From Escherichia phage PECP20, in sequence record OQ873415.1: a DNA stretch of 64,000 nt. The stretch is one strand, 5' to 3'. The position numbers and the translations under genes were made by a program. Positions 1 through 64,000 of this stretch are shown here, piece by piece. Numbering within the stretch: position 1 is the stretch's first letter; every line of letters begins with the position of its first letter. The notes under the pieces are model-generated. The model saw only the letters and a program-made list of their open reading frames with translations. It had not been told where the DNA came from and made no database searches.

Positions 1-164
1 CGCTTGGCGCATGTGACGTTGTCACGTTCAATTATTAACGAGAAGTTGGTCCCATGGATTTTCTCACGTGCTACCCAAACACCAGTAGTCAAACCATTAG
101 TGTAGAGTTTTTCAATAAACTTAGAGTTGTAGTGGTTTTCAAGACTGCTGTATTTCTTAAACAT
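1..164 (-). CDS. rnlB: RNA ligase 2 (Rnl2), N-terminal part; gene continues beyond window start
   Basis: Minus-strand translation from ATG at 164 gives [21 protein letters not shown]...[15 protein letters not shown], matching the T4 Rnl2 N-terminus including the KxHG nucleotidyltransferase motif I. Confidence 0.8.
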
Positions 165-255
165 AAATCACCATTATAAATAATAATATCAAAATAATTA
201 GCAGAGACTCTATCTCCGACCCGATGTTTAATTTGAATGGATAGAACCTAGATTC

Positions 256-281
256 ATTATACCATCAAAAAATGTAAAGCA
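256..281 (-). promoter_or_regulatory. MotA-dependent middle promoter upstream of rnlB
   Basis: Minus strand reads ATGCTTTAC (MotA box, plus 275-281) then 13 nt then TATAAT (plus 256-261); no sigma70 -35. Confidence 0.45.
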
Positions 282-283
282 TA

Positions 284-535
284 TTAGAACTTGATTTCTA
301 TCCAATGACCATCACGTTGGTCGTGATTAATTTTGTACTGAAAGCCATTATCACGTAACCACTGCCCGACTTGCTCGGTGATAGTTAAATCATTCTTTGA
401 TGGATAGTACGTGAATTGTGTCTGGCCTTTGTCAGCGGCTTTCTCTGCCATCACAGAGAAGTTAGTAATAAAATCACTCAACAAATTGGCTTTAATGGCC
501 AGAGCCCTTTCTCTTAATTCCTGTGCAAAACTCAT
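284..535 (-). CDS. hypothetical protein (83 aa)
   Basis: ORF in minus-strand operon upstream of rnlB; 4-nt overlap with upstream ORF; no recognisable motif. Confidence 0.5.
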   Translation of the reverse strand: MSFAQELRERALAIKANLLSDFITNFSVMAEKAADKGQTQFTYYPSKNDLTITEQVGQWLRDNGFQYKINHDQRDGHWIEIKF

Positions 536-732
536 TTCTTCACCTTTTTATTAATCAGACGTTTACGGTATACAACTTTTTCTTTTGCTTTAAACTTTGA
601 CCGAGCTGTCTCGGCTTTAGTCCATAGTAATCCAACTTCTTTAGGTTGTAAACCGATTTTTTGAGCAATTTCTACGAATGAAAATCCCGCCTCATGTAAT
701 GTATAAACTTCAACTTCAGCTCTCATAATCAA
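532..732 (-). CDS. hypothetical small protein with helix-turn-helix-like segment (66 aa)
   Basis: ORF with basic C-terminus and HTH-like stretch LHEAGFSFVEIAQKIGLQPKEV. Confidence 0.45.
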   Translation of the reverse strand: MIMRAEVEVYTLHEAGFSFVEIAQKIGLQPKEVGLLWTKAETARSKFKAKEKVVYRKRLINKKVKK

Positions 733-794
733 TCCAGTATTATTTGGTTTGTGCCATTATATACATCAATCTCAAGTTGTGGTTTATATGCTTT

Positions 795-820
795 AAAACG
801 AAGAAAGGGGCCGAAGCCCC
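795..820 (-). terminator. rho-independent terminator downstream of hoc
   Basis: GGGGCTTCGGCCCC hairpin (807-820) followed on the minus strand by TTTCTTCGTTTT, 6 nt after the hoc stop. Confidence 0.6.
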
Positions 821-826
821 TTACGA

Positions 827-2242
827 TTATGGATATGTATAAATGATACCAGTTTCTAGCGCAGTTTTATGAATGATGTATCCATTACGTGATTCTTGAA
901 CATCAACTTCTGGATAGTCTTTCATCATCTTCTGAAGCGTATAACGATGCAAGTAGTACTTACTACCCGGATCGTCGATTTTCCAATCTTTACCTTCTTC
1001 AGTCATTTTTTGGATTTCATCCATAACCCACCAACCACACCAAATGTAAGCTGAAGTACGGTGTGGAAGAGGATGAACATAAGGTAATTCACCTTCTGGT
1101 TCAATTGGAGTCCGTTCAGCAATAACAACTTCAGCGGTTGAACTAATTGTCTTTGGAGTATAATTATCTTTAGTTAATACTGCTTCAACTTTAATTGTAT
1201 GAGTACCAGCTGAGGAGGTATCAATACTGTAAGTATTGGTAGAATTACTTTCTGCTACGTTGTCTTTCTTCCAAGAATACACAATATTAGTATCACCTGG
1301 AGCACCAGTAACAGATGCTGTTAAAGTTGCAGTTCCACCAACAGTAGTATTAACTGATGGCGGAGATAAAGAAATGGTGGCACTATTAAATGTCGCATTA
1401 TTAGTTACTACTGTTGCTTCTGCTGAAATTTCTTTTGTAACATAATTTGTTGCAGAAACAGATACAGTGCATTTAAGAGTTTTACTTCCGACCTCGGTTG
1501 GAGTGAATTTATATGTAGCAGAAGTTGCATCCGGAATATTACTGTCATCCATTGACCACTGGAATGATGTAGTAGCACCTGAGGGTGCACTAGAGACATT
1601 TGCAGTTAAAGTAATAGGAACACCAAAGACCGTAGTCGGAGACTCAGGCGTAATTTTTAGTGTTGAAGAATTAGCCTTTTTATTTACAGTCAAAGAAACC
1701 GCTGATGATTCTACTGTTTTATCAACGTAATCAGTTGCAGTTACTGTGACGGAGCAAGTTATAGACTTAGTTCCTTCAGATGTTGGTGTATATTCAAAGG
1801 TTGATTGCTTTTGACCATCAGCAGCGACCCCGTCAACTTTCCATGTATAAGCAATAGCAGCACCACTAGGTTGATTACTTACATTAGCAGTGAATGTTGT
1901 TGCTGTTCCAATTTCTACTGCAGCCGGAGAAGCCGGAGTAACAGCGACGGTAGAATTATTTTCTTTCTTATTAACAGTGATAGTTGTTGACGCTTCAGCT
2001 ATTTCCGGATCTCCTGCGGAAAGTGTATTAGTTGCAACCACTTTAATTTTTTTTGTTCCTGCTGGAGAAGCAAGAGTATAATCCATTGTAGCAGCCGTAG
2101 ACTCCTGTGCTATATCATCTACAGTCCAGACGTATGTAATAGTACCATCTGGACTTTCACCTGCAGGTGTAGCAGTGAATGTTTGTGAACCTCCAATAAC
2201 CCCTGTAGGAGTTAAAGGAGATAACGTGACAGTGAATGCCAT
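827..2242 (-). CDS. hoc: Hoc, highly immunogenic outer capsid protein with four tandem Ig-like domains
   Basis: 471-aa Ser/Thr-rich protein with four repeated Ig-like units (recurring ...TxTA.V...Y.W... pattern) and a T4 Hoc-like C-terminal capsid-binding domain (YIWCGWWVMDEIQKM...). Confidence 0.85.
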   Translation of the reverse strand: MAFTVTLSPLTPTGVIGGSQTFTATPAGESPDGTITYVWTVDDIAQESTAATMDYTLASPAGTKKIKVVATNTLSAGDPEIAEASTTITVNKKENNSTVAVTPASPAAVEIGTATTFTANVSNQPSGAAIAYTWKVDGVAADGQKQSTFEYTPTSEGTKSITCSVTVTATDYVDKTVESSAVSLTVNKKANSSTLKITPESPTTVFGVPITLTANVSSAPSGATTSFQWSMDDSNIPDATSATYKFTPTEVGSKTLKCTVSVSATNYVTKEISAEATVVTNNATFNSATISLSPPSVNTTVGGTATLTASVTGAPGDTNIVYSWKKDNVAESNSTNTYSIDTSSAGTHTIKVEAVLTKDNYTPKTISSTAEVVIAERTPIEPEGELPYVHPLPHRTSAYIWCGWWVMDEIQKMTEEGKDWKIDDPGSKYYLHRYTLQKMMKDYPEVDVQESRNGYIIHKTALETGIIYTYP

Positions 2243-2251
2243 AAGTTATCC

Positions 2252-2920
2252 TTATTTTAATGTTACGAAAGAAGAATTACGAGTTTCACGAATTAGAACT
2301 GATCCATCGCGATTAATATAATAAATTAAGCTAAATAATGTTTGGTGAGCAGAAGCATGCACAAAACTCGTTGGGTGAGATTTCCAATCAGGTGTTTCGG
2401 CTATCCATTGATAAATCCACCAAGGAACAGTAACATATCCTGGACCTTTGCCTAATTTAATGAGTGTAGGACTAAAATTTTCAGGCAGAACAAATTTTAC
2501 TTCTTTATTTACCTCTGTCTCAGGCTCTTTTTCAGATTCAACAACCTTAGTAATTGCTTCTTCAAATTTATCATGGTCGAATTCTTTTTCTTGTTCGACA
2601 ACTTCTAATACTTCAACTTGTTCTGTTGGAGAATCAAACAACAGAATAGCTTCTTCTTTAACTTCTTCGTTGGTGAAATTAACACCGTCCACATCATCTG
2701 CGGCAGTAATTAAATCGGTGATAGATAATCCATCAGTTTCAGGTAATGGTTCATCAGCCAGTGCGTTAAGAGCTTCTTCGATATCAACAACAATATTATC
2801 GAATGATTTTGTTTTCTTAACACTAATGCCAAATTGTTTCGCATATTCGAACAGTTTAGCTTTGGCTTCCTTTTTATCGGAAAGAGCACGTAACTCTTCA
2901 ATATAGTCTTTATCGATCAT
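2252..2920 (-). CDS. inh: Inh, inhibitor of prohead protease
   Basis: 222-aa acidic protein at the T4 inh position between hoc and uvsW; C-terminal region resembles T4 Inh. Confidence 0.7.
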   Translation of the reverse strand: MIDKDYIEELRALSDKKEAKAKLFEYAKQFGISVKKTKSFDNIVVDIEEALNALADEPLPETDGLSITDLITAADDVDGVNFTNEEVKEEAILLFDSPTEQVEVLEVVEQEKEFDHDKFEEAITKVVESEKEPETEVNKEVKFVLPENFSPTLIKLGKGPGYVTVPWWIYQWIAETPDWKSHPTSFVHASAHQTLFSLIYYINRDGSVLIRETRNSSFVTLK

Positions 2921-2933
2921 AGTATTTCCTCAT

Positions 2934-2941
2934 TATAAATA
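2934..2941 (+). promoter_or_regulatory. late promoter (TATAAATA) for uvsW
   Basis: Exact TATAAATA 30 nt upstream of the uvsW ATG. Confidence 0.55.
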
Positions 2942-2970
2942 TAACTATATTTATTACATGGTAATTTGAC

Positions 2971-4485
2971 ATGACTGACATTAAAGTACATTTTTATGAT
3001 TTTAGTCACGTTCGCATTGAATGCGACGAAAGTACGTTTTACGAACTTCGTGACTTTTTTAGCTTTGAAGCCGACGGGTATAAATTTAACCCAAAATATC
3101 GCTATGGGCAATGGGATGGTAGAATTCGACTTTTAGATTACAATCGTTTGTTACCATATGGTCTTGTAGGACAAATAAAAAAGTTCTGTAACAATATGAG
3201 TTATTCTATATGGATTGACCCTAAAATCTTTGAGACTGAAGACCTTACCAGGGAAGATTTTGACGCGTGGCTTTCTAAACAAGAAATTTATTCGGGCAAC
3301 GCCAAAATCGAACCACATTGGTATCAAAAAGATGCAGTATATGAAGGACTAGTTAATCGTCGTCGAATTTTAAACCTTCCGACATCAGCAGGTAAATCAC
3401 TAATCCAAGCACTTTTATCTCGGTATTATCTAGAGAACTATGAAGGTAAAATTCTCATTATCGTCCCTACAACAGCATTGACAACCCAGATGGCTAATGA
3501 TTTTGTTGATTATCGCTTGTTTAGTCATTCGATGATTAAGAAAATTGGCGGTGGTGCTGATAAAGCAGACAGAGCTAAAAACGACGCTCCAATTATTGTT
3601 GGCACATGGCAAACGGTAGTTAAGCAGCCTAAAGAATGGTTCTCTCAGTTCGGTATGATGATGAACGATGAATGCCACTTAGCAACAGGCAAAAGTATTT
3701 CTTCAATCATCTCAGGATTAAATAATTGCATGTTTAAATTCGGTTTATCTGGCTCATTAAGAGACGGAAAAGCCAATGTAATGCAGTACGTAGGTATGTT
3801 CGGCGAAATCTTCCGTCCTGTTAGCACGTCTAAATTAATGGAAGACGGACAGGTAACTGAGCTTAAGATTAATAGTATTTTCCTTCGTTATCCAGACGAA
3901 TTCGCCACCAAATTAAAAGGTAAAACATACCAAGAAGAAGTTAAAATTATTACCGGACTAAAACGTCGTACAAAGTGGATTGCTCAACTTTCAGTCAAAT
4001 TAGCCAAGAAAGACGAGAACGCCTTTGTAATGTTTAAACATGTTACACACGGTAAAGAAATATTTGAAGCTATTAAAGAGCTTGGATACGAAAAAGTTTA
4101 TTACGTATCAGGTGAAGTTGATACTGAAACACGTAACGCGCTTAAAGTCATGGCAGAAAATGGTAAAGGCATTATTATTGTCGCATCATATGGAGTATTC
4201 TCTACCGGTATTTCAGTCAAGAATCTTCATCATGTTATTTTTGCCCATGGTGTTAAATCAAAAATTATCGTACTTCAAACAGTAGGTCGTGTGCTTCGTA
4301 AGCATGGTTCTAAAGCTGTTGCTACAGTTTGGGATCTCATCGATGACGCAGGTGTAAAACCTAAATCATTAAATACTAAAAAGAAGTATACTCATCTTAA
4401 TTACTTGTTAAAACACGGTATTGATCGTATCCAGCGTTACGCTGATGAGAAATTTAACTATGTAATGAAAACAATTAATTTATAA
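2971..4485 (+). CDS. uvsW: UvsW DNA/RNA helicase (SF2)
   Basis: 504 aa; N-terminus MTDIKVHFYDFSHVRIECDESTFYELRDFFSF and Walker A NLPTSAGKS, DECH box, strongly T4 UvsW-like. Confidence 0.95.
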   Translation: MTDIKVHFYDFSHVRIECDESTFYELRDFFSFEADGYKFNPKYRYGQWDGRIRLLDYNRLLPYGLVGQIKKFCNNMSYSIWIDPKIFETEDLTREDFDAWLSKQEIYSGNAKIEPHWYQKDAVYEGLVNRRRILNLPTSAGKSLIQALLSRYYLENYEGKILIIVPTTALTTQMANDFVDYRLFSHSMIKKIGGGADKADRAKNDAPIIVGTWQTVVKQPKEWFSQFGMMMNDECHLATGKSISSIISGLNNCMFKFGLSGSLRDGKANVMQYVGMFGEIFRPVSTSKLMEDGQVTELKINSIFLRYPDEFATKLKGKTYQEEVKIITGLKRRTKWIAQLSVKLAKKDENAFVMFKHVTHGKEIFEAIKELGYEKVYYVSGEVDTETRNALKVMAENGKGIIIVASYGVFSTGISVKNLHHVIFAHGVKSKIIVLQTVGRVLRKHGSKAVATVWDLIDDAGVKPKSLNTKKKYTHLNYLLKHGIDRIQRYADEKFNYVMKTINL

Positions 4486-4497
4486 GGGCTTCGGCCC
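4486..4497 (+). other. intercistronic GC hairpin between uvsW and uvsW.1
   Basis: GGGCTTCGGCCC immediately after the uvsW stop and before the uvsW.1 SD; no U-tract, so more likely an RNA stability/processing structure than a terminator. Confidence 0.4.
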
Positions 4498-4510
4498 TTA
4501 GGAGATAAAA

Positions 4511-4744
4511 ATGGTACTTGAATTTAAACAATTTTTATACGAAGCATCTATTGACGAATTCATGGGTAAAATTGCTAGTTGTCATACCCTAGAAGGGCTT
4601 GAAGAATTGGAAGCTTATTATAAGAAACGTATAAAAGAAACGGAATTAAAAGATACAGATGATATTTCTGTCAGGGATGCCTTAGCAGGTAAGCGTGCCG
4701 AACTTGAAGGCGACGATGATGAGGATGTGGAAGAAGACTTCTAA
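4511..4744 (+). CDS. uvsW.1: UvsW.1 small acidic protein
   Basis: 77-aa ORF with SD GGAG directly after uvsW, as in T4. Confidence 0.75.
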   Translation: MVLEFKQFLYEASIDEFMGKIASCHTLEGLEELEAYYKKRIKETELKDTDDISVRDALAGKRAELEGDDDEDVEEDF

Positions 4745-4748
4745 TTAA

Positions 4749-4776
4749 AAAAAGGCCCGACCTTTTTGGAAGGGCC
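4749..4776. terminator. probable bidirectional terminator between uvsW.1 (+) and the minus-strand uvsY operon
   Basis: AAAAAGG-CCCGA-CCTTTTT and GGCCC...GGGCC stems; on the minus strand the hairpin is followed by TTTTTTT. Confidence 0.5.
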
Positions 4777-4802
4777 AAAAACCATAGGCAAAAAAGGTAA
4801 CA

Positions 4803-4970
4803 CTATAGTAAAAGTTGGGTTTCGTTCAATTGCTCTTCTGAACTTTCTGAAACCGGCAATTGTTGTACATAATTATAACAAGGACCAGGATGTGCTGGAC
4901 CTTTGTCTGTTTCAACAACCAATGCAGAATCGATTGGAGTTTTACAGACAACACAAATCTTATCTGACAT
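4803..4970 (-). CDS. small cysteine-containing protein (55 aa), late-expressed
   Basis: ATG at 4970 with SD GGAGG; CxxC near N-terminus (MSDKICVVCK...); own TATAAATA late promoter at 5000-5007 and terminator at 4749-4776; the plus-strand ORF 4766-4972 in the track is its antisense shadow. Confidence 0.55.
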   Translation of the reverse strand: MSDKICVVCKTPIDSALVVETDKGPAHPGPCYNYVQQLPVSESSEEQLNETQLLL

Positions 4971-4999
4971 GATTGCCTCCTAAGTTGAAATTACATATC

Positions 5000-5007
5000 T
5001 ATTTATA
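5000..5007 (-). promoter_or_regulatory. late promoter (TATAAATA on minus strand)
   Basis: Plus-strand TATTTATA at 5000-5007, about 30 nt upstream of the ATG at 4970. Confidence 0.45.
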
Positions 5008-5227
5008 CCACTCGCATGCACATATCGATACCCATATCTTTTGTATAAAAATACTCGTCGATATACCCAGCAAACTTCCCTTTAATATAAAGGACGTCTT
5101 CGCCACAAGGATGGTCTGCCAGGATACGAATATCCTGACGTCGTAGACGATACTTTTCCATTAAGAATTTAATTTCAGTTTCAAATTCTTCATCATTATT
5201 AAAGGCATCTTCAATTGAATAACGCAT
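5003..5227 (-). CDS. hypothetical protein (74 aa), uvsY.-1 position
   Basis: ORF whose ATG overlaps the uvsY stop (TAATG); same position as T4 uvsY.-1. Confidence 0.55.
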   Translation of the reverse strand: MRYSIEDAFNNDEEFETEIKFLMEKYRLRRQDIRILADHPCGEDVLYIKGKFAGYIDEYFYTKDMGIDMCMRVV

Positions 5228-5640
5228 TATTGCCCCGCTTCAAATTCTCGCATATCTTGAATATGTTTAAGTGCAAAACTACGAGACTTGACTGCATCAA
5301 GTGCACCACTACAGAACTCAAGTAAAATTCCCCAGTATTGTAAAGTAGTCTCTATTTTAAGCACATCTTTATCTGCAGCCAGGACAGTTTTCATTTCAGA
5401 TTTCTCATATCGGTCCATACTGAATTCATCACCATCACCTCGTCCCGAGTAGTAGTCTAATCTTGCTTTTAGAGCAGTTTTCTTCTGAGTCTCTATACGC
5501 AACATTTCTTTACGAATAAATGAGTGCTTACGTAGCCATTTGCTGTATAACTTAACATTATTCGCCGTCTCATATTGCAACTTTGTCGTATCAATAGCTA
5601 AGTCTGCGTCTAACTCTTCCTGTAAATCTTCCAGCTTCAT
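5227..5640 (-). CDS. uvsY: UvsY recombination mediator
   Basis: 137-aa product from the internal ATG at 5640 (MKLEDLQEEL...KLQYETANNV...YYSGRGDGDEFSMDRYEKSEMK...) matches T4 UvsY; the 164-aa track ORF is an upstream in-frame extension. Confidence 0.9.
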   Translation of the reverse strand: MKLEDLQEELDADLAIDTTKLQYETANNVKLYSKWLRKHSFIRKEMLRIETQKKTALKARLDYYSGRGDGDEFSMDRYEKSEMKTVLAADKDVLKIETTLQYWGILLEFCSGALDAVKSRSFALKHIQDMREFEAGQ

Positions 5641-5695
5641 AATGTTCTCTCTTTTAACTAATAATCTCCCGGCTGTATCGGAAGGACCTAAAACC

Positions 5696-5720
5696 ATTAT
5701 ACATAGGTTGCCTTGAAGCA
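5696..5720 (-). promoter_or_regulatory. MotA-dependent middle promoter for uvsY
   Basis: Minus strand TGCTTCA (plus 5714-5720), 12 nt, TATAAT (plus 5696-5701). Confidence 0.55.
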
Positions 5721-6119
5721 TTACACTCTATTGCTTGACGCTAACTGAAGTTTGATTTGTTCGATATCATCAGGGTTGTCTACGACCGAAAATCTAATCT
5801 CTACTATAACTGTATAGTCATCATATACTGGCGTTACACTTACAGAAAGTTTGTCGATGCGTGGCTCATAGTTACGAACAGCTGCCTGGATATTACGCTC
5901 AATCGTATTGGCTGTAAGTGGTGTCATGTTCTCGAAAAGTTCATCAACCAAATCGCATCCAAATTCAGGGTCGAAGGGGCGTGAGCCTTTTCTAGTTGTC
6001 ACTATACCAAGAAGACTATTTTTAATAGAACGAAGTCCTACAGAACGAGCAACGTCCTTGTTCCAATCCATACGCATTTCTGGGTCGATATCTGAATAAA
6101 GTTTATTGATATTAGACAT
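5721..6119 (-). CDS. 25: gp25 baseplate wedge subunit
   Basis: 132 aa, T4 gp25-like throughout (MSNINKLYSDIDPEMRMDWNKDV...). Confidence 0.92.
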   Translation of the reverse strand: MSNINKLYSDIDPEMRMDWNKDVARSVGLRSIKNSLLGIVTTRKGSRPFDPEFGCDLVDELFENMTPLTANTIERNIQAAVRNYEPRIDKLSVSVTPVYDDYTVIVEIRFSVVDNPDDIEQIKLQLASSNRV

Positions 6120-6745
6120 TATAGTAACTCAAAGAATTCTTTGAGGCCTCGTATTGTGTGAACGTGTGACGCCCCACATTTGGGACATTTAATAGGGGTT
6201 GCCAGATAAATTGACGGTGATACCAAAAGATTTTTAATATTAATCATGTCATCTTCTGTTATAAGGCCGTAAAGGTCGTTTATTTCTGCTTCAGTTAAAT
6301 CTTCAACAGGGATGGACTCTCCATTGACAAAAACAGCCTCAATACATGAAGCAATCATTAATGCGATATTTTTATCATCAAATAATTTAGGTTGACGGAA
6401 CTTAATTTTAATACCACTGAACGAATACCAGGGATCCGCCTGTTCATCTAATTGAGTGTGCAATAAATTCATATAGACTTGAAATGAATGCCCACAGGAA
6501 CAATTCCAGGTGTGTTCTTGATTCACTTCACCTAATGAATGTGCCCACAGATTTACCAACAATAGCTCGGCTTCTTGTTTAGTCAAGTTTTTAGCATTAG
6601 AGCAATTAGTGATAATATTGTTCACTGCTGATTCAATAGTACCGGTAGCCCGCGCACCTATGAGTCCTAAATATTCTTTTAAAGTAAAGGCTCTACAATT
6701 CACTTCTTTATCGCCTAAACGTACGGTAAACGTATATTTGTACAT
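6119..6745 (-). CDS. 26: gp26 baseplate hub subunit
   Basis: 208 aa, same length and position as T4 gp26, divergent from gene 51. Confidence 0.85.
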   Translation of the reverse strand: MYKYTFTVRLGDKEVNCRAFTLKEYLGLIGARATGTIESAVNNIITNCSNAKNLTKQEAELLLVNLWAHSLGEVNQEHTWNCSCGHSFQVYMNLLHTQLDEQADPWYSFSGIKIKFRQPKLFDDKNIALMIASCIEAVFVNGESIPVEDLTEAEINDLYGLITEDDMINIKNLLVSPSIYLATPIKCPKCGASHVHTIRGLKEFFELL

Positions 6746-6763
6746 GTTAACTCCTTTATTGTG

Positions 6764-6775
6764 TATTTATAAATA
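6764..6775. promoter_or_regulatory. overlapping divergent late promoters for genes 26 (minus) and 51 (plus)
   Basis: TATTTATAAATA: plus TATAAATA at 6768-6775 and minus TATAAATA at 6764-6771. Confidence 0.6.
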
Positions 6776-6792
6776 ATAGAAAAGGAGTAATT

Positions 6793-7545
6793 ATGGCTAA
6801 TATAATTCGTTGTAAATTACCGGATGGTGTTCATCGTTTCAAGCCGTTCACCGTGGCGGATTATAGAGACTTTTTACTAGTTAGAAATGATATCGAACAT
6901 CGTTCGCCACAAGAACAAAAAGAAATAATTGCCGATCTGATTGATGATTATTTTGGCGAGTACCCTAAAACATGGCAACCATTTATATTCCTGCAAGTTT
7001 TTGCAGGCTCTATAGGCAAAACAAAAGTTCCCGTTATTTTCACTTGCCCTAAATGCTCTAAAGAAAAAACTGCACCATTTGAGATATATCAAAAAGAACT
7101 AGTCGAACCTGAACTTGATGTTGCTGGTATAAAAATACGTTTTTCTTTCCCTGAAAAGTTTTATGACAATAAAGCATTAATGATAAGTGAAAACATAAAA
7201 GAAATATATTATAATGATGAATGGTACCCATGGAATGATTTGACTGAAGAGAACCAAATCCAAGTAATAGAAGCAATAGACATTGACTCTCTCGAGAAGG
7301 TTATTGCTTCTATGAACCCTATTAATTTGACCCTTAGATTAGGTTGTTGTGAACGCCATGTTAAAACATATACTGATATCTTAGAGGTTTTTAAATTGTT
7401 AGTTAACCCTGATGAGATTTTTACATTCTATCAGATAAACCATTCACTAGTAAAGAGTCAATACACATTGGATTCTATTATGCAAATGATTCCTGTTGAA
7501 CGTGGTATTGCTTTAACATTAGTAGAAAAGGACCATAAAAAATGA
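6793..7545 (+). CDS. 51: gp51 baseplate hub assembly protein
   Basis: 250 aa at the T4 gene 51 position; contains two CxxC-type pairs. Confidence 0.85.
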
Positions 7546-8714
7546 CAGTATTCCAACGTCCAGGATATCCTAACTTAAGCGTTAAATTATATCAAGATTA
7601 TTCGGCTTGGCAAGAAAATAGATACGTTGAACTCGCTGCAACAATAACAACTTTAACCATGCGAGATTCGCTATATGGAAGAAATGAAGGGATTCTTCAA
7701 TTTTATGACACTAAAAACATCCACACTAAAATGGATGGTAGGCAGATAGTCCAAATCTCTGTTTCAAATTCAAACACACCTCTCCAAGTTAGAACTCGAA
7801 TTTACGGATGTAGACATTATTCTGTGTCTGTGGACTCAAAAGGTGACAATATTATTGCAATTGAGCTTGGAACAATACATTCTATAGAGAACCTTAAATT
7901 TGGGCGTCCGTTCTTCCCGGACGCAGGCGAATCTATACGTGAAATGTTAGGTGTCATATATAAAGACCGTACGTTAATTACTCCGCCAATAAACACTATT
8001 AATGCTTATGTTCCTGATATTCCTTGGACAAGCACATTTGATGATTATTTGGCATATGTCAGAGAATTAGGACTTGCTACAGCGAGTGATAAGTTCGTAT
8101 TCGTATGGCAAGATATTTTAGGCGTAAACATGATTGACTACGATACTCTTATTGGTCAAGAAGGCATTAAGATGATTGTAGGTGAGCCAAATACTGTAGG
8201 TCAGTATATTCAAGAGCTTGAGTATCCATTAGTATGGGATTTTACCTGGATGACTAAAGCCAACCAATTTACAAGAGACCCTATTAAAAACGCCACAATA
8301 TTCGCCCATTCATTTTTAGATACATCTATTCCAGTTATTGTTACTGGCGACGGCGATAATGCTATTCTTGTGTCAAGATCCGGCGGATATTCCGAAATGA
8401 CCTATCGTAACGGATTTGAAGAAGCAAGTCGTCTTCAGACAATGGCTCAATACGACGGTTATGCTAAATGCACTACTACAGGTAATTTTAACATAACGCC
8501 TGCTACTAAAATTATATTTGTTGACCAAAAGAACCAATTCAAATCCGAATTTTACGTGGATGAAGTTATTCATGAGTTATCAAATAACAACTCACAAACT
8601 CATCTGTACATGTTTACCAACTCAATGGTGTTAGAACCTGTTAACCCAGTTAAGGTTAAAAATGAACTTAAATCTGATTCTACCTCTAAAGAAAATAATT
8701 CTACCACAGTCTAA
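7542..8714 (+). CDS. 27: gp27 baseplate hub subunit
   Basis: 390 aa; T4 gp27 length and position; ATGA overlap with gene 51. Confidence 0.9.
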
Positions 8715-9195
8715 TAAAAAGGTAATGATTCCCAAATTAGGGCTCAAACATTATAATCTTTTAAAGGATGTTAAAGGTCCTGATGAAAACATGAAAATCT
8801 TAGCTGATTCTATTTGTAAAAATATGAGTCCTGCTGATTTTGATTTTGCATGTCTACATATATTGGAATTTAATAACAAACTTAAGTCTGAAGTTGAAAA
8901 AGACGGATTCACATATAAACTAGATGACGTCTATGTATGCCAACGAACAGAATTCCAATTCCAAGGCAATACTTTTTATTTTAGACCTCCAGGCAAATTT
9001 GAACAATTCGCTACAATCAGTGAAATGTTATCAAATTGCTTAATAAAAGTTAATGACGAAGAGAAAGAAATTTCTTTCCTTGAGATGCCTGCTTTTGTAA
9101 TCAAATGGGCAGAAGACCTTTCGACAACCATTGCTATTCCAGGCCCTAATGGCCCTATTAAGGGTATAGCAGAAATTATTGGATTGCTTGAATGA
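8662..9195 (+). CDS. 28: gp28 baseplate hub distal subunit
   Basis: 177-aa ORF with SD AAGG; start overlaps the gp27 3' end; T4 gp28 is 177 aa. Confidence 0.75.
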
Positions 9196-10964
9196 AACCT
9201 GAAGAAATGAAATCCATGCGTAGAAATAAGGTCATTGCCGATAATAAACCACAAAAAGTAGCTGCAACAGCAGCTACCGATTCATTAGAAGCATTGAATG
9301 ACATTTCATCAAAACTAGACGATGTCCAAGCCGCGTCTGAACTCACATCACAAAGTGTAGAAGATAAAGGCAATGGAATTATTGAATCAATTGGAGACTT
9401 AAAGAATTCGACAGATAATACTGCTGAAGGCACAGAGCTTATCGCAGAAGTTATTGAAAAACAAACTGAAGTCTCTAAAAGTATAAACGAAGTTTCTAGT
9501 GCAATAAGCTCTAAGTTAGACCGATTAGCTACATTGTTAGAGCAAAAATTACAAGCATCTACCGCTATTCAAAATACAGGAGGCACCTCTCTTGAAGTAA
9601 TTGAGAACGCGATACCTGTTAAAGTGGTTGAGAATGAAACTTCTGATGAGTTGTTTAAAGCATTACCTACACCTGAAAAGATTGATAATAAGCCAGACGA
9701 AGATTTCTTCCCGGTCCCGGTTCAAGAAAGTGCTAATTCTACTTCCGATTCTAAAGGCGGTATTAGCTTTAAATTGAGCGATAAAATTGCAATGCTCACT
9801 AAAACAGTTCAAACCGGGTTTAATAAATCAATATCAATTTCAGACAGAATTGCTGGAATGCTTTTCAAATACACTATAACGGCTGCTATTGAAGCAGCAA
9901 AAATGGCCGCACTTATTCTTGGTATTGTTATCGGTATTGATTTATTGATAGTCCATTTCAAATATTGGACAGACAAGTTCACTTCTGCCTGGGATTTATT
10001 TGATGAAAACTTTACTAAATTCTCCGACGAAGCTAAAGAGTGGGGTAAATTCTTAAGTGATATATTCACTTCTATTGACTCGATAAAACAATTGTGGGAA
10101 GCTGGAGACTGGGGCGGTTTAACCGTTGCTATTGTCAAAGGTGTAGGAACAGCATTAATGAACTTAGGTGAACTAATTCAATTAGGAATGGCTAAACTCT
10201 CCGCGTCTATATTGCGTGCTATAGGTTTTGGTGATACCGCGGACGAAATAGAAGGACGTGCTTTGGAAGGATTCCAAGAAACTACTGGGAACAAATTAAA
10301 GAAAGAAGACCAAGAGAAAGTCGCTAAATATCAAATGAAGCGTGACGATGGGGAATTAGGAACCGTTTCTAAAGGTCTTGATATGTTACAACGCGGCAAA
10401 ACATTCGTTACTAACTGGGTTCGTGGTAATGACAATAAAGAAGAGTTTAGTACAAGTGATGAGCGCGCTGCGGAATCAGCAAAATTAAAAGAGTTACCTG
10501 AAGAGGAACGTAAAGAGGCGTACATAAAAGCGAATGAAACTCGTGCTGCACTGGTTAGATTTGAGGATTATATCGATAAAATCGATATGACTAATCCGGA
10601 AAATGCTAAAAACGTCGAGAAGTCTTATGCTGATTTAAGTAAACTTATTAAAGACCCTGAACTTAATAAAACTCCTGTTGTTAAAAAGGAAATAGATGCT
10701 AGATTTGAAAAGCTAAATAATAAAATGGCTGAAGCCAAAAAGGCTCAGACAACAGTTAAGCCTGAATCTTCGACTAAATCTCCGGAAGCAAAACAAGTTC
10801 AGTCAATAGAGAAAGGACGTGCTTCTGAATCTAAACAACAGCAACCGGTAGCGGCGATTAGTAACACAAATAATGTCGTCAAAAAGAATACCGTAGTCCA
10901 GAATATGACCCCTGTAACAAGTACAACGGCTCCTGGAATTTTCCATGCCACCGGTGTTAATTAA
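9192..10964 (+). CDS. 29: gp29 baseplate hub / tail-length determining protein
   Basis: 590 aa, same as T4 gp29; ATGA overlap with gene 28. Confidence 0.9.
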   Translation: MKPEEMKSMRRNKVIADNKPQKVAATAATDSLEALNDISSKLDDVQAASELTSQSVEDKGNGIIESIGDLKNSTDNTAEGTELIAEVIEKQTEVSKSINEVSSAISSKLDRLATLLEQKLQASTAIQNTGGTSLEVIENAIPVKVVENETSDELFKALPTPEKIDNKPDEDFFPVPVQESANSTSDSKGGISFKLSDKIAMLTKTVQTGFNKSISISDRIAGMLFKYTITAAIEAAKMAALILGIVIGIDLLIVHFKYWTDKFTSAWDLFDENFTKFSDEAKEWGKFLSDIFTSIDSIKQLWEAGDWGGLTVAIVKGVGTALMNLGELIQLGMAKLSASILRAIGFGDTADEIEGRALEGFQETTGNKLKKEDQEKVAKYQMKRDDGELGTVSKGLDMLQRGKTFVTNWVRGNDNKEEFSTSDERAAESAKLKELPEEERKEAYIKANETRAALVRFEDYIDKIDMTNPENAKNVEKSYADLSKLIKDPELNKTPVVKKEIDARFEKLNNKMAEAKKAQTTVKPESSTKSPEAKQVQSIEKGRASESKQQQPVAAISNTNNVVKKNTVVQNMTPVTSTTAPGIFHATGVN

Positions 10965-10972
10965 GGATTATT

Positions 10973-12082
10973 ATGATTAGTGTAAAAGAAATAGTAGTAG
11001 ATGCAAAGGATTTAAATAAAGCAATCCCAGTCTCAGAAAGTGCTGGGCAAAGCACCAAAACCGAAACAACTACTAAAACTTATGTTGCTCAATTTCCTAC
11101 AGGAAGAGCAGCCGGAAATGACTCCACAGGAGACTTCCAGGTAACAGACCTTTATAAGAACGGATTATTATTTACCGCGTACAATATGTCTGCACGCGAT
11201 TCAGGATCCCTAAGAAATTTACGTCCGGCGTATGCCAGGACTTCATCTAATGGTATCTTATCAGATTTAACTGATAACGTGAAAGATGCAGTGACTAAAT
11301 TCTCAAGCGGATTGCTTCCTGCCGGAGCTAATAAATCTACTATAAATAAAACTCCTGTTGCTAATATACTTTTGCCACGTTCCAAATCTGACGTTGATAC
11401 AACTTCACATCGTTTTAATGATATCGGTGATAGCCTTATTACTAAAGGTGGAGGTACTGCTACGGGTGTTTTAAGTAACATTGCTTCTACTGCAGTCTTT
11501 GGTGCATTAGATTCTATTACTCAAGGGCTTATGGCTGATAATAACGAACAGATTTATACGACTTCTCGTAGTATGTATGGCGGTGCTGAGAACCGTACTA
11601 AAGTCTTTACATGGGATTTAACTCCACGTTCGACTGAAGACCTTATGGCTATTATAAACATTTACCAGTATTTTAACTATTTCTCTTATGGTGAGACCGG
11701 TAAATCACAATATGCCCAAGAGATTAAAAGTTATTTAGACGAATGGTATCGTTCAACGTTTATTGAGCCTATGACACCAGACGATGCTGTAAAAAATAAG
11801 ACATTATTTGAAAAGATTACTGCGTCATTAACAAATGTATTAGTTGTAAGCAACCCTACGATTTGGATGGTTAAAAACTTTGGTTATACATCTAAATTTG
11901 ACGGATTAACTGACGTATTTGGTCCATGCCAAATTCAAAGCGTACGTTTTGATAAAACTCCAAATGGGCAATTTAATGGTCTTGCTGTTGCTCCTAACTT
12001 ACCGTCAACATTTACGTTAGAGATAACAATGCGAGAAATTATTACATTAAACCGTTCTTCACTTTATGCGGGGACTTTCTAA
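10973..12082 (+). CDS. 48: gp48 baseplate tail-tube junction protein
   Basis: 369 aa at the T4 gene 48 position. Confidence 0.88.
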   Translation: MISVKEIVVDAKDLNKAIPVSESAGQSTKTETTTKTYVAQFPTGRAAGNDSTGDFQVTDLYKNGLLFTAYNMSARDSGSLRNLRPAYARTSSNGILSDLTDNVKDAVTKFSSGLLPAGANKSTINKTPVANILLPRSKSDVDTTSHRFNDIGDSLITKGGGTATGVLSNIASTAVFGALDSITQGLMADNNEQIYTTSRSMYGGAENRTKVFTWDLTPRSTEDLMAIINIYQYFNYFSYGETGKSQYAQEIKSYLDEWYRSTFIEPMTPDDAVKNKTLFEKITASLTNVLVVSNPTIWMVKNFGYTSKFDGLTDVFGPCQIQSVRFDKTPNGQFNGLAVAPNLPSTFTLEITMREIITLNRSSLYAGTF

Positions 12083-13044
12083 TGTACTCTTTAGAAGAAT
12101 TTAATAACCAAGCTATAAATGCAGATTTCCAACGAAACAATATGTTTAGTTGTGTATTTGCTACCACACCGTCGACCAAATCGTCTTCACTAATTTCGAC
12201 AATTGGTAGTTTTGCTTATAATAACTTAGGGTTGGATTCTGATTGGTTAGGATTGACTCAAGGTGATATCAATCAGGGCGTAACAACCCTGATTACAGCA
12301 GGAACACAGAAATTAATTCGAAAATCGGGTATAAGTAAATATCTGATTGGAGCAATGAGCCAACGTACGGTACAAAGCTTGTTAGGTGAGTTCACGGTAG
12401 GAGCTTATCTGATAGACTTCTTCAATATGGCATATAATAATACAGGTTTAATGATTTATTCTGTAAAAATGCCTGAGAACCGATTATCGTATGAAACAGA
12501 TTTCAACTATAACTCCCCGAACATCCGAATTACCGGCCGTGAAATGGACCCGTTAGTAATAAGCTTTAGAATGGATTCCGAAGCATCTAACTTTAGAGCA
12601 ATGCAAGACTGGGTAAACTCAGTCCAAGACCCTGTAACAGGTCTTCGTGCTTTACCACAAGACGTCGAAGCAGATATTCAGGTTAATTTACATGCACGAA
12701 ATGGTTTACCACATACCGCCGTCATGTTCACTGGATGTATTCCTGTTAGTGTCTCTTCTCCTGAGTTAACGTATGATGGTGATAATCAGATAACAGTTTT
12801 TGACGTAACATTTGCTTATCGCGTTATGCAATCAGGTGCTGTAAATAGACAGGCCGCTTTAGAATGGCTGGAATCAGGACTTATTAGTAGTGTTTCAGGA
12901 ATGTTTGGGAATAATCAAAATGATTCTGGGCTAGGAAGTGCAGTATCAAGACTTTCTAGATTAGGTGGGACTGCTGGAGGTGTGTCTAATATAAACACAA
13001 TGACAGGTATGGTGAATTCTACATCAAGAGTTTTAGGTCTATAA
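12082..13044 (+). CDS. 54: gp54 baseplate tail-tube initiator
   Basis: 320 aa, same as T4 gp54; overlaps the gene 48 stop. Confidence 0.88.
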   Translation: MYSLEEFNNQAINADFQRNNMFSCVFATTPSTKSSSLISTIGSFAYNNLGLDSDWLGLTQGDINQGVTTLITAGTQKLIRKSGISKYLIGAMSQRTVQSLLGEFTVGAYLIDFFNMAYNNTGLMIYSVKMPENRLSYETDFNYNSPNIRITGREMDPLVISFRMDSEASNFRAMQDWVNSVQDPVTGLRALPQDVEADIQVNLHARNGLPHTAVMFTGCIPVSVSSPELTYDGDNQITVFDVTFAYRVMQSGAVNRQAALEWLESGLISSVSGMFGNNQNDSGLGSAVSRLSRLGGTAGGVSNINTMTGMVNSTSRVLGL

Positions 13045-13072
13045 GAAAAAGGGAGACGTTGTCTCCCTTTAG
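13045..13072. terminator. bidirectional terminator between convergent gene 54 and the alt-downstream ORF
   Basis: GGGAGACGTTGTCTCCC hairpin (13051-13067) flanked by A-run upstream and T-run downstream. Confidence 0.6.
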
Positions 13073-13076
13073 GGGT

Positions 13077-13370
13077 TTATTTACGGAATGAAAGAAATGC
13101 TGGTGCTCGGAATGGAGTATCATCTTTAGAGTATTTAACTAATACGACCATTGGTACCTCTGTTTCTAAATGACCTGTCAGTACACCGATAAAAATTTGA
13201 TCAGTGTGTTCAGGGTCACGAAAGTTTTTAAGAGGTTCCATAGCAATATGGAATGCACCTGGGAATACTCGATTCAATTCGTCAATCACAGCTTCGTTAA
13301 AAACATCATCCGCTGGGATAGCATCTTCAACTACTAGTTCTTGACCATTAAAGCGAAGCATAGATTTCAT
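13077..13370 (-). CDS. hypothetical protein (97 aa), downstream of alt
   Basis: ORF from ATG at 13370 with SD GAGGAAA, preceded by an early promoter cassette; the track ORF start at 13442 lies inside the promoter. Confidence 0.5.
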   Translation of the reverse strand: MKSMLRFNGQELVVEDAIPADDVFNEAVIDELNRVFPGAFHIAMEPLKNFRDPEHTDQIFIGVLTGHLETEVPMVVLVKYSKDDTPFRAPAFLSFRK

Positions 13371-13399
13371 AACGTTTTCCTCATGTTGTTGATAGGATG

Positions 13400-13429
13400 A
13401 TAGTATCACACATCCATGTGCTTGTAAAC
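13400..13429 (-). promoter_or_regulatory. T4-type early promoter cassette
   Basis: Minus strand GTTTAC (plus 13424-13429), 18 nt, TACTAT (plus 13400-13405), then CAACAACATGAGGAAA RBS block shared with other cassettes. Confidence 0.5.
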
Positions 13430-15516
13430 TATCCTTGAACAAATTTAAACGGAATCGATTCTAAATCCATTAAAGATGCTAACAATTTCAAACCTTTAGG
13501 TGCACTAGTTTTTTCTACAAATGAAGAGAATGATACCGGCTCATCCGATTCGATTTCACCCGTCATAGCAACCACCTCGCCTGTTTCCATGAGAACATCA
13601 CCATCGTAAATGACCGCTTCATCCAACTGGTCTGAGGACATGACTTCAGCTTGAATAAATTTAAGGTTGGATTCTAAACCTGCACCAGTGTCAGATGACG
13701 CATCTGTAATTTTATTTATCTGCAAGAGAATGCCTCTAGGCAAAATAATTTCTTGCTCATTAGGGTGATTACTCAACTGTCCTGGATAAATCACGTTAAC
13801 TTTATGGGCGCCATCAATAGCCCATCCAACGTTAACACGGATTTGTTCTGGTGCATGCATAGCTGTTCTTACTTGACTAGGAGAAATAGTAACACCTTCG
13901 TCATTATTGTCAATGTTAAGCTCTTTGCGAACTTCTTCAGGAGCAAGTCCAAGGGCAACGTTCTCTTTAAACCCGCCGAAAATAATAGGAGCTAGTGAAG
14001 TAGAAACATAGTTTCTGAAGTAGAATACCTTATTTTTAACCATTGCTTCGTAAATAGGCATTCTGATAGACTGAGCTCTATACAACGTTAGTCCTTCAGG
14101 TAAACGGTCTCCATTTAAAAACGCCGAATCAAGACCATCAATAGCGCGTTTAACTTCATCTTCATCTGCAACATCATAAAAATCCGGTTTATAACGACCT
14201 AACAACATATTATTGATATCGGTATATGCAGAAGAGGCATATTCACGAATAGCTCGTTTTTCAGCAACAGAGTATTGTTTAGGGTCCCGATTCATTGTTA
14301 TATTAAAGGTGCCTCTGGCCGATTCTCGTGCATAAGTATACATCACATTAGACAAGAACGCTGATTTACGTTGTTTCCAAGTTTTTTCAGATACTTCAGC
14401 TAAAACGTCATCAGCCAGTTGGAAATTATCTCGTCTAAAATCTTCAAACCATTCGTCTCTAATAGAGTCTGCAATTTCGTTTGCAGCTTCAACAAAAGCA
14501 GCTAATGCTTTAACAGATGTTGTTTTTTCAGTTTTAATTTTCTTAGCAAACTTTTCTAAAGTCGGCTTAATAACACTACCATAAGAAACTTCATCAGCAA
14601 ATCTAAAGGATTCATCAATACGATTATAAATCTTATTTTCGATATCAGCAACTAGGGTGCCTTTTGCTGTAGACGATGCTTGGGCTAGTACGATTTCATA
14701 TGCTTCAGGAAGTAATTCAGCTGTAGCTGGGCCACTAACTTCTTTAGCAGAATTTTCGTATTTCTGGAATAGCTCACCTTCTTGGCGGTCAGCTTCTAAA
14801 GATTGACTTGCGGCAATAGCGCGACGAGAAATTTTAGTACGAGCAATAACAGGCTTATCTTTACGTTTTTCTTCTACAGCAGCAATAGAACCAGCGATAG
14901 CCGTTTCTTTGGTGACCTTTTCGCCAGTCTTTTTACTCACATAAACTTCACCAACATCAGAATCTACTTTCGTGTACAACTCTGTGTTAATGTTAGGGAT
15001 GCCTTTAATATCTTCAATGTTGGCATTTTTACGAACCATCATCACATATGTGTGTTTACCTGTGAATTGATACATTGCAGACAATACTTTAAAACGACCA
15101 CCAGTTTTAGTAGAAACTAAACGAGCAAGAAGAGTTTGAAGTTGTTGTCCACGTCCTTTCAATTTCTTGGTAGGAAATCGGAACAGAACTGCATCCATAC
15201 GAAGAGCTTTAACCTGTTCATACACTGTATTGAAAATGGTGTTGATTGCATCAATAGGAGCAGGACCAAGGCCATTTTTCAATTCAGCGAGATTACCCTT
15301 TTCAGACAGACTCATAATAACGACATGAGCGTATTTGTCACCAAGTTTAACTTGTTTTACAGCATCGCCTTCGGAAAGGTAAGAGAATAAACGGACTACG
15401 ATGTTTGTATCGATATCACCAATTTTCCAGACTTGTGGAACTTTAGCTTTAGGGTTCAAATTGACGACAGGAAGACTGCCTTCAGATTCAAACACTTCAT
15501 TTAATTGTTCAGACAT
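13429..15516 (-). CDS. alt: Alt, ADP-ribosyltransferase packaged in virions
   Basis: 695 aa at the T4 alt position between gene 54 and gene 30; T4 Alt is 682 aa. Confidence 0.85.
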   Translation of the reverse strand: MSEQLNEVFESEGSLPVVNLNPKAKVPQVWKIGDIDTNIVVRLFSYLSEGDAVKQVKLGDKYAHVVIMSLSEKGNLAELKNGLGPAPIDAINTIFNTVYEQVKALRMDAVLFRFPTKKLKGRGQQLQTLLARLVSTKTGGRFKVLSAMYQFTGKHTYVMMVRKNANIEDIKGIPNINTELYTKVDSDVGEVYVSKKTGEKVTKETAIAGSIAAVEEKRKDKPVIARTKISRRAIAASQSLEADRQEGELFQKYENSAKEVSGPATAELLPEAYEIVLAQASSTAKGTLVADIENKIYNRIDESFRFADEVSYGSVIKPTLEKFAKKIKTEKTTSVKALAAFVEAANEIADSIRDEWFEDFRRDNFQLADDVLAEVSEKTWKQRKSAFLSNVMYTYARESARGTFNITMNRDPKQYSVAEKRAIREYASSAYTDINNMLLGRYKPDFYDVADEDEVKRAIDGLDSAFLNGDRLPEGLTLYRAQSIRMPIYEAMVKNKVFYFRNYVSTSLAPIIFGGFKENVALGLAPEEVRKELNIDNNDEGVTISPSQVRTAMHAPEQIRVNVGWAIDGAHKVNVIYPGQLSNHPNEQEIILPRGILLQINKITDASSDTGAGLESNLKFIQAEVMSSDQLDEAVIYDGDVLMETGEVVAMTGEIESDEPVSFSSFVEKTSAPKGLKLLASLMDLESIPFKFVQG

Positions 15517-15550
15517 AGTGTTTTCCTTTTAGTAATAATTTATATTTATG

Positions 15551-15572
15551 CCAAAAAGAGCCCGAAGGCTCT
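15551..15572 (-). terminator. rho-independent terminator upstream of alt
   Basis: GAGCCTTCGGGCTC hairpin followed by TTTTT on the minus strand. Confidence 0.55.
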
Positions 15573-15760
15573 TAATCCACAATCGGGAGCAAAGTACGAT
15601 AAACTTCAAAATTAGGGCCTTTTTCGTACTTATCAAAATTGTCCATAAAAATATTATAGGAATCGTTATTAGGAAAATCTAATACAATTTGGGAACAAGA
15701 GGTGGAAACATCACCGCCATCTTTATTAGCGACAACTACTGTTTCTAAATAAGCTTTCAT
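15572..15760 (-). CDS. hypothetical protein (62 aa)
   Basis: ATG at 15760 overlapping the ligase stop (TAATG); the track start at 15781 is GTG. Confidence 0.45.
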   Translation of the reverse strand: MKAYLETVVVANKDGGDVSTSCSQIVLDFPNNDSYNIFMDNFDKYEKGPNFEVYRTLLPIVD

Positions 15761-17253
15761 TATAAACCTGTCTGGGACCACGGTCCAAATACGTCTTCAA
15801 ATGAATCCGCTTCTGTTTTATCAAAACGGAACCCTTTAATAATTGGAAGGAAAATACCTACAGTACCTTCACGGCCTTTAGAATGAACCCAACCATTACA
15901 TTCGCAATCAGCAATACGTCCAATCAATTTACCTTCACGAGCTTCAGCCATTAATCGTTCACGGTCTAAATCATGACGCTCATCTAAAGGAATAAGAATC
16001 TTTACACCATCAACTGTTTTATGAGTTGTATCTTTAAACCCTGAACCACAATCGGTTGTAATACGACGACAACGTGATACGAGTTCGACACCACCTAATT
16101 TGTTAGGGTCTTTAGAGTGTTCATAGTATCCTACAACTTCTAAAGCGATATCAATAACTTCTTTAAATTTAATTAGGTTCTTAGAGCGTTTGTTTTCCCA
16201 ATATGAATCACGGTTTTTAAGGATAATACCTTCAAGACCTTGGTCAACATATTTTTTATAAACCACTTTAGCTTCGTCAAGATTACGAACTAACTGATTT
16301 TCAATTGGCTCAATTCGCTTAAAGCCTTCAGCCATATTTTCAAGAGCAGCAAAACGAACATCGTATTTCTGACCTTTAATTTTGCCATCAGAATAGACTT
16401 CATCTAAAGGAACATAGTCCCAGGCTTGAAGAACCATACCTTCCGCTTCTTTAGGAGAAATAGTCCCTTGAAGAGATTTATTTGCTAAACCGTTTGAAGT
16501 GCTACGGTCTGCAACTTGTACTTCTTCGGATTCTTCATTATCGCCAAATAAGAACGACAGGTCATTTCCTGAGCTCACAGCCTTTTTAATATCAAATGAA
16601 TGATAAACTAATTCGCCGTCGATTAAAACCCCATTAGGGTGTCTTTCACGGGCTTCTTTAGTCATTTCCATTAGTTCATCCGCTAATAGAGTAAGACCAT
16701 GGTATTCGTTACCAGCACGAGAAAAGAATTGAACACCATCATCACGAACTTCAGCGAAACAACGAGCACCATCTGCTTTTAATTGGGCGAATGCCGGCCA
16801 TTTAATATTTTTAGTAATCAATTTCTCATCATATGCAGATGCTAACATCTGTGGTTGCAATTGAATAAGTCCAGGCCACACCTTATTCGCGATAGACACT
16901 GAAGCACCTACTTCAAGGTCGCGCATCATTACACGACGAAGGACTTCTACATCATCAGGTTTACCGTCAGCGATATAACCCATGAGCTCTTTAATTGCAG
17001 CATTACCAGTGAGTTTACGAGTGGCTAATGTGAACTCAATAAAATCCAACATGTCATCTAATTCAAGAAGACCATACGCTTGAGACCTTTCACCTGGCCC
17101 AGGCCATTTCTTAATATAATACTGGATACCACGTGCATACGTTAAACGATACACACGTTCAAGTAATTTGTTGTCCTTATTTTTCTTAAGGATTTCCTGT
17201 TTTGTTTTAGTAGAACCGATCGCAGCTATTTGGTTTAAAATATCTAAAATCAT
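15760..17253 (-). CDS. 30: DNA ligase (ATP-dependent)
   Basis: 497 aa; MILDILNQIAAIGSTKTKQEIL...FAQLKADGARCFAEV (KxDG adenylation motif), closely T4 gp30-like. Confidence 0.95.
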   Translation of the reverse strand: MILDILNQIAAIGSTKTKQEILKKNKDNKLLERVYRLTYARGIQYYIKKWPGPGERSQAYGLLELDDMLDFIEFTLATRKLTGNAAIKELMGYIADGKPDDVEVLRRVMMRDLEVGASVSIANKVWPGLIQLQPQMLASAYDEKLITKNIKWPAFAQLKADGARCFAEVRDDGVQFFSRAGNEYHGLTLLADELMEMTKEARERHPNGVLIDGELVYHSFDIKKAVSSGNDLSFLFGDNEESEEVQVADRSTSNGLANKSLQGTISPKEAEGMVLQAWDYVPLDEVYSDGKIKGQKYDVRFAALENMAEGFKRIEPIENQLVRNLDEAKVVYKKYVDQGLEGIILKNRDSYWENKRSKNLIKFKEVIDIALEVVGYYEHSKDPNKLGGVELVSRCRRITTDCGSGFKDTTHKTVDGVKILIPLDERHDLDRERLMAEAREGKLIGRIADCECNGWVHSKGREGTVGIFLPIIKGFRFDKTEADSFEDVFGPWSQTGL

Positions 17254-17519
17254 TTGATATCCTCGATTTTGGTTACGGTTCTATTATAAGCCACTTCATC
17301 TAGAAGCGATTTCATCGTTTTCTGATAAGTGGTAATCCATTTACCGAGTCCTTCAACATAATATTCTGAAATGTAGATGAACCCTTGTTCAACACACTCT
17401 TTAAATATTTCTGCGTCTTTTACTGAACGAAACACCGGCCAGTCTCGAAAGAACATGTTAACATGGCCGTAGTCACGTGTGGTGTTTTTGCCATCTGTAA
17501 TATCATGAACTACAAACAT
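17250..17519 (-). CDS. hypothetical protein, 30.1 position (89 aa)
   Basis: ORF coupled (ATGA) to ligase. Confidence 0.6.
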   Translation of the reverse strand: MFVVHDITDGKNTTRDYGHVNMFFRDWPVFRSVKDAEIFKECVEQGFIYISEYYVEGLGKWITTYQKTMKSLLDEVAYNRTVTKIEDIK

Positions 17520-17528
17520 AATTAGCCC

Positions 17529-18353
17529 TTAACAATTTATAGACCAAGTCCATTTAGACGAATCTAAAGGAAAGTTTTGAATCGTCCACCATGGCTGCAT
17601 ATCGGTTGGTCCTGGGGTTCGCCAGGTATATGGAGTACGTGTTGTCGAGGGGCCACCAATTTGATTAGGCCATGCACCTGGACTTGTTGCACCAGATTCT
17701 TTAAGCAAATCGGCCAATCGTTTTAAAAGGTCTTCACGATCTGAATTTGAATTATGCTCTGGCGGAACCAATCGAGATTCAATATCATCCCACGTGTGTA
17801 CACGTTGTGCAGTGCGAGGAATATCATCACGTTCACCACGAGCCAACCAATAAATCGGTACATTAAGAATTTCTGCCGCATGGTCACAGTGATGAGCTAA
17901 ATCGTCAACGTAACAAATCACGTTATATTTTGTTTTAGCTAGTTCGAATAATTGTTCCTTTGAAGAATCATGACCACACATCATTACTTCAGAGAAAGCG
18001 CCTGGGAACAAAGCATTCAAATTAAATTGTCTATTCAATCGAGCATCAATTGAATCACCTAGCGCCGTCACGGCTACAAAATTATAGTCTTCTTTTAGTT
18101 TATTGATAACTCGAAGAGCATCTGAATAAGGCGCTAAGTAACGAATAAAATCAGAGCTATTATATTTTTCTATTAATTGTTTACCAAGGTTATCGTCGGT
18201 ATTGAATAGTTTACCAGGAGAAATAAATTTTTCGTCCTGAATCATTTTTAAAATATGTTCTAATGGAAGATTATATTTTTGGGCAAAATAAGGAAGTCCG
18301 GATTGCCAACTTAAACATACACCATCAATATCAGTCAAAATAGTAGGCTTCAT
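17529..18353 (-). CDS. HAD-superfamily-like hydrolase, 30.2 position (274 aa), with Trp/Pro-rich C-terminal tail
   Basis: N-terminal LTDIDGV (DxDG nucleophile motif of HAD phosphatases); C-terminal 60 aa rich in W, P and T. Confidence 0.6.
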   Translation of the reverse strand: MKPTILTDIDGVCLSWQSGLPYFAQKYNLPLEHILKMIQDEKFISPGKLFNTDDNLGKQLIEKYNSSDFIRYLAPYSDALRVINKLKEDYNFVAVTALGDSIDARLNRQFNLNALFPGAFSEVMMCGHDSSKEQLFELAKTKYNVICYVDDLAHHCDHAAEILNVPIYWLARGERDDIPRTAQRVHTWDDIESRLVPPEHNSNSDREDLLKRLADLLKESGATSPGAWPNQIGGPSTTRTPYTWRTPGPTDMQPWWTIQNFPLDSSKWTWSINC

Positions 18354-18817
18354 AAAGAGTCTCTTAATAGGTTTAACACATCAATAAATTCAGCTTCAGT
18401 TAGTATTGTATCATCTTTTGTTAGGTGGCTAGCCATGCTGTGCTTCAAAATTTTTCCTTTAGAGGCTTGTAAGGCATCACGAAACCCCTTATTTTGGATC
18501 GCGGCTTCAAAATATGCATTTGTGTATAATTCTTTCCACGCTTCGGAGTATCTTGAAAACGGAACTCCTAACCAGAAGAGAGTTCCACGGTCCTGAGCTC
18601 TTGCATAAGACCTTCCAGCTTGCTGTGCAGCCAATCCAGACAACCCAAATATACGTCTTTGTTGTTCAACATTTTTCACCTTACATCCTTGGAGAAATCC
18701 TTCAAGACCTCCGAATTGAATACCATCCATAACAAAAGGCCATTGAGCAAAGTTACTTAATGCACATGACGGCCACTTGAAATTACTTCTTATTTCTAAT
18801 TCAGACATCTTTAACAC
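18350..18817 (-). CDS. hypothetical protein, 30.3 position (155 aa)
   Basis: ORF coupled to the downstream gene. Confidence 0.6.
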   Translation of the reverse strand: MLKMSELEIRSNFKWPSCALSNFAQWPFVMDGIQFGGLEGFLQGCKVKNVEQQRRIFGLSGLAAQQAGRSYARAQDRGTLFWLGVPFSRYSEAWKELYTNAYFEAAIQNKGFRDALQASKGKILKHSMASHLTKDDTILTEAEFIDVLNLLRDSL

Positions 18818-19013
18818 TTATAATTTCAACATCAGCCCAATGGCCGTAACTAGGCAGACGGTCTTCAATAGATAAACCACCGTCATTTTTAAGCATTTTA
18901 ATTGTCTTGATAAATGGTTCATCCTGTGGATGAATAGGCGAGCAGTCAGTTACACGATAAGTAACTTCGATCATTTCTGTACCAAACAATTTCTGGATTA
19001 GTTTATTCAACAT
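18801..19013 (-). CDS. hypothetical protein (70 aa)
   Basis: ORF in the 30.x cluster. Confidence 0.45.
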   Translation of the reverse strand: MLNKLIQKLFGTEMIEVTYRVTDCSPIHPQDEPFIKTIKMLKNDGGLSIEDRLPSYGHWADVEIISVKDV

Positions 19014-19200
19014 GTTTCAACCCTTTAATAGGAGATAACTCTTTACCCATACGTATGTCAGAAGTCCCATCAACCCATTGAACAGCATACGCTTCATTGA
19101 TAATTACGGCGGCGGTTTTAAATTCATGGAGAACTTTAAAAATCATCCCAGGGATTCCAACACCTTTTAATTGGACTGTTTGTGCTATTAAAAATTTCAT
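19003..19200 (-). CDS. hypothetical protein (65 aa)
   Basis: ORF directly downstream of an early promoter cassette. Confidence 0.45.
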   Translation of the reverse strand: MKFLIAQTVQLKGVGIPGMIFKVLHEFKTAAVIINEAYAVQWVDGTSDIRMGKELSPIKGLKHVE

Positions 19201-19224
19201 ATTTTTCCACTTGCTAAAGAAATC

Positions 19225-19255
19225 ATTATACTCTAATCCGTCCTTGGATGTAAAC
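19225..19255 (-). promoter_or_regulatory. sigma70-type early promoter
   Basis: Minus strand GTTTACA (plus 19250-19255), 18 nt, TATAAT (plus 19225-19230). Confidence 0.5.
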
Positions 19256-19869
19256 TACTTAACGAAATTAATTTCCACCGGATGAACAACAGGTTGAGCA
19301 GTGATATATTGAGTAATTGCTTTCATGACTAGAGCTTCAGAACCAGGATTTTTCTCAACGAATTCACGTGCTTGGTTATGAGCTTCGAGTTCACTCAATA
19401 ATCCGGAACGTTGGCATCCACGGTCTTGAGTACCCTGTTCAGATAAAAAGACGACGATGTATTTTTCATCGTCATACGGTTTAGACGGTTGAGCAAATGT
19501 TCCTTTACTTCCAAAAGGAGAGTTATGACGCCACATCACGCCGTGAGGAGTTTCAACCTTCGTATATTCGTGCGGGCCATTTTTCTTAATTTCTTGATGT
19601 GGAACTTCATAGACCTTAGGGTTAGGACATTCAATAAAATGCTCATCTAAATCGGTCGAGAATATTAAAGTAAAACAATTACTGAATTTACCAACACCTG
19701 CCTGATAAATTTTACCTTCAGAAGTTCTAATTTCACAAACCGAGCCAGCATCAGTAACTTCTAAAACTTCAAAAGGCTCGATAAGGTCATATGAGAACAT
19801 GTTTTTAAGGCGTGGAGTAATATCCCCATTTTTAAAATTCATTTTATAAAAAGTATTAACTTTAAACAT
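19255..19869 (-). CDS. hypothetical protein (204 aa)
   Basis: ATG at 19869 with SD GAGGAAA; the track start at 19899 lies inside the upstream terminator hairpin. Confidence 0.5.
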   Translation of the reverse strand: MFKVNTFYKMNFKNGDITPRLKNMFSYDLIEPFEVLEVTDAGSVCEIRTSEGKIYQAGVGKFSNCFTLIFSTDLDEHFIECPNPKVYEVPHQEIKKNGPHEYTKVETPHGVMWRHNSPFGSKGTFAQPSKPYDDEKYIVVFLSEQGTQDRGCQRSGLLSELEAHNQAREFVEKNPGSEALVMKAITQYITAQPVVHPVEINFVK

Positions 19870-19881
19870 AATTTCCTCACT

Positions 19882-19897
19882 GGGAGCCGAAGCTCCC
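19882..19897 (-). terminator. GC hairpin with GAAG/CTTC loop between accessory genes
   Basis: GGGAGCTTCGGCTCCC on the minus strand just after the upstream stop; weak U-tract, so possibly a partial terminator. Confidence 0.4.
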
Positions 19898-19904
19898 AAT
19901 TAAT

Positions 19905-20270
19905 TTAGATATCAAATTCATTAAGAACTACATCAAAGATTGCTTCGAGATGTTCAGGTTTAGCTCGGTTACTCAGGATATGACGAATCCAGGTTTTAAC
20001 CAGAAGTTTACGATTAACACCATTCCAGCAAGGATGAGTACCTAAATCGCGCTGACGGAAATCATCATCTAATGCAATTTTAAAATTTGAACCTTCCATC
20101 GTGATTGAAACCGTGATGCCATTTTCAAATCGCATATAAACATAATTAGGAGTCATGCACTGTTCGATTTCACAAACTGTACCGTTTTCGTGTTTCCATA
20201 AGCAAATAACTTCAGAAGAACCAGCGATACCGTTAGAAACATATTTACGTTCGAAGTTGATGTAGTTCAT
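19905..20270 (-). CDS. hypothetical protein (121 aa)
   Basis: ATG at 20270 preceded by SD GGAGAA and an early promoter cassette. Confidence 0.5.
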   Translation of the reverse strand: MNYINFERKYVSNGIAGSSEVICLWKHENGTVCEIEQCMTPNYVYMRFENGITVSITMEGSNFKIALDDDFRQRDLGTHPCWNGVNRKLLVKTWIRHILSNRAKPEHLEAIFDVVLNEFDI

Positions 20271-20300
20271 TTTATTCTCCAGATGTTTAAGTTGTTTGTT

Positions 20301-20340
20301 GGTACAGGTATATAATAACATATCCTGTACCAAAGTAAAC
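20301..20340 (-). promoter_or_regulatory. early promoter embedded in a palindrome
   Basis: Minus strand GTTTAC (plus 20335-20340); inverted repeat GGTACAGG/CCTGTACC (20301-20308 and 20324-20331) flanks the AT-rich -10 region. Confidence 0.45.
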
Positions 20341-20344
20341 TGTT

Positions 20345-20713
20345 TTATGCAACTTTAATCCAATTGTCTAAATTTAAAACACCTTTGGCTTTCATTTTTT
20401 CGATCAGGTTATCTGCTGTAATGCGTCCATTTTGATACCATGTAACATCTTCAGAGTAACCAGTTTCTTCGTCAACATATGTTTCTGAGCGAATTTTACC
20501 GGTAATAATAGTTTTTAATTCGTATGTGTCACCTGTGAAAAAGTTTGCTAACACAATTTTCCAAGAGAAATCATTTGAAGGACCTTCAGGGGTCATACAA
20601 CTTACGAACTCAAATTGCTCTTTGTATAACATCCACTGGAATTCTTTAATTTCGATAGCTTTATAACCGTCGTGTTCTTTACATTTGATGTATGAGTTCA
20701 GATTGATTTTCAT
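20345..20713 (-). CDS. hypothetical protein (122 aa)
   Basis: ORF with its own upstream promoter cassette. Confidence 0.5.
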   Translation of the reverse strand: MKINLNSYIKCKEHDGYKAIEIKEFQWMLYKEQFEFVSCMTPEGPSNDFSWKIVLANFFTGDTYELKTIITGKIRSETYVDEETGYSEDVTWYQNGRITADNLIEKMKAKGVLNLDNWIKVA

Positions 20714-20755
20714 TTTATTCTCCAGTTTGTTTTATTGATTAGGTGGTACAAGTCT

Positions 20756-20784
20756 ATAGTAACACATCCTACAGGAGAGTAAAC
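20756..20784 (-). promoter_or_regulatory. early promoter
   Basis: Minus strand GTTTAC (plus 20779-20784), 17 nt, TACTAT (plus 20756-20761). Confidence 0.45.
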
Positions 20785-20810
20785 ATCTTTTTAAACTTTT
20801 TCTGCCCTAA

Positions 20811-20838
20811 ACGCACAAAAGGGAGACCGAAGTCTCCC
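20811..20838 (-). terminator. rho-independent terminator
   Basis: Minus strand GGGAGACTTCGGTCTCCC then TTTTGTGCG; the 24 nt including the hairpin are identical to the gene 32 terminator at 35551-35573. Confidence 0.65.
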
Positions 20839-20843
20839 TAAAA

Positions 20844-21023
20844 TTATGCAACAACCTTTCCAAAACGAGAAGCATCATCTCGAAGAACTGCACGTGCTCT
20901 GCGCATGATCTTCTCAACTGTTTGATTAATACGAGAGTTCGACCCACGCTTGTATCCAGCGCGTTTAGAGGTACCATCAACTTTCTTTTCAACTGCTTTC
21001 TTTGCTTTAGCTTGTTTTGCCAT
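20844..21023 (-). CDS. small highly basic protein (59 aa)
   Basis: Hand-translated minus-strand ORF MAKQAKAKKAVEKKVDGTSKRAGYKRGSNSRINQTVEKIMRRARAVLRDDASRFGKVVA, ending 5 nt before the terminator hairpin; absent from the track because it is under 60 aa. Confidence 0.5.
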   Translation of the reverse strand: MAKQAKAKKAVEKKVDGTSKRAGYKRGSNSRINQTVEKIMRRARAVLRDDASRFGKVVA

Positions 21024-21286
21024 TATAAATTCTCTTTAAATGAAAATGCAGGACTTATTGACATTGCCTGCGCAAGCCCTCATGGGGAACATAGGTTTTG
21101 GATATTTAACGACAGGATAACCATAAACCCGTCATCATACCAACCACGACTTAGACAGATAACCTTTTTCTGACGCGTGATAGTACAAAATACATTCAAG
21201 AGGTACACCGTAAAACTGCCGGGGTCTTAAAACTATAATGATTCGCAAATCATTAATCAGACAATTCGACGGCTCCTCGATTTAAC

Positions 21287-21535
21287 TTACTTCAGGGTAA
21301 TAACAAAATGACGTACTGCTTTACGAGCTGCTGAAGCCAAAGGCTTAGCATATTTCAGTTCATCTTTTGCTTCCAGTTCAGCAGCCAGAGTAGCCTGAGC
21401 AGGATTCAGATGTTTGAAATATCGCAGGATTTCCAGTGCTTCGGCTTCAACATCAATTGAAGCGCCGTAGTTTTCGTGACCGTTATTCCATGCGTTGCGT
21501 TGCAGATCAAGAGCGTGTTGTAGTTGTTTAATCAT
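21287..21535 (-). CDS. rIII: rIII lysis-inhibition accessory protein
   Basis: 82 aa; MIKQLQHALDLQRNAWNNGHENYGASIDVEAEALEILRYFKHLNPAQ, T4 rIII-like. Confidence 0.9.
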   Translation of the reverse strand: MIKQLQHALDLQRNAWNNGHENYGASIDVEAEALEILRYFKHLNPAQATLAAELEAKDELKYAKPLASAARKAVRHFVITLK

Positions 21536-21651
21536 TTTAAATTCTCAATTCGAGATAATATTTAGTAGCCACGTTCGTCTGAATTTCACCTTCTTTCGAC
21601 AAGTCTCTCAGTTGTAGGCTACCGCTTAGAAGAGTGTTCTCTTCATATAGT

Positions 21652-21659
21652 TATTTATA
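21652..21659 (-). promoter_or_regulatory. late promoter (TATAAATA) upstream of rIII
   Basis: Plus-strand TATTTATA at 21652-21659, abutting the gene 31 stop. Confidence 0.45.
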
Positions 21660-21992
21660 TCACTTATAAAGACACGGAATAGCTTTATAGTGGCATGTTA
21701 CGAATTTCTGTTTAATTTCTTTAGGTTGTTTAAGTCCCAAAGCCACAAATGGATGTGGAACATTTCGAATTTGTCCAACTGGTAGTGGAGTCAAATCACC
21801 GACTTCAACAAAACCTTCAGGAACATCAGGACCTACAGAATGAACTACACATAGTTCAGGAACTTCACCTTGAACACGTTTACCAATCACAAGTCCTGAT
21901 TCGGTAACTTCTTCATCACCTGCTTGAGCGGGTTCAGAAACCAGAATGACATATTCACCAACAGCACGAATTGGGAGTTGTACTTCAGACAT
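21660..21992 (-). CDS. 31: gp31 co-chaperonin (GroES analogue)
   Basis: 110 aa; [60 protein letters not shown], near-identical to remembered T4 gp31. Confidence 0.95.
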
Positions 21993-22049
21993 CTTATTTC
22001 CTTGTTGTTTGACGATAGATTAATAATACCATACTATTCGTAAAGCATA

Positions 22050-22358
22050 TTACATAAGAAGCAAACGTTCGACCGGAGTACCATCAACCGAAATTACTTT
22101 ATCAAGGCGGAAAGAACGCCACTGACCTAACTTGGTATCGAATGCTCGAACTGATTCACGAGGTTCATAACGAACTTCTGTTGCCGGATTGTTATTTTCA
22201 TATTTGACTTCAAGTTCATCGCGCGAAGCAAACATAGTGCGTACATCACCGTTAGCCTTTTCAAATACAACACAATGAACGCCTACAGACAGAATAGTTT
22301 TAATACGTTCACGAAGAACCATAGTTTCTTGTTCAGTTAAAATCATATTATTCACCAC
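22050..22358 (-). CDS. hypothetical protein, 31.1 position (102 aa)
   Basis: ORF between cd and gene 31. Confidence 0.6.
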   Translation of the reverse strand: MVNNMILTEQETMVLRERIKTILSVGVHCVVFEKANGDVRTMFASRDELEVKYENNNPATEVRYEPRESVRAFDTKLGQWRSFRLDKVISVDGTPVERLLLM

Positions 22359-22929
22359 AAAAGTTTCGGATTTGTTCCCAATTCAGAGAACGAAGATTAT
22401 TACGAGAGTACTGAATTACTTCAATGCCAGCTTGTTTTAGAATGTCTGCCCAATTTTCAGGAGATCTGTCGTATAATTCTGCGTATACGACCTTTTTAAT
22501 ACCTGACTGCGTAATAGCTTTAGTACAATCAGGACATGGAGAAAGCGTCGTATATAACGTAGCACCTTCAATAGAATTACCTTTACGAGCGGCAAACAAA
22601 ATTGCATTCAATTCTGCATGGATTTCATTATTAGCAGACCATGCACTATGAGCAGCTCGATGTTCTTTGGCTAAAACAAAATTATCTACCCGTCCAAATG
22701 CTGTAGTGCCTTCTTTATGTCCAGCAACGATGACTGGGATTGGTTTATTCTTCAACCAACCATTTTCAGATGCATGTTCGCAACAGTTAACGCCACCTGC
22801 AGGTGAACCGTTATATCCAGTAGAGATAATGCGTCCATCTTTTTCAATGACGGCACCAACTTTCCATGAACAACATTTTGATTCTTGAGAAATCAGATAT
22901 GCAATCTGAAGGTATGTGCTAGCTTTCAT
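22348..22929 (-). CDS. cd: dCMP deaminase
   Basis: 193 aa; zinc motifs HAELNAI and SPCPDC; T4 Cd-like. Confidence 0.95.
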   Translation of the reverse strand: MKASTYLQIAYLISQESKCCSWKVGAVIEKDGRIISTGYNGSPAGGVNCCEHASENGWLKNKPIPVIVAGHKEGTTAFGRVDNFVLAKEHRAAHSAWSANNEIHAELNAILFAARKGNSIEGATLYTTLSPCPDCTKAITQSGIKKVVYAELYDRSPENWADILKQAGIEVIQYSRNNLRSLNWEQIRNFCGE

Positions 22930-23921
22930 TATTGAACCTTATTAATATAAGTTAACAGCTCTTTAGTTTGTTCCCAACTGATGCACGCATCGGTAACGGA
23001 AACGCCATAGGACATATTATCAGAAATTTTTTGATTTCCTTCATGTAGGAACGATTCTATCATAATTCCTTTGACCAAATCATTAGCTGCTAAATTTTTA
23101 CCAATACCAATTTGATTGCTATAATGCCCATCAGCGTTTGCATGGCTACAGTCAACCATTACATAATGATTCAGACCTACTGCCCTTGCTTTGTTAGAAG
23201 CTTCTTGAATATCAGAAGAATGATAGTTCGGACCGTTGGTCCCGCCACGCAATACGATATGCGTATTCTGATTACCTTCAGCTTCAACAATGCCTACAGT
23301 ACCATCGACGTCCATACCCATATACCGATGAGGCCAGGCAGCACTATACATCGCGTCTGTAGCTACTTTAATAGAACCATTGGTTGCGTTCTTGAAGCCT
23401 ACGCACATCGGTAGACCTGAAGCAATTTCACGATGTGTCTGACTTTCAGTCGTACGGGCGCCAATAGCAACCCATGAGAAAATACCAGAAAGATACTTAA
23501 TCGTGAATGGGTCTAATACTTCAGTTGCTAATGGAAGTCCCATACGTAGAAGTTTACGACACAATGTTCGTGCAACTATAAGACCGTGGTTCATATCAAA
23601 ACTTCCGTCAAGATATGGATCATTTACAAGACCTTTCCAACCTACGGTAGTTCGAGGCTTTTCAAAATAAACGCGCATCACTAACAGAACATTAGGAAGA
23701 CGAGTTTGAAGTTCAGCCAGACGTTTGCCGTATTCAACAGCAGCAATAGGGTCATGAATTGAACAAGGACCTACAACAATAAGTTTGCGTGGGTCTTCAC
23801 CGTTCATAATCGAATTAACTTGTTCGCGATGAGAAGCCACTTGTGATGCGTAAGCTTCCGACAAAGGAATAATCTCAGCCAGTTCTTTTGGAGAAATAAG
23901 TTTTCCGACGACAGGTAACAT
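22929..23921 (-). CDS. class-I DAHP synthase (3-deoxy-7-phosphoheptulonate synthase, AroG/F/H family) homologue
   Basis: 330 aa with AroG signature blocks VVGPCSIHD, MRVYFEKPRTTVGWKGL, AIGARTTESQTHRE, CVGFKN, IVLRGG, MVDCSHAN, GIMIESFLHEGNQ; stop overlaps the cd ATG; SD AAGGA. Confidence 0.8.
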   Translation of the reverse strand: MLPVVGKLISPKELAEIIPLSEAYASQVASHREQVNSIMNGEDPRKLIVVGPCSIHDPIAAVEYGKRLAELQTRLPNVLLVMRVYFEKPRTTVGWKGLVNDPYLDGSFDMNHGLIVARTLCRKLLRMGLPLATEVLDPFTIKYLSGIFSWVAIGARTTESQTHREIASGLPMCVGFKNATNGSIKVATDAMYSAAWPHRYMGMDVDGTVGIVEAEGNQNTHIVLRGGTNGPNYHSSDIQEASNKARAVGLNHYVMVDCSHANADGHYSNQIGIGKNLAANDLVKGIMIESFLHEGNQKISDNMSYGVSVTDACISWEQTKELLTYINKVQ

Positions 23922-24041
23922 AACAATCCTTAGGAGATATAAACAGATTCTGATTCAACAATACCTTTAACCGGATTAGACAGGCTAAGTTGGTAGTGCT
24001 CAGATTTATGACCATTCTCGATAGTAATGAGATAGCTCTCA

Positions 24042-24278
24042 TTATAGTGTTCCATATACTCGAGTTGCTTCAACAAGACCATCACTGCCTAATTTAAGAT
24101 TAGTAATTTGGTCACCATCTTTAGGATTAACGATTATGAGAAAAGAACGTGGAGATTCTTGAATAACTCGTAATGTTGCATCTTGGAAACGTTCAGACAC
24201 TTTATTGATGAGTGCTTGAGCAAATTCTTTTACTTTAATCTGAAATTCGTGTACTGTAATTGGGTTTTCACTTAGCAT
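24042..24278 (-). CDS. hypothetical protein (78 aa)
   Basis: ORF upstream of the DAHP synthase gene. Confidence 0.5.
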   Translation of the reverse strand: MLSENPITVHEFQIKVKEFAQALINKVSERFQDATLRVIQESPRSFLIIVNPKDGDQITNLKLGSDGLVEATRVYGTL

Positions 24279-24304
24279 TTCTATTTCCTCATTTTGGTAG
24301 AGTC

Positions 24305-24334
24305 ATCATATCACAACTCTACGGTGTTGTAAAC
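24305..24334 (-). promoter_or_regulatory. early promoter
   Basis: Minus strand GTTTAC (plus 24329-24334), 18 nt, TATGAT. Confidence 0.4.
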
Positions 24335-24610
24335 TTAAATTGCAAAACATTTAATTTCTTGTGAATCGAAATCAACTTCGCACTGAATTACTAGTTCAGC
24401 ATCAAGTCCAAACACAACAATCACATGAGCCGAGCTGGGCAACAGTGTAACGGACACAGAATCCACTTGGTCAGGCACCAGCGTATTCAAAACGTAGAGT
24501 AGTTCAGAGTGGATCTTAAGCTCTGTAGCCGTGTCCAGCTTATCAAAGAAATGATTTGCGATAATCTGACTAAAAACGACCTTTACAATTTCAGAATATT
24601 TAGGGAACAT
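24335..24610 (-). CDS. hypothetical protein (91 aa)
   Basis: ORF in the cd.x-equivalent cluster. Confidence 0.5.
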   Translation of the reverse strand: MFPKYSEIVKVVFSQIIANHFFDKLDTATELKIHSELLYVLNTLVPDQVDSVSVTLLPSSAHVIVVFGLDAELVIQCEVDFDSQEIKCFAI

Positions 24611-24617
24611 AATTACC

Positions 24618-24842
24618 TCAGTGTACAGTATTTACTTTAACTCGAACAACAAATTGCTCGGTCGGTTCGCCTACAGGAACAAACTCTACATGATATTCAC
24701 CTTTGTAACGAGTATTCAGATCATTACGAATTCCTGCGAGTTTGTTGATTAATGTAGGACTCATATTAAGTCCCACTAGTTTACGAAGCATTTTGTATGC
24801 TTCATCTTCGATTTCATGATGTTTATCGTACATAATTTTCAT
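24618..24842 (-). CDS. hypothetical protein (74 aa)
   Basis: ORF in the cd.x-equivalent cluster. Confidence 0.5.
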   Translation of the reverse strand: MKIMYDKHHEIEDEAYKMLRKLVGLNMSPTLINKLAGIRNDLNTRYKGEYHVEFVPVGEPTEQFVVRVKVNTVH

Positions 24843-25013
24843 TTAACCATTCAATTGCCTGGTCGACGTTATCAAATATACCACCGTCCAAACGTTCTTC
24901 ATGCTCATAGTCCAGCACATCAATACCGAACTGTCCATTTACTAAAGGCCAGGCTACAAACAAATATTCTTTATGATGTTCGATGGCCTCAATCACTTCA
25001 TATAATCGTTTCA

Positions 25014-25014
<1 letters not shown>
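24823..25014 (-). CDS. hypothetical acidic protein (63 aa)
   Basis: ORF coupled (ATGA) downstream of pseT. Confidence 0.5.
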
Positions 25015-26100
<1,086 letters not shown>

Positions 26101-26101
<1 letters not shown>

Positions 26102-26400
26102 TATTTGATTCCTAAGAAAGCTTCAAGAATACGAATGTTGAGTTCGCGCCGGTCTTTATTAATTTCAGCAACGTTTTTATTAATTGACGTACTTCTAACG
26201 TTTGAAGAAATAAATTTAATCATATGACTTTTGAGTTGTTGCAAATCCAACCCTTTTTCTTTAGCAGCTTTACGAAGAGCTTTACCTGCTTCATCTAGTG
26301 CCTTTGCTGCATCTTCGTCATAATTGTCAAGTGACATTCCACGGCAGATATCAATATACTCATCCGACCGTTTGATGTAATTCTCTAGTAATATTTTCAT
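26101..26400 (-). CDS. hypothetical protein (99 aa)
   Basis: ORF downstream of an early promoter cassette. Confidence 0.5.
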
Positions 26401-26428
26401 TTAGATTTCCTCAATTATCCATGGGAGC

Positions 26429-26458
26429 ATTATACTCTGCTCCCGAGAGTTTGTAAAC
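26429..26458 (-). promoter_or_regulatory. early promoter with -10 inside a palindrome
   Basis: Minus strand GTTTAC (plus 26453-26458), 18 nt, TATAAT (plus 26429-26434); inverted repeat GGGAGCA/TGCTCCC (26423-26444); about 40 bp near-identical to the cassette upstream of ndd. Confidence 0.55.
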
Positions 26459-26682
26459 TATTTTACTAAAGATTCAATATACTCATGAAGAGCTTTAGTC
26501 GCAACTGCCCACTTGTTCTGATATTCATTTTTCAGATTAGCACGAGACTGAACTAACAAGCGGTCATTAGTCGGAGGCAAAGATTCTAATCGTTGAATCT
26601 GACGGCCGTAAATCATAGCCGCCATTTCAGAGTCATAGATAAGTCCTTTAAGGTATTCATGCTGTTCTTTAGTCATTGACAT
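26458..26682 (-). CDS. hypothetical protein (74 aa)
   Basis: ORF between the spanin pair and the promoter cassette. Confidence 0.5.
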   Translation of the reverse strand: MSMTKEQHEYLKGLIYDSEMAAMIYGRQIQRLESLPPTNDRLLVQSRANLKNEYQNKWAVATKALHEYIESLVK

Positions 26683-26963
26683 TTTTCCTCTTTTAAACCA
26701 CTACGATAATAACATAACATAGTCTTCTGGTCATGTACATATCTTTTTACGTCGTTTAACCAGATACGAAATTCTTGAGAGTCTTCAAATGGCATTCCAA
26801 CCCATGGATTACCATCAATAACCTTTACTTGCCATTTCTGGTTATATTCAACAATAGATTCAGGCCATTGCGGATGTAAAGTTTCTTTAGGGCTTACTGG
26901 CACATCCTGGGCACATCCAGCCAAAATGCCAATAGATAATACAACTGCGGTTAATTTAATCAT
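26673..26963 (-). CDS. pseT.2: o-spanin (outer-membrane lipoprotein spanin subunit)
   Basis: 96 aa; signal peptide with lipobox LAGC (MIKLTAVVLSIGILAGC), Pro-rich mature part; overlaps the i-spanin gene; the T4 spanins map to pseT.2/pseT.3. Confidence 0.8.
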   Translation of the reverse strand: MIKLTAVVLSIGILAGCAQDVPVSPKETLHPQWPESIVEYNQKWQVKVIDGNPWVGMPFEDSQEFRIWLNDVKRYVHDQKTMLCYYRSGLKEEKCQ

Positions 26964-27316
26964 TCTGAGAGCTTCCTGAGGTCTTCTGCAAAGGAATCGA
27001 AGGACCTGTTGATTTGTTTTTCAACCAATCCTGGTTTACTTGCCACCACGTTCTTCTTCTTCGAATCCTTACGGAGCTTTTCATTTTCAGCCTTAAGTTG
27101 GTCAACTAAAACACGGTTCTTATAAGTCATTTCTTCGATTGACTGATATTGAACTTTGAAGTCGTCTAATACTTTAGCATTGTTTTTAGCAGCCTCTTTA
27201 ACAGAAGCCAATTCAGTATTCAACGAATCAACTTTGTTGTTTAAGACAACTATTGTTACAGTAGAAACTAGAGCAAAAGCTGCTACTATAGCATAAATCG
27301 GATTTACTTTAAGCAT
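26960..27316 (-). CDS. pseT.3: i-spanin (inner-membrane spanin subunit)
   Basis: 118 aa; N-terminal TM helix IYAIVAAFALVSTVTIVVL followed by coiled-coil-like charged region. Confidence 0.8.
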   Translation of the reverse strand: MLKVNPIYAIVAAFALVSTVTIVVLNNKVDSLNTELASVKEAAKNNAKVLDDFKVQYQSIEEMTYKNRVLVDQLKAENEKLRKDSKKKNVVASKPGLVEKQINRSFDSFAEDLRKLSE

Positions 27317-27804
27317 GTTTTAATAATCTCAATGATTTCATCTCGGGATAATCCATTGATAAGAACGGTTTTCAAACCATCACACTGGATTTTGTACGAT
27401 TCAAACATTACACACAACTCTTCTGCTGTATGATACGGGCTTGAGATTCCGAGACGGTTGAATTTGTCGGTAAGAGGATCGCAAATAATATAGAATTTGA
27501 TACCTGCGATATGCACGTTAGGCTGGCTAATATTAATGAACACATTAGCGTCATATTTAGTCAAGTTGTTTTGGAGAAATTCTACCATAGCATTAACTGC
27601 TTCCGGCATCGCTTCGCGTTTCTCTTCAGCGTATCGGGTGGAATACTCTTTTTGTTTTACTTTCTTTTTAAGATTTTTGGCCAGAGTAACACGTAGGTCA
27701 GTAAGATAACCAACTGGACGTCCTTTCTTAAAGACTCGGATTCCGTCAGTTGTGTCTCCAAAAGCGGTTACGACCATATCGTTAGTAATCAATTGCATAT
27801 TCAT
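27304..27804 (-). CDS. alc: Alc, inhibitor of host transcription
   Basis: 166 aa at the T4 alc position upstream of the spanins; T4 Alc is 167 aa. Confidence 0.75.
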   Translation of the reverse strand: MNMQLITNDMVVTAFGDTTDGIRVFKKGRPVGYLTDLRVTLAKNLKKKVKQKEYSTRYAEEKREAMPEAVNAMVEFLQNNLTKYDANVFINISQPNVHIAGIKFYIICDPLTDKFNRLGISSPYHTAEELCVMFESYKIQCDGLKTVLINGLSRDEIIEIIKTCLK

Positions 27805-27834
27805 AATTTTCTCCTCGTGTTGTTGATAAAAGCC

Positions 27835-27864
27835 ATAGTAATACCTTCCTTGGTGTTTGTAAAC
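27835..27864 (-). promoter_or_regulatory. early promoter for alc
   Basis: Minus strand GTTTAC (plus 27859-27864), 18 nt, TACTAT (plus 27835-27840), then CAACAACACGAGGAGAA RBS block. Confidence 0.5.
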
Positions 27865-27866
27865 CG

Positions 27867-29000
<1,134 letters not shown>

Positions 29001-29045
29001 TCAGTTAGTTTTTTAAATTGTACCACAATCCTTGTGGTATGTAAA

Positions 29046-29456
29046 CTACTTTTTCTTATGTTGGATATTCCAAGGCGGGTTGAACTTTTTGATAAAAAGT
29101 GGTTCTTCAAGGTCCATTGTTGCAATGGTCATTGAACCAAGTTCGTTAGTGACTGAAAGGTCAAAACATTGGCGGGCCCAGAATTCAACCTTTTTGCCTT
29201 GCATTAAGGCATCCAAAATCATAAGTGATTTTCTTGAATCTGAAGTCTGGTCTTTTCGATTTATGGCTGTTCGATAATAGTTAATGCGTTTCTTTAAATT
29301 CTTGGTTTTACCAATATACACAAGTTCGTCATCTATAGCAATAGCGTATATGACATTTTTCTTATTAGGGGCATCAATGGTTTTAATTGTTGCATCTTCT
29401 AATAGCTCCAATTCTATATATTTAATAAAGGAATATTCGGCGGCAATATCTTTCAT
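29046..29456 (-). CDS. denA: endonuclease II (GIY-YIG)
   Basis: 136 aa; MKDIAAEYSFIKY...NVIYAIAIDDELVYIGKTKNLKKRINYYR...PPWNIQHKKK, T4 DenA-like. Confidence 0.92.
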   Translation of the reverse strand: MKDIAAEYSFIKYIELELLEDATIKTIDAPNKKNVIYAIAIDDELVYIGKTKNLKKRINYYRTAINRKDQTSDSRKSLMILDALMQGKKVEFWARQCFDLSVTNELGSMTIATMDLEEPLFIKKFNPPWNIQHKKK

Positions 29457-29482
29457 AATAAAGTGGGACCGAAGTCCCGTCC

Positions 29483-30661
29483 TTAGAAATATTTTTTGTA
29501 TGAATTGATTACATTTTGGTCTACATCATTATCAATTTGTGCAACAAGATAAGAACTGATTTCAACTTCCTGAGGAGCTGCTTGAACTAAATCAGAGTTC
29601 AGATATTCACGAATCCAAGGATACGGATGCTTGGTCGGAGCGTCAGTGATTGGGCATGGCAAACCGCACTGTTTCATACGAGACACAGTCAAGTAATCAA
29701 CAAAAGCACACATACTCTGAGTATTGATACCTGGACATGTACCATCTTTAAAAAGGTGTGCAGCCCATTCCTTCTCTTGACTATTTACTTCCATAAAAAT
29801 GTCAACTGCTTCTTGTTCACATTCTTTAGCAATTTGAACCCACTCATCACCGTCAGTACCAGATTGAAGTTGACGGATAATGTACTGAGTACCCTTGAGA
29901 TGGAGTTGTTCGTCACGAGCAATGAACTTCATAATCTTTGCATTGCCTTCCATAATTTCCATATTTTTATGGAAGTTGAAAGTACATGCAAATGATACGT
30001 AAAAACGAATAGCTTCTAAGGCGTTGATAACATGCAAACAGAGATAAAGAGACTTCATTAGGTCATGTTTACATTCTTCAATGTGCATAAGACTATTTGA
30101 ATATGCATCTAAATCATATTCATTTTCGGAAAAACACTTAAAAATTTCTTTAGCATTTTCCCATTCACGGGTTTTAATCAAAACGTCATCATAATAACGT
30201 CCAATGGATTCAGCGCGTTTCATAATAGCTTCATCTAATACAATTTCATCAAATACCTTCGATGGATCAGTATAAAGATTTCGCATAATATGAGTATACG
30301 AACGAGAGTGAATAGTTTCACTGAATGTCCATGTTGCGACCCATGTATCTAATGAAGGGTCAGAAATCAGTGCCATAAGTACCGCAGATGGGGCCCTGCC
30401 TTGGATAGAATCTAATAATGATTGATACTTAAGATTGTTTGTAAAGATGTCCTGTTGGAACTGAGGAAGCTTATTGAACTGCGCAGAGTCCAACATCAAG
30501 TTTACCTCTTCTGGACGCCAGAAAAATGACAAGGATTTTTCTATAAGTTCTTCGAAAACTTTATGACGCTGAATATCATACCGTGCGAGGCCAAGACCAG
30601 AACCAAAGAACATCGGTTCATTCAAAACATCGACTTGTTGCGTGTTAAAAACTGTACTCAT
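29483..30661 (-). CDS. nrdB: ribonucleotide reductase beta subunit (intronless)
   Basis: 392 aa, class Ia R2 with di-iron ligand context; continuous ORF with no intron. Confidence 0.93.
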   Translation of the reverse strand: MSTVFNTQQVDVLNEPMFFGSGLGLARYDIQRHKVFEELIEKSLSFFWRPEEVNLMLDSAQFNKLPQFQQDIFTNNLKYQSLLDSIQGRAPSAVLMALISDPSLDTWVATWTFSETIHSRSYTHIMRNLYTDPSKVFDEIVLDEAIMKRAESIGRYYDDVLIKTREWENAKEIFKCFSENEYDLDAYSNSLMHIEECKHDLMKSLYLCLHVINALEAIRFYVSFACTFNFHKNMEIMEGNAKIMKFIARDEQLHLKGTQYIIRQLQSGTDGDEWVQIAKECEQEAVDIFMEVNSQEKEWAAHLFKDGTCPGINTQSMCAFVDYLTVSRMKQCGLPCPITDAPTKHPYPWIREYLNSDLVQAAPQEVEISSYLVAQIDNDVDQNVINSYKKYF

Positions 30662-30716
30662 TATATTTTCTCACTTAGTTATTAACTCATCCATGAGTAA
30701 ATTATAATCAAAAGTC

Positions 30717-32972
30717 TTAAAGCTTACAAGCAGAACAATCTTCAGCTTTAGGTGTTTCTAATTCATAGTCATCTGTACCTGACCCATCACGAGTGTTATG
30801 ATAGTAGAGGTTTTTTCCGCCAAAGTACCAGAAGTAAAGCAGATCGTCAAGCATTACTGACATTGGCACTTTACCTTTCTCAAATACTGCAGGGTCATAG
30901 TAAGTATTAGCAGAAGCAGATTGGCACACCCATTTCAACATGATAGCAACTTGGGTCAAATAAGGTTTATTACCTTTCTTAGCAAGTTTCCACGCATAGT
31001 CATAAAGACCCATGTTGTGTTCAATATTAGGAACTACTTGACGGAAATTACCTTCTTTAGATTCTTTAATACTTACTGGGCCACGAGGTGGTTCAATACC
31101 GTTTGTGCTATTTGAGACCTGGCTGCTTGATTCGCATGGCATGAGTGCAGACAACGTTGAGTTACGAATTCCGTGTTCTTTGAGTTCAGCTCGAAGTTCT
31201 TTCCAGTCGCAGACGTAGTTCGGGGCTGCGATTTGGTCAATCTTTTTATTGTACCAGTCGATAGGTAATTCGCCTCGAGACCATTTAGTGTCTGAATAAT
31301 ACTCGCAAGGTCCTTTTTCTTTGGCGAGTTTGATTGAAGCTTTGATAAGGCCATATTGCAATCTCTCAAACAATTCATGAGTCAAATCGTTAGCGTCTTC
31401 ATATGAAGCAAAGTTAGAAGATAACCATGCAGCATAGTTCGTCACACCAACACCGAGATTTCGACGCTTTTTGGCTTTTAAAGCTTCTGGAACCGGATAG
31501 TCTTGATAGTCTAACAGGTTATCAAGTGCACGTACTTGTACTTCAGCAAGTTCATTAATTTTATCTTGGTCTTGCCAATCAAATTTATCTAATACAAAAG
31601 CAGATAACGTGCATAAACCAATTTCAGCATCAGGGCCATTCACATCATTAGTTGGAATAGCGATTTCACAACATAAGTTACTCTGACGAATTGGAGCTTT
31701 TTCACGAATAAATGGAGTGTAGTTATTCGTGTTATCAACAAACTGTGGATAAATTCGAGCAGTACCAGAACGTTCAGTCATGAACAATTCAAAGAGTTCT
31801 AGTGCTTTGATTCTTTTCTTTCTGATTGTTGGGTCTTTTTCAGCTTTCTCATAAAGCTCACGGAATTTATCTTGATCTTCAAAGAACGAGTAATATAGTT
31901 CGCCTGACATTTCGTGAGGGCTAAATAAAGTAATATAATCATTTTTGCCAAGGCGTTCCATCATGAGGTCATTAATCTGAATTCCATAGTCCATATGTCG
32001 AATACGGTTTTCATCCACGCCTTTGTTATTTTTCAGAACTAATAGGTTCTCTACTTCTAAGTGCCACATCGGATAATACGCTGTAGCAGCACCACCACGA
32101 ATACCACCTTGAGAACAAGATTTTACTGCAGTTTGGAAATGTTTCCAGAATGGAATAACACCCGTATGTCGAACTTCACCCATACCGATCTTAGAACCTT
32201 CTGCACGAAGCATACCAACGTTGATACCGATACCAGCTCGTTTAGAAATATATTCAATAATTGATGCTGAAGTTTTGTTAATAGATTTTAACGAATCACC
32301 AGCTTCAATAACTACACAACTAGAGAACTGGCGAGTTGGAGTACGAGCACCTGCCATAATTGGAGTAGGCAACGAAACTTGATGAGTAGAAACGGCATCA
32401 TAAAAACGAATAATATGTTTCAAACGGCCATGAGTTTCGTCTTGATGTAAGGCCATACCAATGGCCATGATAGCAAACTGTGGAGTTTCATAAATCTTCC
32501 CAGTTGTTTTATCTTTAACCAGGTATTTTTCTTTAAGCTGCATAGCACCAGCATAAGTCAGATCAAAATCTCGCTCATGTTTAATCCGAGAATCAAGATA
32601 AATGATTTCTTCTGCAGAATATCTAGACAACAACTCAGGATCATATTTGCCTTCATTAACACAATACGAGATATGGTCGATAAAAGCAGGAGGTTCAAAC
32701 TGACCATACACATCTTTACGAAGTGCAAACATTAATCCTTTAGCGGCAACATATTGATAATCAGGTTCTTCGACAGAAATCGAGTTAGCTGCAACTTTAA
32801 TACAAATCTTCTGGATATCTTTGGTGCTCATCCCATCAACCAGATGAGTCTTAATTTCTTCATACAATTCGTATGGGTCGATTTGTGTTCCTTCACACTG
32901 CCAAGTTAAGACTTGAATAATTTTCTGTGCATCAAAATTTTGGGATACCCCACTGCTCTTAGTTACTTGCAT
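30717..32972 (-). CDS. nrdA: ribonucleotide reductase alpha subunit
   Basis: 751 aa; class Ia R1 with C-terminal CSACKL-type tail. Confidence 0.95.
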   Translation of the reverse strand: MQVTKSSGVSQNFDAQKIIQVLTWQCEGTQIDPYELYEEIKTHLVDGMSTKDIQKICIKVAANSISVEEPDYQYVAAKGLMFALRKDVYGQFEPPAFIDHISYCVNEGKYDPELLSRYSAEEIIYLDSRIKHERDFDLTYAGAMQLKEKYLVKDKTTGKIYETPQFAIMAIGMALHQDETHGRLKHIIRFYDAVSTHQVSLPTPIMAGARTPTRQFSSCVVIEAGDSLKSINKTSASIIEYISKRAGIGINVGMLRAEGSKIGMGEVRHTGVIPFWKHFQTAVKSCSQGGIRGGAATAYYPMWHLEVENLLVLKNNKGVDENRIRHMDYGIQINDLMMERLGKNDYITLFSPHEMSGELYYSFFEDQDKFRELYEKAEKDPTIRKKRIKALELFELFMTERSGTARIYPQFVDNTNNYTPFIREKAPIRQSNLCCEIAIPTNDVNGPDAEIGLCTLSAFVLDKFDWQDQDKINELAEVQVRALDNLLDYQDYPVPEALKAKKRRNLGVGVTNYAAWLSSNFASYEDANDLTHELFERLQYGLIKASIKLAKEKGPCEYYSDTKWSRGELPIDWYNKKIDQIAAPNYVCDWKELRAELKEHGIRNSTLSALMPCESSSQVSNSTNGIEPPRGPVSIKESKEGNFRQVVPNIEHNMGLYDYAWKLAKKGNKPYLTQVAIMLKWVCQSASANTYYDPAVFEKGKVPMSVMLDDLLYFWYFGGKNLYYHNTRDGSGTDDYELETPKAEDCSACKL

Positions 32973-33007
32973 ATATTCCTCAGTATAGGTTGATAGACAT
33001 TACTCCA

Positions 33008-33059
33008 AACGGGATAGTATTTATCCCGTTAATTTATTATACACTTTTAAACTGAAGCG
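33008..33059 (-). promoter_or_regulatory. probable middle promoter plus 5' leader hairpin for nrdA
   Basis: Minus strand CGCTTCA (MotA-box-like, plus 33053-33059), 11 nt, TATAAT (plus 33036-33041), then 9-bp stem AACGGGATA/TATCCCGTT (33008-33030) before SD GAGGAA. Confidence 0.45.
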
Positions 33060-33062
33060 TTA

Positions 33063-33314
33063 ATTATTCTTAGCAATAATTTCTTTGTATTCTTTAGGTG
33101 TCAAGACTGTGATATTGAAATAAACCAACGGTTCTTTTTCCATACCGTAACCACCACAAAATTCACGATATTCATAAATTCGTTCGTGTGAATGACAAAT
33201 GAATCGTTCACCTTTAACTGTGATTTCACTATTCGGTGAAGGGATATCCAGTTCACTTGGATTTTTCATTTCAAAAATTGTGGTGCCATATGAATTAATA
33301 AAACGTAAAATCAT
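33063..33314 (-). CDS. hypothetical protein (84 aa), nrdA.1 position
   Basis: ATG at 33314 one nt after the td stop; the track ORF extension overlaps td. Confidence 0.5.
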
Positions 33315-33315
33315 T

Positions 33316-34176
33316 TTATACCGCCATTTTAGCTTTGATAGCTGGATGTGATTCGTAATTTTTAAGAATGAAATCACTCGGATTCATATGCTCTGTTACC
33401 CAATGAAGCTGTAATGTCGTGCTCCAATCAGAGAATCCTTCAGGCCAATCAATTTTAAGTTCACACAGTTCTTTAGGCTCACGACGAAGAACTTCTTTGC
33501 ATTGCTCAACATGGTTGCTGTAGATATGCGTGTTGCCGCCTGAGAACACTAAATCACCTGGGATAAGATTACACATCTTAGCCACAATATGCGTCAAGGC
33601 AGCGTACGAGGCAATGTTGAACGGCAGGCCCAAGAAAACATCTACACTGCGTTGATACCATTGTAAATCAAGATGTCCATTACGCACATTAAATTGATAG
33701 AACATATGACAAGGAGGAAGAGCCATTTGGTCAATTTCGGCAGGGTTCCAGGCAGAAACAATTTGACGACGATCAGTTGGTAATTTTTTAATACGGTCGA
33801 TTGTTTCAACTAATTGGTCCACACCACCGAAATCACGCCATTGTTTACCATATATAGGACCAAGTTCACCACTATGATAACCAAGGTCTTTTGCCTGATT
33901 TTCGTAATTATCGTCCCAAATAGTTTTACCTTCAATTAGACTACCATGAGTACGAAGACGTAATTCATTAACATTAGTAGAACCGGACATGAACCACAGT
34001 AACTCGGCAATACAAGCTTTCCATGCTAATTTCTTAGTTGTTACTGCAGGGAATCCTTTAGTCAGGTCCCAACGTAATTTAGTTCCGAACAGGGCAATTG
34101 TTCCTGTGCCTGTACGGTCGTCTGTTTCGTAGCCATTTTCTAGGATATCATTAATCAGGTATTGGTATTGTTTCAT
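33316..34176 (-). CDS. td: thymidylate synthase (intronless)
   Basis: 286 aa continuous ORF with ThyA core motifs (LPPCHMFYQF, active-site Cys context). Confidence 0.95.
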   Translation of the reverse strand: MKQYQYLINDILENGYETDDRTGTGTIALFGTKLRWDLTKGFPAVTTKKLAWKACIAELLWFMSGSTNVNELRLRTHGSLIEGKTIWDDNYENQAKDLGYHSGELGPIYGKQWRDFGGVDQLVETIDRIKKLPTDRRQIVSAWNPAEIDQMALPPCHMFYQFNVRNGHLDLQWYQRSVDVFLGLPFNIASYAALTHIVAKMCNLIPGDLVFSGGNTHIYSNHVEQCKEVLRREPKELCELKIDWPEGFSDWSTTLQLHWVTEHMNPSDFILKNYESHPAIKAKMAV

Positions 34177-34760
34177 TTATATACGCTCTCAGTAATTTCG
34201 GTGAGTTCATCGATTCTGTAGTAATGAGATTCTACCATAGAACGTTGAAGCATAATATCTTGGATGAAATCTTTATCAAGTTGAACATCGGAATTAACAC
34301 GACATTTCTTAATGATTTTAGTCATCACAATTTCATCGGCATAAGGCAGTGCTTGTTTTAATAAGGCAGGACCGCCGATAACAGATACATCAACATGTTC
34401 AGTAGAAAGTTTAAACGGTACGTCTGTTGAAGGGCTGAACAAGTTAATTTCACTACCAGTCACCAGGGTAATAAATTCTGCTTGGGTGATATAGAACCGT
34501 GCAAGTTCATCAGTTTTAGTCCTAGGCAGTTTTCTGGCCATATCAGTGACAACCACATGAGTACGATCTGGTAGTAGACGAGGTAATGATGCAAAAGTCT
34601 TAGCACCCATAACCAATACAGTGTTTTTAGTGCGAGCAACAAAGTTACTCATATCTTGTTTGATATGCTTCCATGGAAGTCCATCACCTAATCCAAAAGC
34701 ATATTCCAGTTTATCATCAACTGTTTTAGATGGTGCGCATGCGAATACTAATTTAAGCAT
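34173..34760 (-). CDS. frd: dihydrofolate reductase
   Basis: 195 aa; MLKLVFACAPSKTVD...FGLGDGLPW...VMGAKTF, T4 Frd-like; ATGA overlap with td. Confidence 0.93.
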   Translation of the reverse strand: MLKLVFACAPSKTVDDKLEYAFGLGDGLPWKHIKQDMSNFVARTKNTVLVMGAKTFASLPRLLPDRTHVVVTDMARKLPRTKTDELARFYITQAEFITLVTGSEINLFSPSTDVPFKLSTEHVDVSVIGGPALLKQALPYADEIVMTKIIKKCRVNSDVQLDKDFIQDIMLQRSMVESHYYRIDELTEITESVYK

Positions 34761-34762
34761 TT

Positions 34763-35011
34763 TTATTTCCTCAGATTTTTCTTAACAACCTTCCAATCAG
34801 CTTTGAACATTTCAACGTCAGAGTGGCAAATCCAGAATCCTGCACTTTCACCATCTTCATAGAGTGGACATCCATCACATTCTTCGTTCCAACCCATTTC
34901 ACGTAAAGCTTCTTCAGCTTGTTCAAGGAGTTCAGCGTCTTTACCGACGATGTTGAAGTACCATTTACCTCTAACTTCAGAATCTTTGATGCTCTGACGT
35001 TGCAATCTCAT
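34763..35011 (-). CDS. hypothetical protein (82 aa), frd.1 position
   Basis: ATG at 35011 with SD GGAGAA; contains a C-x2-C pair (CDGCPLYEDG); the track ORF start lies inside the promoter. Confidence 0.5.
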   Translation of the reverse strand: MRLQRQSIKDSEVRGKWYFNIVGKDAELLEQAEEALREMGWNEECDGCPLYEDGESAGFWICHSDVEMFKADWKVVKKNLRK

Positions 35012-35073
35012 TTTATTCTCCTTCACTTTTGATTTGATAGGGCTACTATAACATAACCCTATCTGATTGTACA

Positions 35074-35466
35074 CTACTTTTTAAAAGTTTTTTGCAAAAG
35101 TTCGATGATTTCGTCGACGTTGGTTTCATCTACGATACAATGGATTTTTGTTACACCTAAAGTTATACCTTCGTTAGTAGTTTGAGGCTTTACTAAATCT
35201 ACCTCAGTAAAGTATTTGAACTCGTCAGGATAAATCTCAAAATAAGTTCCAATTTCACCACCGGCAGAACATACAGTACCATCTTCCATAGTTACACTTA
35301 CTACGTTTGGCGTATCGCTATCATAATCAGGTTCCATTCCGTTTACAACAAAACTAGGCCCATGGAGTTCAATCAATTTTAACATCTTAGCGTTATTATG
35401 TGGTGCTTCTTGAACAAAGTCGTCTTTAAATAAAGGGTTAATGATATAAGATTTTCCGATTTCCAT
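35074..35466 (-). CDS. hypothetical acidic protein (130 aa), frd.2 position
   Basis: ORF with SD GAGGAAA downstream of an early promoter cassette. Confidence 0.55.
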   Translation of the reverse strand: MEIGKSYIINPLFKDDFVQEAPHNNAKMLKLIELHGPSFVVNGMEPDYDSDTPNVVSVTMEDGTVCSAGGEIGTYFEIYPDEFKYFTEVDLVKPQTTNEGITLGVTKIHCIVDETNVDEIIELLQKTFKK

Positions 35467-35492
35467 TTTGATTTCCTCATGTTGTTGATAGG

Positions 35493-35524
35493 TCTATACT
35501 AACACATCCATGGAAGAAGTAAAC
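35493..35524 (-). promoter_or_regulatory. early promoter cassette
   Basis: Minus strand GTTTAC (plus 35519-35524), about 19 nt, TATAGA, then CAACAACATGAGGAAA block; same cassette family as 13400-13429 and 27835-27864. Confidence 0.4.
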
Positions 35525-35550
35525 AACTTTTTCGGCAATTTACAGATACT

Positions 35551-35573
35551 CAAAAGGGAGACCGAAGTCTCCC
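35551..35573 (-). terminator. rho-independent terminator downstream of gene 32
   Basis: Minus strand GGGAGACTTCGGTCTCCC then TTTTG, 6 nt after the gene 32 stop. Confidence 0.7.
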
Positions 35574-35579
35574 GATTTA

Positions 35580-36482
35580 TTATAGACCAGCTAACAGGTC
35601 ATCGAGGTCGCCATCATCAGAGGATGAGGTAGAGCTCATGAAGTCATCTTCAGTTTTTGCAGAACTAAAGGCTTCCATGTCTTTATCAAAATCGTCAAGG
35701 TCAGAAGCAACTTTATCTGCAACAGAAGCTGCTGCGGCTGCTGCACCACCAAGAGCGGCAGTACCAAGAACCTTAGCGAAAGATTCATTTAATTTTTCAA
35801 AGGATTTGAACTGGTCTTTAGCCGTCAAAGTAGTAAGGTCTACCATCTGGTCATATAGTTCTTTCTGGAATGCTTCGTCATTAATACGAGGAATTTCAGA
35901 TTGACCCAAGAATTTAGATTCGTCGTAGTTGCTAAAACCAGAAACCTGCTTAGCTTTCAGAACGAAGTTAGCACCTTCAAACGGACAAGTAACATCAACT
36001 GGAGTTTCACCCATTTCGGTATCAACTGCAATCATTGCATTGATTTTGTCCCAAATCTTTTTACCGAAACGATATTTAAATACTTTACCTTCGTTATCTG
36101 GAGCTTGAGGGTCTTTAACAACCAGAATATTAGCCCAATAAGAAGTTTTACGTTTCAGTTGAGAATATTCAGTTTTGTTGGTATTGTACAGGTCATTTTT
36201 ACTAATGTACTGACATACAGGACAAGAGTCGTAATCACCATGTGTAGAAGAGCAATTTTCAATATACCATTTACCATTTTTCTTGAAACCGTGGTTAACA
36301 AGAATTGCAAATGGTAGTGCATCATCAGTTTTTGCTGGCAAGAAACGAATTACCGCTTGACCATTACCTGATGCATCTAGCTTCAGCTTCCATTCGCCTT
36401 TATCTTCTGAAGAGAAACCTTTGTTACCGTTCAGTTTAGCCATTTGAGCAGCGAGGTCAGCAGTAGATTTACGTTTAAACAT
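35580..36482 (-). CDS. 32: gp32 single-stranded DNA-binding protein
   Basis: 300 aa; [36 protein letters not shown]... and acidic C-terminal tail [22 protein letters not shown], near-identical to remembered T4 gp32. Confidence 0.97.
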
Positions 36483-36560
36483 TATATTTACCTTTATTTA
36501 AATTATTTAATTTATTTACAGTTGGTTGCTACGACACTTATACCTCGTAGCTGGTATGAT
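36483..36560 (-). promoter_or_regulatory. gene 32 autoregulatory translational operator (hairpin/pseudoknot plus A/U-rich tract)
   Basis: Leader reads CCAGCTACGAGGTATAAGTGTCGTAGCAACC (7-bp stem) followed by AAATAAATTAAATAATTTAAATAAAGG before the ATG, matching the known T4 gene 32 operator organisation. Confidence 0.6.
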
Positions 36561-36562
36561 TT

Positions 36563-36570
36563 ATTTATAA
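36563..36570 (-). promoter_or_regulatory. late promoter (TATAAATA) upstream of gene 32
   Basis: Plus-strand TATTTATA at 36563-36570. Confidence 0.45.
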
Positions 36571-36598
36571 AGTAATTTTAACACACAAGAAATAAAGC

Positions 36599-37252
36599 TT
36601 AATACTTACATGATTTGATTGTTTCTATGAACAATTTCTTAGCAGCATTTCCATCGATTTGAAGTATTTTTCGATATGCCTTTAATTTGGTAGAATAATT
36701 TTGCCAGACTAAATTGTCGGTGAGTTCGTCGTGCTTATCTATAATATTCAAGAATGAATCCAACAACAAGAAGGTTTCAAATGAAATTATATTGCTTTGT
36801 AGCAATTTAAATATGTAGCTCGACTGAACTTTATTATTATAATCAAATATCTCTTGAAGCGCACTAACTTCCACTTTCTTACTGAAATAGTAGATGTTAC
36901 GTACATCTTCAGCAAACGTCTCCTTGGCTTGTTTGAGACGTCCAATATATTCCCTATAGAAAACTAATGCATCAGCGTCTGATATCTCACCAATCCACGC
37001 ATCTTGGTTAGCAACTAAGTTACTGATGAATATCAAGGTGAGTTCCTTTAACTTATATTTCTCTGCTAGTTTCTCAAAGAAATATTTATCTCGGCGTTTT
37101 TGATACGCATTATCCGAAACACGCATGCACCAGTTATATTTGATTACGTCATACCGACCATTAAAATGTTGTTTGCACATCAAGTATAGTTTGTATACCG
37201 ATTTTCCGTTAATATAACGTTCTCCGTCAGGAGGCATGCGTATTTTAATCAT
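36599..37252 (-). CDS. 59: gp59 helicase-loading protein
   Basis: 217 aa; MIKIRMPPDGERYINGKSVYKLYLMCKQHFNGRYDVIKYNWCMRVSD, T4 gp59-like and same length. Confidence 0.95.
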   Translation of the reverse strand: MIKIRMPPDGERYINGKSVYKLYLMCKQHFNGRYDVIKYNWCMRVSDNAYQKRRDKYFFEKLAEKYKLKELTLIFISNLVANQDAWIGEISDADALVFYREYIGRLKQAKETFAEDVRNIYYFSKKVEVSALQEIFDYNNKVQSSYIFKLLQSNIISFETFLLLDSFLNIIDKHDELTDNLVWQNYSTKLKAYRKILQIDGNAAKKLFIETIKSCKY

Positions 37253-37587
37253 AATAAGAAATCTAACGTATTAGTTTTTTCGCCACGAGCAACTGATGGG
37301 CGAAGCATGTTTTCGTCAATTGCTTCGCTTGTAATTTTTTCAACAATTCCTGTAGGAATAAATTTAGCAAATTGTGTTTCTGGAATAGAATTTTCTTCCA
37401 AGAAAGCAGTTGTTGCTTCTAAATAAGACATACCAAATTGTTCAACCATGGATTCGATAATGAATCCGTTTTCTTGGCGGTCAAGCAATTTAGCGATATC
37501 ATCTTTATCGTGTTTTACTGCTAATTCTTGTTCAGATAAACCGGTCTCATCAACCGGTTTAATATCACTTAGTGAAAACTGTGTCAT
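37249..37587 (-). CDS. 33: gp33 late transcription co-activator
   Basis: 112 aa at the T4 gene 33 position; ATGA overlap with gene 59. Confidence 0.85.
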   Translation of the reverse strand: MTQFSLSDIKPVDETGLSEQELAVKHDKDDIAKLLDRQENGFIIESMVEQFGMSYLEATTAFLEENSIPETQFAKFIPTGIVEKITSEAIDENMLRPSVARGEKTNTLDFLL

Positions 37588-37834
37588 AAAGCTCGACTAC
37601 CTCTTCGTTTTCAGCTTCAAATTGGTCACGAGCATCTTTATGATAAAGAGCTAACAAACGATTAAACATTTTTCCATCGACACCAAGCTCTTCTTTAGCA
37701 CGAGTACGAATGTCTTTAATCAGTTCATTATAACCAGAAATTTTAAGTTTGTTATCGGAAGCTTCCTTGACTAGTTTAGCCAGTTCTTCACCATGCACAT
37801 CTTGATTAAATTCAACTGCTTCTTTCTTAGCCAT
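37565..37834 (-). CDS. dsbA: DsbA double-stranded DNA-binding protein
   Basis: 89 aa at the T4 dsbA position, overlapping the gene 33 start. Confidence 0.8.
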   Translation of the reverse strand: MAKKEAVEFNQDVHGEELAKLVKEASDNKLKISGYNELIKDIRTRAKEELGVDGKMFNRLLALYHKDARDQFEAENEEVVELYDTVFTK

Positions 37835-37841
37835 GTTTACC

Positions 37842-38759
37842 TCAGAATTCGTTAATTACACTTGTTAATTTAGAAAGACCCGATTTTACAAAGTATGAAT
37901 AAATCTTGCCTTTAGGTTGTTGTTTATACGAGTTATAATACTCTATAATGGTTGAAGCAATATTATCAGGGATATAATCAAAATCAATGAGAACCAAATT
38001 TTCTTGATACCGTTTATATTCTTCTGCACTTAATAATACTTCAGCTTGAGAACGGTCATTGGCAATTGCTTCAATAATCGTTGTTTTCATGCTTGGAGTT
38101 CGTTCGCCTTCAACTCGAGTAAACCAGAAGTCACCACGAACTCGAACAGACGCAACACCATCTTTACGGTCGCCTTTAAGAATTTTAGTCATGCAATCAA
38201 TTTCAGCAGAACCATTCTTAATTTTAACCCATTTTTTCTGCGGTGGCGACCACTGTTTAACGTTAGGGTACTTGTGTAATTGTGTAAAGTCACCATCTGA
38301 TGCAACAATACACACCTTATGACCAGCTAATGACAAATATTTAGTTAATACACCGATATGGTCATCCGCTTCGTATTTGTCAATATCCATTACAACGTAT
38401 GGCATATATTTCTTAATCTCATCAACAACTTGATGAAGTGCAGTAAAATATCCTTCCCAATCCCACTTTGAAGCTTCACGATCGGTTTTACGATTTTTCT
38501 TATAATAGTAAGCAAAGTCACGACGCCAATATCCAGAAGTAGCGTTATCCATGCACAATACAAATTTTGTATAACCTTGCTTACGGAACATCACTACGTT
38601 TTTACGAATTGAATTCAAGACTACATGGCGAACCATCGGAACAGTAATTTTATCACCGTCTTCAAAGTTGTTTAATGCAGCTGCCAATGCAATGTTACTA
38701 AAGTCGGCAAGTGCAATACCTTCTTTGTAATCTTCATTCAACATCATTTCTAAATCCAT
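37842..38759 (-). CDS. rnh: RNase H (5'-3' exonuclease, FEN-1 family)
   Basis: 305 aa, T4 Rnh length and position; acidic active-site clusters. Confidence 0.9.
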   Translation of the reverse strand: MDLEMMLNEDYKEGIALADFSNIALAAALNNFEDGDKITVPMVRHVVLNSIRKNVVMFRKQGYTKFVLCMDNATSGYWRRDFAYYYKKNRKTDREASKWDWEGYFTALHQVVDEIKKYMPYVVMDIDKYEADDHIGVLTKYLSLAGHKVCIVASDGDFTQLHKYPNVKQWSPPQKKWVKIKNGSAEIDCMTKILKGDRKDGVASVRVRGDFWFTRVEGERTPSMKTTIIEAIANDRSQAEVLLSAEEYKRYQENLVLIDFDYIPDNIASTIIEYYNSYKQQPKGKIYSYFVKSGLSKLTSVINEF

Positions 38760-38792
38760 ATGAACCTCTTGTTCAGTTAGTCAACTTGGACT

Positions 38793-38822
38793 ATAGTAAC
38801 ATACTAGTTCGAAAGCGTAAAT
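38793..38822 (-). promoter_or_regulatory. early promoter for rnh
   Basis: Minus strand TTTACG, about 18 nt, TACTAT (plus 38793-38798). Confidence 0.4.
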
Positions 38823-38837
38823 AGTCTTTTACTCGTT

Positions 38838-38845
38838 TATAAATA
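38838..38845 (+). promoter_or_regulatory. late promoter (TATAAATA) for gene 34
   Basis: Exact TATAAATA 35 nt upstream of the gene 34 ATG. Confidence 0.6.
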
Positions 38846-38879
38846 GTAAAATAGAACACATAATGATAAGAGGACTACC

Positions 38880-41800
38880 ATGGTTGACATCAAACGTAAG
38901 TTCAGGGCCGAAGATGGTCTTGACGCAGGCGGTGATAAGATAGTTAACGTTGCGCTTGCTGACCGCACAGTTGGCACCGATGGCGTGAACGTTGACTTTT
39001 TGGTGCAAGAAAACACCGTACAGAATTATGACGATACGCGCGCGTATACAAAAGATTTTATTGTTCTTTATGATAATCGTTTTTATCAAGCTTTAAGCGA
39101 TATTCCAGCTCCGGCAGGCCCTTTCTCTTTGGCTAAATGGAAGGCAACTCGTACAGATGCAGAATGGATTACAGTTCAAGGCGGAGATTTCCAATTATCA
39201 GTAGGTAACTCTATTGCGGTTGATACTTCAGCTGGCACTGATATTAATTTCACTTTGCCTAAAAATCCTTTAAATGGCGATACAGTTATTTTGTCTGATA
39301 TTGGCGGTAGAGTAGGCTATGTAAAAGTTCAAATTACTGCAGAGGCTCAAAGTATTGTAAACTTTAGAGGACAACAGGTTCGTTCAGTTTTAATGACGCA
39401 CCCAAAATCTAAAATGGTCTTCATTTTTAGCAACCGCCTATGGCAAATGTATGTTTCTGATTACGAACGTAATGCAGTCACAGTAACTCCTGCTAAGCCA
39501 TATCAGGCGCAACCTAACGATTTTATCATTCGACGTTTTACATCAGCCGCTCCTATTAATATTACATTGCCTCGCAATGCTAATAATGGCGATATTATTA
39601 ATTTAGTTGATTTAGACAAATTAAACCCGTTATATCACACAATTGTCAAAACTTACGATGATACAACTTCTATACGAGAAGCCGGTGTTCATGTAGCAGA
39701 AGGACGTAATACTGCGGAAGCATTCTTTGTTTATGATTCTGCTAATAGCTTATGGCGTGTTTGGGAAGGTGACCAGAAATCTCGTTTACGTATAGTTCGT
39801 AATGATACTGATTTACGCCCTAATGAAGAAGTTCTTGTTTTTGGAACTAATAATGATACAATCTCGACGGTAAATCTTACTTTGCCTACAGATATTTTGT
39901 CTGGTGATACTGTTAAAATATCGTTGAATTATATGCGTAAAGGGCAAACTGTAAAAATTAAAGCTGCTGAAGGCGATACAATTGCTAGCAGTATTTCTTT
40001 ATTACAGTTCCCAAAACGTTCAGAGTATCCACCTGATGCACAATGGGTTTCTGTTAGTGAGCTGGAATTTAATGGCGATACTTCGTATGTACCTGTACTT
40101 GAGTTAGCTTATATAGAAGATTATTCATCTGAAACAAAATATTGGGTAGTTCAGCAAAACACTGTAACCGTCGAACGAGTCGATGCATCGAGCAATACAA
40201 CTCGAGCTCGTTTAGGTGTTATTGCTCTTGCTTCTCAAGCGCAAGCAAATGTCGATTTAGAAAATGCTCCTGGTAAAGAACTTGCTATTACTCCGGAAAC
40301 ATTAGCAAATCGTACAGCAACTGAAACTCGTCGTGGTATTGCTCGTATTGCAACAACTGCACAAGTTAACCAGAATACCGATTTTGCATTCCAAGACGAC
40401 TTGATTATTTCTCCTAAGAAATTGAACGAACGTACAGCAACTGAAACCCGTAGAGGTGTTGCTGAAGTTGCAACTCAGGATGAAACTAATGCTGGCATAG
40501 ATGATACCACTATTATTACTCCTAAGAAATTGGATGCCCGTCAAGGTTCTGAAGTTTTATCTGGTATTGTAAAATACACATCTACGACTGGTACTACAGC
40601 GGCTACTGTTCGTGGTAATGCTGGGACTAACGTTTATAACAAAGCCGTAGATAATTTAACTATTTCTCCAAAGGCTCTTGACCAGTATAAAGCTACCCCT
40701 ACTCAACAGGGCGCAGTAATTCTTGCTATTGAAAGTGAAGTTATCGCTGGTGAATCACAAACCGGTTGGGCTAATGCTGTAGTGACCCCTGAAACACTAC
40801 ATAAGAAAACTTCTACTGATGGACGTATTGGTTTAATTGAAATTGCTACGCAAGCAGAAACTAACACTGGAACTGATTATACTAGAGCAGTAACGCCTAA
40901 GACGTTAAATGATAGGAAAGCTACGGAAGGATTATCCGGCATAGCCGAAATTGCTACGCAAGTTGAATTTGATACTGGAACTGACGATACTCGTATCTCG
41001 TCTCCACTGAAAATTAAAACTCATTTTGATTCTTCTGACCGTACCAGTGTTAATTCTGATTCCGGACTTATTGAAGAAGGAACCTTGTGGAACCATTATA
41101 CTCTTGATATTTCTAAAGCAAATGAAACACAACGTGGTACACTTCGCGTAGCGACTCAGGCAGAATCTAATGCCGGAACTTTAGATGATGTTCTTATTAC
41201 TCCTAAAAAACTTTTAGGGACTAAGTCCACTGAAACGTCTGAAGGCGTGATTAAGGTTGCTACTCAGGCTGAAACTGTAACAGGAACTTCTGCTAATACT
41301 GCTGTATCGCCTAAGAATTTAAAATGGATTGTCCAGGATGAACCAACATGGGCTGCTACTACGGCAATTCGTGGATTCGTTAAAACTTCATCTGGTTCTA
41401 TTACATTCGTTGGTGACGATACTCAAGGTAGTACCCAGGACCTGAATCTTTACGAGAAAAATAGTTATGCTATTTCTCCATATGAATTAAACCGTGTACT
41501 TGCTAACTATTTGCCATTGAAAGCTAAAGCCGTAGATAGTAATCTGTTAGATGGTCTAGATTCTCTTCAGTTCATCCGTAGAGACATCGACCAGACGGTT
41601 AATGGTTCTTTAAGTCTTACTAAACAGACCAACCTGAGTGCTCCTTTAGTATCTACAAGCACTGCTTCTTTTGGTTCCGAAGCATCTGTTACTCGTAGAT
41701 TAACTCTTAATGACTCTAGCGGTTCCGAAATAGTTTTCACTAAAGGAACTCAATCTCTTAGTAATAAAGAGAATTTCGTTGTTAGAGCATGGGGTAATAG

Positions 41801-42713
41801 CGCTACAGATGGTGCCCGTGATACAGTATTTGAAGCGGGTGACGAAACTGGATACCATTTCTATTCTCAGCGCGCTTCTGATAATAAAGTATCATTTAAT
41901 ATTAATGGAACACTTTATTCAACAGGCATTGTTTCTACAAATGGATTAAACGTTACAGGTGTTTCTACCTTTACCGGGCCTATTAGTGCTACAGGCGAAA
42001 TTGTTTCTAGTTCTCCTATTGCATTCAGAGCTATTAACGGTAACTATGGTGTTATGCTTTATAATGCTGGTAACAGTTCTTATATTGCATTAACTAACTC
42101 AGGTGACCAGACCGGGACGTTTAATAACTTACGCCCGATCACGATTAACAATGCCACAGGCCTAGTTCGTCTTGACAACGGTGTTCAAATCACAAGTGGT
42201 GCAACAATAACTACCGGTGGGTTAACTGTAAATAACAGGATTATTTCTAACGGCGTTAAAACTGCCACGGTTTATACCGATAAACCAACAGCTTCTACTG
42301 TAGGTTTTTGGTCTATTGACATTAACGATTCTGCTGTATATAGCCAATTCCCTGGATACTGGACGCGTGATAACAAAGGTAACCGTGACCAAGAAATTAA
42401 ATATCCTGGTACTTTGACTCAATTTGGTAATAGCTTAGATTCGCTTTATCAGGATTGGATTTGTTATCCTACAGGTGCAAATGGTGGTAGTATTCGTTAT
42501 ACTCGTACCTGGCAGAAAAATAAAGATGCTTGGACTTCATTTGCAATGGTATTTGATAGTGGCAACCCACCTTCACCTAGCGATGTCGGTGCTATCCCGT
42601 CTGATAATGCTGTTATTGGAAACCTTACTATTCGAGACTTCTTACAATTAGGAAATGTGAGAATTGTTCCAGACCCGGTTAACAAAACAGTTAAATTTAT
42701 ATGGGTTGAATAA
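38880..42713 (+). CDS. 34: gp34 long tail fibre proximal subunit
   Basis: 1277 aa with repeated fibre motifs; T4 gp34 is about 1289 aa. Confidence 0.95.
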   Translation: MVDIKRKFRAEDGLDAGGDKIVNVALADRTVGTDGVNVDFLVQENTVQNYDDTRAYTKDFIVLYDNRFYQALSDIPAPAGPFSLAKWKATRTDAEWITVQGGDFQLSVGNSIAVDTSAGTDINFTLPKNPLNGDTVILSDIGGRVGYVKVQITAEAQSIVNFRGQQVRSVLMTHPKSKMVFIFSNRLWQMYVSDYERNAVTVTPAKPYQAQPNDFIIRRFTSAAPINITLPRNANNGDIINLVDLDKLNPLYHTIVKTYDDTTSIREAGVHVAEGRNTAEAFFVYDSANSLWRVWEGDQKSRLRIVRNDTDLRPNEEVLVFGTNNDTISTVNLTLPTDILSGDTVKISLNYMRKGQTVKIKAAEGDTIASSISLLQFPKRSEYPPDAQWVSVSELEFNGDTSYVPVLELAYIEDYSSETKYWVVQQNTVTVERVDASSNTTRARLGVIALASQAQANVDLENAPGKELAITPETLANRTATETRRGIARIATTAQVNQNTDFAFQDDLIISPKKLNERTATETRRGVAEVATQDETNAGIDDTTIITPKKLDARQGSEVLSGIVKYTSTTGTTAATVRGNAGTNVYNKAVDNLTISPKALDQYKATPTQQGAVILAIESEVIAGESQTGWANAVVTPETLHKKTSTDGRIGLIEIATQAETNTGTDYTRAVTPKTLNDRKATEGLSGIAEIATQVEFDTGTDDTRISSPLKIKTHFDSSDRTSVNSDSGLIEEGTLWNHYTLDISKANETQRGTLRVATQAESNAGTLDDVLITPKKLLGTKSTETSEGVIKVATQAETVTGTSANTAVSPKNLKWIVQDEPTWAATTAIRGFVKTSSGSITFVGDDTQGSTQDLNLYEKNSYAISPYELNRVLANYLPLKAKAVDSNLLDGLDSLQFIRRDIDQTVNGSLSLTKQTNLSAPLVSTSTASFGSEASVTRRLTLNDSSGSEIVFTKGTQSLSNKENFVVRAWGNSATDGARDTVFEAGDETGYHFYSQRASDNKVSFNINGTLYSTGIVSTNGLNVTGVSTFTGPISATGEIVSSSPIAFRAINGNYGVMLYNAGNSSYIALTNSGDQTGTFNNLRPITINNATGLVRLDNGVQITSGATITTGGLTVNNRIISNGVKTATVYTDKPTASTVGFWSIDINDSAVYSQFPGYWTRDNKGNRDQEIKYPGTLTQFGNSLDSLYQDWICYPTGANGGSIRYTRTWQKNKDAWTSFAMVFDSGNPPSPSDVGAIPSDNAVIGNLTIRDFLQLGNVRIVPDPVNKTVKFIWVE

Positions 42714-42721
42714 GAGGTTAT

Positions 42722-43846
42722 ATGGAAAAATTTATGGCAAGGTTTGGACAGGGATACGTCCAAACGCCGTTTTTATCGGAAAGCAATTCAGTTAGATTTA
42801 AGCTAAGTATAGCGGGTTCATGCCCGCTTTCAACAACTAATCCGTATATTTTGTTCCAAAACGAGCCTTTAGGGTTGCAGTCTTTTGGTATTGGACTAAA
42901 TGTTAGGGTGATAAATCCGGAAAATGGAACTATAGTTGATAGTAAATTATACAATTTTGCGCCTACAAATAATGCAACTTCAGCTGCATTTATTTCGTTT
43001 GTTAATACATACGCGGATAATTTCATTTTCGCATTTATTTCTAATAACAAATTTAATTTGCCACCAGAAATAATTGAATGGTTTAAAGCTGCTGGGAGTT
43101 CAGTTATACCGTCAATTGAAGTTGCTAGTCTTGTTGATATTTCATATTCAGCGTTTTATGTTTCAGGTAAAAATACTATTGCATTAGAACACATAAAATA
43201 CAGTAATAAGAAAACAATTTCTGATTACGCAACCCCATTAGATATTGTATATGACTCTATTGCTGATATAGGTGCTACCGGCTATCCTAGACGTACATAT
43301 GAAGCTTTAGAAACGTTTTTATCTCCTGTTGGAGGAACTAACAATGAAATAAAAAGGATGCCTACGTCATCCCTTGTTACTCCTATCGCAAACTATGGAT
43401 TAAAGCCTGCAGATTTTCTTTATTTGAAATTTCAATTAATGGCTGATGAAGAATTATTAGAGGAAGGAACCACAAGACTTTCAATTCGTTTCTTTAAGTC
43501 TCCATCTAGCTCTCCTATATCATCTAAAGATATAAACTTTGATGGAACTGCCGGGGAGTGGAAGTTATATGAAGAATACGTTGAAATACCAGCTGAAGCT
43601 GATGGCTTTACAGTATATTGTTACCGTACGGCCTCAGTCGGTCAAGGTGGACTAAGAAATGTTATTTTCACTGAAGTATCATGTAACGGAAGTATAGCAA
43701 AACCCGCCGAGTTTGGCCTAAACGGTATTCGTGCTAATTACATCGATGAATCATTAATCGGTAATGATATAATGGACTTGCCTACCCAGTTATCTAACGA
43801 CACAGGTAAGGTATTTGGGCAGGAATTTAAAGAGTACACAGAATAA
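42722..43846 (+). CDS. 35: gp35 long tail fibre hinge
   Basis: 374 aa directly after gene 34. Confidence 0.88.
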   Translation: MEKFMARFGQGYVQTPFLSESNSVRFKLSIAGSCPLSTTNPYILFQNEPLGLQSFGIGLNVRVINPENGTIVDSKLYNFAPTNNATSAAFISFVNTYADNFIFAFISNNKFNLPPEIIEWFKAAGSSVIPSIEVASLVDISYSAFYVSGKNTIALEHIKYSNKKTISDYATPLDIVYDSIADIGATGYPRRTYEALETFLSPVGGTNNEIKRMPTSSLVTPIANYGLKPADFLYLKFQLMADEELLEEGTTRLSIRFFKSPSSSPISSKDINFDGTAGEWKLYEEYVEIPAEADGFTVYCYRTASVGQGGLRNVIFTEVSCNGSIAKPAEFGLNGIRANYIDESLIGNDIMDLPTQLSNDTGKVFGQEFKEYTE

Positions 43847-43868
43847 AGGAGACTTCGGTCTCCTTTTC
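43847..43868 (+). terminator. rho-independent terminator after gene 35
   Basis: GGAGACTTCGGTCTCC followed by TTTTCGCG. Confidence 0.6.
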
Positions 43869-43871
43869 GCG

Positions 43872-43879
43872 TATAAATA
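43872..43879 (+). promoter_or_regulatory. late promoter (TATAAATA) for genes 36-37-38
   Basis: Exact TATAAATA 27 nt upstream of the gene 36 ATG, SD AAGGAG. Confidence 0.6.
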
Positions 43880-43905
43880 CTTTAATATTAATAAGGAGAC
43901 ACGAA

Positions 43906-44562
43906 ATGGCCGATTTAAAAGCCGGAAGTACAGTTGGTGGTTCCGTCATATGGCATCAAGGCAATTTTCCTTTAATGCCAGCTGGCGATGACATCCTATA
44001 TAAAACATTTAAATTATACACCGAATATAACAAGCCAAAAGCGGCTGATAACGATTTCGTATCTAAAGCAAACGGTGGGACATATCTCAAAAAGGTAATC
44101 TTTAACGAAGGTGTTGCAGTCAAAACAGCAGATGACCAAACGAATGGTATTTTTTCTGGTGGTGGTGACGCCGCGACATTCGACCAAACAAACATGGATA
44201 TTGTTTCGTGGTATGGTATTGGGTTTAAATCATCTCAAGGTACAGGTGAAAGAACCGCTGTAATTGATACTCGCACCGGTAATATAAGTTCTAAAGGCGT
44301 TATTGAAGCATCTCAATTCAGAGCCACAACGTTAGCACCTTTAAATAATTACGACCTTACTCGCAAAGATTATGTTGATAGTCAAATAAATACAGTTAAT
44401 GCTAATGCAAACAGTCGTGTACTCCGTTCAGGAGATACGATGACCGGCGCGCTAACCGCCCCAAACTTTTTCTCACAGAATCCTGCATCTCAACCCTCGC
44501 ATGTTCCACGATTTGACCAAATTGTTATTAAGGATTCTGTTCAAGATTTCGGCTATTATTAA
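43906..44562 (+). CDS. 36: gp36 long tail fibre distal connector
   Basis: 218 aa at the T4 gene 36 position. Confidence 0.88.
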   Translation: MADLKAGSTVGGSVIWHQGNFPLMPAGDDILYKTFKLYTEYNKPKAADNDFVSKANGGTYLKKVIFNEGVAVKTADDQTNGIFSGGGDAATFDQTNMDIVSWYGIGFKSSQGTGERTAVIDTRTGNISSKGVIEASQFRATTLAPLNNYDLTRKDYVDSQINTVNANANSRVLRSGDTMTGALTAPNFFSQNPASQPSHVPRFDQIVIKDSVQDFGYY

Positions 44563-44570
44563 GAGGACTT

Positions 44571-47500
44571 ATGGCTACTTTAAAACAAATACAATTTAAA
44601 AGAAGCAAAACTGCAGGAGCACGTCCTGCCGCTTCAGTATTAGCCGAAGGTGAATTGGCTATAAACTTAAAAGACCGTGTACTTTTTACTAAAGATGACC
44701 AAGGAAATATTATTGATCTAGGTTTTGCTAAAGGTGGTAGTATTGACGGGAATGTTATTCATACTGGCAATTACAACCAAACTGGTGATTATACTTTAAA
44801 TGGCGTCTTCACACAGACGGGTAATTTTAATTTAACTGGTATTGCTCGAGTAACTCGCGATATTATTGCCGCCGGGCAGATTATGACTGAAGGCGGTGAA
44901 CTTATTACAAAAAGTTCAGGCACAGCACATGTTCGTTTTTTCGATAACAATAGTCGCGAACGCGGAATCATTTATGCCCCGGCTAATGATGGTTTAACTA
45001 CACAAGTACTTAATATCAGGGTTCAAGACTATGCCGCTGGTAGCGAAAGCACTTATGCATTTTCAGGCAGTGGACTATTTACTTCACCTGAAGTATCAGC
45101 ATGGAAATCTATTTCGTCTCCACAAATTCTAACCAACAAAGTCATTACTAATAATAAATCTACGGGTGATTATGACATCTATTCGATGGCAGACAATGTT
45201 CCATTGTCTGAAAGCACTACTGCTATTAATCATCTTCGTGTCATGCGTAATGCCGTTGGTTCTGGTATTTTCCATGAAGTTAAAGATAATGATGGAATAA
45301 CTTGGTATAGTGGAGATGGATTAGATGCTTATCTTTGGTCATTTACCTGGAGCGGCGGAATTAAATCAAGTCACTCAATTTCTATCGGTTTAACACCAGG
45401 TAATAAAGATTATTCAATATTAGGACCATCTAGCATTGCTTTAGGAGATAATGATACTGGATTTAAATGGCATCAAGACGGATATTATTTCAGCGTTAAT
45501 AATGGAACAAAAACGTTTTTATTTAATCCTAGCGAAACAACTAGCCTAAGAAAATTTGTAGCTGGATATTCTACTAATGGAACCGATTTAACTACTCCTC
45601 CAACTGAAAACTATGCTCTTGCTACTGTTGTGACATATCACGATAATAACGCGTTTGGAGATGGTCAGACTCTTTTGGGATATTATCAAGGCGGTAACTA
45701 TCATCATTATTTCCGCGGCAAGGGTACTACAAACATTAATACTCACGGCGGTTTGTTAGTTACTCCTGGTAATATTGACGTTATTGGCGGTTCTGTAAAT
45801 ATAGATGGTAGAAATAATTCTTCTACACTAATGTTTAGAGGCAACACAACAGGATACAGCTCGGTTGATAATATGGATATTAAAGTTTGGGGTAATACGT
45901 TTGTTGATCCAAGCGGAGGTATCCGTAAAAACATTATGGAAATTTCTGATGCAACTAGCTGGATGAGCTATATTCAAAGACTTACTACTGGCGAAGTAGA
46001 AATGAACGTTAATGGTTCATTTGAATCATCTGGTGTTACTGCTGGAGATAGAGGAGTTCACACAACAGGTGAAATTTCATCTGGAGCAATGAATGCACTT
46101 CGCATTTGGAATGCAGATTATGGAGCCATTTTTAGACGTTCAGAAGGTAGTCTTCATATTATTCCAACTGCTTACGGTGAAGGCAAAAATGGTGATATCG
46201 GTCCACTTCGCCCGTTTAGTATGGCTTTAGATACCGGTAAAGTTACTATTCCAGATTTACAATCAAGTTACAATACGTTCGCAGCGAACGGCTATATTAA
46301 ATTTGTTGGTCATGGCGCTGGCGCAGGTGGATATGATATTCAATATGCCCAAGCGGCTCCTATTTTCCAGGAAATTGATGATGATGCTGTAAGCAAATAT
46401 TATCCTATTGTTAAACAGAAGTTTTTAAATGGTAAAGCCGTTTGGTCTTTAGGTACTGAAATTAATTCGGGTACATTCGTTATTCATCATCTGAAAGAAG
46501 ATGGATCACAAGGCCATACGTCTCGTTTTAATCAAGACGGTACTGTTAACTTCCCAGATAACGTTTCTGTTGGCGGCGGTGAAGCTACTATTGCTCGCAA
46601 TGGTAATATCTGGTCTGATATCTGGAAAACGTTTACTTCTGCCGGTGATACTACAAATATTCGCGATGCTATTGCGACTCGTGTTTCGAAAGAAGGCGAC
46701 ACGATGACCGGCACTCTTTGGATTAATAAAGATGCCGCTGGAATAGTTCTTAATCCTCCTTTGACCAGTGATTCATCATTTATTCGTTCTGATACGGCCG
46801 GGGCCAATAATTGGTATATTGGTAAAGGCGGTGCCGACAATGGTCTAGGTTTTTACAGTTATGTTACACAAGGCGGTGTATATATAACAAATAACGGAGA
46901 AATATCACTTTCTCCTCAAGGCCAAGGAACATTTAATTTTAATAGAGACCGCCTCCATATAAACGGTACACAATGGGCCGCACACCAGGGCGGTGGTTGG
47001 GGAAATCAATGGAATCAAGAAGCACCGGTATTTGTAGATTTTGGTAATGTTGGTAATGATAGTTATTATCCTATTATTAAAGGAAAATCCGGTATTACTA
47101 ATGAAGGATACATATCTGGTGTAGATTTTGGTATGCGACGCATTACTAATACATGGGCACAAGGTATTATTCGTGTAGGTAATCAGGAAAACGGTTACGA
47201 CCCACAAGCTGTATATGAATTCCATCATAACGGTACTTTTTATGCTCCAAGCTTACTTAAGAGCAGTAGAGTATCAGCTGGTGGTGGTGACCCTGCATGG
47301 GGCGGGCCGTGTATTGTACTTGGAGATAACGATACCGGTTTGCTTTGGGAAAACGATGGTATTTTCAACGCATATGCAAACGGCCAAGGTGTGTTTAGTT
47401 TTAGACCTGGTTTAGCTCAGACATTCGGTGATGTTAACTTCCACTGTAATGCAGGTATGTATGTTCGTGATAACATTGATGTTAATGACGTTTATATTCG

Positions 47501-47822
47501 TTCTGATATTCGTTGTAAGTCGGAAATTAAGCTTATTAAGAACGCTCAAGAGAAATCTAAACTATTGGGCGGTTATACTTATCTGCTTAAAAACTCTGTT
47601 ACAGACGAAGTTAAACCGTCCGCAGGTTTAATTGCTCAGGAAGTTCAAGAAGTATTACCTGAACTTGTTTCTGAAGATAAAGAGACCGGACTGCTTCGTT
47701 TGAACTATAACGGTATTATTGGTTTAAATACAGCTGCAATAAACGAGCATACAGATGAAATCAAGGAATTGAAATCTGAAATTACCGAATTGAAAGCATT
47801 AATTAAATCATTGATAAAATAA
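44571..47822 (+). CDS. 37: gp37 long tail fibre distal subunit with C-terminal intramolecular chaperone (peptidase S74-like) domain
   Basis: 1083 aa; conserved N-terminus MATLKQIQFKRSKTAGARPAASVLAEGELAINL; C-terminal about 114 aa (VYIRSDIRCKSEIKLIKNAQEK...coiled coil) resembles self-cleaving chaperone domains of T5 pb1, endosialidases and T2/S16 gp37. Confidence 0.9.
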   Translation: MATLKQIQFKRSKTAGARPAASVLAEGELAINLKDRVLFTKDDQGNIIDLGFAKGGSIDGNVIHTGNYNQTGDYTLNGVFTQTGNFNLTGIARVTRDIIAAGQIMTEGGELITKSSGTAHVRFFDNNSRERGIIYAPANDGLTTQVLNIRVQDYAAGSESTYAFSGSGLFTSPEVSAWKSISSPQILTNKVITNNKSTGDYDIYSMADNVPLSESTTAINHLRVMRNAVGSGIFHEVKDNDGITWYSGDGLDAYLWSFTWSGGIKSSHSISIGLTPGNKDYSILGPSSIALGDNDTGFKWHQDGYYFSVNNGTKTFLFNPSETTSLRKFVAGYSTNGTDLTTPPTENYALATVVTYHDNNAFGDGQTLLGYYQGGNYHHYFRGKGTTNINTHGGLLVTPGNIDVIGGSVNIDGRNNSSTLMFRGNTTGYSSVDNMDIKVWGNTFVDPSGGIRKNIMEISDATSWMSYIQRLTTGEVEMNVNGSFESSGVTAGDRGVHTTGEISSGAMNALRIWNADYGAIFRRSEGSLHIIPTAYGEGKNGDIGPLRPFSMALDTGKVTIPDLQSSYNTFAANGYIKFVGHGAGAGGYDIQYAQAAPIFQEIDDDAVSKYYPIVKQKFLNGKAVWSLGTEINSGTFVIHHLKEDGSQGHTSRFNQDGTVNFPDNVSVGGGEATIARNGNIWSDIWKTFTSAGDTTNIRDAIATRVSKEGDTMTGTLWINKDAAGIVLNPPLTSDSSFIRSDTAGANNWYIGKGGADNGLGFYSYVTQGGVYITNNGEISLSPQGQGTFNFNRDRLHINGTQWAAHQGGGWGNQWNQEAPVFVDFGNVGNDSYYPIIKGKSGITNEGYISGVDFGMRRITNTWAQGIIRVGNQENGYDPQAVYEFHHNGTFYAPSLLKSSRVSAGGGDPAWGGPCIVLGDNDTGLLWENDGIFNAYANGQGVFSFRPGLAQTFGDVNFHCNAGMYVRDNIDVNDVYIRSDIRCKSEIKLIKNAQEKSKLLGGYTYLLKNSVTDEVKPSAGLIAQEVQEVLPELVSEDKETGLLRLNYNGIIGLNTAAINEHTDEIKELKSEITELKALIKSLIK
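47478..47819 (+). other. gp37 C-terminal intramolecular chaperone / autoproteolytic domain
   Basis: Motif YIRSDIRCK (Ser-Lys dyad context) followed by a predicted coiled-coil tail. Confidence 0.55.
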
Positions 47823-47827
47823 TAAAA

Positions 47828-47841
47828 GGGCCTTCGGGCCC
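47828..47841 (+). other. GC hairpin between genes 37 and 38
   Basis: GGGCCTTCGGGCCC directly after the gene 37 stop and before the gene 38 SD GGAGG; no U-tract. Confidence 0.4.
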
Positions 47842-47852
47842 TGGAGGTTTAT

Positions 47853-48632
47853 ATGGCAGTAGTAGGAATCCCTGGTTGGATTGGGACTTCAGCCGTTGCT
47901 GAAACGGGACAAAGATGGATGACGGCTGCTTCAAGGGAACTTCGTTTAGGAAACCCTTCATGGATGTCCCAATTCGCGGGCCGTTCAAGAGAAATAATTC
48001 ACACACTTGGAGCAGACCATAACTTCAACGGTCAATGGTTCCGAGATAGATGTTTTGAGGCAGGTAGTGCACCTATAGTGTTTAATATCACCGGAAATTT
48101 GGTATCATATAGTAAAGATGTTCCATTATTCTTTATGTATGGCGATACGCCAAATGAATATGTTACTTTGAATATTCATGGTGGAGTTCATATGTGGGGA
48201 CGAGGTGGTAACGGTACTGTAAACGGAAACCCAGGCACTAATGGTGGCGATGTAATCCAAAATGATATCGGCGGAAGACTTCGTATTTGGAACTATGGTG
48301 TTATTGCATCAGGCGGTGGCGGAGGTGGTGCAGTGTCATTACAGAATAGCTGGGCGCCAAATGCTACAGCAGGTGGCGGTGGTGGTAGACCATTTGGCAT
48401 CGGCGGAGGTGGAGTTAATTGGCCGGGTGGTAATGCTAGTTATGACGCCCCGGGCGGGGCCGGTTACACTTCCCAATTCGGCGGAGGCAATGGCGGTGAT
48501 GCTGGAGGTCGTGGCGGAGATGGATGGGGTAATCACTTATCTAGATCTGGCGGTGGTGCTCCTGGCAGAGCAGTATTCGGAAGTTCACCGTCATGGGGTG
48601 CTACAGGCACAATCTACGGCTCCTGGATTTAA
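47853..48632 (+). CDS. 38: gp38 T2-type receptor-binding adhesin
   Basis: 259 aa; N-terminal gp37-attachment region [23 protein letters not shown]...[43 protein letters not shown] is T2 gp38-like; C-terminal half has glycine-rich motifs separated by variable segments. Confidence 0.9.
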
Positions 48633-48650
48633 ACGATAATACCTCTCAAT

Positions 48651-48658
48651 TATAAATA
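48651..48658 (+). promoter_or_regulatory. late promoter (TATAAATA) for holin gene t
   Basis: Exact TATAAATA about 8 nt upstream of SD GGGAGG. Confidence 0.6.
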
Positions 48659-48665
48659 TTGATAA

Positions 48666-49337
48666 ATGGGAGGTAATATGGCAGCACCAAAAGTATCATT
48701 TTCGCCTAGTGATATTTTATTTGGGTTGCTAGACCGCATTTTCAAAGATAACGCCTCTGGAAATATTCTTATTTCAAGAGTTGCTGTTGTAGTTCTTTTG
48801 TTCCTAATGGCACTAATATGGTACAAAGGGAATATTTTTATGGATTATTACGTGAGGTCGAAATATGATACTTACACAGAAGTAATTCAAAAAGAAAGAA
48901 ATACACGATTTGAATCTGCGGCTTTAGAACAACTACAAATAGTCCACGTCACATCAAGGGCGGATTTTAGTTCGGTGTATTCTTTCAGACCTAAAAATCT
49001 AAATTATTTCGTCGACCTTATTGCGTATGAAGGTAAGTTACCTAGCACAGTAACTGAAAAATCTATGGGAGGATTTCCTGTTGATAAAACGACAGCAGAA
49101 TATTCGGTCCATTTAAGTGGACTTCACTTTACTTCTAAAACAGATTTTGCTTTCTTACCTACCAAATCAAAAACTCCGGAACTGGCGTATATGTATAGTT
49201 GTCCTTACTTCAATTTGGATAACATATATGCGGGAACTGTTTCTATGTATTGGTATAAGGGATCGGATGTGCTAAATGAAGAACGCTTGGCTGCAATATG
49301 CAACCAAGCAGCAAGGATATTAGGGCGGGCTAAATAA
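48666..49337 (+). CDS. t: holin T
   Basis: 223 aa; single N-terminal TM (VAVVVLLFLMALIWY) and large periplasmic domain; T4 T-like throughout. Confidence 0.93.
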   Translation: MGGNMAAPKVSFSPSDILFGLLDRIFKDNASGNILISRVAVVVLLFLMALIWYKGNIFMDYYVRSKYDTYTEVIQKERNTRFESAALEQLQIVHVTSRADFSSVYSFRPKNLNYFVDLIAYEGKLPSTVTEKSMGGFPVDKTTAEYSVHLSGLHFTSKTDFAFLPTKSKTPELAYMYSCPYFNLDNIYAGTVSMYWYKGSDVLNEERLAAICNQAARILGRAK

Positions 49338-49610
49338 TTAGTTGTTAGAATACATCGTCAAATGGCGATAAATATTTTCAAAACCTTCATTGAATTCACT
49401 AATCAGTGTTTTCTTTTCTTCGGCAGTTAAATTTGTAATTAGTTTTCTGAACGAATTCTGATTTAGCTGCCGACCATCTTTTTTAATTCCAATCTCATTC
49501 AAGAATCCGATGAAATTTGCTCGGTCTTCAACAATATCTTCCCTAGAGAATTTAATCAAAATAGAAGCAATAGTAATAATTTCACGTACGATTTCAATGT
49601 CTTTATTCAT
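49338..49610 (-). CDS. asiA: AsiA anti-sigma70 factor
   Basis: 90 aa; MNKDIEIVREIITIASILIKFSREDIVEDRANFIGFLNEIG, T4 AsiA-like and same length. Confidence 0.9.
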   Translation of the reverse strand: MNKDIEIVREIITIASILIKFSREDIVEDRANFIGFLNEIGIKKDGRQLNQNSFRKLITNLTAEEKKTLISEFNEGFENIYRHLTMYSNN

Positions 49611-49644
49611 AACGTTTTATTCATTCCACTTAATTGTTAGGAGT

Positions 49645-49674
49645 ATAGTACCATTATCAGTGTTGATTGTAAAC
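49645..49674 (-). promoter_or_regulatory. early promoter for asiA
   Basis: Minus strand GTTTAC (plus 49669-49674), 17 nt, GTACTAT. Confidence 0.45.
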
Positions 49675-49818
49675 GGCTTTTTCTACACTTTTAACGTAAT
49701 CAGTGTAGTCTTCCTGTTCGTACGAGTGTAAGGCCAAGAACGTGGCTAATAGTTCATTATAGACTAAAGCCTCACGCTCACGTTCTGCCTCTACTACGTT
49801 CTGAAGATTATGGCTCAT
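49657..49818 (-). CDS. hypothetical protein (53 aa)
   Basis: ATG at 49818 with SD AAGGA, 1 nt after the upstream stop; the track ORF start is further upstream and overlapping. Confidence 0.4.
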   Translation of the reverse strand: MSHNLQNVVEAEREREALVYNELLATFLALHSYEQEDYTDYVKSVEKAVYNQH

Positions 49819-49819
49819 A

Positions 49820-50107
49820 TCATTCCTTATAACTATCAATGTAGTCCTGTATGTCAAAGAACGACATTTCATATTCTAGGACATTAAGAGCCCGTTCTTC
49901 AGTATAGTCAGAACCAAAGACGATAGTGATTTCACCAGGCTTCATATGATTGAAATCAACGCTAAAAGGAATACGAGAACATACTTCGTCTGCCATATCT
50001 ACGATAACACTACGACACACTTCTCGGTTAACCTGATAAAGCTCTGCAAGTTCTTCACAACGAATAACAAGTTCAGTGGCAGGATTTTCTTTGATTTTAG
50101 TAAACAT
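49820..50107 (-). CDS. hypothetical protein (95 aa)
   Basis: ATG at 50107 with SD AAGGG; the track ORF extends upstream. Confidence 0.45.
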   Translation of the reverse strand: MFTKIKENPATELVIRCEELAELYQVNREVCRSVIVDMADEVCSRIPFSVDFNHMKPGEITIVFGSDYTEERALNVLEYEMSFFDIQDYIDSYKE

Positions 50108-50190
50108 AGTCTTTACCCTTATGTTTTTGTTTACGCTTAGATTGAAGTTCTGATTTCTTCTTGTCCTTATGGACAGAAGCCTTATTGAAA

Positions 50191-50409
50191 TCATGTTTTG
50201 CTACAAGATTGTTCATAATGATTTATAACCTCGTTTAAACATTTGTCTGTGAAAGAAAACTTTTTAGCCACAGAACATTCGATAATGTGCTCTTTCAAAT
50301 CTTTAGAGTCAGTATAACCCATCTCAGTAATAAAGTGGCGAATTAAAGCTTTATTCTTATCATTAACAGAATTAAAATAATCTGCTTTAGAATCAATTAT
50401 TCTCATCAT
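50191..50409 (-). CDS. hypothetical protein (72 aa)
   Basis: ORF in the asiA-motA accessory cluster. Confidence 0.45.
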   Translation of the reverse strand: MMRIIDSKADYFNSVNDKNKALIRHFITEMGYTDSKDLKEHIIECSVAKKFSFTDKCLNEVINHYEQSCSKT

Positions 50410-50674
50410 CTAATTTCCTTAATTGATATTGCAACGAGCTAATAATTTCTTCGTTCATTTTAATATACATGTCACGCAAGAAAGGTTTTAACCCATCACG
50501 AATAATTGCTAACGTATCACCTTTACATAAATTAACCAAATAAGGATGATCTAAAGCGTCCCAACCAGGCTGATTAGCATACATACCATAGTTTTCTTCC
50601 ATCATATGATTAAGACGTTTGATATCTTGGATACGTGATTCAATAGCATCTTTCTGGAGTTGTTTAATATTCAT
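50393..50674 (-). CDS. hypothetical protein (93 aa), acidic C-terminus
   Basis: ORF in the asiA-motA accessory cluster; overlaps its neighbours. Confidence 0.5.
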   Translation of the reverse strand: MNIKQLQKDAIESRIQDIKRLNHMMEENYGMYANQPGWDALDHPYLVNLCKGDTLAIIRDGLKPFLRDMYIKMNEEIISSLQYQLRKLDDENN

Positions 50675-51135
50675 TAATAAAGGTCCTCTGAATAAAGTTC
50701 TTTCTCACTTCCGCCACGTTCAATACGTACCTGTCCAGCATACGTTGCAATAATCATTGCTTCTTCACGTGTCCAGTAATTAGAGTATTGGTCAATAAAG
50801 CCTTGGTCGTCACCACAAACTTGTTGCGAGACTAATTGAGGACCGACTATGTCAAGTACTTCAGCCATATCTTTAGAGTAATGACGAACTCCAGGAATAA
50901 CCAGAGTTCCACCACTCTTCAATTTAAACCTATTAGCTGCACATACTATAACACGTTGAACTTTTTGGTCATTGTTCCAATAGCACGTTTGCCAACAGAT
51001 TTCAGGAACTTCATTCATTATATCATCAGCAGAATAATTATAACCGTAGGACTGGAATTTTTCTGCTAGACTTTCAGGAGTCTCACGAGACAAGGCTAAA
51101 TCTAATAGCTCTAAACGTTCTTTAAATGATTTCAT
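50674..51135 (-). CDS. hypothetical protein (153 aa)
   Basis: ORF in the asiA-motA accessory cluster. Confidence 0.55.
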
Positions 51136-51461
51136 TTAAACCATTCCTTAATACGTTGCCAAATAGATTTTTGTGCTTGTTTATTTACACCAATCGAACG
51201 AATAACCGGTTGTGACTGCTGATATTCTTTATAATCTTCTTTATAGATTTCGTAAGCTGCATCAACAAATGAACTGATCGCTGCCATGTAGTTTTTACGA
51301 AGGCCAAATGGCGCGTCATTATTTTCACGAATAACCGTATATTGGCCTGCTTTAATCTTTACAATTGTCCCTAAATAAGCCCCGTGGTACCAAATATCCC
51401 ATCCTTCCTGAGTAGGTTCTGCACATTTACGAAGTTCGTTAATAATATTCAGCTTATTCAT
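51132..51461 (-). CDS. hypothetical protein (109 aa)
   Basis: ORF coupled (ATGA) upstream of the 153-aa ORF. Confidence 0.55.
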
Positions 51462-51471
51462 TATGTATTCC

Positions 51472-52104
51472 TCACAGTACGTTAGTTACAAGGGTAATGA
51501 TTTCTTTGGACACATTAGGGAAGTCAATGTAAGTATATTTACCACCGATTTTAATCTTAACATCATTTTCAAGAGAAGTAAACAGCTTTGATTCAGTTTC
51601 TGACATGTTGTATGCAAAGATTCTAAGAGCGCCATCTCGTCGAATTTCAATTTGGCGAATGCCTAGAACTCGTTTAGCGAATCGAACTTCTAAGTTACTA
51701 CGGTTTTCACCAATTTCTTTAACTTCAACTTTATCTTTAATATTTTCAAAAACAAAGTTCGCTAGTTCATGCATTTCAGGAGTAACTCCACGTGCTTTTC
51801 TGGTGTTACGTTTCTGGAGAAGTTCTGGAGCATTTTCTTGAGCAAATAGGTCTGCAGCTTTTTGGATAATATCCATTGCTTCGCCGGTTGCCACAAGTCC
51901 ATCACCGGATTTTTCGACTAAACCTTTTTTAATCAATACACCAATGTTAGAGTTAACAACCGATGCATTGTATTCCGCTTTCAGAGCTTCACGGACATTG
52001 GCAGCAGTGGTGAAGTTGTTCTTAATGATATAAACCATTATTGCAGCAGTTTTTTCATTCAGAGCGTTTTCAGAAGCTTTGATGATGTAAGTAACTTTAG
52101 ACAT
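51472..52104 (-). CDS. motA: MotA middle-promoter transcription activator
   Basis: 210 aa; MSKVTYIIKASENALNEKTAAIMVYI...NSNIGVLIKKGLVEKSGDGL, T4 MotA-like. Confidence 0.92.
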   Translation of the reverse strand: MSKVTYIIKASENALNEKTAAIMVYIIKNNFTTAANVREALKAEYNASVVNSNIGVLIKKGLVEKSGDGLVATGEAMDIIQKAADLFAQENAPELLQKRNTRKARGVTPEMHELANFVFENIKDKVEVKEIGENRSNLEVRFAKRVLGIRQIEIRRDGALRIFAYNMSETESKLFTSLENDVKIKIGGKYTYIDFPNVSKEIITLVTNVL

Positions 52105-52140
52105 TTTATTTCTCCAAATTAGTATTTGTTTGATAGGTCT

Positions 52141-52169
52141 ATAATATCATGTTTGAAGCAAAAGTAAAC
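52141..52169 (-). promoter_or_regulatory. early promoter cassette for motA (copy 1 of a tandem pair)
   Basis: Minus strand GTTTAC (plus 52164-52169), 17 nt, TATTAT (plus 52141-52146). Confidence 0.55.
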
Positions 52170-52206
52170 TTTATTTTGGGCTCTTTTTCAAAAGCCCTGG
52201 TAAAAT

Positions 52207-52422
52207 TTACAAACTCATTTCTTTAATAAGGCTAATAAGTTTTGCCTTTTTAGAACGAAGCTTTTCTAAATGATGTCCATTTGAACCGCGAACCACTAAA
52301 GAATTGATTTCAACTTCTAAGAAATTTAATTCTTCAACAAGTGCTTTACGGAGAGCATTCATACCAGGTTTAACTTTACCGAAACGAGTAGTTGTGTTTT
52401 GGGTTAATTTCATTTTAGACAT
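52207..52422 (-). CDS. hypothetical basic protein (71 aa)
   Basis: ORF flanked by the two near-identical promoter cassettes; its start context GACATTTTATTTCTCCAA is duplicated from motA. Confidence 0.5.
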   Translation of the reverse strand: MSKMKLTQNTTTRFGKVKPGMNALRKALVEELNFLEVEINSLVVRGSNGHHLEKLRSKKAKLISLIKEMSL

Positions 52423-52461
52423 TTTATTTCTCCAATTTGGTTGTTTTGTTTTGATAGGTCT

Positions 52462-52490
52462 ATAATATCATGTTTGAAGCACATGTAAAC
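52462..52490 (-). promoter_or_regulatory. early promoter cassette (copy 2 of the tandem pair)
   Basis: Near-identical repeat of 52131-52169 (TGATAGGTCTATAATATCATGTTTGAAGCA...GTAAAC). Confidence 0.55.
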
Positions 52491-52510
52491 TGTTTTGTGA
52501 GAAAAAAATG

Positions 52511-52533
52511 CACAAAAGGGAGCTTCGGCTCCC
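52511..52533 (-). terminator. rho-independent terminator downstream of gene 52
   Basis: Minus strand GGGAGCCGAAGCTCCC then TTTTGTGCATTTTTTT. Confidence 0.6.
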
Positions 52534-52609
52534 TAATCATGTTTGTCCAACCAATACAGCCAAATCACTAGTGCAGCTATTGCACCGAGAAATCCTAAGG
52601 CTAGGGCAC

Positions 52610-53935
52610 TCAAAGTGCCTCCAAGTCTTTAGTGTACTCTGACACAACATCAGTAGACTTCCAATACTCATTTTCTTCTTTCTTAGCTTTAGCTTCTTCT
52701 GCTAGTTTACGTGCTTCGTCAGAAGTGATATGGAAGATGTTAAGACCTACCAATTTATCGATATGTTCTTTATACATTTCGATTTGTGCTAGCTCTTCAG
52801 TCAAAGCTTTACGAGTCTTGCCTTGAATCACAATTTCGCCACTGATAACTTTTTTGATGAAGTGTGCCTTAGCAAAAGCCAGTTTAAATGCTTTTTCAGA
52901 TTCAATGATTTTGTTATCAATACGTTTCTGAACGTAAGTCTTACGGACTTCAACAAAATCTTTGATTAAGTCCACTACGTTATCGTAGACCGTTAATTTA
53001 CCCTTTTCATTAATCACTGTGATGTTTTGTGAACGACGTTCGATGAGACTAAAATCTTTCATGATTTTTTCATGACGTAGCTCTTCATCATCAGGAAGCG
53101 AGTACTCTTTACGGAACTTCACCTTAAACCCAAAACCGTGTTCACCACAATCATCTTCCCATGAGATTAGACCTTTGTCTTCCAACGGGTCAAGAACCTT
53201 ACTCACATACGTTTCACGGTCGAATTTATATGGGATTTCAGTTATCTGCATTTGAGTGCGAGATGTGAACTTATATGTTCCGTGAATCTCATAACGCCCA
53301 TCAACTTCATGCACTTCACCGCGGAATTCCGGGAATTCAACTTTTGGTTTAGTGACATTTTTACCTTGAAGAGCTTGTAATACAGCCTTTTTGACCGATT
53401 TAAAACTATGAGGCAGAATATTTGTTGCGTAACCGGTTGCAATACCAGAGACACCGTTCAAAAGAACTGTCGGAATAATAGGAAGATAGAATTTTGGTGG
53501 AACGTGTTCTTTATCTTCATGAGCTGGAGCATATTCGGTATCTTTATAGACATTATAGAAATTTTTGCTTACACGAGCAAAAATATAACGAGATGCTGCA
53601 GCTTTTTGGACTGTTCGAGAACCAAAGTTGCCTTGACCATCTAATAGTGGATAGTTGTTATTCCATGTGTTAGCCATCAATGCACCTGCATCTTGTGCAG
53701 AAGATTCACCATGGTGATAACCTAAATCTGCAACACCGCCTGCAATTGACGCAAGTTTATGAAATTTTTCTTTATTACCACGAGCCAAATCTAATGCACG
53801 ATGAACCACAAAACGTTGAACCGGCTTAAATCCATCAATCATGTTTGGGATTGCACGGTTTTCAACGGTGTACATAGCATATGCTAAGGCTTCGTTATCA
53901 ATAATACTTTTTAGATTACGAGAATTCAATTGCAT
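52610..53935 (-). CDS. 52: gp52 topoisomerase II medium subunit (GyrA-like)
   Basis: 441 aa; MQLNSRNLKSIIDNEALAYAMYTVENRAIPNMIDGFKPVQRFV, T4 gp52-like; T4 gp52 is 442 aa. Confidence 0.95.
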   Translation of the reverse strand: MQLNSRNLKSIIDNEALAYAMYTVENRAIPNMIDGFKPVQRFVVHRALDLARGNKEKFHKLASIAGGVADLGYHHGESSAQDAGALMANTWNNNYPLLDGQGNFGSRTVQKAAASRYIFARVSKNFYNVYKDTEYAPAHEDKEHVPPKFYLPIIPTVLLNGVSGIATGYATNILPHSFKSVKKAVLQALQGKNVTKPKVEFPEFRGEVHEVDGRYEIHGTYKFTSRTQMQITEIPYKFDRETYVSKVLDPLEDKGLISWEDDCGEHGFGFKVKFRKEYSLPDDEELRHEKIMKDFSLIERRSQNITVINEKGKLTVYDNVVDLIKDFVEVRKTYVQKRIDNKIIESEKAFKLAFAKAHFIKKVISGEIVIQGKTRKALTEELAQIEMYKEHIDKLVGLNIFHITSDEARKLAEEAKAKKEENEYWKSTDVVSEYTKDLEAL

Positions 53936-53939
53936 ATTT

Positions 53940-54080
53940 TCACCATATTAATGAACGAATAACCATTATAACATCTGAAATGAAAAGCACTACTTGGATT
54001 AGTCCAAACATCACACCGTAGTACAGAATCGTAAACAACAACAAGAGCCCGAAGGCTCCTGCTAAGATTTTCTTAATCAT
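53940..54080 (-). CDS. small hydrophobic membrane protein (46 aa)
   Basis: Hand-translated MIKKILAGAFGLLLLFTILYYGVMFGLIQVVLFISDVIMVIRSLIW; start overlaps the upstream stop (TAATG); ac-like position. Confidence 0.4.
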   Translation of the reverse strand: MIKKILAGAFGLLLLFTILYYGVMFGLIQVVLFISDVIMVIRSLIW

Positions 54081-54226
54081 TACTCGCCTTTTAACACGTT
54101 AAGAAGAGCTAAGACCGCTAAGGTACCTTGTGATACGGCCTGTTGAAATACCGTTGTTTCGCCTGTAACTAAAGTGTTAACGAATAAAAACGACCAACAC
54201 AACAATGCAATAATCCATGATACCAT
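54080..54226 (-). CDS. small hydrophobic membrane protein (48 aa)
   Basis: Hand-translated MVSWIIALLCWSFLFVNTLVTGETTVFQQAVSQGTLAVLALLNVLKGE with SD GAGGT. Confidence 0.4.
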   Translation of the reverse strand: MVSWIIALLCWSFLFVNTLVTGETTVFQQAVSQGTLAVLALLNVLKGE

Positions 54227-54278
54227 TTTAATTACCTCACAAATAAATTAAAGGCCTAACTTAATAGGCCTGTATAAA

Positions 54279-54725
54279 TTAGTAACTCTGCAGAATAAAT
54301 TTGAAATTATCTGCCAGAAGACGGTTCATTTCAGTGAGTGTTTGATATTCTGATGTATGGTTGCGAGTGAATGCCAGAGCCAATTGACCTTTACCATAAC
54401 CAGTAGTCAGGGGTTTCATGTTCTTGGCTGAAACAAAGATTACGTCATATTCAATATTATTAGTGCCCATGGTACGGGCTAGTTGCGAACGGCCTTGACG
54501 AATGTGAGAAAGAATTGCATCCAACCCTTGTTTAGAACGTTGACGTCCTACAAAGAATCGTGCTGCTACTTGTCGCCAGTCAGATGAACCTTTAACAAAG
54601 AAGTAAAAACCTTCACGAGAACGAAACTCTTTAGAAACTTCAGAACCGTATTCGCCATTACGAACTACTGCAACAACTTCACCGCCAACTGCCAGAAGGT
54701 CTTTACGAGTTAAATATTTGGACAT
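54279..54725 (-). CDS. ndd: Ndd nucleoid disruption protein
   Basis: 148 aa; ...[47 protein letters not shown]...[41 protein letters not shown]4 Ndd-like. Confidence 0.9.
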
Positions 54726-54769
54726 GCTAATTTCCTCAATTGATTAATGTTTTTGTAATCCATGAGAGC

Positions 54770-54798
54770 ATTATACTCTGCTCTCAAGAGTTTGTACA
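54770..54798 (-). promoter_or_regulatory. early promoter for ndd with -10 in palindrome
   Basis: Minus strand TATAAT (plus 54770-54775) inside inverted repeat GAGAGCA/TGCTCTC; near-duplicate of the cassette at 26423-26458. Confidence 0.5.
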
Positions 54799-54801
54799 AT
54801 T

Positions 54802-55017
54802 TTATTCGGCCATATCAGAACGTTCAAAAAGCTCTTCAACAGTTAAACATTCAGTGTCATCCTCGATAAAGAATCGGGTCCAACACGTTGGGGCGATGCA
54901 GTTATGAGTTTGTCCAGCTATAGAAGCTACACGAATAAGCTGCTGTCCATTATTCAGGACAAATTTTTCACCAATTTCAACATCTTTAAAAAGCTTAGCC
55001 ATTTTTGTATTCCTCAT
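54802..55017 (-). CDS. hypothetical protein (71 aa)
   Basis: ORF with ATG at 55017, downstream of an early promoter cassette. Confidence 0.45.
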   Translation of the reverse strand: MRNTKMAKLFKDVEIGEKFVLNNGQQLIRVASIAGQTHNCIAPTCWTRFFIEDDTECLTVEELFERSDMAE

Positions 55018-55023
55018 GTTTAA

Positions 55024-55061
55024 GTAGGACTACTATACCATAATCCTACTGTGTTGTAAAC
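55024..55061 (-). promoter_or_regulatory. early promoter with palindrome
   Basis: Minus strand GTTTAC (plus 55056-55061); inverted repeat GTAGGA/TCCTAC (55024-55049) around the -10. Confidence 0.4.
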
Positions 55062-55252
55062 AATTAAATTACATTAAAATATGTTAAAGCCAACCATGTT
55101 CCAGTGAACGAACATGCAATGTAAAAACCGTATCACAAAATGTTCTTAGTACAATAAGAAGTGCATTTTTCATAAGTACCTCAACACAATTGAAAATATT
55201 ATACAAATCATTGGGATACTAAGCAACCATATTCCTATCCACATTTTAGAGC

Positions 55253-55516
55253 TCATATCTCAACTTCCGTGAGTTCCATATATCCTTTGTTGATAACCTC
55301 TTTAAGGTCTTTAGAAAGAATAACACCAAAATGGTCGTTCATATGTCCATTAACTAAACGAGTTATTTCGGCTTCAGATGACATATAAGGCACGTCTGAG
55401 TCCCAATGAGATAGACCTAAATGGGTATAAATCATCCCTTCGTCATCTGCCGTGTTGTACATTGAAACAAATTCGCCTGTTACTTTATGTTTTGCGTAGA
55501 AAAATTTAAATTTCAT
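55253..55516 (-). CDS. hypothetical protein (87 aa)
   Basis: ORF with ATG at 55516, downstream of an early promoter cassette. Confidence 0.5.
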   Translation of the reverse strand: MKFKFFYAKHKVTGEFVSMYNTADDEGMIYTHLGLSHWDSDVPYMSSEAEITRLVNGHMNDHFGVILSKDLKEVINKGYMELTEVEI

Positions 55517-55534
55517 GATGTTATCCTCTTTTAG

Positions 55535-55572
55535 ATAGGACTACTGTATCATAGTCCTACTTAGTTGTAAAC
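55535..55572 (-). promoter_or_regulatory. early promoter with palindrome
   Basis: Minus strand GTTTAC (plus 55567-55572); inverted repeat TAGGACT/AGTCCTA (55535-55558). Confidence 0.4.
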
Positions 55573-55584
55573 ACTTTTATGAAA

Positions 55585-56142
55585 TTAAAGATGAAGATAC
55601 CACCCGTTGTAGTTGCTCTTGCGGACGATTTTCTTTAGGTCTTCATGGTCTCCCACGAACTTTATAGAATAAGAGAAGACGTCAGGTGAGGTTTCTTTGA
55701 CATTCAATATAATAATACAGTCAGCGACTCGATGATTAAGGAAGGGCCCTATGTTGATTCCGTTGCCACCCGGATAATCACCACTGTATCCTGTGGTAAC
55801 AGAAATCCATTTAGAATCCATCTGATGTGTCTTGACTTCGACACGCAACCCGCAGTATTTAGGATGAGCTAACACGTCCCATGCATACGTATACGGGTCT
55901 TCTACATCTTCAATACCTTTATTAACATATCCGTCTAGCCAATTTGCTACTACATACTCTGCAAAGACTGCAACCTTACAACGTCGAACTACATCTTCTT
56001 TGTTTTGGTCAGGATTTTGGCTCAACGAATATCGAGCAGTGTCAGCAATCTTCACCTTCATTTCACTAGTCAAAAACTCATTCGACAGGATAAATGTCGG
56101 AAGATTCTTCAGCCTCAACAGTCCCAAGTTCGTCTTTACCAT
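55585..56142 (-). CDS. denB: endonuclease IV
   Basis: 185 aa from ATG at 56142 (SD GAGG), matching the T4 DenB length; the track ORF extends 21 codons upstream. Confidence 0.6.
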   Translation of the reverse strand: MVKTNLGLLRLKNLPTFILSNEFLTSEMKVKIADTARYSLSQNPDQNKEDVVRRCKVAVFAEYVVANWLDGYVNKGIEDVEDPYTYAWDVLAHPKYCGLRVEVKTHQMDSKWISVTTGYSGDYPGGNGINIGPFLNHRVADCIIILNVKETSPDVFSYSIKFVGDHEDLKKIVRKSNYNGWYLHL

Positions 56143-56365
56143 AGATACCTCTGATGTGTAGTTCGCCAAAATAAATGCGGTCTCCTTCTTCAAGATATTC
56201 TGCATCTACAGGCGGGATTTCAATAACAACTTCGTCGCATTCTAACCAGCCGTAGTGTGCATCACCAGGATGTTTTACCAATTTAGCACAATAAACTGAT
56301 TTACACTTATGATGACCACGAAGATTAGCAATTTTGGATTCTGATACGTCAAATGGATGAATCAT
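56078..56365 (-). CDS. hypothetical protein (95 aa) with Cys/His cluster
   Basis: ORF with SD; HHKCKSVYCAK...HPGDAHYGWLECDE; its 3' end overlaps the proposed denB start. Confidence 0.4.
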   Translation of the reverse strand: MIHPFDVSESKIANLRGHHKCKSVYCAKLVKHPGDAHYGWLECDEVVIEIPPVDAEYLEEGDRIYFGELHIRGIYGKDELGTVEAEESSDIYPVE

Positions 56366-56382
56366 AATTACCCCTAAAGAAA

Positions 56383-56398
56383 AAAGGGGACCGAAGTC
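56383..56398 (-). terminator. hairpin terminator downstream of rIIB
   Basis: Minus strand GGGGACTTCGGTCCCC then TTTTTTC. Confidence 0.55.
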
Positions 56399-56406
56399 CC
56401 CAATTA

Positions 56407-57342
56407 TTATTCTGCAAATAATTCAGTAACGTCTGAAATTACTTCATAACGACAAGTACGCATCTTAGCATCACCGTAGTCAACCGGGATGGATACAACA
56501 TCACGTGGATGAACTTTAACCTTAACAACTTTATCTGAGCTTGAACCAAAGTGGCGAATATAAGATTTAGCACAAACATGGAGACCGCGAGAACAGGTTT
56601 GAGTATCATCGTCGTTAACTCGAGTACGAGGCATTGAAACAACTTTACCTGGGGAGTTATCAAATGTACCACTATAGCAGTCTAAATAGTCCTTACGAAC
56701 TACTTTCCATGCATAGAAATACCCATCTTCAGTGATTTCAATATCGTTTGCAACCAAGAAGTCGAATAAACGTTGTACAGCTTTTTCGCTTGGGTTTTCT
56801 AACAGGTTTTCAAGGAACGGCAGATAGAATTTAAAGTCTTCGCCTTTTTCCATAGAATCAATAATACGATTAACCAGGCCAGAACGAATCTCTATACCTT
56901 GATAAAATAAACTACCACCTTCAATAACAACATTACCATCAACAAACTTACTAATAGCTTTCTTGATGTTAATAAGTTCGACAGCTTTACTAAGGTTTCC
57001 TGCGACCAGATTAGCTTTAATTTCTTCAAAATTTGCATGACTTGATGGGGTCGCATTGTATGCTACGCGTCCTTCAATAATTGAAATAAATTTAGATGAC
57101 GCGTTCCATACGATTTCTGGACGATGTCCGCCAATAATAGGTTCATCATTTTCTTGGACTTGTTCTTCGTCTTCAAATTCAGCGGCTTTCTCTTCAGCTT
57201 TAAAATTCTTAACAATCTTACGAAGAGTGTCAGTGGAAATATTGAAGTAATCAGCAATTTCCCGACGGGTCCATTTGCCTGATTCAACCAGGCCGTAAGC
57301 TTCTAACTGTTCTTCTTGGGACAAGCATTTGATATTGTACAT
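56407..57342 (-). CDS. rIIB: rIIB membrane-associated protein
   Basis: 311 aa immediately downstream of rIIA; T4 rIIB is 312 aa. Confidence 0.9.
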   Translation of the reverse strand: MYNIKCLSQEEQLEAYGLVESGKWTRREIADYFNISTDTLRKIVKNFKAEEKAAEFEDEEQVQENDEPIIGGHRPEIVWNASSKFISIIEGRVAYNATPSSHANFEEIKANLVAGNLSKAVELINIKKAISKFVDGNVVIEGGSLFYQGIEIRSGLVNRIIDSMEKGEDFKFYLPFLENLLENPSEKAVQRLFDFLVANDIEITEDGYFYAWKVVRKDYLDCYSGTFDNSPGKVVSMPRTRVNDDDTQTCSRGLHVCAKSYIRHFGSSSDKVVKVKVHPRDVVSIPVDYGDAKMRTCRYEVISDVTELFAE

Positions 57343-57351
57343 AATGTTTCC

Positions 57352-59565
57352 TTATTTGGCCGCTTCCACGGCCTTCATGAATTTAACGATTTGAGCGACC
57401 TGTTCTTTAGAAAGAGTACCACGTCGTCCCATGTATTCTGACACAATATGATAATTGGTTTCGAATTCAATAACCATTTTATCATCATTATCGTAAGCGT
57501 TATCTTTAAGCTTATCGAAAATTTTAGCACATAGTTCTAACTTTTTATTCAGTTCTCTGTTAGTAGCACCTGAGAATCGATTCCATCCCCAACGATTATT
57601 TACTGTTGAGAGTTTTGCAAAATCTTTACTGATTTCTTTGTTTTTAAAGCTAAAATACTTACTAAGGAAGTTAAGCTCTTCATTACGAGTAATATGATTC
57701 AAATAAGGTTGAGCTCTACGACTTGGTGATACATACTCATCATAATCTACTTTATCGATTAGCATAATATAGTCGTTAATTGATTTTTCAAACAAACACT
57801 CTACTTCACCAAGTTTACGAACTTTCTTAGCAATCTGTTGGCGAACTACAGTGAACTCTTTAATACCTGACAAATCGGCAATACGAGTCAAGAAATTAGA
57901 ATCATAGTTCAACCAACCTTTATCTGCGTCAAGACATTCAGCATTAGAACGATTACGAACTATAGCATAACCTTGGATTTCATCTGCTTCACTTGCCGAA
58001 ATAAAGAGGTCTTCTGATACCCAAACATCGTTTTCATTCTTAAAGAATCGATGAGCACTTGGCGATTTAGGACGAGGCTCATTAGTCCGTTTCCTGACTT
58101 CAATCCATGGCTTAACGATTTGTAAAAGCTCTGAAGTCTTGTACATGTTAATGTTGTCGCCATCAAAGATAACTTTAAGGCGTTCCAGAAGTTTCATTGC
58201 ATCTTCGTCTGTAGGGTCAACGAATAGTACACTTTTACCAAAACCGCGTGGAACTTTACCAGTTAATTTAACCTCGTCTTTAGACATTTCAATTGAATTA
58301 AGAGCTCGCATTAATGGAACGCGTCCCTTAACGTCGTCAATAACAATTTCAACGTTTTTAATGTTAATGCCAATCAAACTGTTAATTGAAATGGTTGTCG
58401 TTGAGCTACCACTTTCACGAATACGACGAAGACGAGGGGATTCAACGATATCGTATACGACGCCAAGATTACACCACTCAGGCCCCATTTTAAAACGTTT
58501 GTACAACTCAGAATAAGTTAGTTGTTCTTTAGAGTATTTCAGTGATTCAATATTGGACCCGGCCTTTTCCATGTATTTACGAGCGGTATAGCCAAGAGAA
58601 TCAATTTCACGGAACACATGGCGTGGGTATTTACAATCAATCCATTTCTTAGAATCTTCAGCGAACAATTTAGCATCGATTTCTGCAACACGTTTATGGA
58701 TATTTGCTACTGTACGTTTATCAAATGACAATGCTTCACGAGACGGGGCTACATCTAGTTCACCCATAGGGAATTTAATATAAGCTGTAGTGCATCGCGT
58801 CATCATCCATGTTTGTTCTTTAATAACACTTCCGATCGGATATACAATACCACCATAAACAGCCATGATATTACCACGTTCACCCCATGGAGCTTCCTTG
58901 GCCAAATATACATCGTCAAATTCCGGGAAGTATTTGATATCTTTAACACCACGAACTTCTGCAATATCACCTAGAGGACGCATAACATATGCAATTTCGG
59001 ATGCAAACTTTTCAAAATCTTCCGGGTTAACCGGTACGACTACTTCTACACCCGTACGGTCATCAGGACCCATCTTATCTACAAAGGTCGGCTTAATTTG
59101 TGGACCCGTGTCATCTTGGTAGATTACGTAACCACGAACTTCACCATTGTGATAAGACGTAAGGTTAAACGTATCGGTATATGCTAGCGGAGCTTTAGAG
59201 CCGAGTCCGAATCCACCGATGAAATCGTTACTCGATGTTTTAGTTGAAGCAAAATATGAGTTATAGATTCCTGGCTCTTCGTCATTACCTCTAATGGTGA
59301 AATCACTCATACCAGGACCAAAGTCTCGAACTACAAAACGTGGGTCTAAACGACCTGGAGCCTGAACAATAAACTTATCAGTGCAACCGTTAAGAATTTG
59401 TCCATCGATACAGTTTGTAATTAATTCACGTACACAAGCCAATTCTTTGTTTGTATAAAGGTCATTAGACAAAATCTTATAAACTTTGCTATTGCCTTGA
59501 ATAGTGAATGCTGTGCTCTTACCGCCTGAACCAATAATCGTTTCTTTAGCCGTTTCAATAATCAT
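57352..59565 (-). CDS. rIIA: rIIA
   Basis: 737 aa; MIIETAKETIIGSGGKSTAFTI...VRELITNCIDG...FGPGMSDF...GGFGLGSK (GHKL-type ATPase motifs), T4 rIIA-like. Confidence 0.95.
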   Translation of the reverse strand: MIIETAKETIIGSGGKSTAFTIQGNSKVYKILSNDLYTNKELACVRELITNCIDGQILNGCTDKFIVQAPGRLDPRFVVRDFGPGMSDFTIRGNDEEPGIYNSYFASTKTSSNDFIGGFGLGSKAPLAYTDTFNLTSYHNGEVRGYVIYQDDTGPQIKPTFVDKMGPDDRTGVEVVVPVNPEDFEKFASEIAYVMRPLGDIAEVRGVKDIKYFPEFDDVYLAKEAPWGERGNIMAVYGGIVYPIGSVIKEQTWMMTRCTTAYIKFPMGELDVAPSREALSFDKRTVANIHKRVAEIDAKLFAEDSKKWIDCKYPRHVFREIDSLGYTARKYMEKAGSNIESLKYSKEQLTYSELYKRFKMGPEWCNLGVVYDIVESPRLRRIRESGSSTTTISINSLIGINIKNVEIVIDDVKGRVPLMRALNSIEMSKDEVKLTGKVPRGFGKSVLFVDPTDEDAMKLLERLKVIFDGDNINMYKTSELLQIVKPWIEVRKRTNEPRPKSPSAHRFFKNENDVWVSEDLFISASEADEIQGYAIVRNRSNAECLDADKGWLNYDSNFLTRIADLSGIKEFTVVRQQIAKKVRKLGEVECLFEKSINDYIMLIDKVDYDEYVSPSRRAQPYLNHITRNEELNFLSKYFSFKNKEISKDFAKLSTVNNRWGWNRFSGATNRELNKKLELCAKIFDKLKDNAYDNDDKMVIEFETNYHIVSEYMGRRGTLSKEQVAQIVKFMKAVEAAK

Positions 59566-59577
59566 ATTTTTCTCTCA

Positions 59578-59778
59578 TCACAAGTTACGTTTAAAAATTT
59601 CTGCTACTTCAAGAAGTTCTTCTTTAGTAGCTGTATCGGTTTGTATTTTATATCGAATTTCTTTAAAGCGTTCTTTAAAGGACTCTGCTGATTCGATATC
59701 AAAAAATCTTTGGATAAGCCGGAATTCCCGGAGCACTGCTTTATCAAAAAGTTCCAAGTCCACGTTATACGTTCTCAT
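59578..59778 (-). CDS. rIIA.1-position small protein (66 aa)
   Basis: ORF directly upstream of rIIA. Confidence 0.6.
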   Translation of the reverse strand: MRTYNVDLELFDKAVLREFRLIQRFFDIESAESFKERFKEIRYKIQTDTATKEELLEVAEIFKRNL

Positions 59779-59802
59779 AATATTCTCTTCAGTAGATTCC
59801 TA

Positions 59803-59857
59803 GGGCACTATTACTAAAGACCATATAATCTATCATCTTATGTGTAATAGTGCCTCA
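59803..59857. repeat. 11-bp perfect inverted repeat with about 30-nt AT-rich spacer
   Basis: GGCACTATTAC (59803-59813) and GTAATAGTGCC (59845-59855) in the intergenic region between the glycosyltransferase gene and rIIA.1. Confidence 0.6.
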
Positions 59858-59870
59858 GGCGATTCAGGAT

Positions 59871-60971
59871 TTACGCTGTGAAGATTTTATCCCACATCGC
59901 AACAACTGCATCTCGGTTATACTTCTTCCATACGGCTTCAGCACGTTTAACTCGAGCTTCGTATGTGTCAGTGAATTCTAATACAGCTTTTGTGTAAAGC
60001 GCAACTACTTCTTTCTTAGGAGTAGAGGAATCAATTTCTACACGCACAGTATCTGGGTCATATTCGAATGTCGCGTGCGGATAATCCTTAAAAACTAACT
60101 GAATCACAGGGACACCTTTAGAGATGGCTTCAATAGAACTATTCTCTACCGTACCCGTGTCAGGACACGTATTGATAAGTGCTTTAGCTGTTTTAAGACG
60201 TTCCATGATTTCACTGTGTGGAGCATCAATAATAACAGGATACTTAGCCGGTGGTGCCCATTTACTAGGACAGTATCCTGCACCATTTTCGCCTAGTGCT
60301 TTAATCGCTTCAAGAGCAACATCAGTACGACGCATTTTAGTGTCATAACGTTGTGCACTAATAATCAGATCAGTCGCCGGAAGAACTTCAGGTTTCTCAT
60401 TCAAACAAATAACCGGATAATCTTCGGCTTCAAACAACGGATTTGCTCGCCAATAATCATAATCAATTTTGTCAGTCAGACCTGAAGTCATATAACAATA
60501 TTTGCGTTCAAATTCACGGAAGGCTTTAGTAGGAGCATAACTCTTACCACCGTTCTTATGAATTTGAATAGTCTGGTCCCAAATTTGAACAATACCACGA
60601 GATACCGGTTCAAATGGTGTTGCCATAAAATTCTTATGAACTTTAGAGAGACCTGCGTCTTTAATTGCCTGAACGGTTAGTTTGGTCGGTTCCATTGTAA
60701 CAACGAAATCGTACTCATTAATGCCGGCTAGTTCAACAATCTTACGAGCCATAGTATAACTCATACCTAGACTGAATTTAGTCAGATGACCAACAGGATG
60801 ATGATTAACCTTCCAATCACCAAATGTGTCATTATCAAAACCGATATAATCAATATCGGCACCGATAGAAACTAAATATTTCAACACATTTAAATGTACT
60901 GCTTCAAGACCACCTTGTACACGTTCAGGATTAAATGGGACTGCACGAGATGGGATAAACATAACTTTCAT
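59871..60971 (-). CDS. GT-B fold glycosyltransferase (GT4-like); candidate DNA sugar-modification enzyme
   Basis: 366 aa; N-terminal MKVMFIPSRAVPFNPERVQGGLEAVHLNVLKYL and C-terminal ...TCPDTGTVENSSIEAISKGVPVI resemble the GT4 donor-binding region; no resemblance to T4 alpha- or beta-glucosyltransferase; located between rIIA.1 and gene 39. Confidence 0.65.
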   Translation of the reverse strand: MKVMFIPSRAVPFNPERVQGGLEAVHLNVLKYLVSIGADIDYIGFDNDTFGDWKVNHHPVGHLTKFSLGMSYTMARKIVELAGINEYDFVVTMEPTKLTVQAIKDAGLSKVHKNFMATPFEPVSRGIVQIWDQTIQIHKNGGKSYAPTKAFREFERKYCYMTSGLTDKIDYDYWRANPLFEAEDYPVICLNEKPEVLPATDLIISAQRYDTKMRRTDVALEAIKALGENGAGYCPSKWAPPAKYPVIIDAPHSEIMERLKTAKALINTCPDTGTVENSSIEAISKGVPVIQLVFKDYPHATFEYDPDTVRVEIDSSTPKKEVVALYTKAVLEFTDTYEARVKRAEAVWKKYNRDAVVAMWDKIFTA

Positions 60972-60984
60972 AATTAAGCCTTAT

Positions 60985-61015
60985 TAAAATTAAAATGAAG
61001 CTCCTAAAGGAGCTT
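60985..61015 (-). terminator. hairpin terminator at the gene 39 stop
   Basis: Minus strand AAGCTCC-TTTA-GGAGCTT then CATTTTAATTTTAAT. Confidence 0.45.
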
Positions 61016-62831
61016 AGGACATCCATTCTTTACGAAGTTCTGAATCATCACCCAACAACATTTCAAAGAGTTCTTTCCAATTTTCAGGAAGTTTAACTAC
61101 GTCGTACACAGGGTTCTGAATCATTTCACGATACTCTGACTTTTCAAGGGAGCCTAATCCCTTGATGTATCGAATACTATGCTTAGGCAGTGTATCTTTA
61201 ACTTCTTCATACTCAGCTACAGTATAAAACCATTTTTGAGTTTTGCCAATTTGTGCAATAATTACAGGTGTTTTAACAAAGCGAATACGTCCTTGTTCAA
61301 ACAATTCAGGCCAATTACTAAAGAAAGCAAGCAAAGCCGGATAGATACTTCCAAGACCGTCATGATCGGCATCGGTCATAATTGCAATATTACGATAGTT
61401 CGTATTCTCTGCCTTTTCACCAAGAATAAGACCTGTGATAGCACAGATATCGAATAACTCTTTGTTCTTCATCATATCAGCATATGACATACCCCAGCTA
61501 TTCATCACCTTACCACGTAATGGGAATCCACCGTGTAGTTCACGGTCACGAACATCAATGAGATATCCAATTGCCGAATCACCTTCTGTTAAGAACAATG
61601 TCGTATCTGCATCTTTACCACATTGGTTAGCTTTAATATGCTTATGAACCTTAGCTTTAGTTGCCTTTTTAGCTGCTTTAGTTTCTGCAGCCTTTTCTGC
61701 TGCCAATTTACGAGCTAATGCTGCTTCAACAATAGGCATAATCAAGGCTTCGTTTTTAAGAAGTGCCTGGGCAATTTTCTTAGCATCTAATTGGATATGA
61801 TTACGAATATCACCATACGTTGACGTTAAACGTTCTTTAGTCTGAGAATCAAAACGCATGTTGCTCATGTCTCGAATAAACATCAACATTGTGAGGCATT
61901 CTTTAACACGAGCTTTAGTGACTTCAATACCCTTATATTTCTTTTTAATACCTGGCAAAAGATGTTCGCAGATATCATCCATTACACATTCAACATGATG
62001 ACCACCATTTTTAGTATGGATGTTATTCACATAAGTTAAATGACGGAAGCCATCTGGTGATGTTGTGAATGCTATAGAGACTTTATCATTTTCTTGAATG
62101 ATGTTATCTTCACCAAATTGTTTAGCAAATCGTTTAAAATTACCATCGACCTTTTTACCATTAAATGTGAACTTGATATCAGGATAAACGACTGCCAATG
62201 TTTGAAGTCGATCTAAAGTAATATCTAAATAAATTTGAGATAAATTATGCTCTTCAAATGAAGTGAAATCAGGAGTGAAGATTACTTTAGTGCCTTTACC
62301 TTTAGATTTCTTAGAAGACCATGATTTGTTTTCCATTCCGTTTGAACAGTTAACAGTGATTTCATTTTCGCCATCTGACGTGATGCCTGTAAACAACGTA
62401 GAGAAGATATTAGTTAAACTACTCCCGACGCCGTTCATACCACCAGTCTTGCGTTCAGAGTCATCACCAAAGTTACCACCGGCCTTTGGAATAGTCCAGG
62501 CTGCTACAGGCCCAGGAATTTGTTCACCTGTTTGGTCGGTAACTAAACCTTGAGGAATACCACGTCCGTTATCTTCCACCGAAACTTGATTATTTTTAAT
62601 TTGCACATCAATTTTATTTGCAAACTTAAATGATGTACGAATAGCTTCATCAACCGAGTTGTCAATAATCTCATCGATTAATTTAACCAGGCCAGGAACA
62701 TATTCAACTTGTTGATATTTACCAAACAAAAAACGCTCGTGGGCTTCTTTAGCAGAAGAACCAATATACATACCACTACGTTTCTTAATATGTTCTACAT
62801 CTGACAATACCTTAATTTCATTTTTAATCAT
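61014..62831 (-). CDS. 39: topoisomerase II large subunit (GyrB-like), single fused 39+60 equivalent
   Basis: 605 aa with GHKL ATPase and TOPRIM regions in one ORF; T4 splits this into gene 39 (516 aa) and gene 60. Confidence 0.93.
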   Translation of the reverse strand: MIKNEIKVLSDVEHIKKRSGMYIGSSAKEAHERFLFGKYQQVEYVPGLVKLIDEIIDNSVDEAIRTSFKFANKIDVQIKNNQVSVEDNGRGIPQGLVTDQTGEQIPGPVAAWTIPKAGGNFGDDSERKTGGMNGVGSSLTNIFSTLFTGITSDGENEITVNCSNGMENKSWSSKKSKGKGTKVIFTPDFTSFEEHNLSQIYLDITLDRLQTLAVVYPDIKFTFNGKKVDGNFKRFAKQFGEDNIIQENDKVSIAFTTSPDGFRHLTYVNNIHTKNGGHHVECVMDDICEHLLPGIKKKYKGIEVTKARVKECLTMLMFIRDMSNMRFDSQTKERLTSTYGDIRNHIQLDAKKIAQALLKNEALIMPIVEAALARKLAAEKAAETKAAKKATKAKVHKHIKANQCGKDADTTLFLTEGDSAIGYLIDVRDRELHGGFPLRGKVMNSWGMSYADMMKNKELFDICAITGLILGEKAENTNYRNIAIMTDADHDGLGSIYPALLAFFSNWPELFEQGRIRFVKTPVIIAQIGKTQKWFYTVAEYEEVKDTLPKHSIRYIKGLGSLEKSEYREMIQNPVYDVVKLPENWKELFEMLLGDDSELRKEWMS

Positions 62832-62894
62832 GTTGTCTCCTCGTTATGAAGGTATTCTATCATCCGAAATCTAAAGCAAAAAGGGCCGAAGCCC

Positions 62895-63317
62895 TTATTT
62901 AAATTTAATTTTCTGAAGTGCATCAATTGCAGCCAAACGCCCTTGTTCACTTTTAACCGTAATGACCACATCACCTGATACGATCACTGAACCATCAACA
63001 AATTCTATAGAGCCTTTTTTGAAATCGACAGCTGTATCTGATTCCGGAACTTCTTCAAAGAATTTAAATTCTGCACCATAAATCAGAATATCACCTTGCA
63101 TACTAATGATTGTACGTCCAGGTCCATCGGTTTCAGCGGCAATCATTGAAACACCGTAGCCAATCATCTCTTCTACAATAAAATCTCTTGATAATAAAAC
63201 TGTATGCAGAGTAGTGTTAAGACGTTTACCAGTTGTATTAAGAATTCTCAAGAAATTATCTTCTTGACCTTTGATAATACGATATTTCTTACCAACTTCA
63301 AAACCTTTAAAAGCCAT
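62895..63317 (-). CDS. hypothetical protein (140 aa), goF/39.x position
   Basis: ORF at the position of T4 goF; identity to goF not verified. Confidence 0.5.
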   Translation of the reverse strand: MAFKGFEVGKKYRIIKGQEDNFLRILNTTGKRLNTTLHTVLLSRDFIVEEMIGYGVSMIAAETDGPGRTIISMQGDILIYGAEFKFFEEVPESDTAVDFKKGSIEFVDGSVIVSGDVVITVKSEQGRLAAIDALQKIKFK

Positions 63318-63319
63318 AA

Positions 63320-63499
63320 TTATCCCTTCTTAAGTAAGTCGTAAAAACCACCATTCACATGTTTAGGAGCAGAAACCCGACGAGTAGACAGACGATGACA
63401 TTCAGGGCAAACATCGTTTTCTCGTTCAGAAATCCTTTTAATTTTTTCATATTCATGGCCACAATCTTCAGATTGACATTTATAGTCGTATAACGGCAT
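63320..63499 (-). CDS. small zinc-ribbon protein (59 aa), FmdB-like
   Basis: Hand-translated MPLYDYKCQSEDCGHEYEKIKRISERENDVCPECHRLSTRR... with CxxC(18)CxxC; tightly packed between neighbours; under 60 aa so absent from the track. Confidence 0.5.
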   Translation of the reverse strand: MPLYDYKCQSEDCGHEYEKIKRISERENDVCPECHRLSTRRVSAPKHVNGGFYDLLKKG

Positions 63500-63501
63500 T
63501 A

Positions 63502-63906
63502 TTATTCCTTAAAATGTGCTTTCAACATTTGATACAAAGACCATGCCTGGTCGTTATTTTCGATAGTAACTTTCATTACTGGGAATTCTGTGAAATCTTC
63601 TATCTGTTCTTGCTCTTCAGATGCTTGATATGGATTTCCAACTTCATCAAAAAACTCTGCTTCACTAGTAGAGAGCCAGATAAAGTTTTCATCAAGAATA
63701 TCACCACCAGTTGCGTATCCAACCATGCCAGTAGATGTCACAATTTTAGTAGGTCGTCCAAGATGGTCAACATCTAATACTTTAAATGGTTCCATGCCAA
63801 GACGTCGTGCATAAATCCCATTATCAGTGTGGTTTTTAATAAACTCTTCTTGGGCACGTTTATCTTTAAATTGGTACCATGAGTTAACGCGGAATTTATT
63901 AGCCAT
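63502..63906 (-). CDS. hypothetical acidic protein (134 aa)
   Basis: ATG at 63906 overlapping the upstream stop (TAATG). Confidence 0.5.
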
Positions 63907-64000
63907 TAGTAAGTTTCCTTCCAATAAGTTGTACCGTTTTCAGTGATTTCACGGAAGATACCATAGATAGGCATTTCATCACCGAGTTTTTCGTAAACGT
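63906..64000 (-). CDS. hypothetical protein, C-terminal fragment (gene continues beyond window end)
   Basis: In-frame minus-strand coding ...[30 protein letters not shown] ending at a TAATG junction. Confidence 0.4.

Follow-up and report, generated by a model that had tools for sequence, protein, structure and literature searches.

In the 64,000-nucleotide stretch of Escherichia phage PECP20 analyzed here (record OQ873415.1; hereafter the window), the region upstream of motA, the gene for the activator of middle transcription, recurs in front of a neighboring 71-aa ORF (ORF71). This raises the question of how a small gene came to sit between two copies of one regulatory region and whether, as a preliminary description proposed, it was inserted there recently. 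The window belongs to the RB69 group of T4-type phages (genus Mosigvirus), and positions 51400-52700 are 99.6% identical to Escherichia phage CCU7 and 99.5% identical to Shigella phage Shf125875. Every gene at the locus is carried on the − strand, the order in the direction of transcription being gene 52, ORF71, motA and arn.4 (51132-51461). The conserved gene upstream of the slot, gene 52 (52610..53935), encodes the medium subunit of topoisomerase II, as annotated for gp52 in Shf125875, RB69 and JS98, and its product shows 81% amino acid identity to JS98 gp52. The conserved gene downstream, motA (51472..52104), was correctly identified in the preliminary description, as were the strings that it quoted and its ORF coordinates; the product matches Pfam MotA_activ (2.4e-39) and MotCF (2.2e-08) as well as phrog_1345, and is 70% identical to JS98 MotA. 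ORF71 itself, the cassette-flanked accessory gene, appears in the ORF list at 52207..52422.

Directly after gene 52 lies an unannotated hydrophobic ORF of 26 aa (52533..52613, − strand; translation LSALALGFLGAIAALVIWLYWLDKHD, then stop), whose TTG start overlaps the gp52 stop as TTGA. This ORF has no annotation in RB69 or Shf125875. The divergent Mosigvirus ESCO47 encodes a 28-aa version with an ATG start and an ATGA overlap, and the two share a conserved ...LALGFL...WLD(K/R) pattern. The same position is held by an annotated 34-aa ORF in UP19 and by the 49-aa motA.1 in T4, and the 26-aa ORF is the positional analogue of T4 motA.1. Annotators of such genomes should expect both ORF71, which is unannotated in ATK47, and a small ORF after gene 52.

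Global alignment of the two upstream regions confirmed the near-exact recurrence that had been described. Copy A (52096..52178, − strand), which covers the stretch between the third motA codon and a point 9 nt upstream of the −35 element, and copy B (52414..52499, − strand), the equivalent span for ORF71, share 75 of 86 aligned positions (87%); two indels, of 1 nt and 2 nt, fall in the 5′UTR. They contain an exact 32-nt block, TGCTTCAAACATGATATTATAGACCTATCAAA (52129-52160 and 52450-52481), that spans the spacer, −10 element and start region, and an exact 22-nt block, TTGGAGAAATAAAATGTCTAAA (52096-52117 and 52414-52435), that spans the Shine-Dalgarno (SD) sequence, the ATG and two further codons; the start-to-start spacing is 321 nt for the promoter block and 318 nt for the ribosome binding site (RBS) block. 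With a tolerance of up to three mismatches, two occurrences of each block, and no more, are found in the 64-kb window, while 100 shuffles gave mean counts of 0.00 and 0.01 and two matches were reached in none. In both copies the order of elements is an A/T-rich stretch, GTTTAC, a 17-nt spacer ending in TGA, TATTAT, a 5′UTR of ~35 nt starting AGACCTATCAA, GGAG, a 7-nt gap and ATG-TCT-AAA. Copy B harbors the −35 GTTTAC at 52485-52490, TGn and the −10 TATTAT at 52462-52467 and the SD GGAG at 52430-52433, with A/T-rich sequence upstream, a B-type 5′UTR and the ATG-TCT-AAA of ORF71. The corresponding elements of copy A are located at 52164-52169, 52141-52146 and 52112-52115, all on the − strand, with A-rich sequence upstream, an A-type 5′UTR and the ATG-TCT-AAA of motA. 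The −35 region of copy A reads ...CCCAAAATAAA-GTTTAC and is positioned 37 nt past the ORF71 stop codon, and that of copy B, TTTTGTGCATTTTTTTCTCACAAAACA-GTTTAC, follows the stop of the small ORF. The two ORFs therefore share a start context and promoter, as the preliminary description stated, and in addition the 5′UTR and RBS. Its term tandem duplication is loose in that only a regulatory cassette of ~85 nt is repeated, as direct repeats around a unique gene. An assembly artefact was considered separately and rejected, the arrangement being seen in >75 independently sequenced genomes.

Because T4-type early promoters are highly conserved in any case (PMC2988021), we compared all early-promoter-like sites with one another. 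Among the 15 such sites in the window the A/B pair ranks first of 105 pairs, with an ungapped identity over 60 nt of 78%, compared with 39 ± 9% for all pairs and 68% for the runner-up; the likeness of the two regions is thus more than early-promoter consensus. A generic promoter/terminator scan of the window, used for coordinates only, found promoter-like sites not to be enriched (16 found versus 15.9 expected). In principle, the likeness of the copies might involve no homology-driven process and reflect shared constraint on strong T4-type early promoters and optimal ribosome sites. T4 early promoters are indeed unusually information-rich, combining UP, −35, TGn and −10 elements with extra consensus (PMC2988021), and the promoter core is highly conserved across genera. 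However, the A/B pair is an outlier among the promoter pairs of the window, its identity runs through the nonconsensus spacer and the UTR into three codons, and, as described below, UTR variants are swapped between copies by strain and deletions end exactly in the shared blocks. We find constraint alone scarcely credible as an explanation. Purifying selection may lie behind part of the promoter-core identity; between genera, 3 of 41 nt in the core differ while dS is ~1.1.

Each cassette is preceded by a stem-loop. The one before copy B (52500..52534, − strand) folds as GGGAGC-CGAA-GCUCCC followed by UUUUGUGCAUUUUUUU (−14.6 kcal/mol, z = −3.6 by RNA folding), is listed by the terminator scan and is present at the equivalent place in T4, RB69 and JS98. 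It is intrinsic-terminator-like and would close the gene 52 transcription unit. The loop of this gene-52-side hairpin (52517-52534) reads GGGAGC-CGAA-GCTCCC in the window, RB69 and UGJNEcP2 and is inverted, GGGAGC-TTCG-GCTCCC, in Shf125875, O157 typing phage 3 (O157tp3), ST2 and others; such an inversion between nearly identical genomes looks like a hairpin-templated (template-switch) event. The stem-loop before copy A (52178..52197, − strand), GGGCUUUU-GAAA-AAGAGCCC, has 8 bp and a GNRA loop (−12.3 kcal/mol, z = −3.7). No U-tract follows the copy-A hairpin, which makes a terminator role for it uncertain. In JS98 the same hairpin takes the form GAGCUCUU-GAAA-AAGAGCUC (−12.8 kcal/mol, z = −5.8) and differs from that in the window at two base pairs, with a compensatory replacement of A-U by G-C and a replacement of C-G by U-G. 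It is also found before the motA promoter in UP19, behind an unrelated 75-aa ORF (ORF75).

The GGAG of both copies is embedded in GGAGAAAUAAA, which matches the RegB/S1 consensus GGAGRAYARAA at 9 of 11 positions. The deviations fall at positions 7 and 8, and position 8 is among the best-conserved A's of the consensus (PMC1702504). RegB/S1 targets consist of GGA(G) and an A-rich 7-nt consensus in single-stranded RNA at the RBS of an early gene, and the mRNA of T4 motA, in which the cut falls within GGAG, is a good substrate (PMC1702504). Since T4 motA is a known substrate and 9 of 11 positions fit, GGAGAAAUAAA is a possible site, and it is tempting to speculate that this putative cleavage site, being common to both copies, would allow ORF71 to share the early shut-off of motA.

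What the cassettes enclose is a small protein of narrow distribution. A homology search of the 71-aa product found no match in Pfam, one PHROGs family with no assigned function (phrog_6200) and a weak match to phrog_4535. In a search of 5.8 billion proteins only eight clusters were recovered, all at least 72% identical, with no remote homologues and no sign of ORF71 at other loci. The AlphaFold model (pLDDT 76) is a helical hairpin formed by residues 23-44 and 50-70; the N terminus is basic and predicted to be disordered, and a basic, conserved RFGKVKPGMN segment precedes the hairpin. Comparison of the model with the PDB returned nothing significant, the best match, among designed proteins and WHEP domains, having E = 0.6; given such a match and so generic a helical hairpin, we draw no functional inference from the structure. 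Our guess would be a host-directed early protein.

We next consider which phages carry this gene. A tBLASTn search with ORF71 identified 93 phage records, 76 of them at the Mosigvirus level (at least 86% amino acid identity) and 17 of Dhakavirus type (72-78%), the latter including JS98, Bp7 and IME08. No second copy of ORF71, as unequal crossing-over might generate, was found by this search, which hit a single place per record in 93 of 93. About 151 records match the locus at a DNA identity of at least 90%, and comparison of this number with the 76 ORF71 records indicates that roughly half of the Mosigvirus genomes do not carry ORF71, these population counts being BLAST summaries of GenBank phage records that include duplicate and partial records. 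Thirteen Mosigvirus loci were read base by base, and a scan of IMG/VR with MotA added two loci only, both empty alleles. In genomes that lack ORF71, the locus aligns in two pieces that together account for 82% of the query and span ~981 bp, compared with 1301 bp in the window. The gap between gene 52 and motA is 185 nt in RB69 compared with 505 nt in the window, a difference of one ~320-bp repeat unit. Thus, in RB69 and others exactly one unit is missing and one cassette is left.

The empty sites are chimeric, and at least three kinds of junction can be distinguished. In RB69 the B-upstream half (terminator, CTCACAAAACA, GTTTACATaTGC) is followed by an ATAT spacer and a 5′UTR of the A′ type, a makeup that places the crossover in the 32-nt block. 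In O157tp3, phiE142, p000v and ESCO47, the B-upstream half is followed by ATGY and a B-UTR fused directly to motA, with the crossover in the 22-nt RBS/start block. The empty site of mar005P1 combines the B-upstream half with an A-type TTTT spacer and a B-UTR. The B-UTR-to-motA junction is present in 58 records at 99% identity or more; among the records listed, few show the arrangement of RB69. In the distances measured over the 3′ end of gene 52 and over motA, filled and empty alleles interleave: the empty mar005P1, for instance, is 1.2% from the filled NHEP10.

The preliminary description took the near-identity of the cassettes as the mark of a young duplication and ORF71 as recently inserted by recombination between them. 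In keeping with this, one unit exactly is missing from half of the close relatives, among them the type phage RB69, the cassette copies are very similar, and entry of a gene by such a route is real elsewhere, in phage NBG2 (see below). The comparison with Dhakavirus, however, speaks strongly against it. In JS98, an ORF71 orthologue occupies the equivalent position, and the two cassettes and the hairpin are there as well. At the amino acid level, ORF71 shares 74.6% identity with its JS98 orthologue, within the range of its neighbors (MotA, 70%; Arn.4, 78%; gp52, 81%), and its divergence by the Nei-Gojobori method (dS 1.20, dN 0.24, ω 0.20) parallels that of motA (dS 1.05, dN 0.23, ω 0.22). These values show that ORF71 is a genuine gene, subject to purifying selection, whose divergence kept pace with that of its neighbors. 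The arrangement thus most likely predates the split between Mosigvirus and Dhakavirus. Further, the O157tp3-type empty sites carry, fused to motA, the UTR that lies before ORF71 in filled genomes of the window type, which is the junction expected from a deletion between copies, and the similarity of the cassettes is accounted for by continuing exchange, as haplotypes with the A′ UTR or the B UTR in both copies attest. A recent insertion is therefore very unlikely. The simplest history would start from an ancestor of Mosigvirus and Dhakavirus in which the slot was filled, with repeated loss and exchange between the copies thereafter.

A second alternative has the empty site as the ancestral state, with the ORF71 module entering an ancestor of either Dhakavirus or Mosigvirus once, long ago, and then spreading horizontally, from one lineage to the other and among Mosigvirus strains, by homologous exchange guided by the cassettes, so that most empty alleles would be primary. 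The single cassettes of T4 and RB69, each with an upstream half that matches copy B, fit such a scheme, as do the documented import of a module between genera in NBG2 and the interleaving of filled and empty alleles in flank distances, which frequent exchange would produce. Indeed, an empty site such as that of RB69 could represent the original state and not a deletion, and a module passed horizontally, long ago, between the lineages of Mosigvirus and Dhakavirus could match the observed divergence as well. On the other side, the agreement in dS between ORF71 and motA across the genera means that any transfer would be about as old as the split; and, of the three empty junction types, two place a B-type UTR before motA, whereas the motA UTRs of RB69 and of Marfavirus F48 are close to the A-type of the window, a pattern for which deletions are the simplest account. 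We consider a primarily empty slot unlikely. We hold instead that ORF71 is, in all probability, an old accessory early gene that resides in a slot bounded by cassettes of the PeSL type discussed below and that is lost or exchanged by homologous recombination on these cassettes.

That such recombination also moves sequence between the two copies is apparent from the filled genomes. Because these differ in the 5′UTR carried by each copy (copy B/copy A: B/A in the window and Shf125875, A′/A′ in ST2 and phiEC1, B/B in NHEP10 and UGJNEcP2), the haplotypes indicate that sequence was exchanged between them in both directions. In ST2 and phiEC1 the presence of the A′ UTR in both renders the copies identical over ~75 nt. 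Likewise, the two cassette cores of JS98 match each other at all of 41 nt and depart from the pair of Mosigvirus cores at two shared positions (CTTTAAAC versus CTTCAAAC; TACTAT versus TATTAT); between genera, the cassette copies thus appear to evolve in concert. The exchange seems to extend into coding sequence. The RBS and start of Mosigvirus ORF71 are identical to those of motA and the protein begins MSK, whereas all Dhakavirus orthologues begin MNK and have another RBS context. Since Marfavirus F48, which has no ORF71, carries the same motA RBS string as Mosigvirus, the data suggest that the RBS and start were copied from the motA copy to the ORF71 copy. By these comparisons, ongoing exchange between copies would keep the recombination substrate intact and could overwrite the RBS and N-terminal codons. 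Recombination between cassettes, as the preliminary description envisaged, is thus borne out by the mosaic haplotypes and by the NBG2 import, in which both crossovers fall in the cassette, but for this locus the description erred on how recent the event was and on its direction.

ORF71 is one of several genes found in the slot. In Dhakavirus UP19 and Tequatrovirus NBG2, the 52-motA slot holds ORF75, with one residue different between the two phages. In Winklervirus CBH8, a Serratia phage, it holds a 223-aa HExxH protein (999-1670), in which the motif is HELAH; this gene has its own early promoter and may be a small metalloprotease-like accessory gene. In T4 the slot is empty downstream of motA.1. 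ORF71, ORF75 and the CBH8 protein are unrelated to each other and to T4 motA.1. A three-way alignment of NBG2, T4 and UP19 narrows the route by which ORF75 reached NBG2. NBG2 is T4-like (97%) as far as ...GTACTATACAACTATCAA; it is then ~99% UP19-like through the UTR, ORF75, the hairpin, the second promoter and GGAGATTAAAATGTCTAAA, and becomes T4-like again inside motA, where UP19 is only ~72% identical. As the likeness switches at GTACTATACAACTATCAA and after GGAGATTAAAATGTCTAAA, both crossovers map within the cassette, and NBG2 has acquired an entire Dhakavirus-type module. The ORF75 family comprises 168 phage records. In Salmonella phage S16 (Gelderlandvirus; 1510-1905), an ORF75 homologue is located between the homologues of nrdC.10 and nrdC.11, flanked by two early-promoter cassettes with nearly identical 5′UTRs. 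The position of ORF75 beside motA in Tequatrovirus and Dhakavirus but between nrdC.10 and nrdC.11 in S16 shows that the same small gene can occupy different cassette slots by genus.

Two further observations concern cassettes outside this slot or this genus. The window contains a second cassette-flanked module (20252-20825, − strand) around a 122-aa ORF (20345-20713). Its first part consists of a terminator hairpin, GGGAGACTTCGGTCTCCC, with a T-run, followed by a GTTTAC...TACTAT promoter; its second promoter has an 8-bp inverted repeat (GGTACAGG/CCTGTACC) that straddles the −10 element. At the end of each copy stands CTGGAGAATAAAATG, within which the RegB/S1 optimum GGAGAAUAAAA is found without deviation, and the promoter pair is the second most similar in the window (68%). 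In the Klebsiella phage F48, a different gene lies upstream of motA, and the motA promoter, 5′UTR and RBS (870-945; …AGACCTATCAAAACAAAT…TTGGAGAAATAAAATGTCTAAAGTT) are ~93% identical to Mosigvirus over 70 nt, far more conserved than the synonymous sites of motA.

Taken with knowledge of T4 and RB49, these features suggest how the slot might work. The slot lies between gene 52/motA.1 and motA, with a copy of the composite regulatory cassette at either end, and each copy would give its downstream gene its own immediate-early promoter, read by the host σ70 polymerase, and its own translation start, and the hairpins would insulate the downstream gene and limit read-through from upstream. The homologous recombination of the phage would act on the direct repeats (the 32- and 22-nt blocks, up to ~75 nt in some strains) with three outcomes. 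The ~320-bp unit may be deleted, possibly as mini-circles, to leave a single chimeric cassette as in RB69, O157tp3 and mar005P1; patches may be copied between the copies, 5′UTRs both ways and, for Mosigvirus ORF71, the RBS and three initial codons of motA; and whole modules, such as the ORF75 module of NBG2, may be swapped between co-infecting phages of different genera. In the genome comparisons, the cassettes mark the endpoints of deletions, of transfer between copies and of exchange between genera. A wider reading, possible if doubtful, joins these elements: the copied unit would be a complete expression module (5′UTR, RegB-type GGAG/A-rich RBS and first three codons) by which slot genes join the immediate-early, rapidly shut-off regime of motA, and the ~50:50 polymorphism of filled and empty sites among ~150 Mosigvirus isolates would be kept because ORF71, for instance as an inhibitor of host defence, is useful only on some hosts. 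The 52-motA interval offers an unusually clean natural case of how a T4-type phage gains, loses and swaps accessory genes without dedicated recombinases: one slot displays three unrelated occupants, three empty junctions, three filled haplotypes and an import across genera with its two breakpoints narrowed to short segments of the cassette. For engineering of such phages, it would be a natural place to insert cargo.

The arrangement invites comparison with several known systems. As an analogy only, it resembles integron gene cassettes in that single promoter-proximal genes are gained, lost or swapped at a fixed slot bounded by repeats. In contrast to integrons, however, there is neither an integrase nor attC/attI sites, general homologous recombination between regulatory repeats takes their place, and each phage cassette brings its own promoter. 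The motA promoter region of T4 shares with the window phage the terminator hairpin, ...CACAAAAC(G/A)-GTTTAC-N-TAYTAT, ...CTATCAA..., GGAG and ATGTCTAAAGT; it differs in its RegB site, which by our count fits 10 of 11 consensus positions compared with 9 of 11 in the window phage, and in that the window phage has the whole region a second time, before another gene. As with T4 motA.1, the 52-motA interval holds small lineage-specific early genes, but the hydrophobic 49-aa motA.1 lies upstream of the cassette, in overlap with the stop codon of gene 52, whereas ORF71 lies between cassettes.

The closest parallel is provided by the PeSLs (promoter-early stem-loop cassettes) of T4-type phages, for which modular shuffling was described by Arbiol et al. 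2010 (PMC2839356) and Comeau et al. 2014 (PMC4122927). A PeSL is a composite intergenic element of ~100 bp that comprises the stop codon of the gene upstream, an A/T-rich region, a stem-loop, a σ70-type early promoter, an SD sequence and a start codon, and in the deletion model two PeSLs surround an ORFan in one phage while a sibling has a single chimeric PeSL (PMC2839356). Both copies at 52-motA read GTTTAC-N17-TATTAT, with TG upstream of the −10, and fit the T4/PST PeSL promoter consensus TTTACW-N17-TAYWAT (PMC4122927). Each has an A/T-rich stretch after the upstream stop codon, a stable stem-loop by the promoter (−12.3 kcal/mol for copy A and −14.6 kcal/mol for copy B) and an SD and start codon at its 3′ end, and the 75/86 identity is spread over the whole cassette. 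An ORFan between two cassettes is set against a single chimeric cassette in RB69, O157tp3, mar005P1 and others. PeSLs are found preferentially in hyperplastic regions, upstream of ORFans; the 52-motA slot is variable across genera and ORF71 belongs to an ORFan family of eight clusters, while the flanking genes 52 and motA are conserved. At the sequence level, the promoter, the A/T-rich stretch, the stem-loop, the SD with start codon and the association with indels that define a PeSL-flanked ORFan module are all present. Both stem-loops are placed before the −35, which is among the five published positions, whereas in the RB49 PeSLs they are mostly found over the hexamers or between them. Published PeSLs also have demonstrated promoter and terminator/attenuator activity and form excised mini-circles. 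The main text of the two papers (PMC2839356, PMC4122927) contains neither the 52-motA locus nor RB69, and JS98 only for the gene 43 locus. They make pairwise comparisons; here, three filled and three empty haplotypes, three occupants and homogenization into the RBS and first three codons are seen at one locus. Cassette shuffling is a mechanism already known in T4-type phages, and no new mechanism is involved; the 52-motA case is a new and well-documented instance, which adds the RB69/JS98 group, and the promoter of the key regulator motA, to the known range of PeSL-type shuffling.

Follow-up and report, generated by a model that had tools for sequence, protein, structure and literature searches.

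Some phages protect their DNA with a hypermodified base, arabinosylated 5-hydroxycytosine, whose nature has been clarified only recently. It guards against restriction enzymes and, by the literature cited here, also against some CRISPR systems, and the number of arabinoses appears to tune the protection. Arabinose was found in the DNA of phage RB69 by Thomas et al. (2018, PMC6024577), who nominated ORF003c, a protein of 366 residues with a GT-B assignment by HHpred and Phyre2, as the arabinosyltransferase. The nomination was based on HMM/HHpred searches, in which phage glucosyltransferases and GT4 enzymes were matched (PMC6024577). The cytosines of RB69 have since been described as wholly substituted: in their place the DNA has 5-hydroxycytosine with one or two arabinoses, and the doubly modified form is beta-D-Araf-(1->3)-alpha-D-Araf-5-hydroxy-dC (Lee et al. 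2026, PMC13326640 section 23). In Mosigvirus DNA the arabinofuranose is joined directly to 5-hydroxycytosine via an ether bond, and there is no hmC (PMC13326640, PMC13390438). A flavin-dependent thymidylate-synthase homolog introduces the 5-hydroxyl at the level of dCMP, and gp46:47, from a cluster that in RB69 lies between gene 43 and uvsX, is proposed to attach the first arabinose (PMC13326640). The first linkage is proposed to be alpha and the second beta, UDP-Araf is the donor of the published working model, and Table 1 of PMC13326640 lists RB69p003 (gp3) as 'beta-arabinosyltransferase 2', which is a proposal not marked as confirmed.

The same chemistry has been reported for close relatives. 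Mosigvirus NP carries identical mono- and di-arabinosyl cytidines in a ratio of 1:4 (PMC13390438), while Bas46 and Bas47 are doubly arabinosylated (PMC12923530). PMC13216743, which cites Mahler et al. 2025, reports that Bas46 became susceptible to a defence encoded on a plasmid once its arabinosyltransferase Aat had been deleted. For Acinetobacter phage DLP3, purified gp76 and gp77 together convert RB69 DNA from the di- to the tri-arabinosyl form with UDP-Araf, whereas each protein is inactive alone (PMC13326640 section 26), so that a partner may be needed for activity.

The gene between rIIA.1 and gene 39 is an ortholog of RB69 gp3

The window analysed here is a stretch of 64,000 nucleotides from Escherichia phage PECP20 (OQ873415.1). 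It contains an ORF for a protein of 366 aa that had been annotated from the letters alone as a glycosyltransferase; its position and those of the surrounding features are listed in Table 1. Both motifs on which the initial annotation relied are present in the translation, GGLE at residues 20-23 and TCPDTGTVENSSIEAISKGVPVI at residues 268-290. The ORF is clearly a genuine gene and not a chance ORF, because PHROG 8302 matches it from end to end (residues 1-366 of 366, E = 1.6e-222, profile match), copies with at least 95% identity are encoded in 155 phage records (tblastn), and the codon differences from RB69 are in large excess synonymous (32 against 3 nonsynonymous).

Table 1. Positions of the genes and RNA elements discussed in the text, numbered along the window.
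Feature	Position	Strand	Description
Glycosyltransferase ORF	59871..60971	minus	ATG start, TAA stop, 366 aa (ORF call)
rIIA.1	59578..59778	same as ORF	downstream of the 366-aa ORF
rIIA	57352..59565	same as ORF	downstream of the 366-aa ORF
Gene 39	61014..62831		605 aa; upstream of the 366-aa ORF
Upstream hairpin	60998..61015	minus	7-bp stem, AAGCUCC-UUUA-GGAGCUU, then U-rich tail CAUUUUAAUU; overlaps the gene 39 stop codon (terminator scan)
Shine-Dalgarno-like AAGG	60979..60982	minus	7 nt before the ATG, upstream sequence ...AATAAGGCTTAATTATG; presumed role
Downstream hairpin	59799..59859	minus	long hairpin built on an 11-bp perfect inverted repeat, GGCACTATTAC/GTAATAGTGCC, with further pairs on its flanks; lies in the 92 nt that separate the ORF stop from the rIIA.1 start

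Downstream of the ORF, rIIA.1 and rIIA are followed on the same strand by rIIB. Upstream lies an unsplit fusion of genes 39 and 60, of which residues 1-474 are 79% identical to T4 gp39 and residues 473-605 are 89% identical to T4 gp60. The ORF is separated from its neighbours by 92 nt (from its stop to the rIIA.1 start) and by 42 nt (before its ATG). In agreement with the initial annotation, the equivalent interval of T4 is occupied by gene 60 and small ORFs, namely mobA, 60.1 and the split gene 60.

The closest characterised relative is RB69p003 (RB69ORF003c, gp3, NP_861693.1), which is of equal length and identical at 363 of the 366 positions (99%). The three substitutions relative to RB69 (E16D, N85H and T327I) are conservative, and nothing points to a noteworthy functional difference between the two proteins. 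In the RB69 locus (1-6500) the neighbours are the same, rIIA.1 and an unsplit gene 39, and both the 92-nt and the 42-nt gap are of equal size; this position of the Mosigvirus gp3 gene is likewise described in PMC13390438. The gene of Escherichia phage CAU_ECP01 is identical in DNA sequence to that of PECP20. The window stems from an RB69-like Mosigvirus phage: its final 12 kb are 98.4% identical to CAU_ECP01 and about 97% identical to many others. A profile search of PDB sequences gave a single strong match (E = 2.6e-195), the entries 9IQZ and 9IR0. These are 98% identical to the window ORF and are titled 'phage HY126 glycosyltransferase', in the apo form and 'with UDP', respectively (Foldseek; released 2025-07-16). 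Their source is likely to be the HY126 study by He et al. 2026 (Nat Chem Biol) that is cited in PMC13326640.

Both the full-length, high-identity match to PHROG 8302 and the location of the gene, with rIIA.1 on one side and the unsplit topoisomerase gene 39 on the other, place the protein in the Mosigvirus gp3/RB69 ORF003c family. We consider it probable, at about 80%, that the gene encodes a Mosigvirus gp3-type DNA arabinofuranosyltransferase, orthologous to RB69 ORF003c, that adds the second arabinose. The link to RB69 arabinosylation at this genome position, which the initial annotation drew, proved right (PMC6024577), as did the kind of enzyme it envisaged, a DNA-modifying protein with an anti-restriction role. 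The candidate is not a new one. The gene received its assignment in 2018; since then the protein has been modelled and crystallised, and the gene has reportedly been deleted in Bas46, whose Aat is probably the same gene as RB69 gp3. The present analysis is accordingly no discovery, and its value lies in the recognition of an already characterised gene and in the correction of the chemistry that had been implied for it.

Relation to the T4 DNA glucosyltransferases

An early observation on this ORF was its lack of resemblance to T4 Agt and Bgt, and our comparisons agree with it. BLASTP of the window ORF against T4 Agt gave no similarity (E of at least 7), and hhalign of the gp3-family profile against the T4 proteins returned probabilities of 0.5% for Agt and 0.2% for Bgt. 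Sequence homology to Agt or Bgt that would make the protein a T4-type hmC DNA glucosyltransferase was therefore not found in these searches. The T4 genes are also found at different places in the genome: b-gt lies between 42 and uvsX, and a-gt is flanked by 47 and 55. At the level of fold, T4 Agt (1XV5) has been linked to RB69 ORF003c by deep-profile HHpred with E = 1.9e-24 (Thomas et al. 2018, PMC6024577, Table 3).

Functionally, the two groups have much in common: like Agt and Bgt, the gp3-type enzymes are phage GT-B proteins that would use a UDP-sugar to decorate a modified cytosine in DNA after replication, with an anti-restriction role. The T4 enzymes, however, act on hmC with UDP-glucose, whereas the Mosigvirus literature describes 5-hydroxycytosine and arabinofuranose (PMC13326640 section 23; PMC13390438). 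The hmC acceptor implied by the initial annotation is therefore at odds with the published DNA composition (PMC13326640, PMC13390438), and the likely acceptor of this enzyme is a sugar rather than the base. Likewise, the sugar, which had been left unspecified, is D-arabinofuranose in these phages (PMC13326640, PMC13390438). Since Mosigvirus DNA lacks hmC, the in vitro transfer assay on hmC-DNA that had been suggested would fail.

Fold, motifs and donor site

The product of the window ORF is a GT-B, GT4-like glycosyltransferase, as had been read from its motifs. It has two Rossmann-like domains with GT-B topology, its Foldseek structural matches are of the GT-B/GT4-like type (E ~1e-8), and a structure with UDP exists for the 98%-identical protein (9IR0). 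The title of that entry indicates that the PECP20 protein would bind UDP as well. An AlphaFold2 model built from a 6-sequence alignment had a pLDDT of 62, with residues 115-188 below 50, and served for coarse fold matching only.

The sequence relations of the family are sparse. A Pfam scan of the window ORF gave no family even at E <= 10, so that the fold class is not assignable from curated sequence models. In the search of the gp3-family profile against PDB sequences, the matches besides 9IQZ were confined to non-significant ones to GT4 enzymes (E = 1.7-3), and when 1.84 billion representative proteins were searched exhaustively with the family profile, only 12 relatives emerged at E <= 1e-3. 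Judged by these searches, the gp3 family is narrow and phage-restricted. A second, word-indexed homolog search that started from a 13-sequence alignment added one distant relative alone, P0015, which is tied to the family by profile (E = 1.5e-4). P0015 is also the sole relative that passes the Pfam model Glyco_transf_4 (31.9 bits, the cutoff being 28.5), and it forms a sequence bridge from the gp3 family to GT4. A still more distant relative of the family adjoins TAGT and an hmdU-DNA-kinase homolog.

Residues that are invariant in the alignment of the gp3 family include G20, R208, R214, T268, T274, E281 and G286. The Glu in the nucleotide-binding helix "EA..G.PV" is E281, which was also singled out by Thomas et al. 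2018 (PMC6024577). Of the EX7E motif of retaining GT4 enzymes, only this second Glu (E281, invariant) is found, as judged from the alignment. The position that carries the first Glu in P0015 corresponds to T272 in the window ORF, and the residue eight positions before E281 is G273. The core gp3 family has an invariant E276, and hence E-x4-E instead of EX7E.

With bacterial GT4 enzymes such as PimA, BshA, WaaG, MshA and GtfA, the family shares the GT-B architecture of two Rossmann domains, the N-terminal Gly-Gly loop and the C-terminal '...E-A-x-x-x-G-x-P-V' nucleotide-binding helix. It differs from them by the lack of a Pfam match and of the first EX7E Glu, by an acceptor that would be a sugar on DNA, and by a proposed beta linkage. 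GT4-type enzymes are normally retaining. Because the scaffold is GT4-like, the proposed linkage is beta after an alpha-linked sugar, and the EX7E motif is half present, the enzyme may be either retaining or inverting. It is possible, though we regard it as rather unlikely, that the gp3 family represents an atypical type of glycan-extending DNA glycosyltransferase, inverting or with an unusual donor anomer. In uncultured phages, the distant relatives that neighbour TAGT and hmdU-kinase genes may likewise mark a wider, unannotated second-sugar clade of DNA transferases that serves modifications other than arabinosyl-5hoC.

Phyletic distribution and copy number point to the second arabinosylation step

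A tblastn search that used the N-terminal portion of RB69 gp46:47 as query found the family of the first transferase, gp46:47, in 348 phage records. They come from phages of Escherichia (among them JS98-like phages at ~70% identity), Klebsiella, Serratia, Enterobacter, Proteus, Yersinia, Edwardsiella, Shewanella (Thanatos) and Acinetobacter. With the window ORF as query, tblastn found the gp3 family in 211 records, 155 of them at 95% identity or more and the other 56 below 60%. By organism name the 155 records are from Escherichia, Shigella and other Mosigvirus-type phages, with a single copy among the matches listed; the 56 more distant ones are, among the matches listed, all from Acinetobacter phages, with two copies each. 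The number of gp3 copies follows the reported length of the arabinose chain: no copy with mono-arabinosylation (Thanatos), one with di-arabinosylation (RB69, NP, Bas46 and Bas47) and two with tri-arabinosylation (DLP3), the lengths being taken from PMC13326640, PMC13390438 and PMC12923530.

This pattern bears on the proposal of 2018, in which the ORF003c-type protein would be the first, base-proximal arabinosyltransferase and would act on the modified cytosine itself. The nomination by Thomas et al. 2018 (PMC6024577) speaks for this role, and so does the fact that the protein is a true GT-B enzyme with bound UDP (9IR0). Against it, Thanatos is mono-arabinosylated without a gp3 homolog, and many other genera carry gp46:47 without one. 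JS98 has a transferase of the gp46:47 type as well, while its rIIA.1-39 interval is a gap of 588 bp without an annotated gene. The proposal also predates both the intact gp46:47 ORF and the di-arabinose structure (PMC13326640). We therefore consider it improbable that the PECP20 protein attaches the first sugar.

Instead, the phyletic pattern and the copy number support the assignment proposed for RB69 gp3 (PMC13326640), by which the product of the window ORF would be the second, chain-extending transferase on Ara-5hoC. Transferases of the gp46:47 type (DLP3 gp79, Maestro_080 and the single glycosyltransferase of Thanatos) are likewise GT-B-like phage enzymes of the same pathway, with presumably the same donor. 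They differ in being ~314 aa long, more widely distributed and encoded next to the 5hodCMP synthase, and their proposed acceptor is the hydroxyl of the base, in alpha linkage. BLASTP between the window ORF and the gp46:47-type first transferase detected no sequence similarity.

The genomic context of the Acinetobacter homologs is informative in this respect. In phage Maestro, the homologs 078 and 077 are contiguous with genes for a nucleotide kinase, the first transferase, an annotated "dCMP hydroxymethylase" (5hodCMP synthase), a phosphatase and a bifunctional kinase/uridylyltransferase (UDP-Ara genes). Maestro_078 shares 43% identity with the window ORF and Maestro_077 shares 41%, while the two are 56% identical to each other. 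Both they and DLP3 gp76/gp77, which by the account in PMC13326640 and by gene order are gp3-family members, align with the window ORF end to end at 41-43% identity and share its invariant residues. Chain extension on DNA has thus been demonstrated within the family at this level of identity. The Acinetobacter pair is set apart by its two copies inside the arabinosylation cluster and by the requirement of both for the third sugar (beta-1,5). Since the Maestro_078 and Maestro_077 types form sister clades in a neighbour-joining tree, the Mosigvirus protein is co-orthologous to both, and an equation with one of the two DLP3 enzymes cannot be read from the sequences. In this tree, the Acinetobacter duplication is younger than the split from the Mosigvirus lineage.

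The joint action of DLP3 gp76 and gp77 on the third arabinose (PMC13326640 section 26) could be taken to mean that the PECP20 protein, too, is a non-autonomous partner, which needs the first transferase in a hetero-complex in order to act, or which chiefly tunes the processivity or extent of arabinosylation. The Mosigvirus gene is, however, present in a single copy, and in RB69 ~21 kb separate it from the cluster. R208, E276, E281 and G20, all invariant residues of the donor site, argue for catalytic competence, and the crystallised protein binds UDP in isolation. We accordingly give this possibility little weight.

A role outside DNA modification, in which the enzyme would glycosylate a host envelope lipid, LPS or a protein, is brought to mind by its nearest structural neighbours outside the gp3 family: PimA, WaaG and GtfA act on lipids, LPS, small molecules or proteins. 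Such a target seems very improbable, given that the family occurs almost only in phages with arabinosylated DNA, that both Maestro copies are located inside a DNA-modification cluster and that homologs act on DNA in vitro (PMC13326640). The more distant relative beside the TAGT and hmdU-DNA-kinase homologs also speaks for DNA.

By tblastn of the RB69 and Maestro pathway proteins, no other arabinosylation gene was found within the 64-kb window. In RB69 the pathway genes are located 21-27 kb beyond gene 39, and the first transferase is encoded in Mosigvirus records of 95-99% identity. By analogy with relatives that are 97-98% identical, the 5hodCMP synthase, the first transferase and the UDP-Ara genes of PECP20 are expected outside the window.

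Proposed reaction of the PECP20 enzyme

Taken as a second-step transferase, the PECP20 protein would be a soluble GT-B (GT4-like) enzyme whose C-terminal Rossmann domain binds the UDP-sugar via the TGTVEN-SS-IEAISKGVPV segment. E281 would act as the conserved ribose-binding Glu, and the N-terminal domain would contribute the G20-G21 loop. The donor would be UDP-Araf made by phage enzymes that are encoded outside the window, and the acceptor would be an alpha-D-Araf that a transferase of the RB69 gp46:47 type had previously attached to the 5-hydroxyl of 5-hydroxycytosine. A second D-arabinofuranose would most likely be transferred in beta-1,3 linkage, with the polymeric DNA as the presumed substrate. 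The product, beta-D-Araf-(1->3)-alpha-D-Araf-5-hydroxy-dC, would be a better shield than one sugar against restriction and other defences aimed at DNA. In Mosigvirus phages, among which are several phage-therapy candidates, the second sugar is likely to be determined by this gene.

RNA elements around the gene and its probable transcription

The initial annotation placed the gene behind a terminator hairpin and without an obvious promoter of its own, and both features were recovered. The upstream hairpin has a predicted free energy of -9.6 kcal/mol (z = -3.35), and its RB69 counterpart has an identical stem with the loop TTCG in place of TTTA. It may represent a weak intrinsic terminator or an mRNA-stabilising stem that is read through by gene 39 transcripts. 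A search of the 42 nt ahead of the ATG found no promoter of the sigma-70-like or T4 late (TATAAATA) type and no complete MotA box. The closest sigma-70-like match (10/12, 61249..61221) is located inside gene 39, ~250 nt upstream, and an incomplete MotA-box-like TGCTT is present at 61333. Transcription of the window ORF probably takes place before replication, by read-through from gene 39 over the weak hairpin.

An Rfam search of 59400..61200 gave one chance-level match (Histone3, E = 0.61), and no family matched the downstream hairpin. We also considered the downstream hairpin as part of a promoter-plus-stem-loop cassette, which was rejected because no promoter-like hexamers with legal spacing were present. 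This hairpin, at -28.5 kcal/mol (z = -5.2), is identical in CAU_ECP01, whereas the RB69 stem has one uncompensated A-C mismatch, and it is possibly a transcript 3'-end structure.

Relatives of the transferase

In Acinetobacter phage Maestro, two paralogs of the window's probable DNA arabinofuranosyltransferase are encoded in tandem (see table). These Acinetobacter phage paralogs share 56% identity with each other, and because they form sister clades, their duplication is later than the divergence from the Mosigvirus line. The library of representative proteins supplied P0007-P0010 and P0012, which stand for at least five additional deep lineages of the family at 35-40% identity.

The remotest member among the relatives, P0015 (∼20% identical), still passed the Pfam Glyco_transf_4 model. 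On its Logan contig the gene order is thymidylate-synthase homolog, HD/YfbR-like protein, AAA_28 kinase, TAGT, P0015 and a homolog of HMUDK_hel (hmdU DNA kinase), an apparent phage DNA-hypermodification cluster of a different kind. The content of this cluster suggests that second-sugar transferases of this lineage also act on modified bases of other types.

A tblastn comparison of the Maestro 5hodCMP-synthase homolog with the window gave a weak match on the minus strand (33487..33822, 24% identity, E = 3e-5), which is presumably the ordinary thymidylate synthase (td) of the phage and not a cytosine hydroxylase.

Features of the transferase locus and of related loci
Feature	Record	Coordinates	Strand	Remarks
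Tandem pair of transferase paralogs	L002, Acinetobacter phage Maestro	9001..11300		
P0015 and neighbours	L006, Logan SRR24908318 contig (24.6 kb)	10001..11128 and flanks		
Gene 39	window	61014..62831	-	single ORF of 605 aa; fusion of T4 gp39 and gp60 equivalents
Strong hairpin	window	59799..59859	-	inside 92-nt gap 59779..59870, between transferase stop codon and rIIA.1 start

Organisation of the rIIA.1-gene 39 region

The Mosigviruses carry the transferase gene between rIIA.1 and gene 39, whereas in phage JS98 (Dhakavirus) the corresponding interval of 588 bp (L007 2437..3024) contains no annotated gene. JS98 does encode the first-arabinosyltransferase type, ∼70% identical to RB69 gp47.

In the product of the window's gene 39, identity is 79% to T4 gp39 over residues 1-474 and 89% to T4 gp60 over residues 473-605; neither mobA nor 60.1 is inserted, and there is no trace of the gene 60 translational bypass.

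The hairpin 3' of the transferase gene contains a perfect inverted repeat of 11 bp (GGCACTATTAC/GTAATAGTGCC), and its predicted folding energy is -28.5 kcal/mol (z = -5.2). No U-tract is present at the hairpin, and an Rfam search of 59400..61200 returned no matching family for it. Its sequence is identical in the close relative CAU_ECP01, and the RB69 counterpart carries a single mismatch in its stem, which is uncompensated. T4 has at the equivalent place a gap of 54 nt with an early-promoter-like GTTTAC...TATAAT.
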